Source of the DNA: a virus
Virus record (IMG/VR): IMGVR_UViG_3300042526_000097
Coordinates: 25,419-89,418 of that record
Direction: 5' to 3' (one strand)
DNA: 64,000 bases
Positions 1 through 64,000 of the stretch are shown here, in pieces (position 1 is the first letter of the stretch; every line of letters begins with the position of its first letter). Made by a program: the position numbers and the translations under genes. The notes beneath the pieces were generated by a model. That model ran no database searches and had not been told where the DNA came from. It worked only from the letters and a program-made list of their open reading frames with translations.

Positions 1-1
1 A

Positions 2-118
2 ACAGAAGAAATTCCCAAAGAAGTACAACTACCGACACAAGAAGAAATAATTGCTCGAAAAGAAGAACAACTTCTTGAAATGTTTGAGGAATTGCAACGA
101 CTAAAAGGTAACAACTAA
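2..118 (+). CDS. 3' end of a small hypothetical protein (partial)
   Basis: Frame from base 2 reads TEEIPKEVQLPTQEEIIARKEEQLLEMFEELQRLKGNN* with TAA at 116-118. Confidence 0.6.
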   Translation, partial: TEEIPKEVQLPTQEEIIARKEEQLLEMFEELQRLKGNN

Positions 119-207
119 CAGTGATTAATAACATATACATAAAAGTTGGCACAGACATAGGAGTATCAGGGTTTTAGATTATTCAGTTTATAAATTCAAA
201 TATTTAG

Positions 208-217
208 TATCTTTGTA
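208..217 (+). promoter_or_regulatory. Bacteroidota-type -7 promoter element (TAnnTTTG), late promoter
   Basis: TATCTTTGTA 3 nt before ATG 221; the identical 10-mer precedes three other + strand units. Confidence 0.7.
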
Positions 218-220
218 GCC

Positions 221-3200
221 ATGAAACCCATCAAAGGATTATCACAGGATACTAGACCAGAAAGTCAACCAGAAGGAACTTATCCTTTTGGTAAGAATGG
301 CTTACAGTTTGATCTAGAGGGTTCTGTGACAAATGAGCCTGGCTTTAAGCAACTGACAAAGAACATAGTTCCTGCAGGTTATACTATCAATGGTATACTA
401 GAAACTGATACTACAAAGGTCTTGGTCTTCTTTACAAATGACATAAACTCAGGGTTAAAACTCTATGACCTAGCAAGTAATACAGTAAGTTTCTCTGTAA
501 TTGATACTGCTTTAACCTACAAACTTGGATTCAAAACTGAGAACTATATTACAGGTCAAGTACAAAGAAACAACCTAGGAGAACTTGTATGTGCTTTTAC
601 TGACAAGGTTACATTCCCTAAGTTCATAAATCTTGATAAGCCTCAAATAGATGAACTCAGATCTTGGAACTTATTTCCTGAATGTATATTTCCTACCATT
701 ACAAAGTCTATTGAAAGTGGAGGGTACTTGAGTGTAGGCTCATACTTCTTTGCTGTTAGATATTCAAGGTTAGATGGAACTGTAACAGGCTTCTCTGAAG
801 TTTCAAGTGGTATAGCTATACTATCTGATATAAATGAGACGTTTGCTGATAAGGCAATACAGTTACTAATTACCAATGCTGACACTACTTATGACTTTGT
901 AGAAGTTGCAGTAATAAGTAAAATAAGTGGAATAGTAAAAGCTTCACTACTGAACAAGACTCCAATAGTTTCAGGTATTAGTAGAACTACCTTTACCGGT
1001 AATGAAGTTATTACAACTATATCAGTTGAGGAAGTATTAATCAACTCTGTCTTCTACAACAAGGTAGGTACAATAGGTCAATTGAATGATGCTCTGTATA
1101 TTGGCAAGTTAGAGAGAAGTGATGAGATTCTAGACATGCAACCTTATGCTAACCTAGTACAGTTGCTTTGGACTTCAGAACTTATTGATGTTGAAAACTG
1201 TCCTGAAGAACACAAAACAGGTCAGAAGAAAGGGTTCATGCATGGGGAGACTTATGCCTTTTACATTAGATACAAAATGTCTAATGGTAATATGACAATA
1301 GCTTATCATATTCCTGGGATAGAAGCAGATGCTACTGCTTTAGGAATTAGCTCTGTAGCTACTGCAGGAGGTTTAGGAAACACCCCATTGTTTAAAGCTC
1401 AAGACTACATAAATACCTTTTCAAGTGTTACCCTTGAAGGCTTTACAGGTCCTTATTATAATGATACAGAAGTATACCCAATTACTGATGACTTTAATTC
1501 TATAGCATTTGGAGGGTATGACCTTAGAGGTGAAAGAGTAAGACACCACAAGATGCCATCATTAAGATGGTGTCAGGAAGAACTCTACTCTACACAGACT
1601 GATTATGGTTGTAAGAAGTTAGACATCTTAGGCATTAAGGCTATCAATGTAATTGTACCTACTAAGTACACTAATAAGATTATAGGGTATGAGATTCTTT
1701 ATGCTAAAAGGAATCTACAGAACATGACTATCTATGGTCAAGGATTAGCTATCTATGGGGCTACTTACTTAGATCCTTGGAGTCCTCAGTTATCAACTCT
1801 TACAGATGCCAAAGTTTACAGCAATGGAAACAACTGGGCCATAGCAGGCTATGCACCTAATCAAAGTTTTTTAAGGTTTCATTCTTTTGATATCTTGTTT
1901 AATAAGCCTAAGATAGCCCCTTCTTTTATAGCAGCTCAGTACAAGTTAACAACAAAGCATGTTGTTGAAAGATCTAGTTATTCCTACATAACAGGTACTT
2001 CAATGGGAGTTACTGGTACAGGGTTTACTGTTACTTCATTAGATAGTATTGCTAGTGCTACAGTATCTACTGTGTCTGCTTTTAATATAAATGCTTTAAA
2101 AGACCCTAAGTATTTACTCAATGATACTAATGCTGTTACTAATAATGCTAACACTCCTTTTGGTACCTACCTATCATACTTTAATGGGTACTTAGAAACT
2201 GCTTATTCAGCCCAGTTATTGGGCCCACCATTGCCAATGTCTACTTATCCTGTATTAGACGATCAGGGAGGTTGGCCAACTTCTCCCACAAGTGTAGAAA
2301 ATTACCTTACTAATTTGTGTGACACTAAGATAAACATATATGAAGCTTTCTATACTCAAGAGTTAGTATCTGCAGGAGATGTTAAAGCTCTCACAGATTC
2401 TAGTTCTTTTTGGGGAGGTGACATATTCTTATCTCAATACACTTTTCATACCTATGGACTATTAGACTATTACTGGGGGGTACAAACTCGAAATGGTGTA
2501 GACTTTCCATTAGATAGAAGAGGCCATAGGGTAATTAATAGGTTTATATGTGAAACTGTAGCTAACCTTTATACTAGATATGAAATACCAGGTAACAACT
2601 ACTCTTGGTGGTATCCTAAGAGACCACTAGGATCCGATCAAACTTTGTACCTACTAGATTACAATGGACATATAGACCCTAATCAATTTGGATTTACTAA
2701 AGGTGCAGAAGCTATCAATGACTTTGCAGCTGATGAGATATTCAATCCTTACCAAGAATACATAAACAAGTTTCCATACCGTATACATAGAGGAGGTAAG
2801 TTGTCTAGACAGACTACTAGATCTTGGAGAACCTTCCTAGCTTTAGACTACTATGAAATCCAAAAGAACATGGGATACATTGAGCATCTAGAAGGTATGG
2901 ATGATAGAATGCTTGTACACATGACTAACTCTTTATTTGTTAGTCAAGACAAGGGTAAGTTAGAAGCTGGTATGTTGTCAATTACTTTAGGAGCTGGAGA
3001 CATTTTCCAGTTTGAACCACAAGAGGCTCAATCTTCTAAGTTAGGTTATGGGGGTACTCAACACAACCTAGCCTGTATAAGAACTCCAATAGGGTATGTG
3101 TTTGCAGACTCTAAACAAGGGGAACTATATTTATACAAGTCTAAAGAGCTAAGTCTGTTAAACACAGGTATGCATAGGTTCTTAAGAGACTACTTAAAGA

Positions 3201-4375
3201 TATTTGGAAAGAACCCTTTCACAGGTAATGGTATTACTCTAGGATGGGATCAGAGGTATAAACGTATACTAGCTACAGTAAAGAACATCAGACCAGCAGA
3301 TGGAACTAATGTAGTAATCATAAATAGTCCTGCAGACATTCTAGAAGTAGTAGGTATAGTAGGTCCTCCAAACTACCCTGACTGTCTTATAACTACTAAT
3401 GGTATTGTTAAGATAGGAGATGTCATATTCTACCAAGGAAAGTATATGACTTACTTAGGCCAAAGTTCTAATACAGCTTATAGCTGTCCTGCAGATCCTT
3501 GTGATTGTATTGACCCTTATAACTTAAAGGTAGTCTTAATGAATGACCAAGTTTCCTCTCACGTTACATGGGGAGGAGTAGGAACATTCTCTTGGAATCT
3601 ATATGAAGTAGGTACTCTTACTAATACCCTAGTACAGTCAGGAACAGCTACAGGATACTTTGTTGACTTTACTGCCTTATTACCTGACACTGCTTATAAG
3701 TTTGAAATCTGGTCAGAGTGTGGACCTGAGTGTGTAAGTGGAATTAGATCTATTCAATGGTCTACTTCTCATGTAGTTAATTTACCTAGAAGCTATTGTT
3801 TATGGTATGCTGTGAACCCTGGGTTGTCTGACATCACAGTAACCTTAATGGACCAGTTATCAAACCCTACAATAGCTACATCTAACATACCTGTAACTAT
3901 TTACAAAGTAGGTAGCACTGGAACTCTAATCGGTACTCTCACAGGTACAATTACAACTGGTAACTACTCAGTCAACATCTCAGTTGTATTAGGAACAGGA
4001 GAGTACTTAGCTGCAGGAACTGGTTATGCAGGGACTATCACAGACCCTTCTTATTGTGGGTTTGCTGTCTATGTTGTACCAGAACCTAAAGTATCTTACA
4101 AGTTCCACTTGTCAAGCAACTTGAATCGATACCCAGGATGGTCAGACACAGGGAATGTAGAGGTACTATCAAATGGTGTGACATACACAGGCTCTTTCAA
4201 TTTAAACTCTATATCTAGTACATTTACTGCAGTTGTAAACTTGCCGGCACCTTCAGGTCCTGTAGTAGTAAGTATAGACCATAACTTAATGGTAGGACCT
4301 ACTAGTGTGGTTGAATCAGGAACAGGCTCTATAACACTTAACTCTAACAACTATATATCTTTAACTTACTCATAA
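221..4375 (+). CDS. tail stabilization / muzzle-like protein with C-terminal FN3/Ig-like extension
   Basis: 1384 aa; N-terminus KGLSQDTRPESQPEGTY..NG..TNEPG, VRHHKMP, GGDIF and GWDxxYKRIL segments resemble crAss-like stabilization proteins; lies upstream of the cargo/RNAP genes. Confidence 0.7.
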   Translation: MKPIKGLSQDTRPESQPEGTYPFGKNGLQFDLEGSVTNEPGFKQLTKNIVPAGYTINGILETDTTKVLVFFTNDINSGLKLYDLASNTVSFSVIDTALTYKLGFKTENYITGQVQRNNLGELVCAFTDKVTFPKFINLDKPQIDELRSWNLFPECIFPTITKSIESGGYLSVGSYFFAVRYSRLDGTVTGFSEVSSGIAILSDINETFADKAIQLLITNADTTYDFVEVAVISKISGIVKASLLNKTPIVSGISRTTFTGNEVITTISVEEVLINSVFYNKVGTIGQLNDALYIGKLERSDEILDMQPYANLVQLLWTSELIDVENCPEEHKTGQKKGFMHGETYAFYIRYKMSNGNMTIAYHIPGIEADATALGISSVATAGGLGNTPLFKAQDYINTFSSVTLEGFTGPYYNDTEVYPITDDFNSIAFGGYDLRGERVRHHKMPSLRWCQEELYSTQTDYGCKKLDILGIKAINVIVPTKYTNKIIGYEILYAKRNLQNMTIYGQGLAIYGATYLDPWSPQLSTLTDAKVYSNGNNWAIAGYAPNQSFLRFHSFDILFNKPKIAPSFIAAQYKLTTKHVVERSSYSYITGTSMGVTGTGFTVTSLDSIASATVSTVSAFNINALKDPKYLLNDTNAVTNNANTPFGTYLSYFNGYLETAYSAQLLGPPLPMSTYPVLDDQGGWPTSPTSVENYLTNLCDTKINIYEAFYTQELVSAGDVKALTDSSSFWGGDIFLSQYTFHTYGLLDYYWGVQTRNGVDFPLDRRGHRVINRFICETVANLYTRYEIPGNNYSWWYPKRPLGSDQTLYLLDYNGHIDPNQFGFTKGAEAINDFAADEIFNPYQEYINKFPYRIHRGGKLSRQTTRSWRTFLALDYYEIQKNMGYIEHLEGMDDRMLVHMTNSLFVSQDKGKLEAGMLSITLGAGDIFQFEPQEAQSSKLGYGGTQHNLACIRTPIGYVFADSKQGELYLYKSKELSLLNTGMHRFLRDYLKIFGKNPFTGNGITLGWDQRYKRILATVKNIRPADGTNVVIINSPADILEVVGIVGPPNYPDCLITTNGIVKIGDVIFYQGKYMTYLGQSSNTAYSCPADPCDCIDPYNLKVVLMNDQVSSHVTWGGVGTFSWNLYEVGTLTNTLVQSGTATGYFVDFTALLPDTAYKFEIWSECGPECVSGIRSIQWSTSHVVNLPRSYCLWYAVNPGLSDITVTLMDQLSNPTIATSNIPVTIYKVGSTGTLIGTLTGTITTGNYSVNISVVLGTGEYLAAGTGYAGTITDPSYCGFAVYVVPEPKVSYKFHLSSNLNRYPGWSDTGNVEVLSNGVTYTGSFNLNSISSTFTAVVNLPAPSGPVVVSIDHNLMVGPTSVVESGTGSITLNSNNYISLTYS

Positions 4376-5172
4376 TGGCACAAGGATGTAATCAAACTAC
4401 TGCAGTCAACTTTGACCCAAACGCAACGTCTTGGGACCATTCTTGTGTCTACTTGATGAAGCTATCTTTCCCTAATAGCAATTCTCAAACTGAATACTGT
4501 CTAGCCTTTGAAGACTTGGACTTAGAGGATTCTGTAGATAAGTCATTTACTATGTCTTACTCTGTCAAGGACGGTGCATGGGTATTCTTCCATGATTACA
4601 TCCCTGACTTCTATTTCCATACCAGAGAAGCCTTGTTTACTTTAAAGGACAATGCCCTGTATAAAACTAATGCAGGTCCAGTAGGTCAGTACTTTAATGA
4701 AACCCCTAACTCTTTTTTTATAGACGTAGTGTTCAAAGCTGAAGGAGAACTTTTATTGGAAACAGTAAACTGGATCTCATCTGTACTGGAAGATAGTTCC
4801 GATGCCAGTACTGTTGGTAGTGAGTGGAATACACTTACTCACATCTCAATCTGGAACTCTCAGCAACACTCAGGTAGACTAGCTTTAAAAGACATCTTTG
4901 CAGACTTACAATACCAAACCTCTAGAAACACTAATGGCCAATGGAGTTTTAATGACTTTAGGAATATAGTCACTACCAGAGGAACAACCTTTATACAAGA
5001 CCTATTCCATAACTATGCTCTCAATCCTGGAACGACTAGTACCAAAGATTGGTATGATGCTGAATTGTTACAGGACAAGTACTTTGTAGTAAGGTTTGAG
5101 TTTGACAATACGTTGCAGAAACAACTGATATTACATGAAACAGCTGTACAAGCTATAAAAGCTAAAAGATAA
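4375..5172 (+). CDS. tail protein; probable separated C-terminal part of the stabilization protein
   Basis: TAATG overlap with the previous gene; SFTMSYS..WVFFHDYIP and WSFNDFRN segments; N-terminal GC..AVNFDPNAT..SCVY motif. Confidence 0.55.
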   Translation: MAQGCNQTTAVNFDPNATSWDHSCVYLMKLSFPNSNSQTEYCLAFEDLDLEDSVDKSFTMSYSVKDGAWVFFHDYIPDFYFHTREALFTLKDNALYKTNAGPVGQYFNETPNSFFIDVVFKAEGELLLETVNWISSVLEDSSDASTVGSEWNTLTHISIWNSQQHSGRLALKDIFADLQYQTSRNTNGQWSFNDFRNIVTTRGTTFIQDLFHNYALNPGTTSTKDWYDAELLQDKYFVVRFEFDNTLQKQLILHETAVQAIKAKR

Positions 5173-7697
5173 TGAGAAAGAAACAAAATGGTGGCCCTAT
5201 GCTGTTTGTTAAAAATGGAGGTAATCTTTCTGCCCCGTCTGATAGACCGGGTGGTCCATTGATTTCTTACTATGCCAAGAAAGGTGGGAAGATTCCACAA
5301 GCTAATTTTACTAACTACTCTGGAACTCAAATGTATGGGACAGGAGGAAACTTTGACTATAACTTACCAAGTATGAAATACTCACAAACACCTAGTGGAC
5401 AGGCCTACAAGAATGGAGGTACTATACACATCAACCCTGCTAACAAGGGAAAGTTTAATGCTACTAAAGCTAGAACAGGAAAGTCTACTGAGGAGCTTAC
5501 TCACAGTTCTAATCCTGTGACTAAAAAGAGAGCTGTCTTTGCACAGAATGCTGCTAAGTGGAAACATGAAAATGGAGGACCACTATTAGTAGGTAATCAA
5601 CATGTAGCAATGGGTGGGACCCTTAGGATGTATGACCAAGGAGGTGCACTTAATGTTGCCTATGGTAATGGAGGAATGATTAAACGTGCAGATGGTTCTT
5701 ATTCCCAAAGAGGTTTATGGGATAACATCAGAGCTAATGCTGGGTCAGGTAAAGAACCTACAAAAGAGATGCTACAACAAGAACGTAAGATTACTTCTAA
5801 GTATAAAAATGGAGGTATGATAAATCCTTATGCTATGAACATAGTAGGTAAAGGACTTAAGAAGTATTTACTTGGTGGGCCTGCTGATGAAACTGATGGA
5901 GTTATTTCAGGTAATCAAACTCCATTCTCTTTATGGTCTAGAAACCAAAACATGCCTGCACAGACCCAACAAGAGGGTGTCTTTAACACGGCTAGCAACC
6001 AACAAAGAAAAAACTTTGTAACTCCTGAATTTGCACCAGGTACAGAAGGTAAAGGCATGTCAATTCCAGAAACTCCAGAACCACAAGATACGTTTAAAAA
6101 TGAAAAACAAGCAGCTGCTCTGTACAGTGGGTCTATTCAAGCAGGTTCATCTTTTATAGGTAACTTTGCTGAGACAAACAGACGTAAGTCAGAAGGGGCT
6201 CATGATACCGGTTTTGGGTCTGACGTAAAAGGAGCTGCTAAAGGTATGGGTACAGGAGCATCTATAGGTTCTACCTTTGGTCCTATTGGTACTTTTGCTG
6301 GAGCAGTTGTAGGAGGAGTAGCTGGGTACTTTAGTGGTAAAGCTGAGGGCAAGGTTAAGAAGAGAGCTTACGATGCATGGCAAGCTGACTACATGAAAGC
6401 AGAACAAAGTCGTATAGATTCCAATTCATCTAGATACCAAGATTTCCAATCTACTGGTAGTGGGTATTATGCTAAAGGAGGTAAGATGTATAGAGCAGGA
6501 GGCCAACTTCCTACTAAGTATGTAACTGACCCTAATGATAAAAGACTTAGAAACTATCAGGATAGTCTTAAACTTTACAATTCTTATGAAGATCTTAAGA
6601 AAAAACTAATAGACTCCAAGTATCAAAACCTCGGGACTGCAGGTTCTTTCGGAAAATTAACTGACAAAGAAGTTATTGAAGAGGCAACCAGAGACAAGTC
6701 AGATGACTCTATTCTAACCGATTATTTTGGAAAGTTTGTAGATAAAAGACCTTATATAAAAGCTAGTAAAGAAGGCTCTTTGTACAAAACTTTAGACTTC
6801 TACCCAGGTAAAATTAATGAAGAGTTAGGGTACCAATATTTTAGTACTACTATAAAGCCTAAGTCTGAGGAAGAGTGGCGTAGACATCGTATCCACGGGG
6901 ATTCAAGGCTAGTTAAAAACTACTCTAACGTGAACCCTATACAACCCGTAGAACTATCTATGAAAGCTTCTCCAAGTAATCCTCCTTCAAAAGTAGTTCC
7001 TGGTTATAAGAGAATGATAAGTAGATTGCCTGATCCAAAGAAAACTTCTCCAAGTATGCAATCTTTGCATCCTCAACAGATGCAATCCTCTCCTGTTTCT
7101 ATGCAAGGTCAACCTATGCAAATACAACCCATGACCTTACCTCAACAAAAAGGTAGACCAGTATATGGTCCAGGTAGTACTATCATAGGGTATAACGGAG
7201 AAGATGGTAAAATGAGAAAAGCATACCAGTACACAGGTGCACCTAATAACGAACTCAACTTACAAGATAAGGCTTTACTTGAAGATAAAGACAAGTGGCA
7301 ACAGTATTTGTCAAGTAAAGATAGTGGGTACAAGTTTGCAACAGGAGGTTCTATGGCTTCTAACTACATGGCCAATCAAAAGGCAGTAGGGGGAAATTTA
7401 GTTCCATTGTCTTCAGATGCTGTAGAAGTTAAAGGACCATCACATGCTAACGGTGGTGTTAAACTCCCTGAGATGGAAGCAGAAGTAGAAGGTAAAGAAG
7501 TAATCAAAGATGACTATGTGTTCTCAGAACAACTAGGATTTGCTAAAGAGGCCAAGAAATTGGCTAAAGCTAAAGGGCGTATAGAAGAGAAACCTTCTAC
7601 ACCTGAACGTATAAACTCTTTAAAATTACTTGAAAGTAAAGAAAATCAACTTAAATTAGCACAAGAATTCATCCGTAAACAAAACAACTTACAATAA
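5172..7697 (+). CDS. virion cargo/ejection protein
   Basis: 841 aa; ~15 xxxGG motifs; IHINPANKGKF..KRAVFAQNAAKWKH module; glycine-zipper segment; C-terminal GPSHANGGV..EVEGKE..VFS domain typical of crAss-like cargo proteins. Confidence 0.65.
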   Translation: MRKKQNGGPMLFVKNGGNLSAPSDRPGGPLISYYAKKGGKIPQANFTNYSGTQMYGTGGNFDYNLPSMKYSQTPSGQAYKNGGTIHINPANKGKFNATKARTGKSTEELTHSSNPVTKKRAVFAQNAAKWKHENGGPLLVGNQHVAMGGTLRMYDQGGALNVAYGNGGMIKRADGSYSQRGLWDNIRANAGSGKEPTKEMLQQERKITSKYKNGGMINPYAMNIVGKGLKKYLLGGPADETDGVISGNQTPFSLWSRNQNMPAQTQQEGVFNTASNQQRKNFVTPEFAPGTEGKGMSIPETPEPQDTFKNEKQAAALYSGSIQAGSSFIGNFAETNRRKSEGAHDTGFGSDVKGAAKGMGTGASIGSTFGPIGTFAGAVVGGVAGYFSGKAEGKVKKRAYDAWQADYMKAEQSRIDSNSSRYQDFQSTGSGYYAKGGKMYRAGGQLPTKYVTDPNDKRLRNYQDSLKLYNSYEDLKKKLIDSKYQNLGTAGSFGKLTDKEVIEEATRDKSDDSILTDYFGKFVDKRPYIKASKEGSLYKTLDFYPGKINEELGYQYFSTTIKPKSEEEWRRHRIHGDSRLVKNYSNVNPIQPVELSMKASPSNPPSKVVPGYKRMISRLPDPKKTSPSMQSLHPQQMQSSPVSMQGQPMQIQPMTLPQQKGRPVYGPGSTIIGYNGEDGKMRKAYQYTGAPNNELNLQDKALLEDKDKWQQYLSSKDSGYKFATGGSMASNYMANQKAVGGNLVPLSSDAVEVKGPSHANGGVKLPEMEAEVEGKEVIKDDYVFSEQLGFAKEAKKLAKAKGRIEEKPSTPERINSLKLLESKENQLKLAQEFIRKQNNLQ

Positions 7698-7698
7698 C

Positions 7699-8967
7699 AT
7701 GGGAAAGTGGAAAGATTACTTCCAATCAGTGGAAGATGCAACAGGTAAAAAATTCAATCATGGGGACGGTGCCTTTGGTTCTTTTGGTTATAGAAAAACA
7801 GGGCATCTTAGAACTGTTTATGACAACTCCCCAGAGTTAAAAAGTAAATACAAATCTTATGATGACTTGTGGAATGTTATAAAATCAGGAGACTATAATA
7901 AACCTGAAGTACAAAGTATTGATGATACTTATGAAAAATGGTTACAAACAAAATCAAATGGAGATTTAATTAAAGCTGCAAAGTTTAACTTAAGTGATGC
8001 TAAGGTACCTGCAAACAATGACATATATGCCAAAAGAGTTGCTAAAGCTGCAAAGCTTGACACACAACCAGCAGCAATTATAACAGGAGAAAAAGTTAAC
8101 ACATCACCAGGTTCTACTGTAACCTTTAATCCTACTTCAAATAACTCTAAGGTTGAAGGGCTAAGTCAAATGGCAAACCAAGGAGTTATACCTGAAAGAA
8201 CTGTTATAGAACCTATGCAAAGACTAGGCACTACACCTTTAGTAGAGAAAAAAGAAACACCTCAAACACCTGAAGTTGTTCCAGTAGTAAGTAAAGTAAA
8301 AGCCCCACCTGAGAAACCTAGTAACCTTAAAAAGATATCTGAGCTTGCTATGAACACAGCTCCTTACTTATCTAACCTTTACAGTGCTACAATAAAACCA
8401 CCTGCTACTCCTTCTCCAATACTTAATGCCCCTACATCTTTACAAAGAGTAAGTATGGATGTAGATAGAACTCAGTTAGAAAGTGACTATAGAGATGCTT
8501 TAAGGACTAGCGACTTAGCAGATGTCTCTACATCTGTAAGAGCTAAGTTAGCTGCTAAGGCTCAGAAGTTTAATCAAATGTCTAAGATTAATGAGACTGA
8601 AAGAAATGCTAACTTAAACATCTCTAACAAAGAAAGAGAGATTAACACAGGTATAGACATGGCTAACCGTCAAGCCTTATACAATAAACAGTTACAAGAT
8701 GTTGAAAGAGAGAATGCTATGATAGCACAGAGGACTGCTAACGTAGCTAACTTCTCTGACAAGATAATTGCTCAACAAGCTAGAAAAGATCTGCAAGACT
8801 TGGAAGTAAAAAAGACTGAGATACTGGCTAACTCAGATACCTTTGGAAATCTTAAAACTTACCTAGAGAGTATGGGTGGAGAAAAGAAGACTATGGCTAT
8901 GGGAGGAAAACTCTATACAGCTGGTAGATTTATGAAGACACTTAAACCGATTAAAACAATCAAATAA
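7699..8967 (+). CDS. virion cargo/ejection protein
   Basis: 422 aa; coiled-coil C-terminal half; terminal MAMGGK motif; position in the cargo cluster. Confidence 0.55.
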   Translation: MGKWKDYFQSVEDATGKKFNHGDGAFGSFGYRKTGHLRTVYDNSPELKSKYKSYDDLWNVIKSGDYNKPEVQSIDDTYEKWLQTKSNGDLIKAAKFNLSDAKVPANNDIYAKRVAKAAKLDTQPAAIITGEKVNTSPGSTVTFNPTSNNSKVEGLSQMANQGVIPERTVIEPMQRLGTTPLVEKKETPQTPEVVPVVSKVKAPPEKPSNLKKISELAMNTAPYLSNLYSATIKPPATPSPILNAPTSLQRVSMDVDRTQLESDYRDALRTSDLADVSTSVRAKLAAKAQKFNQMSKINETERNANLNISNKEREINTGIDMANRQALYNKQLQDVERENAMIAQRTANVANFSDKIIAQQARKDLQDLEVKKTEILANSDTFGNLKTYLESMGGEKKTMAMGGKLYTAGRFMKTLKPIKTIK

Positions 8968-8969
8968 CT

Positions 8970-11126
8970 ATGGGACTGTACGACAACTATAAAGTAAACC
9001 TATCTAATACTGTTAGACCTTTTGCAGGGTCTGTAGTCCCTGAGCTAAGAGAGATGAAGAAAGACATGGACACTGCTTCCTATAAAACTCTTGACCTCAA
9101 CATGTCCACTCAAGATTTATTAGCTACTACTCCAACATTAGATATAGATAAGGATGCTTACAATCAAGTAAGTTCAGAAGCTTTAGGAAAGATTGATGCA
9201 ATATCTCAAAGTGGGGAACTAGCTAGATCTTTACCTGATGCTCTTGCTGTAGCACATCAAACTGCAAGAAAATTAAACTCACTTGCAAAACGTCAAAAGG
9301 AGATGGAAGATTATGAATCAAAGTTAACTACTATGACTCCAGATGTACGAGAGTATCTAGTAGCTGAAACTAAAAGACAAAATGGACCTGCTCAGTTTGA
9401 TAGTAGAACACAAAGAGCTAACCCGATAGTTCCTGTTATGCCGGCCAAACAGATTAAAGATGATGAGATGGTTCGTCAAGCTGTAATTTCAATAGTAAGA
9501 TCTAAAGCGTGGTCAGTAACTGATAGTGATATGAATAGTATAACTCAAGACAAAGCAACAGGCAAATATACTGTAAAGACTAGTAATGGAATACAAGAGA
9601 TATCTGCTAAGGACTTAATAGAAACAGTTGATAAGGCCTTAGTAAATAGTAAAGAGTGGCAAGCTTCTTTAGAGCAGGATGCCAAAGCAGAGTCTTATGG
9701 AGTTCATAAGAACCTATCAGAAGAACAAGCAAAGCAAGAGATTGACAACCCAACTTTAGGGTATGCCAAACGTGCTCAAGATATATTTTTAAAAGGCGGT
9801 GTTACAGCTAAGCAGGCTTTAGAAATAGCTGGTTCAGAAAAGATTAAGATGGACAAGATAACTAATCTTAAGACTTATGCATCTGGGGCAGCTTCAAGAG
9901 AAGTTAGTGAAAGTAAAATGACTGGTACTATAGAGAAAGATGGTACTAGTGCTGCAGCAGCAAAGAGTAAAGAAACTTCTTATCTTGTAGGACTTAATTT
10001 AGGTATAACAGCAGCTAGTACAACTGCCCAAAAAACTAGTGCGGAAATTAGTAAAACTGCAAATCAATATCAGGCAGATATAGATAATACAAATAATGAA
10101 CTTGCTGTAGCTATAAAGAATTCTAAGCTACCTGGAAATGTTGGTATAGATGCACAAGCTGAAGTTGAAACTTTAAATAGAAAATTAAACGACTTAGCAG
10201 CTAGCAAAGCAATAGCAGAATCTGCTAATGCTGTTATACTAGATCAAGAAGCTAGAAGACTTAAAGGTAAATCTTGGGATGAACTTAATACTGCTAATAT
10301 GAATACAGCTTTAAAGAACATAAGTAGAGTAATAGGAAACCCTGAAGAGGCTAAGAAATTGACAACTGCTTTAATGAATGGGCAAGCAATACGTAGTGAA
10401 CTAGATCCAAAGAGACCGTTTGCAGGAACTACCTTGACAGTAGGTAACAAAAAATACGATGTTGAAACTACAACAAAAATAGATAAGGCTTTTAGAGCTG
10501 TTAGTAGTGATATATCAGATGTTTTAGATGCAGCAAGTAATAAAAAAGCAGCTCCTGATAATTCTAATACTATGTCTGTTCCAATTATAGGTACTATTAA
10601 AACTGCAATAGAAACTCAACTTCCTAATCTAACTTTATATGATGCTAGTAATATTAACAATGTGACTAAAGACAACTTAAACATAGATTGGAGTACAGCT
10701 CGGGTTACAAATTACATACCTAAACTAAAAAGAATACAAATTGTAACAGATAAAAAAGTGTTTTTAGCTGATGTAAGTAATATGTCACAGCTTAGAGATC
10801 AAATAGCAGATGACATGCTTTCTACTTCAAGCCCTCAAGTAAGACAAGTTGGTTTAAACCTAAAACTTAATAATACTGAAGCTTATGAAAAGGCATTTAA
10901 AGTAGGTAGTACAGTTATATACAAACACCCTGCTACAGGAGATGACCTTCTAATTAGTGGCAATAATTATGGTATAAAAAGAACAGCTAATAATACCTAT
11001 GTATTTGTAAATCAAAAAACTGGTAAACCTGAAAAGATTATATATAGCAAGGCTAGTGAACCTAAGATGAACTTTCAATTTGCTGAGATTGAGAACATGC
11101 TCAATAACATGATACCAAAAAACTAA
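8970..11126 (+). CDS. virion cargo/ejection protein
   Basis: 718 aa, helical and Ala/Lys-rich, between cargo genes and the giant ejection genes. Confidence 0.5.
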   Translation: MGLYDNYKVNLSNTVRPFAGSVVPELREMKKDMDTASYKTLDLNMSTQDLLATTPTLDIDKDAYNQVSSEALGKIDAISQSGELARSLPDALAVAHQTARKLNSLAKRQKEMEDYESKLTTMTPDVREYLVAETKRQNGPAQFDSRTQRANPIVPVMPAKQIKDDEMVRQAVISIVRSKAWSVTDSDMNSITQDKATGKYTVKTSNGIQEISAKDLIETVDKALVNSKEWQASLEQDAKAESYGVHKNLSEEQAKQEIDNPTLGYAKRAQDIFLKGGVTAKQALEIAGSEKIKMDKITNLKTYASGAASREVSESKMTGTIEKDGTSAAAAKSKETSYLVGLNLGITAASTTAQKTSAEISKTANQYQADIDNTNNELAVAIKNSKLPGNVGIDAQAEVETLNRKLNDLAASKAIAESANAVILDQEARRLKGKSWDELNTANMNTALKNISRVIGNPEEAKKLTTALMNGQAIRSELDPKRPFAGTTLTVGNKKYDVETTTKIDKAFRAVSSDISDVLDAASNKKAAPDNSNTMSVPIIGTIKTAIETQLPNLTLYDASNINNVTKDNLNIDWSTARVTNYIPKLKRIQIVTDKKVFLADVSNMSQLRDQIADDMLSTSSPQVRQVGLNLKLNNTEAYEKAFKVGSTVIYKHPATGDDLLISGNNYGIKRTANNTYVFVNQKTGKPEKIIYSKASEPKMNFQFAEIENMLNNMIPKN

Positions 11127-11136
11127 CTTGTAACTA

Positions 11137-14100
11137 ATGGCACTAGACCCTACAGACTTATATGATGAAAACTTAGGAGCTGGAGATAATCCAGATCCTA
11201 ATACTGCACCCCCACCGCCTAGTAAAAAGGGGTCTATAGATTTTAGTGATATCTATGCTCCAGCAGCTCCTTATCAAGGGGGAGATATATCTCAAAGACA
11301 AGCTGTTGACTATACAGGTTATTTACCTTATGGTCTAATGGAAGCTGAAGGTAGAAACCCTGAGTTAGAAAGAGGTGAGGCTCAACCTATGTATGAGAAG
11401 TTTGGTAATGCGGCTATGCAGACTGCTGTTAAGTTTGGTACTCAGTTAGTTGATATGGCCGGTGGACTTACTTCTTTAGCTACTCAGTGGGGAGACAATA
11501 GGGACTATCAGAATGGTTTTACTAAAGCAGCTGATGAGACTAATGCTTGGTTAGAAAAGAACTTTCCATTATATAGAAGTACTGAAGGTACATTTGGTTT
11601 AACAGATGCTTCTTGGTGGTTATCCAATACTGCAGGACTAGCAGCTTCTGTAGGGGGTTTTGCAATAGGTGGTATGGGTATAACAAGTCTATTTGGAGCT
11701 ATAGGTAAGTCGGTAGGATTAAGTGCCAGATTAGCTAGTGGATTAGTACAAGCAGGTGCAGACTTAGGTACTGCCTCTAAGATAGTTGGTACCGGAGCAG
11801 AAGTCCTAACAGCTGGGACATTAGCCTATGCTGAAGGAGCTATGTCTGGTAGAGTAGTATACAATCAAGTCTACAATGCAAGGATAGCAGCAGGGGATAG
11901 TGAAGAAACTGCTAAGCACATGGCTGCACAATCAGCTGCTACTACAGTTCAATTAAATACTATAGTCAATACAGGTATGAACATGATTGGTGGTATGGGT
12001 ATGTTCTTTAACCATGAGAAGGATGCTGTTTATAGAGTAGGTAGAAATGTACTTAAAGCAACTGAAGGTCAAACAGAGAAAGAGGCTGTTGAGGCTATAG
12101 GTAAGATGAAAGCAAGTGACTTTGCTACAGAACTAGGAACTAACATGACTCCTACAGGAAGAGTTGAGCACATACTCAAACATACCCGTGAAGCAGTTGC
12201 AGAAGGTGTAGAAGAGATGACCAATCAATTCGCTGAACAAGTAGGTACTGAAGAGGGTAAGAAAGGAAAGACTCATGGATTCCTAGAACAACTTAGCCAA
12301 CTAGACAACTACTTTAAGTATACAATGAATGAAGAAGGGGCACTTAACTTTGTAATGGGAGCTCTAGCCGGTCCTATACAGAATGCAGTTGCTTCTCACA
12401 TACCAATGCACAGAGTAGAGACTGGTAGTTATAGAACTGATCCAGTTACAAAAGAGTTAGTTGACAAAGATGGTAAGCCTGTACAGAATGCAAAAGATGC
12501 AGCTAAGGAATACTATGAGAATGGTAAAAGACTAACCTCTGCTAAGAGGAATAGAATAATAACTGAACAAGACTTTGAAGGTGTTAAGAATAGAATAGTA
12601 GAAGATCTTAAATACATTGGAGATCAGAAGGAACAACTGGCAGAAGCTACCAAGAATGGAGACATTAAAAAAGCAGATGAGATACGTGGTAACATCTTCA
12701 GTCTTATGAATCGTAATGCTGTACAGAATGGTATGTCTGCAAACTTAAAAGAATCCTATAGGTCCATAGCTGCCTTAGACAATACCAAGACTGATACACA
12801 AGAACTAACTGAAAAGTTAGAAGATGCTGCTAAGTCTAGAGAAGAAGTAAAAGCTCAAGGGGGTGATACTACTGAGTTAGATGCTGAGATAACTCAACTA
12901 CAAGATGCTGTAAATAAATCCAAGAATCAAACATCGGCAATGATGTTAGGGTTTGCAGGTAAAGTTGGTGATATGTCTTATAAAGATAAGGCTGAAAAAG
13001 CAATGAAAGACCTGGACAACCTACAGTCTCTTTATGATAAGACTTTTGCCAAGTTTGGTATGGACAAGGACCATGGTAACTCTGAAGAGAAACATGTGGC
13101 AGACTTTATCTATCAGCTAGCTGCTGACAAGTATTTAACTCAATCAGCATTAGAAGATGCTAGAGCAGAACTAGGTAAAGAAGACAAAGACTCTGAACCT
13201 AGTATAGATATAAATCTAATGCTAGACTCTTATGCTGCGGCACATAAAGCATTAAGAGACAGAGCTCGTATACTTAGAAATGCACCACAAAGAGTTATTA
13301 ATTATAATAAAATAATTGAGGAGTTAAACAGATTGTCTAATGAACCTCCTAGCTTAGCTAGAGATATGAGGTATGAAGAAATCCTAAATCAGTTTGGGGT
13401 CACTATGACTATGGAAGGTGAGTCAGGAGAAACTGCAGGAGAAAGACTCAAAAGTTCATTAGAAAAAATGGGGAATAAGTTAGAAACTACTATTCAGTCC
13501 GCCTTACAACAAAACCTAGATGACCCTGAATTCCAAGAGTGGAAAAAGTCTCATCCTAATGACACATTAGAAGACTATATTAAGCATGTGAATAAAAACA
13601 TGACTGACTCTATTTATCAACAACAATTAACTGATACCGTTGGAGAGTTAGAAGATAAGATAGGGGCCCTAGACGAAGTCTATACTAATACTACTTCTCC
13701 TAAAGGTCTAGAGAAGTTAATGAGAAACTCTGCTAACTTCTATAAAGAACTGAGTAAGAAGTATGAGACTTTACAAAAAGCTTCTCAAACTAAAAGAAGA
13801 GAAGCATTAGTCAATGAGTCTGAGAAACAAGCCTACAATAGAAAGGTACGTAAAAGACTTAGAGACATGTACATGAAGAAGATAGATGCATTAAAAGTAA
13901 GTGTAACTAGTCTTAATGCTGAACTGCAAAGATTGGCCCAAGAATTAATAGACAATCCTGAGAAAGCAATCTACATTGTAGACAATATTCAAATCTTAAG
14001 GGACAAGATAAACTTAATGACTCAGGACATTACTAACTATACTGAGTATATTAATAGTCTACAAGATTCACTAGTTGCACCTGCCCCTCCTTCACAGGCT

Positions 14101-17046
14101 ACATCAACAAATCAAGCTCCAGGACCTGGGGCACCCCCACCACCTAACACAACTCCACCACCACCAGGTCAAGCACCTCCCCCTCCTGCTGATGGATCTA
14201 CCACACCGCCTCCTTCTAATCCACCTCCTCCATCTAATCCTGTAGCTGATGCTGCTACTGCATGGCAAGAGACTTATGCTAGGATTGTAACCCCTGATAT
14301 AGAAGCTGAAGTAAGTAGAATTCTAGGAGATGCAAAGGCTAACGGCTCTTATAGCTTAGGGGCTTTTATACCTACTGGACTATCACAAGAAGAGAGCTCT
14401 CAGTTAATGCTTGCTTTTAAGAACTTTCAAGAAGCTATGGGTGTAGTTATGCAAGAGGTAGCTAGTACAGTAGGACAGGCTCAAGCTGCAATGGCAGTTA
14501 CACCTGACCAAGATACTACTATAGACCCACTCTTTGCAAACTTACAAGAGAACTACTTAGAGCCTAACATGGAGAAAACTGTCTTACCTGATCCACAGAA
14601 TAAACAAGGTGGAGTAAGAGGTAAGAAGCAAACATCTCCTCATGACTCAGGGGCTAGTAAGAGTACATTATACTTTAGACAAACAGATGCTAGTGGAAAG
14701 ATAACAGCTGTAAGCACAGACCAATGGTCCAATGGAGATAGTAGAGTAGTAAGACATGATCAGCTAACTCCAGGAACTGAAGTCACAGTAGCTATTGATA
14801 CTGCATACAATGGTACTAGAAAGAACTACAATCAAACAGCTACAGCTAATCCTAAGGCCCCTGGAGAAATACCATTAAGGTTTGAAGATTTCCTAGATGA
14901 TGCTACTGGTAAGTTAAAAACTGATAGAGAGAGTATAGAGAATGTCCCTATAAGCCTTACTCCTAAAGGCAGTACTACTCCTGCTCAATGGCTTCATGCA
15001 GTTCCTTGGGTAGAAGAGAAAGACCCTAAAGGTACAGGGGAAGATAGGTTCTTTAATGTGGCATCACCTGATCCAAGCATTCCAGTACAGTCTATAGTTG
15101 ATGAAGAATCAAGAGCTTTATTCGAACTAAGAAGAGCTATAGTTGAGGCATACAATAGAGGAGTAACTGAATTGACTACTACAGTATCTGATAAAGGTCC
15201 TGGCAGTTTTGTACTTACAAAGAATGATATACTAGCCTCTAACCTTAAAGAGACTAACATGCAAGGGGGAAAGACTAAAACTACAGTAGTCCCACTATCT
15301 CTTGTAAAAGAAGGTAACTTAACAGGTATAGATGGTAGACCTGAGATAACTAGTAAGGTAACAGGACTAGAATCTTTTATGGATAACAGGCTAGTAGCCT
15401 TAGTACGTATGGCTAATGGTTCAAGGGTCCCAGTACCTTTGGCCGGTAAGAAGTTAGCAGATACAGACAGAGTAGCTTGGCAGACCTTTAATAGAGTTAC
15501 TCAACTGTTTCTAAACTCTTCTAAACCTACAGAACAGAATACAGAAGAGATCCAAGAACTTAAAGCTCGTACAGGCTTTGATGTATCTACAAGAGATGGA
15601 TATAGAAACTTCATACTACAATACTTTACTTACTTCAATAACCCGGGGTCTACTGCAACAGGAGCTAGATTCATATTTGAAAATGATGTCCTCAAGGTAT
15701 CATTAAGAACTACTGAGGGTAGTGTGGAAGAGTATCTAATCAATACAGATGAAGATGGAGAGTTGACTACAGATGCTACTAAAGGGTTGACAAGATTGTT
15801 TGCCAACCGTTATAGGAATGTACAGTACACTAATTCCAAGACAGGAATGAAAGGACTTAATAGTGAAGAGAAGTTTGTAGAACCTATCTACTACCCTGGT
15901 CCAGATGGAGAGATGAGTTGGAGCTACAGAACCTATGACTTAGGATACAATGAGTTCATATCTACTTATGCCACTACCAATATACAACCTATAAACATGT
16001 CTGATGGAGGAGTAACCTATACAGATGAGAACGGTGTAGAGCAGCAAGGATTATTCTATGGGTCTAACCCAGTAATCAAGTATGACTTCAAAAAGATACT
16101 AGAGTCTACTAAGATACCTAACCCGGATACAACCCTAGCAGTTGATGTGGTTGCCTCAGATGCTACAATCACTACTGCACAACAAGCAGCTATGAATTCC
16201 TTGTCTAGTATCCTTGAAGAGAATCTACCTGAAGAAATAAGACCAGGTGTAACAGAGGTGTTTGAGTCTAATCCTGAACTAGCTTCTATTGGTACACAAG
16301 AAGAGTATTCTCAGTATCTTAATACTATATTTCCTGATAGTAAAGTAAAGGATATTGTTTACAGAGGTGAAAACGAGAAACAATATAAAGGAGAAAAAGA
16401 GTACCATTATTCTCCAATAAAAGATGCAACTATTGGATATGGGAATAGTCATGCTGCATTGCTCAATACTATTAACCCTTTTGAAGCAAAAATTCAAAGA
16501 GATACTCAAAATAAAATACCTAATGAATTTGATTCAGTATTAAATTATAATCCTAAAACTATTGATTTATCAATGGTTAAAATGTCAGATAGATTTGATT
16601 TCTTTGAAAAAAAGTACCCTAGAAAAGAAGAAGAAACTGATAGAGAGTATAATAATAGAAGAAGAGCATTTGCTGTAAATGGGGTATTTAATGAAGAATA
16701 CCTTAAAGGAAATGAACATGGTATAGTTCATTCAACTATAGGGAATGTTTTACCAGAAATTAAAGTATCTAAACCAGAACAAATACACATATTAGGAAGT
16801 AAACAAGATATAGAAGGATTTAAAGAGTTTGTGAGTAAAGGACAACCTGTGGCAAAAACAGTCAGCAATTCTGTAGGTACTCAGTCCAAAGCAGCTGAAA
16901 GTTTGGACAGTCTGCAGAACTTACTTAACTTTACACCACAATCCGAAAGGAATGGGAAGACTGCTCAGGAGGTTCTGGACTACCTTAAGGTTGCTCAGAT
17001 ATCACATTTACCTGAAGGGTACAACCCATTCAAGCGGTGTAGCTAA
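11137..17046 (+). CDS. giant ejection protein with C-terminal ART-like cassette
   Basis: 1969 aa; Gly/Ala-rich membrane-like N-terminal region, EGVEE motif, coiled coils, Pro-rich linker, IFPDSKVKDIVYRG...EQIHILGSKQDIEGFKEFV module. Confidence 0.65.
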   Translation: MALDPTDLYDENLGAGDNPDPNTAPPPPSKKGSIDFSDIYAPAAPYQGGDISQRQAVDYTGYLPYGLMEAEGRNPELERGEAQPMYEKFGNAAMQTAVKFGTQLVDMAGGLTSLATQWGDNRDYQNGFTKAADETNAWLEKNFPLYRSTEGTFGLTDASWWLSNTAGLAASVGGFAIGGMGITSLFGAIGKSVGLSARLASGLVQAGADLGTASKIVGTGAEVLTAGTLAYAEGAMSGRVVYNQVYNARIAAGDSEETAKHMAAQSAATTVQLNTIVNTGMNMIGGMGMFFNHEKDAVYRVGRNVLKATEGQTEKEAVEAIGKMKASDFATELGTNMTPTGRVEHILKHTREAVAEGVEEMTNQFAEQVGTEEGKKGKTHGFLEQLSQLDNYFKYTMNEEGALNFVMGALAGPIQNAVASHIPMHRVETGSYRTDPVTKELVDKDGKPVQNAKDAAKEYYENGKRLTSAKRNRIITEQDFEGVKNRIVEDLKYIGDQKEQLAEATKNGDIKKADEIRGNIFSLMNRNAVQNGMSANLKESYRSIAALDNTKTDTQELTEKLEDAAKSREEVKAQGGDTTELDAEITQLQDAVNKSKNQTSAMMLGFAGKVGDMSYKDKAEKAMKDLDNLQSLYDKTFAKFGMDKDHGNSEEKHVADFIYQLAADKYLTQSALEDARAELGKEDKDSEPSIDINLMLDSYAAAHKALRDRARILRNAPQRVINYNKIIEELNRLSNEPPSLARDMRYEEILNQFGVTMTMEGESGETAGERLKSSLEKMGNKLETTIQSALQQNLDDPEFQEWKKSHPNDTLEDYIKHVNKNMTDSIYQQQLTDTVGELEDKIGALDEVYTNTTSPKGLEKLMRNSANFYKELSKKYETLQKASQTKRREALVNESEKQAYNRKVRKRLRDMYMKKIDALKVSVTSLNAELQRLAQELIDNPEKAIYIVDNIQILRDKINLMTQDITNYTEYINSLQDSLVAPAPPSQATSTNQAPGPGAPPPPNTTPPPPGQAPPPPADGSTTPPPSNPPPPSNPVADAATAWQETYARIVTPDIEAEVSRILGDAKANGSYSLGAFIPTGLSQEESSQLMLAFKNFQEAMGVVMQEVASTVGQAQAAMAVTPDQDTTIDPLFANLQENYLEPNMEKTVLPDPQNKQGGVRGKKQTSPHDSGASKSTLYFRQTDASGKITAVSTDQWSNGDSRVVRHDQLTPGTEVTVAIDTAYNGTRKNYNQTATANPKAPGEIPLRFEDFLDDATGKLKTDRESIENVPISLTPKGSTTPAQWLHAVPWVEEKDPKGTGEDRFFNVASPDPSIPVQSIVDEESRALFELRRAIVEAYNRGVTELTTTVSDKGPGSFVLTKNDILASNLKETNMQGGKTKTTVVPLSLVKEGNLTGIDGRPEITSKVTGLESFMDNRLVALVRMANGSRVPVPLAGKKLADTDRVAWQTFNRVTQLFLNSSKPTEQNTEEIQELKARTGFDVSTRDGYRNFILQYFTYFNNPGSTATGARFIFENDVLKVSLRTTEGSVEEYLINTDEDGELTTDATKGLTRLFANRYRNVQYTNSKTGMKGLNSEEKFVEPIYYPGPDGEMSWSYRTYDLGYNEFISTYATTNIQPINMSDGGVTYTDENGVEQQGLFYGSNPVIKYDFKKILESTKIPNPDTTLAVDVVASDATITTAQQAAMNSLSSILEENLPEEIRPGVTEVFESNPELASIGTQEEYSQYLNTIFPDSKVKDIVYRGENEKQYKGEKEYHYSPIKDATIGYGNSHAALLNTINPFEAKIQRDTQNKIPNEFDSVLNYNPKTIDLSMVKMSDRFDFFEKKYPRKEEETDREYNNRRRAFAVNGVFNEEYLKGNEHGIVHSTIGNVLPEIKVSKPEQIHILGSKQDIEGFKEFVSKGQPVAKTVSNSVGTQSKAAESLDSLQNLLNFTPQSERNGKTAQEVLDYLKVAQISHLPEGYNPFKRCS

Positions 17047-17048
17047 CT

Positions 17049-20000
17049 ATGAGTTGTTATACTTCCCCTATTACTGGCCAACCTTCTGTGTTGGCTCAGT
17101 TGCTTGACACTAACTACGGTCCAATGAAAAGAGACCGTATTATGTCTTACATATACTCTGACCAGTTCCTTAAAGAACATGGAGACTTCAGAAGTCCTAT
17201 TACCAAGATACCATTAGACAGTATAGGGAAAGAGCCTAGCTTTGAGTGGGTACAGTCTTTGATAATAAACAAGCAAGACAGAACTACAGGTCTAAATGAA
17301 TTAAGTCAAAACCTTTTGGGCTTTCTAGATAAGTTAAATGTATCTACAGAGTTTAGAAGTGAATTACAAAGTGTCTCTGGATATAATGCTGCTTCATTAA
17401 CAGACTTACTGTACAAAACTGTACTAGTAAGAAATGATTATAAGAACCCAGGTTTAGTTAAAGAAACAGCTTATGTAGCCTATTCTTTTTTAGGTAAGAA
17501 GAACAAGATTAGAACTGATCTTATTAACAGTATTGAAAACTTTAAAAACTATCCAGAGCTATACCAAAAATATAAAGCAGCTAATGGCAGGTTATCAGAC
17601 TATAAAATAAAAGAACTTATTGTAATTGACTACTTAGCTGATGCAATACAAAATGATTTTAAACATCCTAAGGACAGTTACATAAATAGAGAAGCTGAGT
17701 ACTGGCAGTTAAAGTCTGATTCTAAAATAGGTAGAGCTTTAGAGATATTACTTATAAAGTTTAAAAACTTCATTACAAACTTATTCAATGTAAAGTTATC
17801 TGAACAAGAGTTAGATGCCCTAGTATCAGACTTAGCCCATGACATACTTACTAAAAACTTTCGAAAGTTTGGTAGTGAGTTATCAGCAAAAGACCAGTTA
17901 ACTAACTATGAAGACACAGTAGCAAAAGACCCAGTTGCAGGTAATATTATAGATAAGTTTACTGATAAATTAAAACTAGTACTTACTGGGAGTTTATCGG
18001 CCAGATCACAAGGAACTTTCTACAGAAGCACAGAAGAAAACTTACATGACCTAGATTTTACGTACCAAGGAGGTAATGACCCTCAAGTATCTAAGTTCAT
18101 ACTAGATGTATACAGGAAATCTTCCTTAATGCCTTATGCAGATCGGCCTGCTTTCTTAAAGAAAAAGAGTACAGAACTTTTAAAAAGATTTCAAAACCAC
18201 CCAGTTCTTTTAGGCATTAAACAAGAATTCCCAGATTTTAAGATAGAGAATGCCTTTATGAATAAGTCTGATAGGTTTACTATTTCAGGTAGCATTGGAG
18301 AGCATGTTATAGATTTATTCTTTACACTTGATACTGATGTAGATTCTCATACACCTATGTTTCAAGACTGGGAAGCTACCTTTATTCAAAAGATAATAAT
18401 GGGTAGACGTAAAGACATTAAAGACTTTGCCAACTTTATACCTTTCTTTACAACTCAAGGAAAAATAGCTCAAACAAAAGGATTTAGACACTTTACATTT
18501 AAACCTATACTTAATAACCTAGAAGAATTAAGTCCTGAGATAGAAGAACAACTGCCTAGTGCAGAAGTTACCTTTGAGATGTTGAACCCTCAACAAAAAC
18601 AGGCTTATAACAACACTATTAACTTCTTAAGCTCTCCTGAACAGTTACGTACTTTGTCAGGGTATGCAGGTACTGGTAAAACAACTCTTACTAAATTCAT
18701 TGTAGCAGATTTAAAAAGAAAAGGCATAAACTTTAAACTAGCTTCACCTACTCATAGGGCTAAAGAAGTATTACAGTCAAGTACAAATGAACCTGCTATG
18801 ACTGTAGCAAAGTTACTAGGATTAGGACCTGCTACAGAATTAGAAGACTTTAACTTGGTAGATAAGATATTTCAACCTGCTAGACCTGATGCAATGCCTT
18901 CAGGTGGTATAGTTATTATTGATGAAGCAAGTATGATCAATGATGACCTATTTGACTATCTTACTTCTTTAGCTGCTAGAAAGGGTTCTAAGATATTATT
19001 CATAGGAGATGATGCCCAGTTAAAGCCGGTTAAACAGAGAACTATATCTAAAGTATTTTCAGTTGAAGGCCAAGATAAGTTAACTGAAGTGATGAGAACA
19101 TCTAATGGTAATCCCATGCCTTCTGTAGTTCTTCAACCTATTAGAGATAATCAGAATTCTACTAGGGATATGTTTCCTCACACTACAATGTTAAGTCCTT
19201 TTGGTGAGGGTATTGAATTTACAAAAGATGTTGATAGCTTTTTAGAAAAGTTAAGTGTTAGTGTAAAGGAAATGGTAAATTCGGGTAACCTTATGGCAGT
19301 TAGAGCTGCAGCCTATACCAATAAAGAAGTGGCTAACCTTAATAGCTACATCAGAGCAAAGATGTTTGGATTTGGTGCACCCAAGTTTGTAGAAGGTGAA
19401 CTGATGATGATGTATGAGAATAGATTTTTTAGTGGGGGAGATTGGGTATTACCTAATGGGATGGACTTACTAGTTAGTAAAGTTAGCAGAATAGAAAATA
19501 AAAAGATTAAAAACCCTATTACTAATGAGTATATTATTCTATCTGGTTTTGAGTTAGATCTTCAAGGTGCTAAAGAAAAAGAGTTTAGAGAAACTGTATT
19601 TGTACCAGACACTGTACCAAAAGAGTATTTAATTGCTTTAAATGAACTTAAAGATAGAGCTATAAAAGCTTACAGTGCTGCAGATCGAGCAGCAGCTTGG
19701 AAGGATTTCTTTTCATTTGATGAGAAAGTATTTAGTATAAACCCATACTACTTGTATAATGATAACGTACTAGCCTCTCCTGATGATTTTATTAATTTAC
19801 TTAGACAAAACAACCCATCTCTAAGTTCTAAAGAAATTGAAAAGATATTAAATCAACATAAGTTCAAAGACAGAACTTTTAACTATGGCTATGCTTTTAC
19901 TATCCATAAAAGTCAGGGAGGTACTTATGATGAAGTGTTTGTAAATGAAGATGACGTAGATATTGCTAGTTCTTTTACTAACCCTGACTGGCAGATGATT

Positions 20001-23000
20001 AACAGTCTTAAGTATGTAGGATTCTCTAGGTCATCTAAAAAGACTACAGTACTTTCTAAAAAAACTGATAACACTAATGCTGTTATACCAGAGACAATCT
20101 ATGAAAAGCCTACTGCTCCCCCTCCACCACCTCCACCTCCTTTAAGTAATCTTACTGAAGATGAAATAGAACAACAATACCAAGAACTAGAAGATGAGTT
20201 AGACTTAAGTGACTACCCTCTAGTATCTTACCTTAAAGAAGATTATGAGGATGACAGTGTATCTCTTTTAGAAAATACTAAATATTGGATCTCAGAACTT
20301 GAAAAGTTTAATAGTTTAAAATCACAAATTACTGAAGCTTTACAAGCAGGAGACAACGAGACAGCTCTTAATCTTAAGAAGTCTTTAGATAGTCTTACTA
20401 ATACTGGTGAGTTTAACTATATAACTAGTTGGTATGAGCCTGACAGGGAACAGTTTAGAAAGAGTTCTGACTACATACAAGAAAAAGTAGATGTAGTTAA
20501 GGGTGACTTGGAATACCTTAAAGAAAGGTTAGAAGATGAAAGACAAAACTTAGTAAACTCTTTAACTGCTAGACAAACTGATACTGAACTTGGAGTCTAT
20601 GAAGAGTTTGGAACATACTACAAGTTCAACACATCTCCTAGTGGTGTTATAACAGGAGAGTACAAACAGGGTAAAGATGGGGAGTGGAAACCTTTAAACA
20701 ATAAGACTGCCCAAGACAAGCATGAAAGATTTGTAAGTCCTCCTCAAGCTCCTGTTCAACTTCAGCAACAGACTCTACCACCACCACCCCCACCTCCTTC
20801 AGTTCAAACAACAGAACAAATATATTCTCAATTAGGAGATAAAACAAAATCTAAAGAAGCTCCAAATGTAATTCTTCCTGAAGATTTAGGTTTAAAATTT
20901 GATGGGTCACATAAATCTAACATGTGGACTGTACTTTCTCCAAACTTTAAAAAACAATACCCAAATGGAGTAATTGCATATAGAGGAAAAGTAGACAGTT
21001 CAGCAATTGGTAATCCTTTTTCTGTAACAAATAGAGGAGAAGATACTGTAAAACAATTTATAGAGTGGATTATAACAGGTAACAATTTTGGAGTTGAAAC
21101 CATACTAATGGGAGGTAAAAATTACAAGTTATCTGACCTTAGAAATGAGTACATTAATATAATTAAAAAAGCTAAAGGAGAAAAAATATTATATTATAAA
21201 GAGTTGGGGAGACCTTCTCATGCTACAGCTTTAGATTACTTAATTAACAGGTATAATTGGAATCAACCAACTGCTCAACAAACTTCCCTACCTCCAGTTT
21301 CTTCTACACCTGCTATTGCAAATAAAGCTACTACTCAACCATCTACTAGTGTTGAAGTAATTCCTCTAAATGAATCACAAAGATTTACTAGAGAATCAGC
21401 TGACACAGATAGCGAGTATATGTATTTATTTACAGATAATGCTGGTAGAACATCAGGCTCAGGAGTTATTGACCCTAACGGTTGGTATGCTAAAAAATAT
21501 GGTGCAGATAAAAAATATGCAAGTAAAACACAAGCTGTAGCAAGAGGTCTTAATAATGTTTATCCTATTACTACAATGGTAGATGATAAAAGAACTCAAT
21601 GGACAGATGCTCAATTTGATACCTATAAAAAAATCATTGATGATGAGATAGCAACTATTAAAGAAGCATCTAAAAATTATAAAGGAATTAAGTTTGGTGC
21701 AGAAATGCCTTTTGGTAAAGGTGCAATTTCTAATATGAAAGATAGTGCTCCTAAAATATGGAATTATCTTAATACAAAACTTGCTGAAATAGGTATTGAT
21801 AATACAGGAGATATGCCTATACCTACTCAACAATCTGCTAATCCTACTCAGCCTTCTGGTAACACAGCTAGTCCTGTAACTATAGAGCCTTTAATCTTAC
21901 CAGACAGTTTAACTGTAACTAAAAGATCAGAAGTAACCCAGGCTAATATAGACTCTATGAAGTCTACATTAAAGTTAGCCTTTGTAATGAAGGCTGCAGA
22001 GAATCCTACTCAACAGTTTAAAGTTCCTTGGCAGAACCCTTCTGCTAATAAGACTGTAGACAACTATGGATTCAATCAGTCAGACTATGCAAGGATAATG
22101 GATGAGATTCGTATGGAGATGGGGGATAGATTTCCTAGTAACCTTATATTCTTTCCTGCCTTTGAGTTTGCTATGAATAATAACCCTGAGAGGTTAATGA
22201 AAGTCTATGCAGATAGGATAAAAGAATTTACAGCAGGTAGGTCAGCTCTACGTCTCAATGACTTAGAGATGGCTAAGATGACTTCTAAGATGGAGATATC
22301 TATAACTACACCTGATGGTACTGTTGTAGATTACTTTACAAAGAGGCATGGCAGTGGAGCTCAAGAGGCTGTAGGTTCTCTAATGCTTACTGCATTTCTA
22401 GACTTATACAATAAAGCCAATGGAAGAGTATCAGCTCCTCACTTAATTGGTCAAATACTATTAATGGCTAAAGGCCACTCTAATATTGCAGGGCCTAACC
22501 AATCTGTGTGGACAGATATTGTCTCAAGCTTTACATTCAAAGGAGATGATCCTAAGTTGGGTTTACTTGACTTACTCTTTGAGAACCTAGCTCATCTAGG
22601 ATACCGTATAGACTACAACAGCAAAGTAGCCTTAAAGGACTACTTCTCTGAGAAAAAGAATGACCCGGGCTTTATGCAATCAAACTTTGATAAGACTCTT
22701 AACTTAGAAGACAGTAAAGACTGGGAAAGAGATTACAATGACTATCTAGAAGATACCATAGACCTTATTGAGGTGGATGATATGAAAGCTAAGACCTTAA
22801 GAGATTGGCAGGATAGTGCATTTGAAAGAAGTAGTAAAGACCAAGCAACTGCTAGGCTTAAACTATTTGTAGCTAATCAGAAGTTGATGGAAAGCTTTAG
22901 TGTTGGTGCAGTTAAATATGACCCTACTGATACTACTGCCATAGACTTGACAGATTCTATTAAGACTGTAGATACTATGACTCTAGCACAGGCTAGACAG

Positions 23001-26000
23001 ATCAATGGTAAAAAAGTAATGCATAAGCAGTTCAGCCCTGAATACCTTGAGAAGACTATACTTGCCAAGTTTCCAAGAATACCACAGAAGGGTCTCTTTG
23101 GATTCCCTAGCATTGTTCCGTTTGATACCTTGTATGAGAATACACAAGGAGTACTGTCTTCAATTCCAGGACTAGAATCAAACATCAGTAAAGCAGTAGA
23201 ACTACTAAGAGCTGAAGAAGATCCTAACCTTACAGAACTAGCAGACAGATTAGAGAAGGCTGATGGAAGAACTCAAAGAGAATTCATTAAGGTAATGAAC
23301 ATGCAGTACAATGAGTTCTATGTAGTCAATATCAATAGAAGAACTAATAACGGTAACAACTACTCAGAGTCTAGAGTCTTTGGAGCACAAAGATATTCCC
23401 AAGACCAGATGATTGTAGAGAGATGGAAACAGTCTCAAGTCTTAGCTCCTATCATTAAGATAAGACCTAACGGTGAAAGAGTAATAGATGTAGACAGAGC
23501 TAGAGTGCATGCAGAAGTTATAAAGATCCTAAGTAAGTTAGATAGAGTAGATGAACTTACTGATGAGAATGTAATACCTTATGCTATGATGTTAGCTCAA
23601 GAGGTAAACAAGTCCCCAGAACTTCAACAGTTCTTTGAAGGTATCAATTTAGTAGAGTTAGTAAATGAAGAGAGGGTACGTACTAGATTACCTAAAGAAG
23701 CACAAAGGCTACAACAGAAATCTCTTATAGCAAAGATGTTTGCTGAGCATGGTATAGACCTAAACAGTAAAGTGCTAGATGACTTAGCAGCCTACTACTA
23801 TAAAGATGGTAGAAGAATGGATGCAGTCTCTAATAGTCTTAAGAATACTAAGATGAGATCTTCTTGGATAGGACAGTTCTCTGAAACAGAAAGTACTGGT
23901 AAACCAAATGGTATCTTCTCTGCTTTCTTCTATGCAGCTGCAGGGATGTCTAACAGTAATGACATTGACTCTGAAGTAACAGAAGACCTTGAAAATTCAG
24001 TAATACAAAACAATCCACTCTATACTGAATCTACTACCACTAAGATCCTTGCCAAGTTTGCACGTAAGCATGTAGACAAGTTGTTCAATGCAGTTCATAC
24101 AAACTTAGAGGGTAAACAGATATGGGATTACTCCCTACCTACTTCTTTGAGTAGAGCAGTACTGGACCTAACTACTAATCATAACAACTACACTGAGAAG
24201 TTAAAAGCAAGTGTATGGGGTAATAATCACTACTTAAAGGAGTCAAGACTATCTAACTTAAAGCTAGGATACTTTGAAGGTCTTAAGGTTGATAACTCTC
24301 AGACTGGTACTATACGTCAAAGAATGTCTGATAGACAACAGCTATTGTCCTCTATTCTTCTCTACCAAAACCAGGGTAGAGACAGTGCCTTTATGGTATC
24401 ACTTACCCATTCAGATAAAACAACTACACCTGTATTCTCTGGTATACCTAAAGTAAATGTAGTCTCTGATGAAGGTGGTATATCAAAAGATGTTATAGAA
24501 GCTTTCTATACAATCTTTGAAGGAGAGTGGCAACGTATACTTCAAGTACAGAAGTTAAAGAAAGATCAAGGTACTACAGGTTCAAAGTCTATGGATACTA
24601 GTGGTCAACACTTCTTGTTACTTCCTAGTTTAAACTTTGAGAGTTTATCTGATGCTGAGAAGTTAGTTCTATTTGATGAAGATGGAAATGTAAAAAGCTT
24701 TTTAGATGAAGCAGGAGTTGAGTTCATAAAGAGTAAGATAGGAAATTACTTGAATGTAATCTTTGATGATGCTAAAGCATACTGGGAATCCAATGGAATT
24801 ACTAATGAACTCTTAGACAGTACTTATCTAACTAAGGCTTATAAAACCTTACAAGGTACTGCAGCCCAAAAAGCTGAGATGGCATTAGATACTGCAATAG
24901 CTGATTATGTTTTCAACTCTACACTTTGGAACATGTCTTCAGCTATAATGTTGATGGGTGATCCAGCCAATGCTGCTTGGAAAGGTAATGTTGAAAAGAC
25001 TATGGCTGAGTACACTAAACGTCTTGCTAAGGATATTGCACCTAGACAGCAGTTAATGTTTGAAAGACAAAGCTACTCTCAATTGACTGTAGCTGATGTG
25101 GAGATGAAGTATGAGTATGCAACTAAGTTTGGTAGTAATGTACAGAAGTCAGTAGCTACAGATGCCCAAGAGTTAACAACTGTAAGAGAGCACTTAGATG
25201 TGATGAGAGCAGCTGGTAAGGTATCAGATGATATGTACAAGACTCTTATAGCTAAGGTTAACAAGTTTGATACTAAAGAAGAAGAAGACTTTACACCTGA
25301 AGAGTTGACAGCAATGTTAGAAGATGGTAGTGGTCCTATGCAACCTAACAAACCAATATATGCTGGAGTAAGGTTTAAGAATGGACTAGTGCTCTATGAC
25401 TATATTAAAAGTTCATCTGTACCTTTATTTCCTCAATTCACTAAGAACTCTGAGCTAGATAAGGTAAGGTTACTTATGGAAGGTAAAGTACCAGGGTTAG
25501 ACAGGTTTAGTAGATTAGTATTTGAATCAGGTAGTAAAAATGGTAACTCTAATGACCCTTTAAAACTCTTCAGTGCTGATGGATCTTTCTTAGAACCTAC
25601 TCCTGAAAAGCTTATGTCTAATACCCGTATGCTTGATAGAGCTAACTTTGGTATACAACAAGAGGTTCCATTTGATATGAACAAGGATGAGGTCAATGTA
25701 ATTACTCAGATGGATAAACTTATTGTAGAGGGCATCTTAGGTATGGGTAACTTTACAATTGGTAATCAACTTGGGGTGTCAGGTTCACAGGTAAGAGCTA
25801 TGAAGGAAGATACTCGTATCAAAGCTGCTAGAATTAAACTTAAAAAACTCTATGAGAAGTTAGGTGTAGCTGACAACACTAAGACTATCCCTGCTAGCAA
25901 AGTAATCAAGATGCTTATAGAGGCTGCAAGAGAGAGTGAGTTCTCTCCTAATGACATAGCCTTACTTGAGGATACTTTAAAGATTACTAATGATGACAAT

Positions 26001-29000
26001 GCTGTAGAAGTATCAACCTACCCACTATTCTTTCACTCAGCTGTAGAAAGGTTTGAGAAGTTAATACTAGCTAAGGTCAAGTCTATCACAGAGTTTAAGA
26101 TGCCTGGTAAGTCTTATGTACAGGTATCTAGTATAGGATTAATACGTCAAGACAACCTATCTGATAAAGCTAGATTAGGTGTTATAACTGTAGGTGACTT
26201 TGACATGAGTAAACCTTTACGTCACATGCAGATTGATGAGACTACGGGAGAAGTAATCCCTGCACAAGTTATCATGCCATTCAACTTTATGATTGATGGC
26301 AAGAAAGCAGACATAAGAGATTACATAGTAGATGGTAAAATAGACTTAGATAGAATACCTAGAGAGTTACTACAGTTAGTAGGGGCCCGTATTCCAAACC
26401 AAGGTCACAACTCTATGATGGCTATAGAGATAGTAGGGTTTACACCAGACTGGATGGGGGATGCAATAATTGTACCTTCAGCTATTACAGGACAGATGGG
26501 GTCTGACTTTGACGTGGATAAGTTATTTACTTACCAAAGACCTTACATGCACAACAGTGCTACAGGTAAGTTTGAAACATACCAAGAGACTGGTACTAAC
26601 ATAGGCTCTTCTCCAGAAGAGTTTGACGAGTTAGAGAACTTAGCCAATAAGAGAATGGAAGCCTTAGGATACAAGAAGAATGATGATGGTAGTTTCCCTA
26701 GAAGAGAAGTACGTAGAACTGTAGAGACTATAGCTAAAGAAAGGTATGGTGATGAAGTACCTACACACCCTATAGAAAGAGGAGAAAAAACCTTAGAGGA
26801 ATTACAACAAGACTATTTCAATATACACTGGGGAGTTCTTACACATCCTGAGATGTACACTAAGGTTATGAAAGCTTTAGATAAAGGAGATTTAGGATTT
26901 GATAAAGGAGCAGCTAACAACTTGTTTGAACGTAAGTCAGAAGGACCTAATATGTTTTTCTCACCTATATCTCAATTGAAAACTTTTCAATCAGGTAAGG
27001 ATGCAAAGGACCTTGTAGGTATGACATCATTGTCTTCTACTTTTGATTCTAATCTACAGAATAGAAGCTTAAGACTAGGTACTTATGTAAAAGATACTAA
27101 GTCAGGTGAAGTTTCTGAAGTAGAAGATTCAGTCTTATTAGATGGTATTGATCTTACTACAATCTCAGGTGAGGCATTGTCTCAAGGGTATGAATCTAAG
27201 TTCAACCCTGATGGTACTCCAGACTTTAGTACTTGGTATTCTAAACATGATAATATTACCATAGACCAGTCAGGTGCAGTAGATAATGCCAAAGATAGAA
27301 GGTTAGATAACCTCAACATTACTATGGCTACTTACCCAGCTTTTGATGCTATGAATAAACTTCATGGTGAAACCAAAGATGGTAATAGATCTGTAAGTAA
27401 GTTGTTCCAATGTGCCCTTTCCAACCAAGATATACTAGTAGAGTATACTAGAGAGTACAGAAAAGGTAATGATAGTCTAAGTGAAGAAGAGGAATACAGT
27501 GTAGACTTAAGAAGTACTATAGTTAAGTCTTTAAAAGAAAAGTATAAGAAGCTTTATAAAGAATTAACAGGAAAAGATGCTACTTGGGATGATACAAATG
27601 CAGTTAACCTAGACATGAAAACTCTAACAAAAGCATTTAAAGAATCTCAAAAAGGTGAGGCACTTAGTCCTGAGTACTACTTAACACAGCTTAAAGTTTT
27701 AAGTACTTTTGATTATCTATCTTCTATAGGAGAAAGACTTAGAGAGTTACAGAAGACTCTTAACCAAGATACCAATGGTGCCGGTCCTAACCTACTTTAT
27801 GTTTTACAACAACTAGATAACTTTGACAACTTATACAAACAGAACTCTACTAAACTGTTTTTAAATGAAGACAGTCTTATAAGTGGACAGATGAAAGAGT
27901 TGTTTGATATGACTGTCCCTGTAGCTAAGGACCTTTTAAGTTCTGTCTTTCCTGTAGAAGCTATTAAAAATGTAGTAGGTACAGTAGCATCTTACCAAGG
28001 TAAATCAATGAGTCAGTTATCTTTAAAGACTCAGAAAGATATAGTAAGACAGATGAGATCTTTCACTGTTTCAAGTTCTCCAGCTCTTGCTGTAGACACT
28101 ACAACAGAAAGGGCTAGACTCTTGTACGGTACGGATACAGTAGACTCTTTAGCTAAACGTGTTGAGAGAGCTAAGATGCTTAATCCTGATAACACTTTCC
28201 TCAAAAGATTAGACACTAAGATAAACACTGTAGGTAGAGGCCCTGACTTTGTTTCTACTATAATACAACGTAGCGGTAGAATGACTGACAATGCAGTTAT
28301 ACAAGACTTTGCAAGATTGTTACAATCAAATGACCAGTTCTTAAGAGAGCTAGGAGAAGACTTAGTAAACTATGCTTTAACACTTACACCTCAAGCTAGT
28401 TCTACTTCTATTGTAAGTAAGATACCTGCAGGGGTAATACTTGGTACAGACATAGCATCTCAGTTACGTTTTGAGGACACTGTACTTAAAGCTATGGGTA
28501 ACATGCCTAAAGGATACATTGACCAATTACATCAACACAGTCCTTCTCTAGCTACCAAAGTAAGTAAGAAGATTATAAAGAAAGGTCTTTCTCAGTATGA
28601 GGTAGATGGTAGAGAATATCCTGAGGTACTAGCCTTACAAGTTAAACACTTAACAGCAATAGAGAAGATTCAACTTAGAACCTTTAAGCCTACTCCTATT
28701 GAAGAGAAGTTTGCACCATACTTAAGGTTCTATAGTAAAGAAGAAGGTAAAACTATACTTTATAAACTAGTGTCAGAAGGAAACTTCTTAACCTACCAAC
28801 GTATAGATACCTTAGGTAAGAAAGGGGTAGTAGAATACAACTCAAGTGTTCAAGGGCCAGTACGTTCTTTGTTCCCAGAAAATAGAGCAGCCTTTGACTA
28901 TAAGTCAGAAGAGGTATTAAGGTCTCTAGAAGTTGCTACTGAAGATTTGATTAACAAGACTAGTGATCCAAACAATGCTTACAGTAGATGGGGTATTACA

Positions 29001-32000
29001 GATGGAGGACAGGATGTTCTTACTAGAGGACTAGAGCAACTATCAGCTGATAGCAGTGTACCTACTTACTTAAGAACTTTATCACAAGCCTTAGCAGAAA
29101 CAGCTGAGAGAACTTCAGACTTAGAAGCTAGAATGTCAATGGACTACGCACTGAACCCTTTGACAGTTAAAACTACTACAAGTGGGGGTAGAGGCAGTTA
29201 TAATGCTGGAAGTAATACTCTATCTTTACGTTTAAATGCTGATGTAAAGAAATCTGCAGTAGTCCTACTACATGAGACTCTACATCAGAGATCTAGTGCA
29301 CTGCTTCATGCATTAGGTTGGGTATCTAGAGAAAGGTTGAAGATACAGAATAGTGGTATGTCTGAAGAGACATTTGAAAAACTGTGGCAAGAGTATCAGA
29401 CTAAGTCGTTAGAGTTTGCTAAAAAGAACCCTGAGGTTTATGAGAAAGTAAAGGAGTTAGACAGATTACGTTTACAAGCATTTGAACAGTTAAAGGCTCA
29501 GCTAATATCTCAAGGTATTGACATGGATGCTAAGATGCAGGACATCTTTAGAGACAAAATAGATGGTAGTAAGGAAGACAAGTTACTCTACAGTCTATCT
29601 AGTATGTCTGAGTTCATAGCTCATAACCTTACTGACTCAGACATGATGGAGTTTCTCAACACTGTAGAGTCTACAACTGAAAGTTCTTTTATTGACAGGT
29701 TAATAGACAGCTTCCTTAACTTCTTCTCAGAGATGATTAATGCTCTAGGAATAAACTACAATGATAAGAGTATACTAAAAGAATGTCTAGCACTGACTTA
29801 TGACATCACCGGCTTGAATAATACAGAAAGACTACAAGGTATAAATGAAAACTTTGCACCTCAATCAGTCTTTGCAGACACTGAGTCAATGGCCAATCAT
29901 CTACAGAATACTATAGAAAATGTATACAATCAGAATGTAGTTAGAACAGATAATCATCTAGGACATCTGTTGAACATAGAAGAGAAGTTACCTAGCACTC
30001 CATTTACAGGAGGAACTGAATTCTTTAATGAGACTATTAATAAACTCTCAAGACAACTCCAACAGTTAGACAATACTATGGCACGTCCAGTAGTAACTGA
30101 TGAAGACCGTAAGCGTAGAAACCAGGCTTTGTTAATATACAATGAAGCTAAAGAGGACTATGATAAACTGTCTACTTCTAAGGATGAGATGCAGATGATG
30201 GATACTGCTACAAGACAACTAGAGTGGGTTAAATCTGTAGTATCTAAACCTTCTATTCACTTACAAGAAGTTACAATAGCTTGGTCTATACTAGATACTT
30301 GGGGTAGTATGTCTGATATCTACACTACTAACTATATACCAGGTGATGTAGTTAAAGAGACTCTACAGAATGTAGAAGGTCTTGCTACTATACTCTCTAA
30401 GCAAATGCTTAAGCAAAGTATGTTCAGTGTAATTACAGCAGGAGAAAGACAAACAAATATTAAGTTAACTCCTGAAGACTTAGGTCTTAACTTAAAAGAG
30501 TTAGGGTGGCTAGAGAAAGAGGTTATAGCTTTAGAAAGAGATATGAACAAGGCTAGTCAGATGTTGACTACGTTTGCTCAGTATCAAGTACAGAATGCCC
30601 AATCACAGTTTAGGGATTTAACTAATACACTTAAAGAGTTTAAGAAACTAGTTGATCCATCTGACTATAGTAAGTTCATACAAGAGAATGAAGAAGGAAG
30701 TGTCTTTGGTCTTGTACAAGAGTTACATCCTAACTGGTTTAAGAAGACAGCTGGTGCCAGGTATCAACTTAAGAGTTGGTTAGAGGGTATGTTTGGATTA
30801 GACATGAAAGATCCTCTTCAAAGAGCTAGAAGATTAGATGGTGCAAAGGCAGCATACAATGCTTTCTGGAAAGACATGTTAGCAACTGGGGAAGTAGTAA
30901 GAATAGATAAACTACTAGACCTTGCAACAGGAGACCTTAGAACAGATCCTGAAGCTTTAGCAGAGATAGCTAGACTTAAAGCTGCTTCTAGAGAGAATCT
31001 AGTAGATGATATCATAGCTAAGTCTCAAGCAGACTATAAGAAGTACCTAGGTCTTAAGGCAGCAAAGGAAGAAGAGATTGATAACAGTGAAAAGACAGCT
31101 GACTTTAACCTTACGCCTGCTGAAGAGATAGCCTATATGGCAATGTCCCCTGCAGACCAACTGACCTTTAAGCTTAGTACTATCTTAAGACTTACTGTAG
31201 CTATGAAGGAACAAAAGAAAAGAGAGTGGGAATACTTTAACTCTCCTGTCAACTTCCTTAATACTATGCCTCAAGCAAGTGTATCTATTGATGAGAATCT
31301 CTACTTACAAAATGGTAGATTCAAACCTTGGTTTGTACCTAAGAACATACCTGAGAACTTTGATAAGAAGTATGACATCATCAACAATAATGCTAACCTT
31401 AAGAAAGGGTATGACATACTCAAAAACTTATCAGAACAGTTTAGGTCTTATTTACCACCTACAATAGCAGAGAACTTACATGAGAACTTCTTACCTATTA
31501 TCAGTCCTGAGATGATGGCAGAAGCTAGTGGGACACTAAGCAGACTTAAACAAACAGGTGTAGGTAGATCAATGCTTAACTCTATTTCAAGCTCTAGGAC
31601 AGAGACTATGAAAAGAGATGAGGGTGGTATTCCTATCTCTTATGTTAGTGAGGCCCCAAGAGTTATAGATTCAAGAGGTAAAAGAACTAAGAAGATAGAC
31701 ATGTCTAAAGTAAGTACTGACTTACCTAGAATGTTTGAGATGTTTGGTGAGATGGCTATACATTACAATGCTATGTACCCGGTTGGGGAGATCATGGATG
31801 TAGCTAAGAGGTTAGTTATGGAAGAGAACAAGAACCGTGCAGCTAGAGGAGATAAAGGCCTTCCTAATCTAGTTAACTTAATGAAGTTCTATCAAGATGC
31901 TGTAGTCTATAGAAAGTCTAAGCAACTAGAGGGTGTAGATACTACTCCTGTATATAGCCTTAACCCTATGAAGCACTATGCTAGAAAAGCAGAGATGGCT

Positions 32001-33512
32001 GGTCTAGTAACTGAGTTAGGTAAAGTGAATGAAGAGATAATCCTTAAACGTGTAGATGCAGACTCAGATCCTAACAACCCTTTATTTCAAAGAAGGAAGG
32101 AACTAGAGGAACGTATCAAGCTTATACAAGGAGAAGCTAGGTATGTTACAGCCTCTAAAGTGGGTGATACTATGATTAACTTCCAACAGTTAAAGAGTAT
32201 GTCATACAACCCATTCTCAGCAGTATCTAACCTTACCTTTGGGTATGTTGCTACATACATACATGCAAGGGGATTCAGAGCTGATAAGGATGGCTTCACT
32301 ACTGGGGACTATACAAGACAGCAATTGCAACAGGCTTACAATATGATGAAAGGTAACATAGCCAACTCATGGTTAAAGGCCTTTGGGTATTCTCACTCTG
32401 ACCTATCTAGAAAGATATCAGCACTCATCACAAGAGCTAATGCTATTGAGGCCTTAATAGATACTAGGTTTGGTGGTTCTAATCTTACAGAAAATGCTAG
32501 CAATTTAAAGAAGTTCTTAGATCCTACAGCTGCTCAGAAGTCTGGTGACTGGTTAACTAAAGGAGCAGTCATTGTAGCTCGAGCCCTTAATACACCTGTA
32601 CAAGTTACAGTTAATGGAGAAGTTAAAACTATCAATTTGTTTGAAGCTTTGAATATAGAAGGAGAATGGGATGCAGACAAGTATGGTGAGAACAAAGAGT
32701 GGAGTTCTAAGAATCCTTCAGAGCAAGTAGGTTGGAATAAGTATCTCTTTAGAACTAGAAAGGTGATGTTATTAATATTTGGTAACCAAGATAAGAACAT
32801 ACCTCTAAGTGCTAGAAGTTCTATATGGGGTAGGTTGCTTGGACAGTTCAGGTTATCTTGGATTCCAGAAGGTATCAAGACTAGATGGGGAGCTAACCAA
32901 GGGTATGATGAAATACTAGAAAGAGAGTTAGAGGGTAGATACAGAACTATGCTACGTATGCCTGGCTTTGGTTTACCTTTAATACTCAAGCAGATGGCTA
33001 GTGTAGTTACAGGTCAAGATGCCTTTGAAGGAACTAAAGTTACTTACACTGAGGGTGGTATAGAAAAGACTAGAGATATCAAAGACTTTGAAAAGGAGAA
33101 CATGAGAAGGAATATGGCTGGTATGGCCTACACTGCTCTGTTTGCTTCAATGTACTATCTACTCAAGGCTGCAATACCTGATGAAGAAGAACTTAGAAAG
33201 TTAAGAAGACAAGGTAAGAACCCTGCTACATCCTCTAGGATAGCTGCTAACATTGCCTATAGAAGCTTTCAGGATCTTATACTGTATGCAAGTCCTGATA
33301 TGTTTGAACAGATTACAGGTAATGTAGTTCCTGCATGGTCAGTAGTTTCAGACTTTAAGAAGGCTCTTGCTGCTTGGCATAGAATAGCTTTTGATGACAA
33401 GTATGAATGGGAAGACTTACTTCTTAAACAGACTAAAGCATTTCCATTTACTAACCTGGCTAACAAGTGGGAATTCTACTCTTCACATGATATAAGTGCT
33501 GCAGTAAGATAA
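17049..33512 (+). CDS. virion-packaged DNA-dependent RNA polymerase, polyvalent polyprotein
   Basis: 5487 aa; GARIPNQG (R at 26388) and GSDFDVDKLF (DFDVD at 26505-26519), the two-barrel RNAP motifs of crAss-like vRNAPs; also SF1B helicase, NTase-like and HExxH domains. Confidence 0.9.
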   Translation: MSCYTSPITGQPSVLAQLLDTNYGPMKRDRIMSYIYSDQFLKEHGDFRSPITKIPLDSIGKEPSFEWVQSLIINKQDRTTGLNELSQNLLGFLDKLNVSTEFRSELQSVSGYNAASLTDLLYKTVLVRNDYKNPGLVKETAYVAYSFLGKKNKIRTDLINSIENFKNYPELYQKYKAANGRLSDYKIKELIVIDYLADAIQNDFKHPKDSYINREAEYWQLKSDSKIGRALEILLIKFKNFITNLFNVKLSEQELDALVSDLAHDILTKNFRKFGSELSAKDQLTNYEDTVAKDPVAGNIIDKFTDKLKLVLTGSLSARSQGTFYRSTEENLHDLDFTYQGGNDPQVSKFILDVYRKSSLMPYADRPAFLKKKSTELLKRFQNHPVLLGIKQEFPDFKIENAFMNKSDRFTISGSIGEHVIDLFFTLDTDVDSHTPMFQDWEATFIQKIIMGRRKDIKDFANFIPFFTTQGKIAQTKGFRHFTFKPILNNLEELSPEIEEQLPSAEVTFEMLNPQQKQAYNNTINFLSSPEQLRTLSGYAGTGKTTLTKFIVADLKRKGINFKLASPTHRAKEVLQSSTNEPAMTVAKLLGLGPATELEDFNLVDKIFQPARPDAMPSGGIVIIDEASMINDDLFDYLTSLAARKGSKILFIGDDAQLKPVKQRTISKVFSVEGQDKLTEVMRTSNGNPMPSVVLQPIRDNQNSTRDMFPHTTMLSPFGEGIEFTKDVDSFLEKLSVSVKEMVNSGNLMAVRAAAYTNKEVANLNSYIRAKMFGFGAPKFVEGELMMMYENRFFSGGDWVLPNGMDLLVSKVSRIENKKIKNPITNEYIILSGFELDLQGAKEKEFRETVFVPDTVPKEYLIALNELKDRAIKAYSAADRAAAWKDFFSFDEKVFSINPYYLYNDNVLASPDDFINLLRQNNPSLSSKEIEKILNQHKFKDRTFNYGYAFTIHKSQGGTYDEVFVNEDDVDIASSFTNPDWQMINSLKYVGFSRSSKKTTVLSKKTDNTNAVIPETIYEKPTAPPPPPPPPLSNLTEDEIEQQYQELEDELDLSDYPLVSYLKEDYEDDSVSLLENTKYWISELEKFNSLKSQITEALQAGDNETALNLKKSLDSLTNTGEFNYITSWYEPDREQFRKSSDYIQEKVDVVKGDLEYLKERLEDERQNLVNSLTARQTDTELGVYEEFGTYYKFNTSPSGVITGEYKQGKDGEWKPLNNKTAQDKHERFVSPPQAPVQLQQQTLPPPPPPPSVQTTEQIYSQLGDKTKSKEAPNVILPEDLGLKFDGSHKSNMWTVLSPNFKKQYPNGVIAYRGKVDSSAIGNPFSVTNRGEDTVKQFIEWIITGNNFGVETILMGGKNYKLSDLRNEYINIIKKAKGEKILYYKELGRPSHATALDYLINRYNWNQPTAQQTSLPPVSSTPAIANKATTQPSTSVEVIPLNESQRFTRESADTDSEYMYLFTDNAGRTSGSGVIDPNGWYAKKYGADKKYASKTQAVARGLNNVYPITTMVDDKRTQWTDAQFDTYKKIIDDEIATIKEASKNYKGIKFGAEMPFGKGAISNMKDSAPKIWNYLNTKLAEIGIDNTGDMPIPTQQSANPTQPSGNTASPVTIEPLILPDSLTVTKRSEVTQANIDSMKSTLKLAFVMKAAENPTQQFKVPWQNPSANKTVDNYGFNQSDYARIMDEIRMEMGDRFPSNLIFFPAFEFAMNNNPERLMKVYADRIKEFTAGRSALRLNDLEMAKMTSKMEISITTPDGTVVDYFTKRHGSGAQEAVGSLMLTAFLDLYNKANGRVSAPHLIGQILLMAKGHSNIAGPNQSVWTDIVSSFTFKGDDPKLGLLDLLFENLAHLGYRIDYNSKVALKDYFSEKKNDPGFMQSNFDKTLNLEDSKDWERDYNDYLEDTIDLIEVDDMKAKTLRDWQDSAFERSSKDQATARLKLFVANQKLMESFSVGAVKYDPTDTTAIDLTDSIKTVDTMTLAQARQINGKKVMHKQFSPEYLEKTILAKFPRIPQKGLFGFPSIVPFDTLYENTQGVLSSIPGLESNISKAVELLRAEEDPNLTELADRLEKADGRTQREFIKVMNMQYNEFYVVNINRRTNNGNNYSESRVFGAQRYSQDQMIVERWKQSQVLAPIIKIRPNGERVIDVDRARVHAEVIKILSKLDRVDELTDENVIPYAMMLAQEVNKSPELQQFFEGINLVELVNEERVRTRLPKEAQRLQQKSLIAKMFAEHGIDLNSKVLDDLAAYYYKDGRRMDAVSNSLKNTKMRSSWIGQFSETESTGKPNGIFSAFFYAAAGMSNSNDIDSEVTEDLENSVIQNNPLYTESTTTKILAKFARKHVDKLFNAVHTNLEGKQIWDYSLPTSLSRAVLDLTTNHNNYTEKLKASVWGNNHYLKESRLSNLKLGYFEGLKVDNSQTGTIRQRMSDRQQLLSSILLYQNQGRDSAFMVSLTHSDKTTTPVFSGIPKVNVVSDEGGISKDVIEAFYTIFEGEWQRILQVQKLKKDQGTTGSKSMDTSGQHFLLLPSLNFESLSDAEKLVLFDEDGNVKSFLDEAGVEFIKSKIGNYLNVIFDDAKAYWESNGITNELLDSTYLTKAYKTLQGTAAQKAEMALDTAIADYVFNSTLWNMSSAIMLMGDPANAAWKGNVEKTMAEYTKRLAKDIAPRQQLMFERQSYSQLTVADVEMKYEYATKFGSNVQKSVATDAQELTTVREHLDVMRAAGKVSDDMYKTLIAKVNKFDTKEEEDFTPEELTAMLEDGSGPMQPNKPIYAGVRFKNGLVLYDYIKSSSVPLFPQFTKNSELDKVRLLMEGKVPGLDRFSRLVFESGSKNGNSNDPLKLFSADGSFLEPTPEKLMSNTRMLDRANFGIQQEVPFDMNKDEVNVITQMDKLIVEGILGMGNFTIGNQLGVSGSQVRAMKEDTRIKAARIKLKKLYEKLGVADNTKTIPASKVIKMLIEAARESEFSPNDIALLEDTLKITNDDNAVEVSTYPLFFHSAVERFEKLILAKVKSITEFKMPGKSYVQVSSIGLIRQDNLSDKARLGVITVGDFDMSKPLRHMQIDETTGEVIPAQVIMPFNFMIDGKKADIRDYIVDGKIDLDRIPRELLQLVGARIPNQGHNSMMAIEIVGFTPDWMGDAIIVPSAITGQMGSDFDVDKLFTYQRPYMHNSATGKFETYQETGTNIGSSPEEFDELENLANKRMEALGYKKNDDGSFPRREVRRTVETIAKERYGDEVPTHPIERGEKTLEELQQDYFNIHWGVLTHPEMYTKVMKALDKGDLGFDKGAANNLFERKSEGPNMFFSPISQLKTFQSGKDAKDLVGMTSLSSTFDSNLQNRSLRLGTYVKDTKSGEVSEVEDSVLLDGIDLTTISGEALSQGYESKFNPDGTPDFSTWYSKHDNITIDQSGAVDNAKDRRLDNLNITMATYPAFDAMNKLHGETKDGNRSVSKLFQCALSNQDILVEYTREYRKGNDSLSEEEEYSVDLRSTIVKSLKEKYKKLYKELTGKDATWDDTNAVNLDMKTLTKAFKESQKGEALSPEYYLTQLKVLSTFDYLSSIGERLRELQKTLNQDTNGAGPNLLYVLQQLDNFDNLYKQNSTKLFLNEDSLISGQMKELFDMTVPVAKDLLSSVFPVEAIKNVVGTVASYQGKSMSQLSLKTQKDIVRQMRSFTVSSSPALAVDTTTERARLLYGTDTVDSLAKRVERAKMLNPDNTFLKRLDTKINTVGRGPDFVSTIIQRSGRMTDNAVIQDFARLLQSNDQFLRELGEDLVNYALTLTPQASSTSIVSKIPAGVILGTDIASQLRFEDTVLKAMGNMPKGYIDQLHQHSPSLATKVSKKIIKKGLSQYEVDGREYPEVLALQVKHLTAIEKIQLRTFKPTPIEEKFAPYLRFYSKEEGKTILYKLVSEGNFLTYQRIDTLGKKGVVEYNSSVQGPVRSLFPENRAAFDYKSEEVLRSLEVATEDLINKTSDPNNAYSRWGITDGGQDVLTRGLEQLSADSSVPTYLRTLSQALAETAERTSDLEARMSMDYALNPLTVKTTTSGGRGSYNAGSNTLSLRLNADVKKSAVVLLHETLHQRSSALLHALGWVSRERLKIQNSGMSEETFEKLWQEYQTKSLEFAKKNPEVYEKVKELDRLRLQAFEQLKAQLISQGIDMDAKMQDIFRDKIDGSKEDKLLYSLSSMSEFIAHNLTDSDMMEFLNTVESTTESSFIDRLIDSFLNFFSEMINALGINYNDKSILKECLALTYDITGLNNTERLQGINENFAPQSVFADTESMANHLQNTIENVYNQNVVRTDNHLGHLLNIEEKLPSTPFTGGTEFFNETINKLSRQLQQLDNTMARPVVTDEDRKRRNQALLIYNEAKEDYDKLSTSKDEMQMMDTATRQLEWVKSVVSKPSIHLQEVTIAWSILDTWGSMSDIYTTNYIPGDVVKETLQNVEGLATILSKQMLKQSMFSVITAGERQTNIKLTPEDLGLNLKELGWLEKEVIALERDMNKASQMLTTFAQYQVQNAQSQFRDLTNTLKEFKKLVDPSDYSKFIQENEEGSVFGLVQELHPNWFKKTAGARYQLKSWLEGMFGLDMKDPLQRARRLDGAKAAYNAFWKDMLATGEVVRIDKLLDLATGDLRTDPEALAEIARLKAASRENLVDDIIAKSQADYKKYLGLKAAKEEEIDNSEKTADFNLTPAEEIAYMAMSPADQLTFKLSTILRLTVAMKEQKKREWEYFNSPVNFLNTMPQASVSIDENLYLQNGRFKPWFVPKNIPENFDKKYDIINNNANLKKGYDILKNLSEQFRSYLPPTIAENLHENFLPIISPEMMAEASGTLSRLKQTGVGRSMLNSISSSRTETMKRDEGGIPISYVSEAPRVIDSRGKRTKKIDMSKVSTDLPRMFEMFGEMAIHYNAMYPVGEIMDVAKRLVMEENKNRAARGDKGLPNLVNLMKFYQDAVVYRKSKQLEGVDTTPVYSLNPMKHYARKAEMAGLVTELGKVNEEIILKRVDADSDPNNPLFQRRKELEERIKLIQGEARYVTASKVGDTMINFQQLKSMSYNPFSAVSNLTFGYVATYIHARGFRADKDGFTTGDYTRQQLQQAYNMMKGNIANSWLKAFGYSHSDLSRKISALITRANAIEALIDTRFGGSNLTENASNLKKFLDPTAAQKSGDWLTKGAVIVARALNTPVQVTVNGEVKTINLFEALNIEGEWDADKYGENKEWSSKNPSEQVGWNKYLFRTRKVMLLIFGNQDKNIPLSARSSIWGRLLGQFRLSWIPEGIKTRWGANQGYDEILERELEGRYRTMLRMPGFGLPLILKQMASVVTGQDAFEGTKVTYTEGGIEKTRDIKDFEKENMRRNMAGMAYTALFASMYYLLKAAIPDEEELRKLRRQGKNPATSSRIAANIAYRSFQDLILYASPDMFEQITGNVVPAWSVVSDFKKALAAWHRIAFDDKYEWEDLLLKQTKAFPFTNLANKWEFYSSHDISAAVR

Positions 33513-33526
33513 CACTATAGTAAAAG

Positions 33527-33557
33527 CTGGTACTACAATTGAGAGTACCAGTTTTAT
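33527..33557 (+). terminator. intrinsic terminator after vRNAP
   Basis: CTGGTACT-9 nt-AGTACCAG followed by TTTTAT. Confidence 0.6.
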
Positions 33558-33559
33558 AC

Positions 33560-33569
33560 TATCTTTGTA
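33560..33569 (+). promoter_or_regulatory. TAnnTTTG late promoter
   Basis: TATCTTTGTA 5 nt before in-frame ATG 33575. Confidence 0.7.
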
Positions 33570-33574
33570 CCACT

Positions 33575-34369
33575 ATGTTTACACCTAAGATCAGCATATC
33601 AGTCCCTAATACTTCTACTTCTGTAACTATTACAGACATTACAGGCACATACCCTACTGACAGCACCGGGTATGGACAGGGGTCTGGTTCCCCCGCTAGT
33701 AATGCTGTTTGGAATAAGTTAGTCTATGCTCTGTTCCTTGGAGATTCTCCTACCAAACTTAACTTTTTACCTTACACTACTAATATAGATGTATCTGCTT
33801 CTTTAGTAGGTGACTTTAAAGATGGTATTTGGTTATTCACTCAATACTTTTGTGAAGAAGTTGAAAACTTAACCTATACACTTAACACTGCTAAAACTGT
33901 AATGACTAAGGGAGATGGTGATGTGTGGGATAGTTCTTCTACAGGTAGTATCTTCTCAGGAGTTTATGGTCTTATCTACAATGGGTCTTCAACAGAACCT
34001 AGTGTCATAGATAATATAAGTGTAATCAACTCATTGACTAATCCTTCTATTACACTATCTTCTGCACTTACAGGAGCTTCTGCTAACTCTAATGTATGGA
34101 GAGTATATAGAGTACAGAAGTATGTACTGATAATGAATGAGGCAGAATCTAAGTTGATAGCAGATATTGGAGATATGTCCTTGAATGCTCTACACTGTGG
34201 AGTTGGATGTGATGCTGAGAAAGCTTCTAAGTTGTGGAATAGAATGTTATTAAAATACAGTGCTCAGATAAACATGTCTTGTGGTAACTACATTAAGGCA
34301 CATAATGCTGCTGTACTTTTTGCTCAAACTTGTAGTGACCCTAACCCTAACTGTACATCCTGTGAGTAA
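33575..34369 (+). CDS. putative tail/structural protein, Cys-rich C-terminus
   Basis: Start reassigned to ATG 33575; ITDITGTYP..TGYG N-terminus; ends CSDPNPNCTSCE. Confidence 0.55.
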   Translation: MFTPKISISVPNTSTSVTITDITGTYPTDSTGYGQGSGSPASNAVWNKLVYALFLGDSPTKLNFLPYTTNIDVSASLVGDFKDGIWLFTQYFCEEVENLTYTLNTAKTVMTKGDGDVWDSSSTGSIFSGVYGLIYNGSSTEPSVIDNISVINSLTNPSITLSSALTGASANSNVWRVYRVQKYVLIMNEAESKLIADIGDMSLNALHCGVGCDAEKASKLWNRMLLKYSAQINMSCGNYIKAHNAAVLFAQTCSDPNPNCTSCE

Positions 34370-34676
34370 CTTATACAAAATATCAGATTTTACAGGCTTT
34401 ATCACTAATGAGGAGGTCTGTAAAGCTTTATCAGGAGCAGAAGCTAAGATGGCTGATGCAGCTTTAAACATGGGATACAATGAGTTGTATCAGTTGGCAC
34501 ACAACAAGTGCAGTCCTAGTGACAAGAAAGCTGTGTACTGCTTATTCTTATACATCTATGCTTTAAGTTCTTTCCCTACTAATGGGGAGTCTGAATATAC
34601 CTTTTTGACTGAAGACCAACTATCAGGTCTATTAATTAATGTAGAACAAATATCTAAATCCTGCTGCTGTGAGTAA
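34362..34676 (+). CDS. small Cys-rich structural protein
   Basis: Likely GTG start at 34362 overlapping the upstream stop; ends SKSCCCE. Confidence 0.5.
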   Translation: MSNLYKISDFTGFITNEEVCKALSGAEAKMADAALNMGYNELYQLAHNKCSPSDKKAVYCLFLYIYALSSFPTNGESEYTFLTEDQLSGLLINVEQISKSCCCE

Positions 34677-36006
34677 CTGTACAACTTGTGGAGGTTTCCT
34701 CCGAGACCCATTTGATTTATCTACTACTACCTCTAGTGGTTGTCAGTGCAATACTGGAGGATTAGTAACAGAAAGCTCAGCTTTACCTACAGATACTTGC
34801 TGTGTTAGCTCTGTAAATGGACAAGTAGGTGTGGTTACTTTGACTACAGCTAATGTAACTGCAGCTACAGGTTATAGTTATTACAATGATACTTTAGTTG
34901 CAGCTTTTATAGATGCTACTACTCCAATAGTTTTTAATACAAGTACAGGAACTATTTCTCATGCTAACAGTGGTGCAACTGCTGGAACGTATGGTGGAAG
35001 TACTACTTACCCTGTCATTACAGTTAATGCTACAGGACATGTTACATCAGTTTCAAATCAATCTTTTTCAGCAGTAAGTATAGGTGCAGACCTAACTGCT
35101 ATAGAAGCTTTAACAGGTACAGGGTATCTGATTAGAATAGGTCCAGACACTTGGGCTTTAAGATCTATTTCAGGGGCATCAGGCCGTGTTGTATTTACAT
35201 ACCCGGATGGAGTAACAGGTTCTACTGTAATAGATTTAGCTGCTAGTGGAGTAGTTGCAGGTACTTATGGCAGTTCTATTTCATACCCTGTAATTAGTGT
35301 AGATACTTATGGTAGAGTTATTACTGCTTCAAGCTTAGTAATACCAACACCTACTCTTCCCGCACACACTCATACCCTAGGTGAATTATCTAATGTTAAT
35401 GATGCAGTAGATACTACGGCAGCTGTTAATGATGTTTTATATTGGACAGGTACTCAATGGTCTTACAAGAGTATTGCTGCAGGTACAGTACTGTATGATA
35501 GTGTTACAATAACTCCTAATGGTTCTTGGACAGTATGTACAGGAGATGGAGATGTTGATACTAGTTTAATGGACCAACCTATTAACCTTGTTAGGAAATT
35601 AGATGACCCTAAATTTGACAATGTAACTTACATTCATTATGCAGTTTATATTACAAAAGCTTCTTTTGCTGCACTTGCCACATTAACCACTGTAGGAACT
35701 AGAAAATATTCAAATGATTTAGCTATAGGGACATTGCCTGTAAACTATAGACCTATTCATACAGTAAGTTTTCCTGGTACAGCAGTACTTTGGGGAGCTT
35801 CTTATTGGAGTACTGGTCATACTACACAGTTTGCGAATACGCAAGTTTTAGATAGCATCTCTATTGTTATTAAACCTAATGGAACAATATCAATGAATTT
35901 AGCTTATGCAGATGCAACAGTTTTATGGGCCACATTAGCAAGTGTTGATTATTTAATAGTACCTGTAAGTTGTTCATTCCCTTCTAAAAAGTTTGTAACA
36001 TCATAA
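34669..36006 (+). CDS. tail fibre protein
   Basis: VSSVNGQVGVVTL motif; two SG..AGTYG....PVI.V...G.V repeats; LGELSNV..DVLYWTGTQW; IGTLPVNYRP. Confidence 0.75.
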   Translation: MSNCTTCGGFLRDPFDLSTTTSSGCQCNTGGLVTESSALPTDTCCVSSVNGQVGVVTLTTANVTAATGYSYYNDTLVAAFIDATTPIVFNTSTGTISHANSGATAGTYGGSTTYPVITVNATGHVTSVSNQSFSAVSIGADLTAIEALTGTGYLIRIGPDTWALRSISGASGRVVFTYPDGVTGSTVIDLAASGVVAGTYGSSISYPVISVDTYGRVITASSLVIPTPTLPAHTHTLGELSNVNDAVDTTAAVNDVLYWTGTQWSYKSIAAGTVLYDSVTITPNGSWTVCTGDGDVDTSLMDQPINLVRKLDDPKFDNVTYIHYAVYITKASFAALATLTTVGTRKYSNDLAIGTLPVNYRPIHTVSFPGTAVLWGASYWSTGHTTQFANTQVLDSISIVIKPNGTISMNLAYADATVLWATLASVDYLIVPVSCSFPSKKFVTS

Positions 36007-36007
36007 T

Positions 36008-36289
36008 ATGAGTTCATTAAGAAACATAGCAGAAGGATGGTATAACTTCATAAATGCAACATCTTATACAAAAAGATTAATGCAGTCTCGTCTAGAGATC
36101 TGTGACACCTGCCCTAGCAAGGAGCAGTTAAGTAGTATTGGAGAAAAGATAGTTACAACTATTAATAAGGAAGGTAACCTTTTCAAATGTAAAGAATGTG
36201 GTTGTCCATTGGCAGCAAAGACAGCTAACTTCAAAGAAAAATGCCCATTAGGTAAATGGGATATATCAGGAACCGAATCATACTACTAA
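36008..36289 (+). CDS. small Zn-finger-like protein
   Basis: RLEICDTCP...CKECGCPL..KT....CPLGKW. Confidence 0.65.
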   Translation: MSSLRNIAEGWYNFINATSYTKRLMQSRLEICDTCPSKEQLSSIGEKIVTTINKEGNLFKCKECGCPLAAKTANFKEKCPLGKWDISGTESYY

Positions 36290-36290
36290 C

Positions 36291-36791
36291 ATGAACACAC
36301 TATCAATCTTCAAATACCCACTTCTACTTGTAACAGGAACATCCTTTGCAACATCTTTTGCCTGGTTATCAGTCAAGTATCTACCCTCTTTGATGATATT
36401 CTTTTGGCTAGTCCTAGCTGTACTAGGAGACCTATTGACAGGACTTCTTAAAGCATGGGCCAAAGGTCAGGTCACAAGTTCAACCGGCCTTAGAAGAACT
36501 GCTACTAAGATAGGTTCATACTGTGGAGCTATTATAGTAGTCATTATACTGATCAACATGCTAGGTATAGTTGACACTACCAACAGTTATAATCTTAAGA
36601 TTTTAATAGATGGCCTTATAGGTTTTATGGTATTCATTGAACTTTATTCTATTTGTGAAAATATATCAGAAGCATATCCAAATAGTCCCTTAACTTTGTG
36701 GTTGATAGAACCTATAATGTTAAAACTAAAAGGTAAATTTTTTAAACCTCCAACACCCCTAGATGATGCAACTACTCCGTCAAAGCTTTAA
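36291..36791 (+). CDS. holin
   Basis: Several TM segments; DLLTGLLKA, SSTGLRRT..K and ELYSICEN motifs of the phage holin 4-1 type. Confidence 0.8.
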   Translation: MNTLSIFKYPLLLVTGTSFATSFAWLSVKYLPSLMIFFWLVLAVLGDLLTGLLKAWAKGQVTSSTGLRRTATKIGSYCGAIIVVIILINMLGIVDTTNSYNLKILIDGLIGFMVFIELYSICENISEAYPNSPLTLWLIEPIMLKLKGKFFKPPTPLDDATTPSKL

Positions 36792-37296
36792 TGTCTTTAC
36801 TTTCTTTGTGATATTGTCATTGGCAGTATCCTCTTGCTACTCTTCTAAAGAGAAAGTACAAAAACTATTTGATAAATACCCTGTACAAACTGAGAGTGAG
36901 TGTGTATCTAGATACCCAGTCAATACTGAGTCATCTATAATACATGAGTTCATTCCAGGAGACACTGTCTACATTCCTAGTAATGTCATAGACTGTGATT
37001 CAGTCATTAAGTCTACTAAGGGTATTACAGATACAGTTTACTTAAAGAAGTTAGTGCATGTCCCATGTCCTCCTTCAAGAATTGTACATGATACTATGCA
37101 TATCTCTGAGAAGAGTGTAGTAGAAGATACTAGGAAGATTGACCTACTCAAAGGACAGATTTCTACATACCAAACAAAGGTAGATGAAATGTCAAAGAAG
37201 TTAGACAAAGTCAAAGCTACTAGAAATAAATTTATAGGAGGCTTTCTAGCCTTAGGTATTGGCCTTCTCATTTTAATTTACATAAGATTCAACTAG
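36763..37296 (+). CDS. putative unimolecular spanin (lipoprotein)
   Basis: Signal peptide plus lipobox LAVSSC, coiled coil, C-terminal TM FIGGFLALGIGLLILIYI; lies between holin and endolysin. Confidence 0.65.
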   Translation: MMQLLRQSFNVFTFFVILSLAVSSCYSSKEKVQKLFDKYPVQTESECVSRYPVNTESSIIHEFIPGDTVYIPSNVIDCDSVIKSTKGITDTVYLKKLVHVPCPPSRIVHDTMHISEKSVVEDTRKIDLLKGQISTYQTKVDEMSKKLDKVKATRNKFIGGFLALGIGLLILIYIRFN

Positions 37297-37302
37297 CATT
37301 CC

Positions 37303-37842
37303 GTGATATATAGGTACAACAAGGCAACCTTAGACCTTATAAAAAGTTTCGAAAGTTTACATGATGGTGACCTTAAGACTATTGGTCTACAACCTAAGAT
37401 GGATCCAATAGGTATATGGACTGAAGGTTACGGCCGGGCTATGATAGACCCAAGGACCAAAGGACATCTTAGAGGTGTAAGTAATAAAGACTTAGCCTAC
37501 AAGTTAGCTAGTATCAAGACAGAAGAAGAGGCAATTAAAGCACTGAATGATGACCTAACTAGACTAGCTTATAAACCAATACTAGTTATACTAGATGGAG
37601 ATAGATGGGTAAGTCTGACAGACAATCAACAAGGGGCCCTTTCTTCTTTTGTATACAATTGTGGAGTAGGTAGACCTCAATACAAGATCTTCAATAACAT
37701 AATAAAGTGGTTGGAAAAAGAGATGAGTAATGAAGCATTAGCTTCTTACTGGAACAGCTCTGTAGTTAAAGCTAATGGTAAAGAGTTAGCAGGTTTAGTA
37801 CGTAGAAGAAGAGCAGAGTCTAACCTCTTCTTTCAAGCCTAA
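37303..37842 (+). CDS. endolysin, GH24 phage lysozyme
   Basis: LIKSFES..DPIGIWTEGYG, ALSSFVYNCG, LAGLVRRRRAESNLF. Confidence 0.9.
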   Translation: MIYRYNKATLDLIKSFESLHDGDLKTIGLQPKMDPIGIWTEGYGRAMIDPRTKGHLRGVSNKDLAYKLASIKTEEEAIKALNDDLTRLAYKPILVILDGDRWVSLTDNQQGALSSFVYNCGVGRPQYKIFNNIIKWLEKEMSNEALASYWNSSVVKANGKELAGLVRRRRAESNLFFQA

Positions 37843-37851
37843 AGGTGATAG

Positions 37852-37886
37852 AAAAAAAACCCCATAGCCAAAGGCTACAGGGTTTC
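37852..37886 (-). terminator. terminator at the convergent module junction
   Basis: AAACCC..TAGCC-AAA-GGCTA..GGGTTT hairpin with an A8 tract (U8 on the - strand). Confidence 0.6.
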
Positions 37887-38432
37887 TGTGTAATCAACTT
37901 GTTTCTTAAAGAACATATAGTCTTCGGGAGCTTCTAACAGTTCAGTTGTTGGATCAGTGTCAAGAATAGAAAGTTCTCCTTCATTATAAAGGTGTCTTTT
38001 CCACTCTTCAATTAGAACAGGACTTCTAGATAAGGCAATTAAACGAAAGTCACTAAACTGTAACCCATTTCGTTCTTCTTGATACTCTAGTCCAGAATTA
38101 AGTCGTATGAAGTGCTTTGCACTATCAGACATTAAACTGTACTTTCCGTCCATAAAGTGCCTTACATCTTCTACCCATAAATCTGGAAAGTAGAATTCTA
38201 GATACTCTTCTTTGTCAGTAGTCATAACTAGTACACTCCCTTGTCTTACACCCTCAGGAACATACTTGGCATTATAAACTCTAACATAAATTGACTCACC
38301 ATCCTCTGACAAGAAACTGTTTATGAAGTTACTCTCCCCAAAGCTGTGCTCTGAGAGTCCTAGCAATGGTAGTAGAAAATAAGTACAGAGATTTACTTCT
38401 GTCATTGCTTTTATCATCTTTTGTAATTCCAT
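37875..38432 (-). CDS. hypothetical protein
   Basis: Start reassigned to ATG 38432, preceded by TACCTTTG at 38450-38457. Confidence 0.6.
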   Translation of the reverse strand: MELQKMIKAMTEVNLCTYFLLPLLGLSEHSFGESNFINSFLSEDGESIYVRVYNAKYVPEGVRQGSVLVMTTDKEEYLEFYFPDLWVEDVRHFMDGKYSLMSDSAKHFIRLNSGLEYQEERNGLQFSDFRLIALSRSPVLIEEWKRHLYNEGELSILDTDPTTELLEAPEDYMFFKKQVDYTETL

Positions 38433-38457
38433 AATTGTCTTATTTAGGACAAAGGTA

Positions 38458-39237
38458 CTACAGTTCTGGAAGGTCCAAGTCAATATCAACCACCTCTATA
38501 GGTACAAAACCTGATAGCAGATTAGGATCCCATTGAGGGTGATTAGGGTTTAACAGTGTTACAGTCTGTGATGTTTCTTCAAAGATTATAGGACCATAAT
38601 AGTCACCAAAGCTTTTAAGATATTGTTCAATTACTTTAGAGTACATGTCCATGTGGTCAATACACTCAGAGAGCAGCTTCTTAGCTTTTACTTCTCCCAT
38701 TCCAGGTATACCTTTTATGTTGTCAGTGCTATCTCCCATGAGTAATTGCATACAAAGATTGTACATAGCACTCTCTTTAGTAACTACTTCTAGGACAGAG
38801 TCCATCTTCTTGTAATCAAAGTGGATACCAGGTAGTTGTCTAAGGTCTTTATCAGGAGAACAATAGACTACTTCCATCTCTTCTTTCATTACATGTGGGT
38901 ATCCTGATAATACATCATCAGCCTCACAGTTTACTGGCATTACAAATTTCCAATGAGTCATAAGGTAGTTCTTAATGAAGACTTCCCATTTACTTACCCA
39001 TTCAGGTTTCTCTCCTCTATGACCTTTATAGTCTGCATATTTATACACTTCATACCTGAAGTATGTATCAGCAGTAAAAGACCCTAGATAGTGTGTAGCC
39101 TCTGTCTTCTTAAGTATTTCATTGACAATACTGTCTACAGCTTGGGCCACAAAGAACTCATCAGAGTCCTTGTGGTGCCAAGCTACAATGTAGACAATAC
39201 TATCTGCGTCTATTAGGGCTAGCCTTTTTTGTTGCAT
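38458..39237 (-). CDS. 5'-3' exonuclease / flap endonuclease (RNase H-like)
   Basis: LIDADS, YKGHR, EADD, SPDKDLRQLPG, GDSTDNIKGIPGMG (H3TH). Confidence 0.9.
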   Translation of the reverse strand: MQQKRLALIDADSIVYIVAWHHKDSDEFFVAQAVDSIVNEILKKTEATHYLGSFTADTYFRYEVYKYADYKGHRGEKPEWVSKWEVFIKNYLMTHWKFVMPVNCEADDVLSGYPHVMKEEMEVVYCSPDKDLRQLPGIHFDYKKMDSVLEVVTKESAMYNLCMQLLMGDSTDNIKGIPGMGEVKAKKLLSECIDHMDMYSKVIEQYLKSFGDYYGPIIFEETSQTVTLLNPNHPQWDPNLLSGFVPIEVVDIDLDLPEL

Positions 39238-39634
39238 TAGTAGGTTTTAAAGATTTATAGTATTCAAGTTCTGCTACCAGTTCAAAGAAGTCATGGGCAT
39301 ACATAAATGCATACTTACCTTTAGTCATGAACCTAAGTCCATTTTCACTAAGTTCAGTACGTCTATGCATTACAACATTCTTTATTCCAGGTACAATAGG
39401 AATTTCATCCATCACTTTAACATAACTCAATGTCCCTGTTACAGATTTACACTGTACATTAAATGGAAATCTTCCATTCTCAAGTTCATCTTCATTTGCT
39501 AGGTCAATCTTTTGAGCATCTCTACTCCTGTTGACTTGACGTGATGATTTAACATGTTTAAATCCTATGGCTTTAAACTTGTTGACACATTCTCTTTCGA
39601 AAGTATGTCCTACTTCTCTGTTACGGTTACTCAT
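39200..39634 (-). CDS. Holliday junction resolvase-like PD-(D/E)XK nuclease
   Basis: NR..GHTFERE, KIDL, NVQCK. Confidence 0.7.
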   Translation of the reverse strand: MSNRNREVGHTFERECVNKFKAIGFKHVKSSRQVNRSRDAQKIDLANEDELENGRFPFNVQCKSVTGTLSYVKVMDEIPIVPGIKNVVMHRRTELSENGLRFMTKGKYAFMYAHDFFELVAELEYYKSLKPTNATKKASPNRRR

Positions 39635-39644
39635 AAATGTAAAG

Positions 39645-40820
39645 TTATGCTAAAGCAATTGCTTCATTCATTTCATCCTCTACTTTTTTAAGTTTAGAAT
39701 GACTTTCAAGTGCAATTACTTCTTCTAGTAAAGCTGCATACTCAGCATCGTTTAAGGCTGCATAGGTGCTACTGTGGTAGATACCTTTGTTTACACCTGC
39801 AAATGAGGAGTGTACAAAGTATCTTCTAGTAGTCATTGTACCATCAGATCCATACCCAATATTAATTGAGTGAATATCTGCTGGATCTACAAAGATGTTA
39901 TGTGTTGTTGAACCTGCAGTCTGATACCCTTTGATATAAGCAAGACCACCACAATGTAAGCCTTTACAACCTGGACGGCTAACTTGACTCCAAGATGGTA
40001 AGTAGTGAGAACAACCTACACGGATATGATGGCCAGTTGTTTTGTTACCTGCCATATCTTCACATACAAACTCATCACCAGATTCACCCATAATAGCAGG
40101 ACGGAATACTCTGTCCTCTACATACTCAGGTTCTGCATAAGTGATTATGCCGGTGTCTGGGTCAATAGTCTTAGAGTATCTATCTACTAGGACAGCATCT
40201 CCATCTGCATCTAAAGAGTACTTGGTAGTAACCTCGTCAGATACTTTGTAACATACTAACAAACCTTCTCTAGTGATAGCTACTTGAGTTGTAGTTGCAT
40301 GCTGTTTAGCAGCCTCTAAAGATAAACCTTCTTGTTCCATCAACTTGTTTGCCAAGTCTATGTTTACATAAGGTGCAGAGATATACTCAGCAAAGTTCTC
40401 AGCTCTTTCTTCACTGTACCCAGGACGGCCAGGTATAGGTCTTAGAAATCTTGTCCACGCTTTAATCAAGGGTTCAATTTCTATTCCCTTTTCTACTGCC
40501 TTAATAATCCTGTCAGCAAAAGATGAAGGCAAAGGTTTAGTAGACACGTGATTCCCAACCTTCAAGAAGAACTGATTGGTAGCAGTGTTAACCATTAAGT
40601 GAGGAGTCTTAGACTCAATCAACTCTTTGTAAGACTCTTTAGTCATTGGCTCGAATAGAGCTACAATGTCTTTAAGTTCTTCCATTGTAGTAACCTGAAG
40701 AGATTTATCTTCAAGTACTTTCATAGCATTATACTTCTCTTCTGAGAACGTACAGCTAAATGATTCCCCATTCACCATCCCGGTGATACGGTCTTGTATT
40801 CTGTTTACTGTAATCATCAT
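39645..40820 (-). CDS. rIIB-like protein
   Basis: ITREGLLVCYKV, CKGLHCGGLAYI, VDPADI; adjacent to rIIA-like gene. Confidence 0.75.
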   Translation of the reverse strand: MMITVNRIQDRITGMVNGESFSCTFSEEKYNAMKVLEDKSLQVTTMEELKDIVALFEPMTKESYKELIESKTPHLMVNTATNQFFLKVGNHVSTKPLPSSFADRIIKAVEKGIEIEPLIKAWTRFLRPIPGRPGYSEERAENFAEYISAPYVNIDLANKLMEQEGLSLEAAKQHATTTQVAITREGLLVCYKVSDEVTTKYSLDADGDAVLVDRYSKTIDPDTGIITYAEPEYVEDRVFRPAIMGESGDEFVCEDMAGNKTTGHHIRVGCSHYLPSWSQVSRPGCKGLHCGGLAYIKGYQTAGSTTHNIFVDPADIHSINIGYGSDGTMTTRRYFVHSSFAGVNKGIYHSSTYAALNDAEYAALLEEVIALESHSKLKKVEDEMNEAIALA

Positions 40821-40840
40821 TTTATTGATTTTAATTGTTA

Positions 40841-43525
40841 CTAAATTACATTCTTTTCTTGACAATACCTAATAATAGACTCTTCCATATTGTTAGGAAT
40901 AGTCCATTTATAAGGGGTTCTATACTGATTAAATGCTTCTGTGTAGTCAGAGTGCCCTAGAAGATATTCAATACCATTTAATAAACCTCTTACGGGTTTA
41001 GACCAATCCAAAAGTTCATTAAGTATGTTAAGAATATCAAGGTCAACTGCACAACCATCTTGTATCTCAGCACTGCCCCACATCTCCTTAGCTACTATAG
41101 ATATCTCTTCAGCAGTAGCCTCAGATTTAACTAACATCTGAAACTGCTGAACCTTATCTAAGTGAGATAACATATCAGTGTAGGCTTGAGAGTTGTTTTT
41201 CATAGCAGCATTATCAATCTTCATATCTACATGGTTAGCTTTAACATAATTTGTAAGAGTGTTATACTTCTCTTTCTGTTCTATGTCTAACGGGAAGTTC
41301 TGAAGAAAGCCCAGTTTGTTTAGCTGTTCTTTCACTAGCCTAGAGGTATTCCAACGTATTAATTTATTACTCATTGTTATTGTGTGCCCATTTACTTTTA
41401 AGAAAAACTTATTGATGTGTTTGAAGTCCTGATAGAGTTTTACTTTATCCTTAGCTACCTTAATTAATCTTATACCATGGGGATCAAAGAAGTGAGCACA
41501 ACGATAGGCTTCAGCATGACTATAAATGTTATAACGTCCTCTGAAGTCTATGTAGTCATCTTCATCACTATATCCTCTATAGTTATAGTCATCTACTACT
41601 TGCTTATCTCTAGGATAACCAATGCTTTCAGTTCTATTATCTCTAGTGAGTAAAGCAACAAACTCTAAGGTTTGGGCATCAACATCTGTACCATAATAAA
41701 TCTCTTCTTCATCCCAAGTATCAATCTCTTTTACAGGTACTTCTACTTTCTGCCACTCATAGACTCTATCTTGATAGTTTATACTTGAGCCGTTCTTAAG
41801 TCTTGGAGTATGTACTATAGTACTACCATTTAACTTCCTTCTCTCTTCATTAGTCAAATTGATGTTAGCTAACTCCTCAGCAGTCATGTTCTCTAAATCT
41901 GTGATATCTTCATCCTCTTCAGATGCTAAGAAATCTTCAGGTACTTCTATGTCCTCATAGATAAGAATTTCCTTAGAACTTAATAGATGTTTGTAAATCT
42001 TGTCTTCTAAAGTATGTCTTAGTTGTAAGGCCTTATTCTCTTCTAGGTCCTCAAGTATTAGCAGACTATTCATCCACTCAGGTTTCTCTAGAGTTGTAAA
42101 TCTACCATGCAGACTTATTAAGTACTTGTCCTTACGATTAGAAGCCCTAGAAGATTTTAAGATAACTATATCATTAAGATGAGTAGTCTCAGTCTCTAGT
42201 CTTTCTACTTTCTTACCCGACTTGTTAGCTTTAGTAATATGAGAATAGAAGACTTCTCTATTTGAGAAACTAGAGAGCATCTTAGTATGATACTTAATGC
42301 TTGGATCCCCTGTGAAATTAATATCTACCTTATCTAGGTTAACTATATTAGATAGTCTACCTAAGATGTTAGAGCTATTACTCCACTTGTTCTTAATAGA
42401 ATTACAAACTCTAAGCCATTTGATAAAGTCATTCTCTTGCATCTCTTTTTGTATAATCCTAGAGGCAGAATCAGATGCATCTTTAAATCTTTGAAGTACC
42501 ATAGCCTTAGTCTTTTCAGACCAGACTAGGGACTCCCTAGATGGAGAGATTTCAACATCTTCAGGTAATACTTTGATACCTACATTACCTAATATATCTT
42601 CTAGCTCTAACTCCTTGAAGTCTATAAAGCCATAGTTGACCTTGTTAAGTAACATGTGAGGCTTATTGAAGTATCTGTTATCTGATATTACTAAGCAATC
42701 ATCTTCATACAATATTTCAGGGGTAAAGTTTTGACGTATTGTTAGGTTGTTTTCTTTTACAAAGAAATCTACATTAGTAAAGTACATCAACTGTCTTTCA
42801 ACTGCATCTTTGTACTCTTGAAGATGATGTTTCTTAGCTTCCATAGTAACGATAACTCCATTCTTCTCAGTAGTCTTTTCTGCATAGATAACTCCAGTCT
42901 CAAAGTTAATAGGTACATTCTCTACACCAGTGTTTAAATTAAACTTTGGTATTACAGATTCCACCTTGGTATTGTAGACATTAAACTTATACCTTAGTCC
43001 ATTGTACCTAGACTCCATTGTATAGTAAGGATTAACAGACAAGGGAGCTTTAGCACCTATACCAAACTTACCTAAAGGAAGTTTAGATAGCCTCTTAGTA
43101 GAATACCCTAAAGAGAAGTATTTAGATAACCTATGGCCACCAAGACCTACACCGTGATCTTCAATTGTGACAAAGTCTTTATCCATATTGGCACCACAAT
43201 GGTATGTTACTACTACCTTATCGTTTGGAGAGAAGTATGTAGCATCATAATATGAAGGATCAAACTTACTGTCATTGTAAAGTTCCCCTTCTATTTCCTC
43301 GTAGTAGTCAGTAATCTGAGCTTTTCCACTTAAGATAAGTGCTGCTACGTTCTTTTCAGTAACTGAGTCAATACCATTAGATACTAACTCCCTGATAGTA
43401 CTCTTGATAGGATACTGATATTGGAATCTCTGTAAGATATCCATCATCAGTCCCATTGCTGAGCCCTCTATTCCTTTGTTAAAACCTCCTTGTATGTCTG
43501 TAGGGGTTTCTTGTAATATTGCCAT
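40841..43525 (-). CDS. rIIA-like protein (N-terminal GHKL ATPase)
   Basis: IRELVSNGIDS, DHGVGL, YSTKR..GKFGIGAK, SPSRESL. Confidence 0.85.
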   Translation of the reverse strand: MAILQETPTDIQGGFNKGIEGSAMGLMMDILQRFQYQYPIKSTIRELVSNGIDSVTEKNVAALILSGKAQITDYYEEIEGELYNDSKFDPSYYDATYFSPNDKVVVTYHCGANMDKDFVTIEDHGVGLGGHRLSKYFSLGYSTKRLSKLPLGKFGIGAKAPLSVNPYYTMESRYNGLRYKFNVYNTKVESVIPKFNLNTGVENVPINFETGVIYAEKTTEKNGVIVTMEAKKHHLQEYKDAVERQLMYFTNVDFFVKENNLTIRQNFTPEILYEDDCLVISDNRYFNKPHMLLNKVNYGFIDFKELELEDILGNVGIKVLPEDVEISPSRESLVWSEKTKAMVLQRFKDASDSASRIIQKEMQENDFIKWLRVCNSIKNKWSNSSNILGRLSNIVNLDKVDINFTGDPSIKYHTKMLSSFSNREVFYSHITKANKSGKKVERLETETTHLNDIVILKSSRASNRKDKYLISLHGRFTTLEKPEWMNSLLILEDLEENKALQLRHTLEDKIYKHLLSSKEILIYEDIEVPEDFLASEEDEDITDLENMTAEELANINLTNEERRKLNGSTIVHTPRLKNGSSINYQDRVYEWQKVEVPVKEIDTWDEEEIYYGTDVDAQTLEFVALLTRDNRTESIGYPRDKQVVDDYNYRGYSDEDDYIDFRGRYNIYSHAEAYRCAHFFDPHGIRLIKVAKDKVKLYQDFKHINKFFLKVNGHTITMSNKLIRWNTSRLVKEQLNKLGFLQNFPLDIEQKEKYNTLTNYVKANHVDMKIDNAAMKNNSQAYTDMLSHLDKVQQFQMLVKSEATAEEISIVAKEMWGSAEIQDGCAVDLDILNILNELLDWSKPVRGLLNGIEYLLGHSDYTEAFNQYRTPYKWTIPNNMEESIIRYCQEKNVI

Positions 43526-43761
43526 TAATTTAATAGGGTTATGTGTGATTTAAAATCGTCTAATGGAACTTCTATTCTCTTACCATTATTAGTAAAGAGG
43601 ATTAGAAAGTCTCTTGGTCTAGTACCGGCATCTATGGCAAGACGGTTAACCATATCTACCTCGACCTGCTCACTGTTATTTTTATCAGTGTATTTAATAG
43701 AAGCAACCTTACCTATAAGTATCGACTCTAGGTAATCTTCTAACTCTTCAACTTCTGTCAT
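43525..43761 (-). CDS. hypothetical protein
   Basis: 78-aa ORF coupled to both neighbours. Confidence 0.6.
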   Translation of the reverse strand: MTEVEELEDYLESILIGKVASIKYTDKNNSEQVEVDMVNRLAIDAGTRPRDFLILFTNNGKRIEVPLDDFKSHITLLN

Positions 43762-44711
43762 GTTAATAGTTCTTGAATTAGTATAGAGGCCTCTATGGCC
43801 CCGTATTTAGCACAGAAATCTGTAGGGTCTTTTGTCCCAGTTGTTAAAGGAATTGTGACAGACCTAAATGGGTATAGATGAGGACTGGTCTTTCCATCAT
43901 TGTCAAAGAAAGTAACTACTTCAGTGTACCTCTGCTTTACCCACTCAATTAATAAAGGATCTGGTATCATATTCTCAGCCCTTGGAGCTATAGCATCATA
44001 ACCTAGAGACCTGAAGAACATTACATCCTTATAGGCCTTAGTGATTATAAGTATATCGTTATTAACTAACTGATTAAAACCTGGTATACAAGCATCTGTC
44101 CAATCCATTAGAAAAGACTTAGGATAAGGTTGATATAACTGATACTTGTCAAAGATTCTATAAGCATACATTAATCCTTTAGGACTTCTAGGGCAAGCAT
44201 CAGAATCATAAAGAAAGTAATAGTCTACAGCCTTTACATTGTATAGGTTTAAGATGTCCTCACTAACATTATACTTACTCCAATATTGAAAGTCTTTAAA
44301 GTTAAATTGTCTTGACTTTACTCTAATATGACAGAGTTCTTTTCTTACAGGTGTTATAACTAGAGTCTTAACAGCTGGAGTGGTACCAGCTAGAAGACCA
44401 AAGTCAGTAGCTATTTTAATCATAGCCTCTAACCTAGTCTCTAGCTGATATAACACTTTTACAAGATCAAAGATGTCTCCATAGTTAGGAGTGCATGGAA
44501 GAGCTTGGTCTTTCCACATGAACTCATTCACTCTACCAACACCATACTTTCTTTCGTAGATACCAAAAGAAGGTTTATCATCTACATTCCTTAATCTTGA
44601 ATTGTATACACTTCCAATCACTGGCTCAAACTCTAGATAGAAACAATAAAGAGAGTATTCATCTACATTCTCTAGTATCTCTTGCTCATCAAGTAAATCC
44701 AGGCTTAGCAT
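43758..44711 (-). CDS. DNA primase (crAss-like TOPRIM)
   Basis: SRLR..DDKPSF, GDIFD, IITKAYKDVM, APRAE, FFDND, KDPTDF. Confidence 0.8.
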   Translation of the reverse strand: MLSLDLLDEQEILENVDEYSLYCFYLEFEPVIGSVYNSRLRNVDDKPSFGIYERKYGVGRVNEFMWKDQALPCTPNYGDIFDLVKVLYQLETRLEAMIKIATDFGLLAGTTPAVKTLVITPVRKELCHIRVKSRQFNFKDFQYWSKYNVSEDILNLYNVKAVDYYFLYDSDACPRSPKGLMYAYRIFDKYQLYQPYPKSFLMDWTDACIPGFNQLVNNDILIITKAYKDVMFFRSLGYDAIAPRAENMIPDPLLIEWVKQRYTEVVTFFDNDGKTSPHLYPFRSVTIPLTTGTKDPTDFCAKYGAIEASILIQELLT

Positions 44712-44716
44712 AGAAC

Positions 44717-45499
44717 TTAGTTTAAGTCAGAAGAAGTACTAAGATCTACAGGAGCTCCTCCTCCAAACAAGGCTGCTGCACTCTGAGGTGTAGCTGGTAC
44801 ACTGTCTGGGATGTCATCTGTTTCAGTCAATGGAGTACCATCATTAAGTTTGTTTGTAACTTCAAACTTGTTGAAAGCAATCTTAGATGCAATCTTAGGG
44901 ACAATGGCCGGCTCTACAAACGGGTAGGATTGTAAAAGCTTGTCACGGAACTTAGGATAGTGATTCTTAGTACTGTTTCTACGTAGTAACATTCTAAGTG
45001 GATACTCTTCCTTACCAAAGAACTCACTGCACATCTCAATGAACTGACTAGCTAAGTTCTTAGTTATTGCAACTAAAACATTCTCAGTCAAAAGCAATTG
45101 AGTGTTGTCCTTAGTGATAGGAATACCTTTGAATCTTTCAAACTTGATCTTGTCAGAAGTCATGTAGCATTTAGCAAACAGAGTGAACATGTTTTGCATC
45201 TCTTTAGAGGCATCGTTGGCTTCTTGAATTCTTTGACTCATGCTCTTAGGTTTCCCCTCACGATCATTTTCATCTGGTACATTCAAACACCATACTTTAA
45301 TAGTAGTGTTACCACCACCTTTACCTGTAATCAACATACCATTCTCATCTACAGCTTCCCCAAAAGGATCTGCATCATCACTGGTTGCTGTACTACCTGC
45401 TGTGGTAATAGTAAAGTCTACTGAAGGATTACTACCTTCTTTTTCTGTAATTTCTACATTCTTGAGAATTATATTCTCGTGGATACCTACTCCAATCAT
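44717..45499 (-). CDS. putative single-stranded DNA-binding protein
   Basis: Located between primase and AAA ATPase; GIHEN start; acidic flexible tail; own promoter. Confidence 0.4.
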   Translation of the reverse strand: MIGVGIHENIILKNVEITEKEGSNPSVDFTITTAGSTATSDDADPFGEAVDENGMLITGKGGGNTTIKVWCLNVPDENDREGKPKSMSQRIQEANDASKEMQNMFTLFAKCYMTSDKIKFERFKGIPITKDNTQLLLTENVLVAITKNLASQFIEMCSEFFGKEEYPLRMLLRRNSTKNHYPKFRDKLLQSYPFVEPAIVPKIASKIAFNKFEVTNKLNDGTPLTETDDIPDSVPATPQSAAALFGGGAPVDLSTSSDLN

Positions 45500-45523
45500 A
45501 AAATATTTATTTAATTAAAAGGT

Positions 45524-45533
45524 TACAAATATA
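45524..45533 (-). promoter_or_regulatory. TAnnTTTG promoter
   Basis: TATATTTGTA on the - strand, 24 nt before ATG 45499. Confidence 0.55.
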
Positions 45534-45537
45534 AGTA

Positions 45538-45565
45538 AAGAAGGGCTATCTTTCAAGCCCTTCTT
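45538..45565. terminator. intrinsic terminator
   Basis: Perfect 10-bp inverted repeat AAGAAGGGCT/AGCCCTTCTT. Confidence 0.7.
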
Positions 45566-45571
45566 ATTGTT

Positions 45572-46363
45572 CTAGGACTGATTGCTCAAGTCTAAAGACA
45601 TCATTGGCATCTCAGAGATAGAAGTCTCATGGAACTCTTGCACAGGAGGTGCTACACGAGCTTGGTCAACGTCAAAGTCAGACCCTGGAGGTACCACTGC
45701 AACCACAGGAGTCATAGGGAATACATTAATATTCTCTCTTCTTGCTATGTCCGGCTTACCCATATCATCTCCTCTTGAGATAACCTTAGGCAATACAAAT
45801 ATACCATTAAGAGCCTTTGACTTAAGGTTGAAGTTAGTGTTGATTTCAAGGTCTATATACCCTTCCTCATTACACTCTAAGCCATACACCTCTTTAATCA
45901 ATGGGAGTAAAGTCTTACTACCAAAAGTACTTGCTCCTTGCTCCATTACAGAGAACACAGGAGTTCCATCTTCATTGTACTTTGTAGTAGAGAACAAGTC
46001 TACTTTGTTGCAACTCTTAGGGGCTACACCTATGAGTATAAGCTTATTGCTACGGGTAGCATCATCTACTTGGGTCCAGTCAGAGATACTAAAGACATCA
46101 AAGCCATTAGTCTTACCTTCGTTTGGTATAGACGTAGTAATCTTACCTTCTGCATCAACAGTTCTTACCTTATTAGAGTACTCCAAAGAGAAGGCATCTG
46201 TTAAAGCTTGTGAAGGGTAAACCTTACCTGATTTCCACACACGGATACCCATGAATGTAGAAGCAGGATTGTTGTTAGTACTACTCTTCTTGGCAGCACG
46301 TGTGGAGGATTTTGGTACTTCCTCAATTTTTATTTCATTTAAGAAATCTAAAGAAAAACTCAT
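45572..46363 (-). CDS. hypothetical protein
   Basis: 263-aa ORF in the replication operon. Confidence 0.65.
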   Translation of the reverse strand: MSFSLDFLNEIKIEEVPKSSTRAAKKSSTNNNPASTFMGIRVWKSGKVYPSQALTDAFSLEYSNKVRTVDAEGKITTSIPNEGKTNGFDVFSISDWTQVDDATRSNKLILIGVAPKSCNKVDLFSTTKYNEDGTPVFSVMEQGASTFGSKTLLPLIKEVYGLECNEEGYIDLEINTNFNLKSKALNGIFVLPKVISRGDDMGKPDIARRENINVFPMTPVVAVVPPGSDFDVDQARVAPPVQEFHETSISEMPMMSLDLSNQS

Positions 46364-46384
46364 TTGTTAGAATTTAAAAGTTAA

Positions 46385-47071
46385 TTAATTGCCATAGAAC
46401 TCTCTTGCATCTTTGAAGACTGCAGATAAGTCATTTGGTACTTGAAGACTGTTGAACATACCTTGAGGTGATTTAGCTGGTATAATTACACCAGTTCTTA
46501 AACACCTATTGGTAATGAAATTGTACTGTGGTTTACCTTCTCTGTCAAAAGACACTTCAGTAAACAAAGCAATAGTTACAACTGATAAAGGATTGTATTG
46601 ATCATCTACCAATTTACCCACTGTCTTACCCTTCTTGCCTACAATGATACCATTAGATACCATATCCTCCTCATGCATCATGATAGCAACATTCAAGTTA
46701 GCTCTCATACTCTTGCACTTACTAAGGACAGATTGATATGCCTTTGCTATCTCTGTGAACTTATCATAGCCCTTCTCTGCAGACTTTCTAAAGTAGATCT
46801 CAGACATAATGAAACCTGAATCATCTATGATTAAGTTCTTTATGTGAGCTGCTGCAGCACTGGTGTTGATACTTTCTAGTACATTTAAAATTGCAGTAGA
46901 AGAATCTATCTCAGACAGGTTAGAACCTACTTTATAGATTTCTCCACTACCTTTAAAGGGTAATGGCTTGTTAGCACAGTTAATAATATAAGTCTCCTTA
47001 GGGTCTAAGGATTGTATAGAGGTTGATTTACCTGTTCCGGTATCACCTACTACTAGGATTACATTAGCCAT
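46385..47071 (-). CDS. AAA_24 / Sak4-like ATPase
   Basis: GDTGTGKST, KPLPFKG, LIIDD, GYDKF, PAKSPQGMF. Confidence 0.85.
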   Translation of the reverse strand: MANVILVVGDTGTGKSTSIQSLDPKETYIINCANKPLPFKGSGEIYKVGSNLSEIDSSTAILNVLESINTSAAAAHIKNLIIDDSGFIMSEIYFRKSAEKGYDKFTEIAKAYQSVLSKCKSMRANLNVAIMMHEEDMVSNGIIVGKKGKTVGKLVDDQYNPLSVVTIALFTEVSFDREGKPQYNFITNRCLRTGVIIPAKSPQGMFNSLQVPNDLSAVFKDAREFYGN

Positions 47072-48221
47072 TTTTTGTTAATTTAAGAGCTTGGCCTATC
47101 CATGGTCCCAGGTCTGGATCCAGGTCATCCGGGAGATCGTAGAACATACCAGCAACTCCATTCATAAATAGTGGAAACATCAGATTCACAGGACCATATC
47201 TGTTTTTAATTAGATAGGATACTATGAGACTGTCCCCCAAGCCACCTAACTGTGGGGGAGTACAAGGGAATCCATCAAAGGATTCTAGTTCAAACTTACA
47301 GGGTTTTACTAACCCTATCACATAGTCAGCATCACGATAGGTATAGGTACTATCACCAAAGTCCATTTGCTGTGGAGCAATGACATTGGCAGCACCTTTA
47401 TTACCATGCCTGACTAAGGCTTCTCTTCGAGACTTGATTAAGTCCTGATTGAATTGTTGAACAAATACAATAGTAGTACTGAACATATTCCTAAGGACAA
47501 CAGCTTTTTTACTCATGTCATCTATAGTCTCTTTACTGTTCTTACCATCTAGTAGGGCTAAGTGATCTATTACTAGTAGAGTCATAGGCACTTCTTGTTG
47601 GGGTATGAATGCTATAACTCCTCCCTTTTCTCCTTTAGCTTTCTCATCGGATGATAGCTCTGTACGTTTAACTATACCAAACTTTGAATAGTATTCATCT
47701 ATTAGGTAATTAGTCAGTATACTAGGGGATACAGTACTGTCTAGTATGTGCACATCTTTTAGTAAAAGTTCCACAAAGGTGTAAGCTTCTTGAATCTTTT
47801 CCATCTCCTCATCAGAGGGTTTCTTTTCTGGTATACGGCCCATAACAAAGTCTGAAGACCAATCCAGTCCATACTTCCAATTGAGGTATGTGCAACACCA
47901 TTTCACTTGCTTCTCTAGAGTTGATAATTCTAAAGAACAGTAAAATATCTTTATAGGTTTATTCTCTTTCTTGGCATGTAGCCACAGAGAGAAAACAAAC
48001 GTATAGTCAGTAAACTGTGTTTTACCCACATTCGGGTGGGCACCTATAAGATAATACCTACCTCTCTGTATACCATGTAGCTTATTAGTAAGCTTTAGAG
48101 TACCAGGGATACCAGTATTTAATCCTTTCCTACCTTTTTCAATTTGCTGTAGAAACTTAGGGTCTCTTATTCCCTCTAAGGTTAAGTTAACCTCTGGTAA
48201 ACCATGAGATAGTTGAGTCAT
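47064..48221 (-). CDS. DnaB-like replicative helicase
   Basis: GAHPNVGKT, SLE, VIDH, VQQFN, DADYVIGL, IKNRYG. Confidence 0.85.
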   Translation of the reverse strand: MTQLSHGLPEVNLTLEGIRDPKFLQQIEKGRKGLNTGIPGTLKLTNKLHGIQRGRYYLIGAHPNVGKTQFTDYTFVFSLWLHAKKENKPIKIFYCSLELSTLEKQVKWCCTYLNWKYGLDWSSDFVMGRIPEKKPSDEEMEKIQEAYTFVELLLKDVHILDSTVSPSILTNYLIDEYYSKFGIVKRTELSSDEKAKGEKGGVIAFIPQQEVPMTLLVIDHLALLDGKNSKETIDDMSKKAVVLRNMFSTTIVFVQQFNQDLIKSRREALVRHGNKGAANVIAPQQMDFGDSTYTYRDADYVIGLVKPCKFELESFDGFPCTPPQLGGLGDSLIVSYLIKNRYGPVNLMFPLFMNGVAGMFYDLPDDLDPDLGPWIGQALKLTKNG

Positions 48222-48714
48222 GTACTTCAGTTTTTATGTGTTCTTTTAATGTTCCATCTTGATGCTTTTGGAGGACAGTATCATAATCAGTTTCCCATTC
48301 TCCTGAAGACATATAGTTGCCTACACTCTTCTTAAACTGCATGTTAGATTTATAATAAAGTGTCACTGCCAAAGCCATAACATCAATCTTATACCCTTTT
48401 TGGATTGCTTTTTTAAAGGCTAGAACTCCTTCATTAGAATACTTATTTAAGGCATAAGCTCTCCCAAAACTATCGTAGGCCTTTTGAGGTATTTGACATA
48501 ATGCAATGAACTGCTTATACTGTTCCTCAATAGTACCGCCTTGGATAGCAGGAGTCTGGACAACCTTTGTGGGTATATCCAGAGGAGGAGGTGGAGGAGG
48601 TTTCCCTACTGCAGCCATCTCTGACCTAGCCTTATCTGTAAACACAGGCTTGTTCTTATGAAGAGTAACATACTTATTCATGATAAGCCATGTCATTGTA
48701 TCTTTTAGATTCAT
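48187..48714 (-). CDS. hypothetical protein
   Basis: 175 aa, directly upstream of DnaB. Confidence 0.6.
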   Translation of the reverse strand: MNLKDTMTWLIMNKYVTLHKNKPVFTDKARSEMAAVGKPPPPPPLDIPTKVVQTPAIQGGTIEEQYKQFIALCQIPQKAYDSFGRAYALNKYSNEGVLAFKKAIQKGYKIDVMALAVTLYYKSNMQFKKSVGNYMSSGEWETDYDTVLQKHQDGTLKEHIKTEVHDSTISWFTRG

Positions 48715-48718
48715 CTTA

Positions 48719-49930
48719 TTAGTTTATGTCTGGCACCTTTACCAGAGTCTCTTTAATACGTCTAGAGTCAAAGTCACTTATGGCACTTTCATACCAATTC
48801 TGATCTGCAGTATCTACTGCTACTAGTATTATGATTTTAGCTTTATGAGTTAGGTTGTCGTAACGGATACGAACCAACCTTCCTATTCTCTGTACTAGAT
48901 TACGGTCTACACTATCAACTTGTACTATAAGAGCATTATCAGGTTCACTAAGATTCTTACCTTCGTTTAGGGCCCTAACAGCACCTAACAAAGATATCTC
49001 TTTCTTTTGAAATTTCTCTAATGCATCTCTATTACTTTTTGAATGATATACCATATCTCCACATAAGACATTAGCCTGTTCAATACTACCTGCAAAGACT
49101 ACAGTTCTGCTGTTTGCACTTGTTATCTTTTCTAAACATAAGGTTGCTAGTCTCAGTTTAGAGGGTAAGTTATAGAGGAATTGGGCCCTATCAGAAATAG
49201 CTGAGAATCTAAAACCTTCTTTTCTTTTATCTGCCCTAGCTGCCATTGAAGCTATTTGAAGCTTTTTAGTCAGATACTTGTAATGAGCTAGTTCAGTAGT
49301 GTCAAAGGGTTTTAGTTTACTTCCAGCTTTTATGTTCTTATTAACACTATCCAAGTTAAACTTAATTACATGGACTTCAAAGTCTGCTATAAGACCCATG
49401 TCTACTGCCTCATCTGTAGTAATCTTATAGATGGTAGGAAAGAGTCTCTTTAGTAAGTGGACTCTCTCCATATCATCTGGATAAGCTACCTTGGGGAGAG
49501 TAGCAGTTAAACCTAGTACATAAGGTCTAGTAGGAAACTCTAGGAGTGTTTCAAGTTTTCTTAAGTTAGGTATAGTTACTCTATGACACTCATCATAGAT
49601 AATCATATCATACTTATCCAACTTCTCTTTCAGCAAAGCAGCATAGCATACAAACTTTATGTTACCAATGTCTGTATCCCATTTACTAAACTCTTCTGGC
49701 CAGTCTATATCTCTCATCTCTTCAGTTGGAACAACTATAAGTATCTGAGGAGACCCTTTGTCACTTTGATGCCACAGGTGACGGATAGACTCTATACAGC
49801 TAATAGCTATCTTAGTCTTACCGCACCCTGTAGCAAGTTCTGCACAACCATACCCTTCATTTTCTAACCAGGCTTCTTCAGCTTCTTTCTGTATCCTTAC
49901 CTTATTCTCTAATGCCTGTTCTTTGGTCAT
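48719..49930 (-). CDS. superfamily 2 DExH helicase
   Basis: ATGCGKT, DECH, GLTAT, LNEG, QRIGR. Confidence 0.9.
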   Translation of the reverse strand: MTKEQALENKVRIQKEAEEAWLENEGYGCAELATGCGKTKIAISCIESIRHLWHQSDKGSPQILIVVPTEEMRDIDWPEEFSKWDTDIGNIKFVCYAALLKEKLDKYDMIIYDECHRVTIPNLRKLETLLEFPTRPYVLGLTATLPKVAYPDDMERVHLLKRLFPTIYKITTDEAVDMGLIADFEVHVIKFNLDSVNKNIKAGSKLKPFDTTELAHYKYLTKKLQIASMAARADKRKEGFRFSAISDRAQFLYNLPSKLRLATLCLEKITSANSRTVVFAGSIEQANVLCGDMVYHSKSNRDALEKFQKKEISLLGAVRALNEGKNLSEPDNALIVQVDSVDRNLVQRIGRLVRIRYDNLTHKAKIIILVAVDTADQNWYESAISDFDSRRIKETLVKVPDIN

Positions 49931-50244
49931 TTCTTAAACCCTTTAGCTTGTAAGTAAAGAGAAGGAAGGAGTGCTCCTTCTCCTACTGTCATAAAAGATA
50001 GGTCTTCTTTGTGCCATTGAAGTAAGAGTTTAGTCCCTGTAGCTTGGAAGGTATGGTCTAAAGCATTAAACCTTAACATACCTGCTTTGTAAGCAAGTTC
50101 TACTTCATACTGTTCACTGTTTATTAGTAGAGAAGCTATTCTATTTGCATTTTCTCTATTAATCAAACTAGAGTTGTGTACTATTGTATCTACTATAGCT
50201 TGTTTCCTTACCTCATAAGAGGTCTTTTCTATTAGTTCTGTCAT
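49927..50244 (-). CDS. hypothetical protein
   Basis: 105-aa coupled ORF. Confidence 0.6.
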   Translation of the reverse strand: MTELIEKTSYEVRKQAIVDTIVHNSSLINRENANRIASLLINSEQYEVELAYKAGMLRFNALDHTFQATGTKLLLQWHKEDLSFMTVGEGALLPSLYLQAKGFKK

Positions 50245-50253
50245 GTTGTAATT

Positions 50254-51777
50254 TTAAGTGATTATAAATAGTTTTCTCTTAGCTCTTGTTACAGCTACAT
50301 ACTTAATCCTGTTCCTTTCTTCTGCTTGTAAGTCTTTGCCACCTATTACCTTCCTGTTACGGTTAATATCATCTAGCATGACTACACAGTTTTCATAAGA
50401 ACTACCTTGAGACTTGTGGACAGTTAAAGCATAGTTGTACTTTACTGAAGCAAACTCCTCTTGAAACTTAAAGTACTCTTTCCATGCTCCTTTCTTAGAG
50501 TAAGAATGAAAGGCTAAAGACTTTAAGTTATTAAGAGTAGTGTTGTATAAGTCCTCAGAGTCTTCATGAATTACCTGTATTTTTCTTACTAACTCCTTAT
50601 CATCCCTAACTATTTCAACTGTACAATCATACACTTTAAACTCTTGGTCTACTCGAAAGTTGTTAGGTATGAATCCTTTGTTGAGGAACTGTAGGGCCCA
50701 TAGTTTCTCTTCTCCTTCACGTATATGAGGGGGTTTACCAGCCAAAGCTTTTGTAACCATCTCTTCTTGTGTGTAGTGAGCATAGATAGGCAGCTTGATA
50801 GTCTTGACATTTGCTTGTAGCACCTTCATTTCTTCAGATGTGTTAGCTATAATCATCTTGTTACTTGATATTGTCTTATCAGCTACTAGATAATCACCCT
50901 TAACAATCTTAGGAGGATATTTGTCATCAAGTCTGTAACTACGTATCATGTCATTAGCCTTGTTAACTTGAAAGTTAGTCCAAGCAAGTACCTTGATATG
51001 ATCTTGATTGTTATCAAAATCTTCCTTAAACATAGGTAAGACAGTATCATAAAACTTTGAATTATCTAATTCTAATTCCTCTATACCAAAAGAAGGTGTA
51101 CTGCTTAAGAAGTCTTTGTAAGCTATGTCTTCCTGAACATGTGTACGGATAGCTGTAGCATACTTTAAGATAGGGTTATCTTTAGCTTGTCTCATAGGCT
51201 CAGTGAGGCAGAGTTTATGTACCTTGTAGGTATTAAACACTTCATCAGTAAACACATAAGATTGCTTCTCACCTACCGGGGGTATCTGTAAAGGGTCCCC
51301 TGTGAAGACTATCTTTAAGTTGTCATGCTTGTTTTTGTAGTCCATTAAGTGTAGAAACAGCTTAGGGTCTAGCATTGATACCTCATCAACTATAAGTATA
51401 CCTACCTCTCCTATTCTACCATCTTCATAGTTGTCAGCCTCATAACTTATTATACCCTTTTCAGATATCTTTTGTTTAAGGCTTAGAAGAGAGTGGATAG
51501 TAGCAAAGATAAAGTCCTCAGGTCGTTCTGAGTTAGTTCTAAGAACTCTTACAGCTTTGTGTGTAGGTGCAGAAATGGCTATAGACGTACTAGTTATAAA
51601 ATCTATTACTCTGTTTAGAGTATAGCTCTTACCTGTACCAGCAAAGCCTTCTAAGACTATAAAGTCTATTTTATTGTCATTTACTGTAGCATTCTCTAGG
51701 TATTCTAGTAATACTGTAGCTACTTCCTTCTGTGAAGGAGACAATGTATTGAATAGTACTACATCTTTAGTCATCAT
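50254..51777 (-). CDS. Dda/RecD-like SF1B helicase
   Basis: GFAGTGKS, APTHKA, DEVSM, GDPLQ, TVHKSQGSSY, YVAVTRAK. Confidence 0.9.
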   Translation of the reverse strand: MMTKDVVLFNTLSPSQKEVATVLLEYLENATVNDNKIDFIVLEGFAGTGKSYTLNRVIDFITSTSIAISAPTHKAVRVLRTNSERPEDFIFATIHSLLSLKQKISEKGIISYEADNYEDGRIGEVGILIVDEVSMLDPKLFLHLMDYKNKHDNLKIVFTGDPLQIPPVGEKQSYVFTDEVFNTYKVHKLCLTEPMRQAKDNPILKYATAIRTHVQEDIAYKDFLSSTPSFGIEELELDNSKFYDTVLPMFKEDFDNNQDHIKVLAWTNFQVNKANDMIRSYRLDDKYPPKIVKGDYLVADKTISSNKMIIANTSEEMKVLQANVKTIKLPIYAHYTQEEMVTKALAGKPPHIREGEEKLWALQFLNKGFIPNNFRVDQEFKVYDCTVEIVRDDKELVRKIQVIHEDSEDLYNTTLNNLKSLAFHSYSKKGAWKEYFKFQEEFASVKYNYALTVHKSQGSSYENCVVMLDDINRNRKVIGGKDLQAEERNRIKYVAVTRAKRKLFIIT

Positions 51778-52294
51778 TTGCTACCTCCCTTTTACCTGCT
51801 GTTGGCTGTACTAATTGAAAAACTATAGAACCATTAGATACCCCTAATGCTGGAGTGCCTTTAGTAAGATCTGCTTCTGCTTCCTGTTTAATGAACTTAA
51901 AGAGTAGAGCATACTTTTCAGAGTCTAACTTCTTAGCTCTTTTCTTGTTGTCAGTAAGATAAGATAGTAAGTGATTAGTTTCTGAGTAAATCATTTCATG
52001 GGATCCCTCTCCTGCTTTTACATAGTTCTTAAGAGCAATAGGTAAGATTTTAAGCTTATCTTTCTGTAGTTCTTTCATTACCCACTGCTGTGTTTGTGTG
52101 GGCAATAAAGGCACTAGCTTTCTCTGAAAGTCTAGGACTAGTTCTTTCATGTTGTGTTGTGTTTCTTCTGGTAACCCTATTACTGAGTCATGAAAAACCT
52201 GTCCCATGATGATGGCATTGCATATAGCCTCTTTGATCTGTTGGGTTACTAGTGAAGGGTTTTCTTCTGTACGGGTTATTACTTGTTGGGTCAT
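51767..52294 (-). CDS. hypothetical protein
   Basis: 175-aa coupled ORF. Confidence 0.6.
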   Translation of the reverse strand: MTQQVITRTEENPSLVTQQIKEAICNAIIMGQVFHDSVIGLPEETQHNMKELVLDFQRKLVPLLPTQTQQWVMKELQKDKLKILPIALKNYVKAGEGSHEMIYSETNHLLSYLTDNKKRAKKLDSEKYALLFKFIKQEAEADLTKGTPALGVSNGSIVFQLVQPTAGKREVANDD

Positions 52295-52665
52295 ATTATG
52301 TTTTGTTTTATGATATGTTTGAAAAGATAAGTTGCTTCTAAATCGTTTGTACTTAATAAATTTTTAAATGTAGCTATGCTATGTATGATTGTAGTATGGT
52401 CTCTACCTCCTAAGTCTTTACCTATTTGTGTCAATGATACTGTTTGGTAGTTAGCCTTTAGTATGAATGAGTAGGCTTGTCTTATGACAACTAAATTCCT
52501 AGACCTACGAGACCCATATATATGTTCTACTGTAACATTAGCTCTGTTGTATTCGTTACTAGCCTGTATTAAAGCCTCTAAAAGTTTAGACTTTACATTA
52601 GGTGGGAATGCTTCGTAATGCCTTAATCCTGGTATTGCAAGATAGTTTATTGCTATTTGGTCCAT
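52291..52665 (-). CDS. DnaA C-terminal (domain IV) HTH protein
   Basis: RSRNLVVIRQ...SLTQIGKDLGGRDHTTIIHS. Confidence 0.85.
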   Translation of the reverse strand: MDQIAINYLAIPGLRHYEAFPPNVKSKLLEALIQASNEYNRANVTVEHIYGSRRSRNLVVIRQAYSFILKANYQTVSLTQIGKDLGGRDHTTIIHSIATFKNLLSTNDLEATYLFKHIIKQNII

Positions 52666-54803
52666 ACGTCACTTATGTTTGTATCAGCCTTTAACAAGCC
52701 TGAGGGGATTATAATTTTAGCAGCCTCACACATTAAGTTATCAAACTCCACTTTCCACCACTCTGCTATGTCTTCTGTACAAGTAGTAGTTAGTTGGTCA
52801 TGGACATTTAATAGTAGATGTATCTTATCCTGTAAGTTGTTATCTCTAATATACTTATAGGTCTTCCACATAGCTAACTTAATGATGTCGGCTCCTGAAC
52901 CCTGAATTGGGTGATTTTTGCTTTGTCTCTCTATTCTACCTAGTGCAGTATTAAACTGTATACCTTTTAGGTGAGACTCTATTTCTGTTTTGTACATCTC
53001 CCAAGTTGGGAACCATCTCTTTCGAAAGATAGGACTTAAAGTTTGAGTGTAGCCATTCTGTACGCCAAACATACCAAAGGATTGTAAGGTCTTTTTAATT
53101 TGAGGAAATGTTTTAAAGTAGTCATCAATTAACTTCTCTGCTTCCTTAACAGAACATTTAAGTGTAGATGCCAGTTTATACTGTGACATACCGTAAGCCA
53201 GGCCAAAGTTAACAGACTTGATAGCTGTCCTGAATGTCTTATGTCCTTTACACTTACACTTATCTCTCTTAGTAACAAAGACACAGCCATCCTGAGTAGC
53301 ATCTGTCCATTTCTTTCCAAATACCATTGCAGCAGTTACACTGTGCAAGTCCTCTCCTCTTTCTATAGCCTTATACCATACATCATCTTGGGATGCAAAA
53401 GCTATAAGACATAACTCTTGGCCGGTATAGTCACTATCTACAAACTTCCAACCAGGTTCATAAATAAAACAGTTTCTATATCTATTACCTACTGCCTCAT
53501 ATCCTGGGATTTGTTGCATATTAGGTTTTAGAGATGAAGATCTGCCCGTACTTACTACTTGATTGTAATTAGTCCTTACTCTACCGTCAGGCTCAACAAA
53601 CTTCTCAATGAAAGCCTCACCAAAAGAAGACATAAGTTTCAAGGAGTCTTTATACTCTGATAGTCTTATGAATACCTCATGTGTAGCCTTAGATAGAGAC
53701 TCTTCGTCTAGTCCTTTGAGTTTAGGTTCTACACCCTGTAGTACATTTAATGCTTGTTGTTGAGAATTCCAGTTAATGTTTATAGTACCCTTAGGTAGTA
53801 CAAGTTCTCTAGATATCAACTCTTCATTGTGATGCTCTATTAGATAGTCTATCAATGGTTTGGTATCTTTCTCCTCTAGACTTGCAAGAATATACTGTTG
53901 CTCTGTGGGTAAATTAGGATGGTTTCTTATGTACTTTTTAATGACACCTAAGCTACCTCCCTCAATGTCAGGGAATACCATCTTTAAGAGCTCTGCTTTT
54001 TGTGTATGTGCATTGATATTAAAGTTAATAGTATCTTCTGTTTTGTAGTAGCTATGTGATACAGCCTTGTCTAATAATCTAACATCCTCTCGTATCCATT
54101 GGTCTAACTGTAGCTTAGCTTGGTTTACTATAGGTTCAGCAAGACTAACATTCTCCATCCACTTCTCATTATCTAACTTTACACCATGAAAGGTGCAGTC
54201 AGAAAAAGCTAAGAGACATCTCATCTCTAACCAAACAGCATTGCCTAAGTTCCAGTTGTCAATCTCAACCTTTTGAATGTCTCTTATCTTACCTAAATGG
54301 ACCACATCGTCTGCAGCATATTTAATCTTTTCAGGAGTTAAGTAACCATCTCCAAAACTAGTCTGTAAAGTCTTGTCTAGGTTTAGGTTACAATACTTCC
54401 AAGTAAGATCAGACAAAGAGTAGTTAGCATTCTCAATACCTCCATTGAGTATCTTCTCAGCAATCATAGTACAGTAGACATTGTGTATCTCTATATCATA
54501 GAACTTAAGAACTATATACTCAAAAGCAGCATTATGAATGAGTTTCAGTACTGACCAATCTTCTAGTATACTCTTAATGTAGTCTACTTGACCCGGAGAG
54601 AGCATACCAAATTCTAGTACATACTGTACATTACCTTCTACGTCACCAAACTGCATAGTCTTGCAACTCTTAGTACACCAAAAGGATGTAACATTAGTCT
54701 CAATATCAAACTGGACTTCTTTAAGGTCCTTAATCCAATCTTGAAACTCTTCCCAATTACCTGAGTATTGAGGCATGTCTGTACTTATTACCGTTTTAAT
54801 CAT
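52653..54803 (-). CDS. polA: DNA polymerase family A with 3'-5' exonuclease
   Basis: FDIET, HNAAFE, YAADD; TGRSSS..PNMQQIP, DYTGQEL, KSVNFGLAYG, NHPIQGSGAD, VHDQ. Confidence 0.95.
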   Translation of the reverse strand: MIKTVISTDMPQYSGNWEEFQDWIKDLKEVQFDIETNVTSFWCTKSCKTMQFGDVEGNVQYVLEFGMLSPGQVDYIKSILEDWSVLKLIHNAAFEYIVLKFYDIEIHNVYCTMIAEKILNGGIENANYSLSDLTWKYCNLNLDKTLQTSFGDGYLTPEKIKYAADDVVHLGKIRDIQKVEIDNWNLGNAVWLEMRCLLAFSDCTFHGVKLDNEKWMENVSLAEPIVNQAKLQLDQWIREDVRLLDKAVSHSYYKTEDTINFNINAHTQKAELLKMVFPDIEGGSLGVIKKYIRNHPNLPTEQQYILASLEEKDTKPLIDYLIEHHNEELISRELVLPKGTININWNSQQQALNVLQGVEPKLKGLDEESLSKATHEVFIRLSEYKDSLKLMSSFGEAFIEKFVEPDGRVRTNYNQVVSTGRSSSLKPNMQQIPGYEAVGNRYRNCFIYEPGWKFVDSDYTGQELCLIAFASQDDVWYKAIERGEDLHSVTAAMVFGKKWTDATQDGCVFVTKRDKCKCKGHKTFRTAIKSVNFGLAYGMSQYKLASTLKCSVKEAEKLIDDYFKTFPQIKKTLQSFGMFGVQNGYTQTLSPIFRKRWFPTWEMYKTEIESHLKGIQFNTALGRIERQSKNHPIQGSGADIIKLAMWKTYKYIRDNNLQDKIHLLLNVHDQLTTTCTEDIAEWWKVEFDNLMCEAAKIIIPSGLLKADTNISDVWTK

Positions 54804-55185
54804 ATCTTTTATCTATTAGTTTAGACTCATCTGACAACGTGCTATAAGAATAGACTTCTAACCCAAACTCATCTATGTAAATCTCATCCCCATTAACTAC
54901 TAGCTGAGCAACTTTAATATCCTCAAGATCGATTAAATTGTTTTCTAGCATCTTCTCATGTATTGGTGAAAAGACTAAAGAATGGTCTACAGTAGTTTTA
55001 ACTTGAAAGTTTAAGCTCTTTAAGTATCTTATCGTATCAGTCCTGCTCATGCCAAACGGTAGAATTAACTCAACCGGGGAAAGTTTAAGCTTTTCTTCTC
55101 CTATCGTATGAGGACTGTCTATGAGTACTCTTGGACCATTTTCTGACATGAAGAGTCTGTAGTCTTTTGTAAAGTCGAATCCCAT
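54796..55185 (-). CDS. hypothetical protein
   Basis: 129-aa ORF overlapping the ung 3' end. Confidence 0.5.
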   Translation of the reverse strand: MGFDFTKDYRLFMSENGPRVLIDSPHTIGEEKLKLSPVELILPFGMSRTDTIRYLKSLNFQVKTTVDHSLVFSPIHEKMLENNLIDLEDIKVAQLVVNGDEIYIDEFGLEVYSYSTLSDESKLIDKRYD

Positions 55186-55841
55186 ATTATAGGTTTTACA
55201 TTGTTTTTTAATAGGAATCTATTAGCCTTCACAAAATGGTTACTTTCAGTGAACTTATGTCTCCTATAGACTTCTGCCATAGGATGATAATTCTTTAGTA
55301 CCAATTTGGATCCCTTTATGTAAGGTCTTATGTAGGTGTTGTAAGTTTCTTCTGCACTATCTCCCCAAATCATAAAGACTATGGGTTGATTACTTTGTGC
55401 AAGAGCCTTTAATGTAGCCCCGGTGAACTGTTGCCACCCTAGACTGCTATGGGCCAAACTCTTTCCTTTTGTAGTAGTTAAGATAGTATTCAGTAAGAAC
55501 ACACCTTGTTTACTCCAATCAGATAAGTCCCCATTTGTTCTTTTAATAATAGATAACCCACTCTTAAGTAGTTCATTAAAGATGATATTAAGAGAACTAG
55601 ACACCTTACCCTCATTAGAAGAGAAAGCTAATCCACTGTCTCCCTCATCAGGGGAAGGGTCTAGTCCTAATATTACTACCTTAACATCCTCTAAGGGAGT
55701 CTCATATACTTTAAAGACTTCAGATAAGTGTGGACACAGTTCAGTAGAGATTGACCGTATCTTGTCATAAAGTACCTTAAAGTACTTCTTCTTTGTCTCT
55801 TTCTGTAGTACTGTGTACCATGTCTGTAGTTCTTTCTGCAT
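55119..55841 (-). CDS. ung: uracil-DNA glycosylase, family 1, variant motif
   Basis: VKVVILGLDPS, GLAFS, LSDWSKQGVFLLNT, GWQQFT, VFMIWG, HP, HFVKANRFL. Confidence 0.9.
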   Translation of the reverse strand: MQKELQTWYTVLQKETKKKYFKVLYDKIRSISTELCPHLSEVFKVYETPLEDVKVVILGLDPSPDEGDSGLAFSSNEGKVSSSLNIIFNELLKSGLSIIKRTNGDLSDWSKQGVFLLNTILTTTKGKSLAHSSLGWQQFTGATLKALAQSNQPIVFMIWGDSAEETYNTYIRPYIKGSKLVLKNYHPMAEVYRRHKFTESNHFVKANRFLLKNNVKPIIWDSTLQKTTDSSCQKMVQEYS

Positions 55842-56031
55842 CTGCTCTTTTGTTATGTACTGTTTCTAAAATTAATCCACCACTAATGTGTTTGTCACCT
55901 ATCCTAAGGTTATCAGTAATGGTAGAAACAGTTGCTCCGTCTAGCTGTTTGAGTACAGCCATATCTATCTCATCAGTTCCTGTTAGGACTAACTTAATAG
56001 TTCCATTCTTAATAATAGTTCCGTGTATCAT
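55777..56031 (-). CDS. hypothetical protein
   Basis: 84-aa ORF at the head of the operon. Confidence 0.55.
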   Translation of the reverse strand: MIHGTIIKNGTIKLVLTGTDEIDMAVLKQLDGATVSTITDNLRIGDKHISGGLILETVHNKRADAERTTDMVHSTTERDKEEVL

Positions 56032-56074
56032 GCTGTTTATGTTTTAAAAATTTAATTGTGTTTTAAAATTTATG

Positions 56075-56084
56075 TATCTTTGTA
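56075..56084 (+). promoter_or_regulatory. TAnnTTTG late promoter
   Basis: TATCTTTGTA 2 nt before ATG 56087. Confidence 0.7.
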
Positions 56085-56086
56085 TT

Positions 56087-56959
56087 ATGGCCAAGAAAAA
56101 ATATACTTATCCAGTTTCCCCTACACCTCAAGATGCTACTTATGCTTCTAGATCTTTACGTATTCCTCTTAAAGGCAGTCCAGAAGATATCTGGTATAGT
56201 GCTAACAAAGTAAAGACTTTTTCCCCTAATGGCCGTTTGCCTCTTACTAAAATTGTTAACTATTTAGGTGAAAAGATTAATCCTAACTTAGAAGTTATTC
56301 CTAAAAATCTAGTAAATTATAAAGGACGTGACATTGCTATAGCTTACCATGGGGGTAACAATACTGATGAAGTTTCAAAGTCTACAGGTTCTACTACAAG
56401 TGATTTATCTAATGCAGAACGTGGTGTAATGGCTAGACTTGCTTGGAATGCCTATAATAGAACAGGAAAGCAGCAAGGGGGTACAACTTATGATGACTAT
56501 AGAAATCTTACTGATGCTAGAGGCAATAAAGAACTTACTAAGATACAAGCCGGTAACCCTAATCCTATAATTGAAACTGCTAAAAGTTTTATAGATCCCG
56601 TAACAAGAATGGCTACTTATGTAGGACAAGCTTCATATACTATGGATCCTGAAAACAAGAACGTACTTATAACTGATAAGTATGATTTTAAGAATCCCAT
56701 GTCTACTGATAAGAATGGTAAGATGAAAAAGGGGTATCTAGATAAGCCTACTAATAATGCTGCAACAGATTTCTATAGGTCTGAACGTAAAAAGGCATCT
56801 CAACAAGATGAGGGTTATAATATGCCTATGCCTAATATAAAATTTAGTATACCTATATCAGATACTCAATACTATACCCCTCCAGTTGCTCCGGCTAAAC
56901 GCTTTGGAGGTAGTCTTTTTAGCAACATAAAAGCTGCAAAAAGAAGTAAGATGAATTGA
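56087..56959 (+). CDS. hypothetical protein, putative virion cargo, on the opposite strand
   Basis: Start reassigned to ATG 56087 (MAKKKY); C-terminal KRFGG motif and basic tail. Confidence 0.65.
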   Translation: MAKKKYTYPVSPTPQDATYASRSLRIPLKGSPEDIWYSANKVKTFSPNGRLPLTKIVNYLGEKINPNLEVIPKNLVNYKGRDIAIAYHGGNNTDEVSKSTGSTTSDLSNAERGVMARLAWNAYNRTGKQQGGTTYDDYRNLTDARGNKELTKIQAGNPNPIIETAKSFIDPVTRMATYVGQASYTMDPENKNVLITDKYDFKNPMSTDKNGKMKKGYLDKPTNNAATDFYRSERKKASQQDEGYNMPMPNIKFSIPISDTQYYTPPVAPAKRFGGSLFSNIKAAKRSKMN

Positions 56960-57099
56960 ACCACTATGATGAGTGGGACAATAACACAAAAAATCCAGAC
57001 ATTAACAGCTTCATAAGTAGTATGCATATAAAATGCTAATTCTTCTAAAGCTTCTACACACCATTTAAATATGGTATTGATTTCAGTATTTGTAATCAT
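56872..57099 (-). CDS. small membrane protein
   Basis: FKWCV..L......TTYEAVNVWIFCV plus a TM segment. Confidence 0.6.
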   Translation of the reverse strand: MITNTEINTIFKWCVEALEELAFYMHTTYEAVNVWIFCVIVPLIIVVQFILLLFAAFMLLKRLPPKRLAGATGGV

Positions 57100-57257
57100 G
57101 GTTTAAAAGTTTGTAGGTACTCAAGTAAGTACTTCGCATAGGAAGTCATCAACTCTGCACCCTTGTAAACAAAAAAGTCTTTCCCTTCTTTTACAGCCTT
57201 GTTATAGGCCTTTTGTAATGGCTTCAGGTCTTCCACTGTTATTACTGGTCTTGGCAT
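57096..57257 (-). CDS. 53-aa hypothetical protein (not in the ORF track)
   Basis: MPRPVITVEDLKPLQKAYNKAVKEGKDFFVYKGAELMTSYAKYLLEYLQTFKP; TAATG and ATGA overlaps with both neighbours. Confidence 0.7.
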   Translation of the reverse strand: MPRPVITVEDLKPLQKAYNKAVKEGKDFFVYKGAELMTSYAKYLLEYLQTFKP

Positions 57258-57961
57258 TAGTCTAAAAGTTTAAAGTGAACAAGCATTTTCTTGACTTCGT
57301 CCACTAGCTCCTCAATAGAACCTGAGTTGTTGAGTACATAGTCAAACTTGTGAGAGTCAAGAGCAGTTTCTGAAGAGTGTAATACTCTAGAGTGAAAAGA
57401 ACTCTTTCTATCTATTTGTATGCACAATCCTCCTTTGCTCTTGATAGCCTCATACTCGTTAGGAAATCTGAGGTCAGTGATGACCCAATTAGGATATATA
57501 TCCTTACTTACACTCTCACCTTTTTTCCATATACTAGAGTCAGAATCAAGTCCTAAGTTATACACTTCTGCAACAGGGTAGTAGCCAGCAAATAAAGCAT
57601 TAACCCAAGTGTTGGGATGTAGTCCATTTCTTATAGCCTCTGTTCCTAGCTTTTGTAGAAACAATCTATAAGTCATAGGTATAAAGGCACAAGCATCTTC
57701 TCCTTCATCTCCATCAAACTCTGTAATCTGTTTAAAGTAGGACCAAGATGAACTCATATAAGAGTCTTTGAACTTTTGATCTTCAAATTGTTCTGCTGGT
57801 ATGCCAGTAAGTAGAGAGGCTACATCTTTGAGTTTACCTGCAAACTTCTTGATTTTCCAGTCAGTTTGATTCTGTAGTAAATGTTGTATAATAATTCCTA
57901 CCGTGTCTTTGCCGGAACCTATTCTTCCTGAGATTCCTATCAGGTTTGGTTTCTTTGTCAT
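57257..57961 (-). CDS. deoxynucleoside monophosphate kinase
   Basis: IGISGRIGSGKDT, FAGKLK, LQKLGTE, ITDLRFPNE, HSSETALD. Confidence 0.9.
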   Translation of the reverse strand: MTKKPNLIGISGRIGSGKDTVGIIIQHLLQNQTDWKIKKFAGKLKDVASLLTGIPAEQFEDQKFKDSYMSSSWSYFKQITEFDGDEGEDACAFIPMTYRLFLQKLGTEAIRNGLHPNTWVNALFAGYYPVAEVYNLGLDSDSSIWKKGESVSKDIYPNWVITDLRFPNEYEAIKSKGGLCIQIDRKSSFHSRVLHSSETALDSHKFDYVLNNSGSIEELVDEVKKMLVHFKLLD

Positions 57962-58284
57962 GTGTTTAATAGTTTTTCAGTGAATTCTTCTACTTGTCTT
58001 CTCTTCTCATCATCCATCTGTACCATCATTCCAAGTACGTTCTGAACAGATAAGGTTTCCCAATTGTCTGTAAGTTCTTTTCTCATTACCTCTGCCATCT
58101 CTTTAGATACTATTAAGTTTAAATCTGTTTGGACGGAATCAATCTTTTTGATTTGGAAGTTTAGAAAGTTCTTAGCCTGTCTTTCTGCTTTTACTTCTAT
58201 AACAAAATGTCTTAAGTATTTAGAGGCATTAGTGAGTAGAAGTAAGGAGGTTTTTAAATAGTATTCTGATGAATTGTTTTGCAT
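57958..58284 (-). CDS. hypothetical protein
   Basis: 108-aa ORF. Confidence 0.6.
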   Translation of the reverse strand: MQNNSSEYYLKTSLLLLTNASKYLRHFVIEVKAERQAKNFLNFQIKKIDSVQTDLNLIVSKEMAEVMRKELTDNWETLSVQNVLGMMVQMDDEKRRQVEEFTEKLLNT

Positions 58285-58310
58285 TTTATGTGATTTGTTA
58301 GTATGTAATT

Positions 58311-58462
58311 AAAAAAGATTCAGCTTTGTTTATCAGGCTCATCTCTTCTGCACGAGATTTACAGTGAGTCTTAGGACACTCTTTCGAGGGCAGACCAGAC
58401 TCTATTTGCCAGACAGGTATAAACTTGGCTCTACTACCTCTTAGTGTAGAGTACTAAATCTT
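58311..58462 (-). ncRNA. candidate structured ncRNA
   Basis: 10-bp closing stem AAGATTTAGT/GCTGAATCTT, several internal hairpins including CTC-GAAA-GAG, ends in U6. Confidence 0.5.
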
Positions 58463-58479
58463 AAAACAAAGAAACGAAA

Positions 58480-64000: not shown

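Follow-up and report, generated by a model that had tools for sequence, protein, structure and literature searches.

The 64,000-nt stretch of viral DNA analysed here (the window) encodes, on its minus strand at 55119..55841, a 240-aa homologue of the family-1 UNG enzymes in which the tyrosine that guards the pocket is replaced by serine. The tyrosine gate is the textbook reason why UNG spares thymine, and cellular and viral enzymes of family 1 almost never lack it. The serine is fixed in the phage lineage that carries it, and the gene is clearly under purifying selection. As to its function, we put the chances at about even that the protein is a working UNG of the phage replication module with a pocket widened at the C5 position of the base, likely to act on 5-hmU and weakly on thymine.

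Source of the UDG gene

The window covers the right-hand 64 kb of a virus record that is complete at 89,418 bp. The record ends are direct terminal repeats, CheckV completeness was 100% and the G+C content was 37%. The source is a freshwater phage, and it is identified as crAss-like by a 5,487-aa ORF, a PolA-based replication module and best phage matches to crAss-like phages of Bacteroides, Flavobacterium and Cellulophaga. The public sequencing runs with a matching stretch came from 23 studies, dated 2016-2025, of lake and freshwater metagenomes.

Family assignment and predicted fold

The UDG protein matched the Pfam UDG family at 2.4e-12, with 47.6 bits against a cut-off of 24.3, and chains of E. 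coli UNG matched its residues 5-224 at 1e-30 in a phmmer search of the PDB. The NCBIfam model NF003592 (ung equivalog), which has a cut-off of 162, was passed with 168.7 bits; for TIGR00628 the score was 166.3, short of the cut-off of 185.75. Judged by curated HMM cut-offs, membership of family 1 is therefore positive, if borderline. The AlphaFold2 model, built with 145 homologues as input, had a pLDDT of 93.8 and a pTM of 0.91. All of its top Foldseek matches were family-1 UNGs, with TM scores of 0.82-0.88 and an rmsd of about 2 A, and the predicted structure is the UNG alpha/beta fold.

Compared with E. coli Ung and human UNG, the phage protein was 33-35% identical. It shared the fold, the LLN strand, the HP with which motif B opens, and four active-site residues, Asp, Phe, Asn and His. 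It differed from them in having Ser for the Tyr gate, Leu for Gln, Pro for His67 and Glu for the Leu wedge, and its Pro-rich PPS loop reads SSS.

Active-site residues

Motif A, the water-activating loop, reads G59-L60-D61-P62-S63-P64 (GGA CTA GAC CCT TCC CCT) at 55650..55667 on the minus strand. An earlier, sequence-only reading had reported GLDPSP at this place, and both the ORF translation and the alignment with E. coli UNG bore out the motif and its exact coordinates. The alignment was ungapped through VKVVILG-x-DP-x. In E. coli numbering (62-GQDPYH-67, from PMC1936997), L60 corresponds to Q63, D61 to D64, S63 to Y66 and P64 to H67; S63 also corresponds to human Tyr147.

Four of the six canonical active-site residues were kept in the phage UDG, all of them invariant or nearly so in its relatives. 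These were the catalytic Asp61 (codon GAC, 55659-55661, minus strand; E. coli D64), the base-stacking Phe73 (55623..55625, minus strand; F77), Asn118 of the LLN motif (55488..55490, minus strand; N123), which was invariant in two alignments of relatives, and His186 of HPMAE (H187). The retention of the Asp, the Asn and the motif-B His, also claimed from the sequence earlier, thus held in the alignment. The remaining two, the Tyr gate and the Leu wedge, were lost. At the gate, E. coli Y66 is replaced by Ser63 (codon TCC, 55653-55655, minus strand). At the wedge, E. coli L191 of the HPSPLS loop is replaced by Glu190 of HPMAEVYRR, within the motif B/intercalation loop that aligned as H186-P-M-A-E190-V-Y192-R-R-H-K-F197 (55251..55286, minus strand). 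The Gln of GQDPY is absent as well, with Leu60 in its place, as throughout the clade.

The changes around the gate went beyond one residue. All seven residues that follow Asp-Pro differed from those of the sister lineages, SPDEGDS in the phage UDG vs YINGEAC, forming a remodelled, lineage-specific loop, S63-P-D-E-G-D-S69 (55635..55655, minus strand), where the sisters have Y-I-N/K/R-G-E-A-C. The Pro-rich loop has KVSSSL, not KVPPSL. In the AlphaFold2 model, confidence within the folded core was lowest (pLDDT 86) in a 10-residue block at the SPDEGDS loop. A frameshift origin of this loop was ruled out, since the alternative frames yield LPLMRETV or a stop. The earlier description of the active site was therefore correct in what it named, but it made no mention of the Glu190 wedge or of the remodelled loops. 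With the Tyr gate and the Leu wedge lost and two loops remodelled, the sequence leaves room for the view that activity could be low.

Fixation of Ser63 and selection on the gene

Among 234 aligned UDG domains from the closest 229 database proteins in two very large databases, 218 had Tyr in the gate column, as did 77 of the closest 80 IMG/VR loci. The 90%-identity cluster of the phage UDG comprises 14 proteins (JGI, ENA, Logan and NCBI). Motif A is covered by 13 of them, and Ser63 was present in all of these full-length variants (13/13). The Ser63 codon was unchanged in contigs of three independent lake or freshwater runs (X3, X4 and X6). A more distant strain, on a 62-kb contig of run X13, was about 97% identical, with 34 differences over 1301 nt. 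One of these was G>A at 55653, which changes TCC to TCT and retains Ser63.

The earlier reading had named a sequencing error at 55653-55664 as something that would undo its case. The probability of such a sequencing or assembly artefact is practically nil, and we regard it as refuted, because independent assemblies of several studies agree on the serine and because the X13 strain carries a synonymous variant in the serine codon itself.

Compared with the X13 strain, the UDG ORF had 8 synonymous and 3 nonsynonymous differences over 151 and 569 sites (pN/pS about 0.10), and compared with X6 it had 4 synonymous and 3 nonsynonymous differences (pN/pS about 0.2); these counts are small, and 7 further differences were left out of the tally. 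The gene was clearly under purifying selection, from which we infer that the protein is expressed.

Relatives and ancestry of the serine gate

Outside the 90%-identity cluster, the nearest relatives were 50-56% identical to the phage UDG. Five of them (P0002 and P0004-P0007) read GLDPY and one (P0003, which is locus L001 on a 75-kb IMG/VR contig) reads GLDPH. In the conservation check proposed with the earlier reading, Ser was fixed in its own cluster and the sisters had Tyr or His. In the maximum-likelihood tree the Ser lineage was sister to P0004/P0005, both with Tyr, on a long stem branch of 0.7 substitutions per site, within a well-supported clade (99/96) whose basal members also have Tyr. 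Because the Ser lineage is nested in a clade with Tyr sisters and Tyr basal members, Tyr is the ancestral state on this tree, and Ser (TAC>TCC, one step) and His arose independently. The Ser substitution was confined to one species-level lineage, whereas Tyr is retained by sisters whose genomes are organised in the same way.

Other features were common to the whole clade. Throughout, Leu replaces the Gln and Glu the wedge Leu, and the motif-B pattern was HP[AMV]AE[VIL]YGR, in which the Glu190, Tyr192 and Arg194 positions were invariant. No relatives were obtained in a single-protein locus search of viral contigs with the UDG or with P0091. One metagenome-contig scan, which was swamped by the generic pattern QGV[FL]LLNT, gave only relatives of at most 42% identity and none between 56% and 98%.

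Within the clade there is also a diverged subclade (P0084, P0090-92, P0154, P0166 and locus L163:4914-5561 on the plus strand) whose motif A reads DDEPS, ETSPY, GEEPQ, DSHPY, GEEPF, GIEPP or GEEPS. These proteins have another residue in place of the catalytic Asp but retain the LLN Asn, the His-Pro and the HPxxE.YG[KR] loop. The L163 UDG, which reads GEEPS, is encoded directly upstream of a PolA related to that of the window.

Since Ser, His and the diverged GEEP/GIEP/DDEP forms share one clade, motif A is unusually labile in the phage UDG clade. The existence of Asp-less members (GEEP, GIEP, DDEP, ETSP, DSHP) suggests that selection may preserve a non-hydrolytic role. This bears on a different account of the protein, in which it is mainly a non-catalytic component of the replisome, or one for which catalysis is secondary, acting through DNA or uracil binding or polymerase association, and in which Ser63 is neutral drift. 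We consider this account possible, though on the unlikely side. The tyrosine position has changed at least three times in the one clade (99/96), to Ser, to His and in the subclade variants, and the subclade lost the catalytic Asp while keeping the Asn, the His-Pro and the HPxxE.YG[KR] loop. Against it, the window UDG retains Asp, Asn, His and Phe at the end of a stem of 0.7 substitutions per site.

Comparison with characterised enzymes

The sequence-only reading had stated that changes at human Tyr147 confer thymine-excising activity, and the published data agree. The human UNG mutants Y147A/C/G/S excise thymine at a detectable but low level, with an editing efficiency of 0.4% for Y147A (PMC11289083). 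Y147A has weak, Ugi-sensitive TDG activity and degrades normal genomic DNA in vitro (PMC2853124), and the Y85A mutant of Deinococcus UNG excises thymine about 5-fold above human Y147A. In E. coli UNG, Y66H lost activity about 170-fold, which bears on the sister lineage with His. The phage UDG resembles the gate mutants hUNG Y147A/C/G/S and DrUNG Y85A in having a small residue at the Ser63 position. However, these are single laboratory substitutions in a canonical background, whereas the phage serine is natural, fixed and selected, and in the phage UDG, unlike in them, the loop next to it is rebuilt and the wedge loop differs as well.

In the literature searched, every characterised family-1 UNG retains the Tyr, and the only characterised natural Tyr-less enzyme found belongs to another family. 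This is BdiUng (Blr0248) of Bradyrhizobium diazoefficiens, with natural GQDPA, which excises U, 5-hmU and xanthine (PMC5449639). BdiUng does not excise thymine from G:T, its A59Y mutation narrows the range towards U, and its insensitivity to Ugi is attributed to the lack of a Leu wedge (PMC5449639). It is like the phage UDG in being a natural UDG without the Tyr, but it has a family-4-like fold, an extended protrusion in place of motif B, no Phe stack and low identity to family 1, whereas the phage UDG is homologous to family 1 proper and keeps both Phe73 and a motif B of the HP type. Membership of the BdiUng type was considered for the phage protein and rejected on account of Phe73, the HP motif B and best matches that were all family-1 UNGs.

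The vaccinia enzyme D4 reads GIDPYP in motif A and HPAARDR in the wedge loop, with Arg for Leu, and is active, uracil-specific and Ugi-resistant (PMC1936997). Its activity indicates that Leu60, Pro64 and a non-Leu wedge need not abolish catalysis. Poxvirus D4, likewise a viral UNG of family 1, resembles the phage UDG in that Gln is replaced by a hydrophobic residue and His by Pro, and in its non-Leu wedge loop, which starts with HPAA. It is linked to the viral polymerase. It differs in that it keeps the Tyr and is strictly specific for uracil.

Gene neighbourhood and synteny with PolA

The UDG gene lies in a block of genes on the minus strand. Immediately upstream is a conserved 84-aa ORF (55777..56031) that overlaps the UDG start by 65 nt, and downstream are a conserved 129-aa ORF (54796..55185) and the gene for a family-A DNA polymerase of 716 aa with a 3'-5' exonuclease domain (PolA, 52653..54803; Pfam DNA_pol_A 5.3e-67, DNA_pol_A_exo1 1e-16). 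The order 84-aa ORF, UDG, 129-aa ORF, PolA was common to the window and to L001, with identities of 50%, 50%, 47% and 65%, respectively, between the syntenic products. We place the UDG of this conserved block in the replication module. The earlier reading had the UDG just upstream of polA. The order was indeed conserved, but the two genes are not adjacent, since the 129-aa ORF stands between them. The role of polymerase cofactor suggested with that reading was neither borne out nor contradicted.

The 129-aa ORF is acidic (pI 4.7) and had no Pfam, PHROG or NCBIfam match. Besides the L001 ORF it had four database homologues at 63-97% identity, and its homologues occurred only in related phages. 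The AlphaFold2 model was poor, with a pLDDT of 53.6. The product is a candidate that could serve as an adaptor or regulator of the UDG.

UDG was found directly upstream of a related PolA in L001/L162, L163-L168, L217 and L219. This synteny, which includes the GEEPS-bearing L163, favours the replisome account introduced above, as do the precedents of viral UNGs that serve as structural parts of the replisome, namely poxvirus D4 (PMC1936997) and the gamma-herpesvirus UNGs (PMC5934625), and of UDG fused to phage PolA in the SP-15/YerA41 type (PMC13697223). However, D4 and the herpesvirus UNGs are active enzymes, so a structural role does not predict loss of the gate. Moreover, none of the 80 loci with a more distant PolA (35-46% identity; L082-L161, which represent other PolA groups) had a UDG within 4 kb of it. 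The parallels with the precedents are also partial. The polymerase link of D4 runs via A20, and no counterpart of A20 was detectable in the window phage. The SP-15/YerA41 proteins likewise tie a phage UDG functionally to an A-family replicative polymerase, but they are fusions and occur in phages with hypermodified thymidine, whereas the window UDG is a separate gene in a phage without T-modification genes.

The nearest relative of the window phage was represented by an 87,280-bp Logan contig, with a PolA (P0251) 82% identical and a 129-aa ORF (P0388) 77% identical to those of the window. In a search of 5.8 billion proteins no UDG of 57-97% identity was found; the phage of the 87,280-bp contig may have no UDG or a more divergent one. 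If so, the gene may be dispensable, and together with the loss of two canonical residues this would fit an inactive relic, a decaying gene without function. We hold that to be very improbable, as the ORF was intact in every strain, pN/pS was about 0.1, the AlphaFold2 model was confident and the catalytic Asp, the Asn, the His and the Phe were all kept.

Two other small genes were noted inside the replication module. One (58769-59197, plus strand) encodes a Dps/starvation-inducible DNA-binding-like protein (phrog_858, 2e-12), and the other (52291-52665, minus strand) a small protein that carries the C-terminal HTH domain of DnaA (PF08299, 3.9e-14). At 59437-60282 on the minus strand there is a homologue of the spore-photoproduct-lyase family (Pfam SPL 2.1e-12). 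It scored 171.7 bits with TIGR03886, far under the cut-off of 437, and has a C-x3-C-x4-C cysteine cluster vs the usual radical-SAM C-x3-C-x2-C.

Nucleotide metabolism and DNA modification

A dNMP kinase (57257..57961, minus strand; Pfam DNMK 1.9e-12, phrog_139 2e-41) was the only enzyme of nucleotide metabolism found in the complete 89,418-bp genome. Six-frame searches of the complete genome gave no ThyX, no member of the ThyA/dUMP-hydroxymethylase family, no dUTPase and no RNR large subunit, and no AP endonuclease of the Xth or Nfo type. The remaining ORFs, scanned with Pfam and PHROG, yielded no base-modifying enzyme. With no RNR, ThyA or ThyX, the phage must obtain its deoxynucleotides from the host, and with no dUTPase the incorporation of uracil is a plausible problem for it. 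Its gene content gave no sign of a T-modified genome. As no replacement of T was seen, a strong thymine glycosylase would be expected to strike the phage's own DNA.

These results bear on the proposal of an enzyme dedicated to the excision of thymine or of 5-substituted uracils, such as 5-hmU or hypermodified T, and directed against host DNA, for dNMP salvage, or against co-infecting T-modified phages. The pocket without a gate, read together with the data for the mutants and BdiUng, speaks for it, and so does the rebuilding of the whole acidic loop after Asp-Pro (SPDEGDS) rather than of one residue. The dNMP kinase, in a genome that lacks RNR, ThyA and ThyX and depends on host deoxynucleotides, would also be in keeping with salvage. 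We nevertheless regard the proposal as unlikely. The genome has no route to a protective non-T base and encodes no AP endonuclease or lyase that would convert abasic sites to breaks. Tyr-less UNGs excise thymine weakly (0.4% editing for Y147A), and BdiUng not at all at G:T. Finally, the Ser occurs only in one species-level lineage, with Tyr in sisters of the same organisation. Nothing was found in favour of the use against host or competitor DNA that had been suggested from the sequence, there being no thymidylate synthase homologue, no dUTPase and no sign of a self-protecting T-modification. A related scenario, in which an UNG was naturally converted into a thymine/5-substituted-uracil glycosylase, is a slim prospect. 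Such an enzyme would fill T-containing host DNA with abasic sites for dNMP salvage, or destroy co-infecting phages that have 5-hmU-derived bases, while timing, compartment or the 129-aa ORF product as regulator would protect the phage's own DNA.

Proposed function of the phage UDG

From these observations we infer the activity, substrate range and biological role of the protein as follows. Catalytic competence is favoured by the full-length similarity to UNG, the confident UNG fold and the four kept residues. The UDG would flip pyrimidines into its pocket, where Asp61 would activate the water, Phe73 would stack on the base, Asn118 would read O4/N3 and His186 would stabilise O2. In this way the enzyme would clear uracil from the phage's DNA close to or at the replication fork, and the abasic sites would then be processed by the host AP endonuclease together with the phage FEN and PolA.

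A pocket that admits 5-substituted pyrimidines is a reasonable expectation, because a small gate residue relaxes specificity in human UNG, Deinococcus UNG and BdiUng. With Ser at the position that abuts C5, the pocket would no longer sterically exclude 5-substituents. Uracil would probably remain the best substrate; 5-hydroxymethyl-, 5-formyl- and 5-halo-uracil would be excised to a measurable extent, and thymine weakly at most. The relaxed specificity would be a tolerated or mildly useful by-product and not a new primary function. The loss of two canonical residues, the Asp-less members of the clade, the missed TIGR00628 cut-off, and the presence of a His sister lineage when E. coli Y66H is weak count against this reading.

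The phage thus provides a natural, fixed and selected Tyr-to-Ser homologue of family 1, and sisters with Tyr or His in the same genomic setting offer a ready comparison. If the enzyme is active, it would show what degree of relaxed specificity a T-containing genome can survive in vivo, and it could be a naturally tuned starting point for deaminase-free editors of thymine bases, now based on Y147A/Y85A. If it is inactive, the clade would be a bacterial-virus parallel to the poxvirus and herpesvirus UNGs as part of the replisome.

Other UDG homologues without the Tyr gate

Tandem two-domain UDG-like proteins without the Tyr gate were also encountered. P0115, from the beetle Diabrotica virgifera, reads GQDPTS in both domains, and P0093, from ENA metagenomes, reads GQDPAP in both, while in P0081, from the moth Plodia interpunctella, the second domain reads GQDPGK. 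A further viral UDG homologue, with Leu for Gln and without the Tyr, was located on a 72-kb contig (L031:5911-6633, plus strand). Its motif is GLDPDCTPDVADG, in which the Ser/Thr-Pro-Asp step resembles the SPD of the window UDG, and its long branch lies in another region of the tree.
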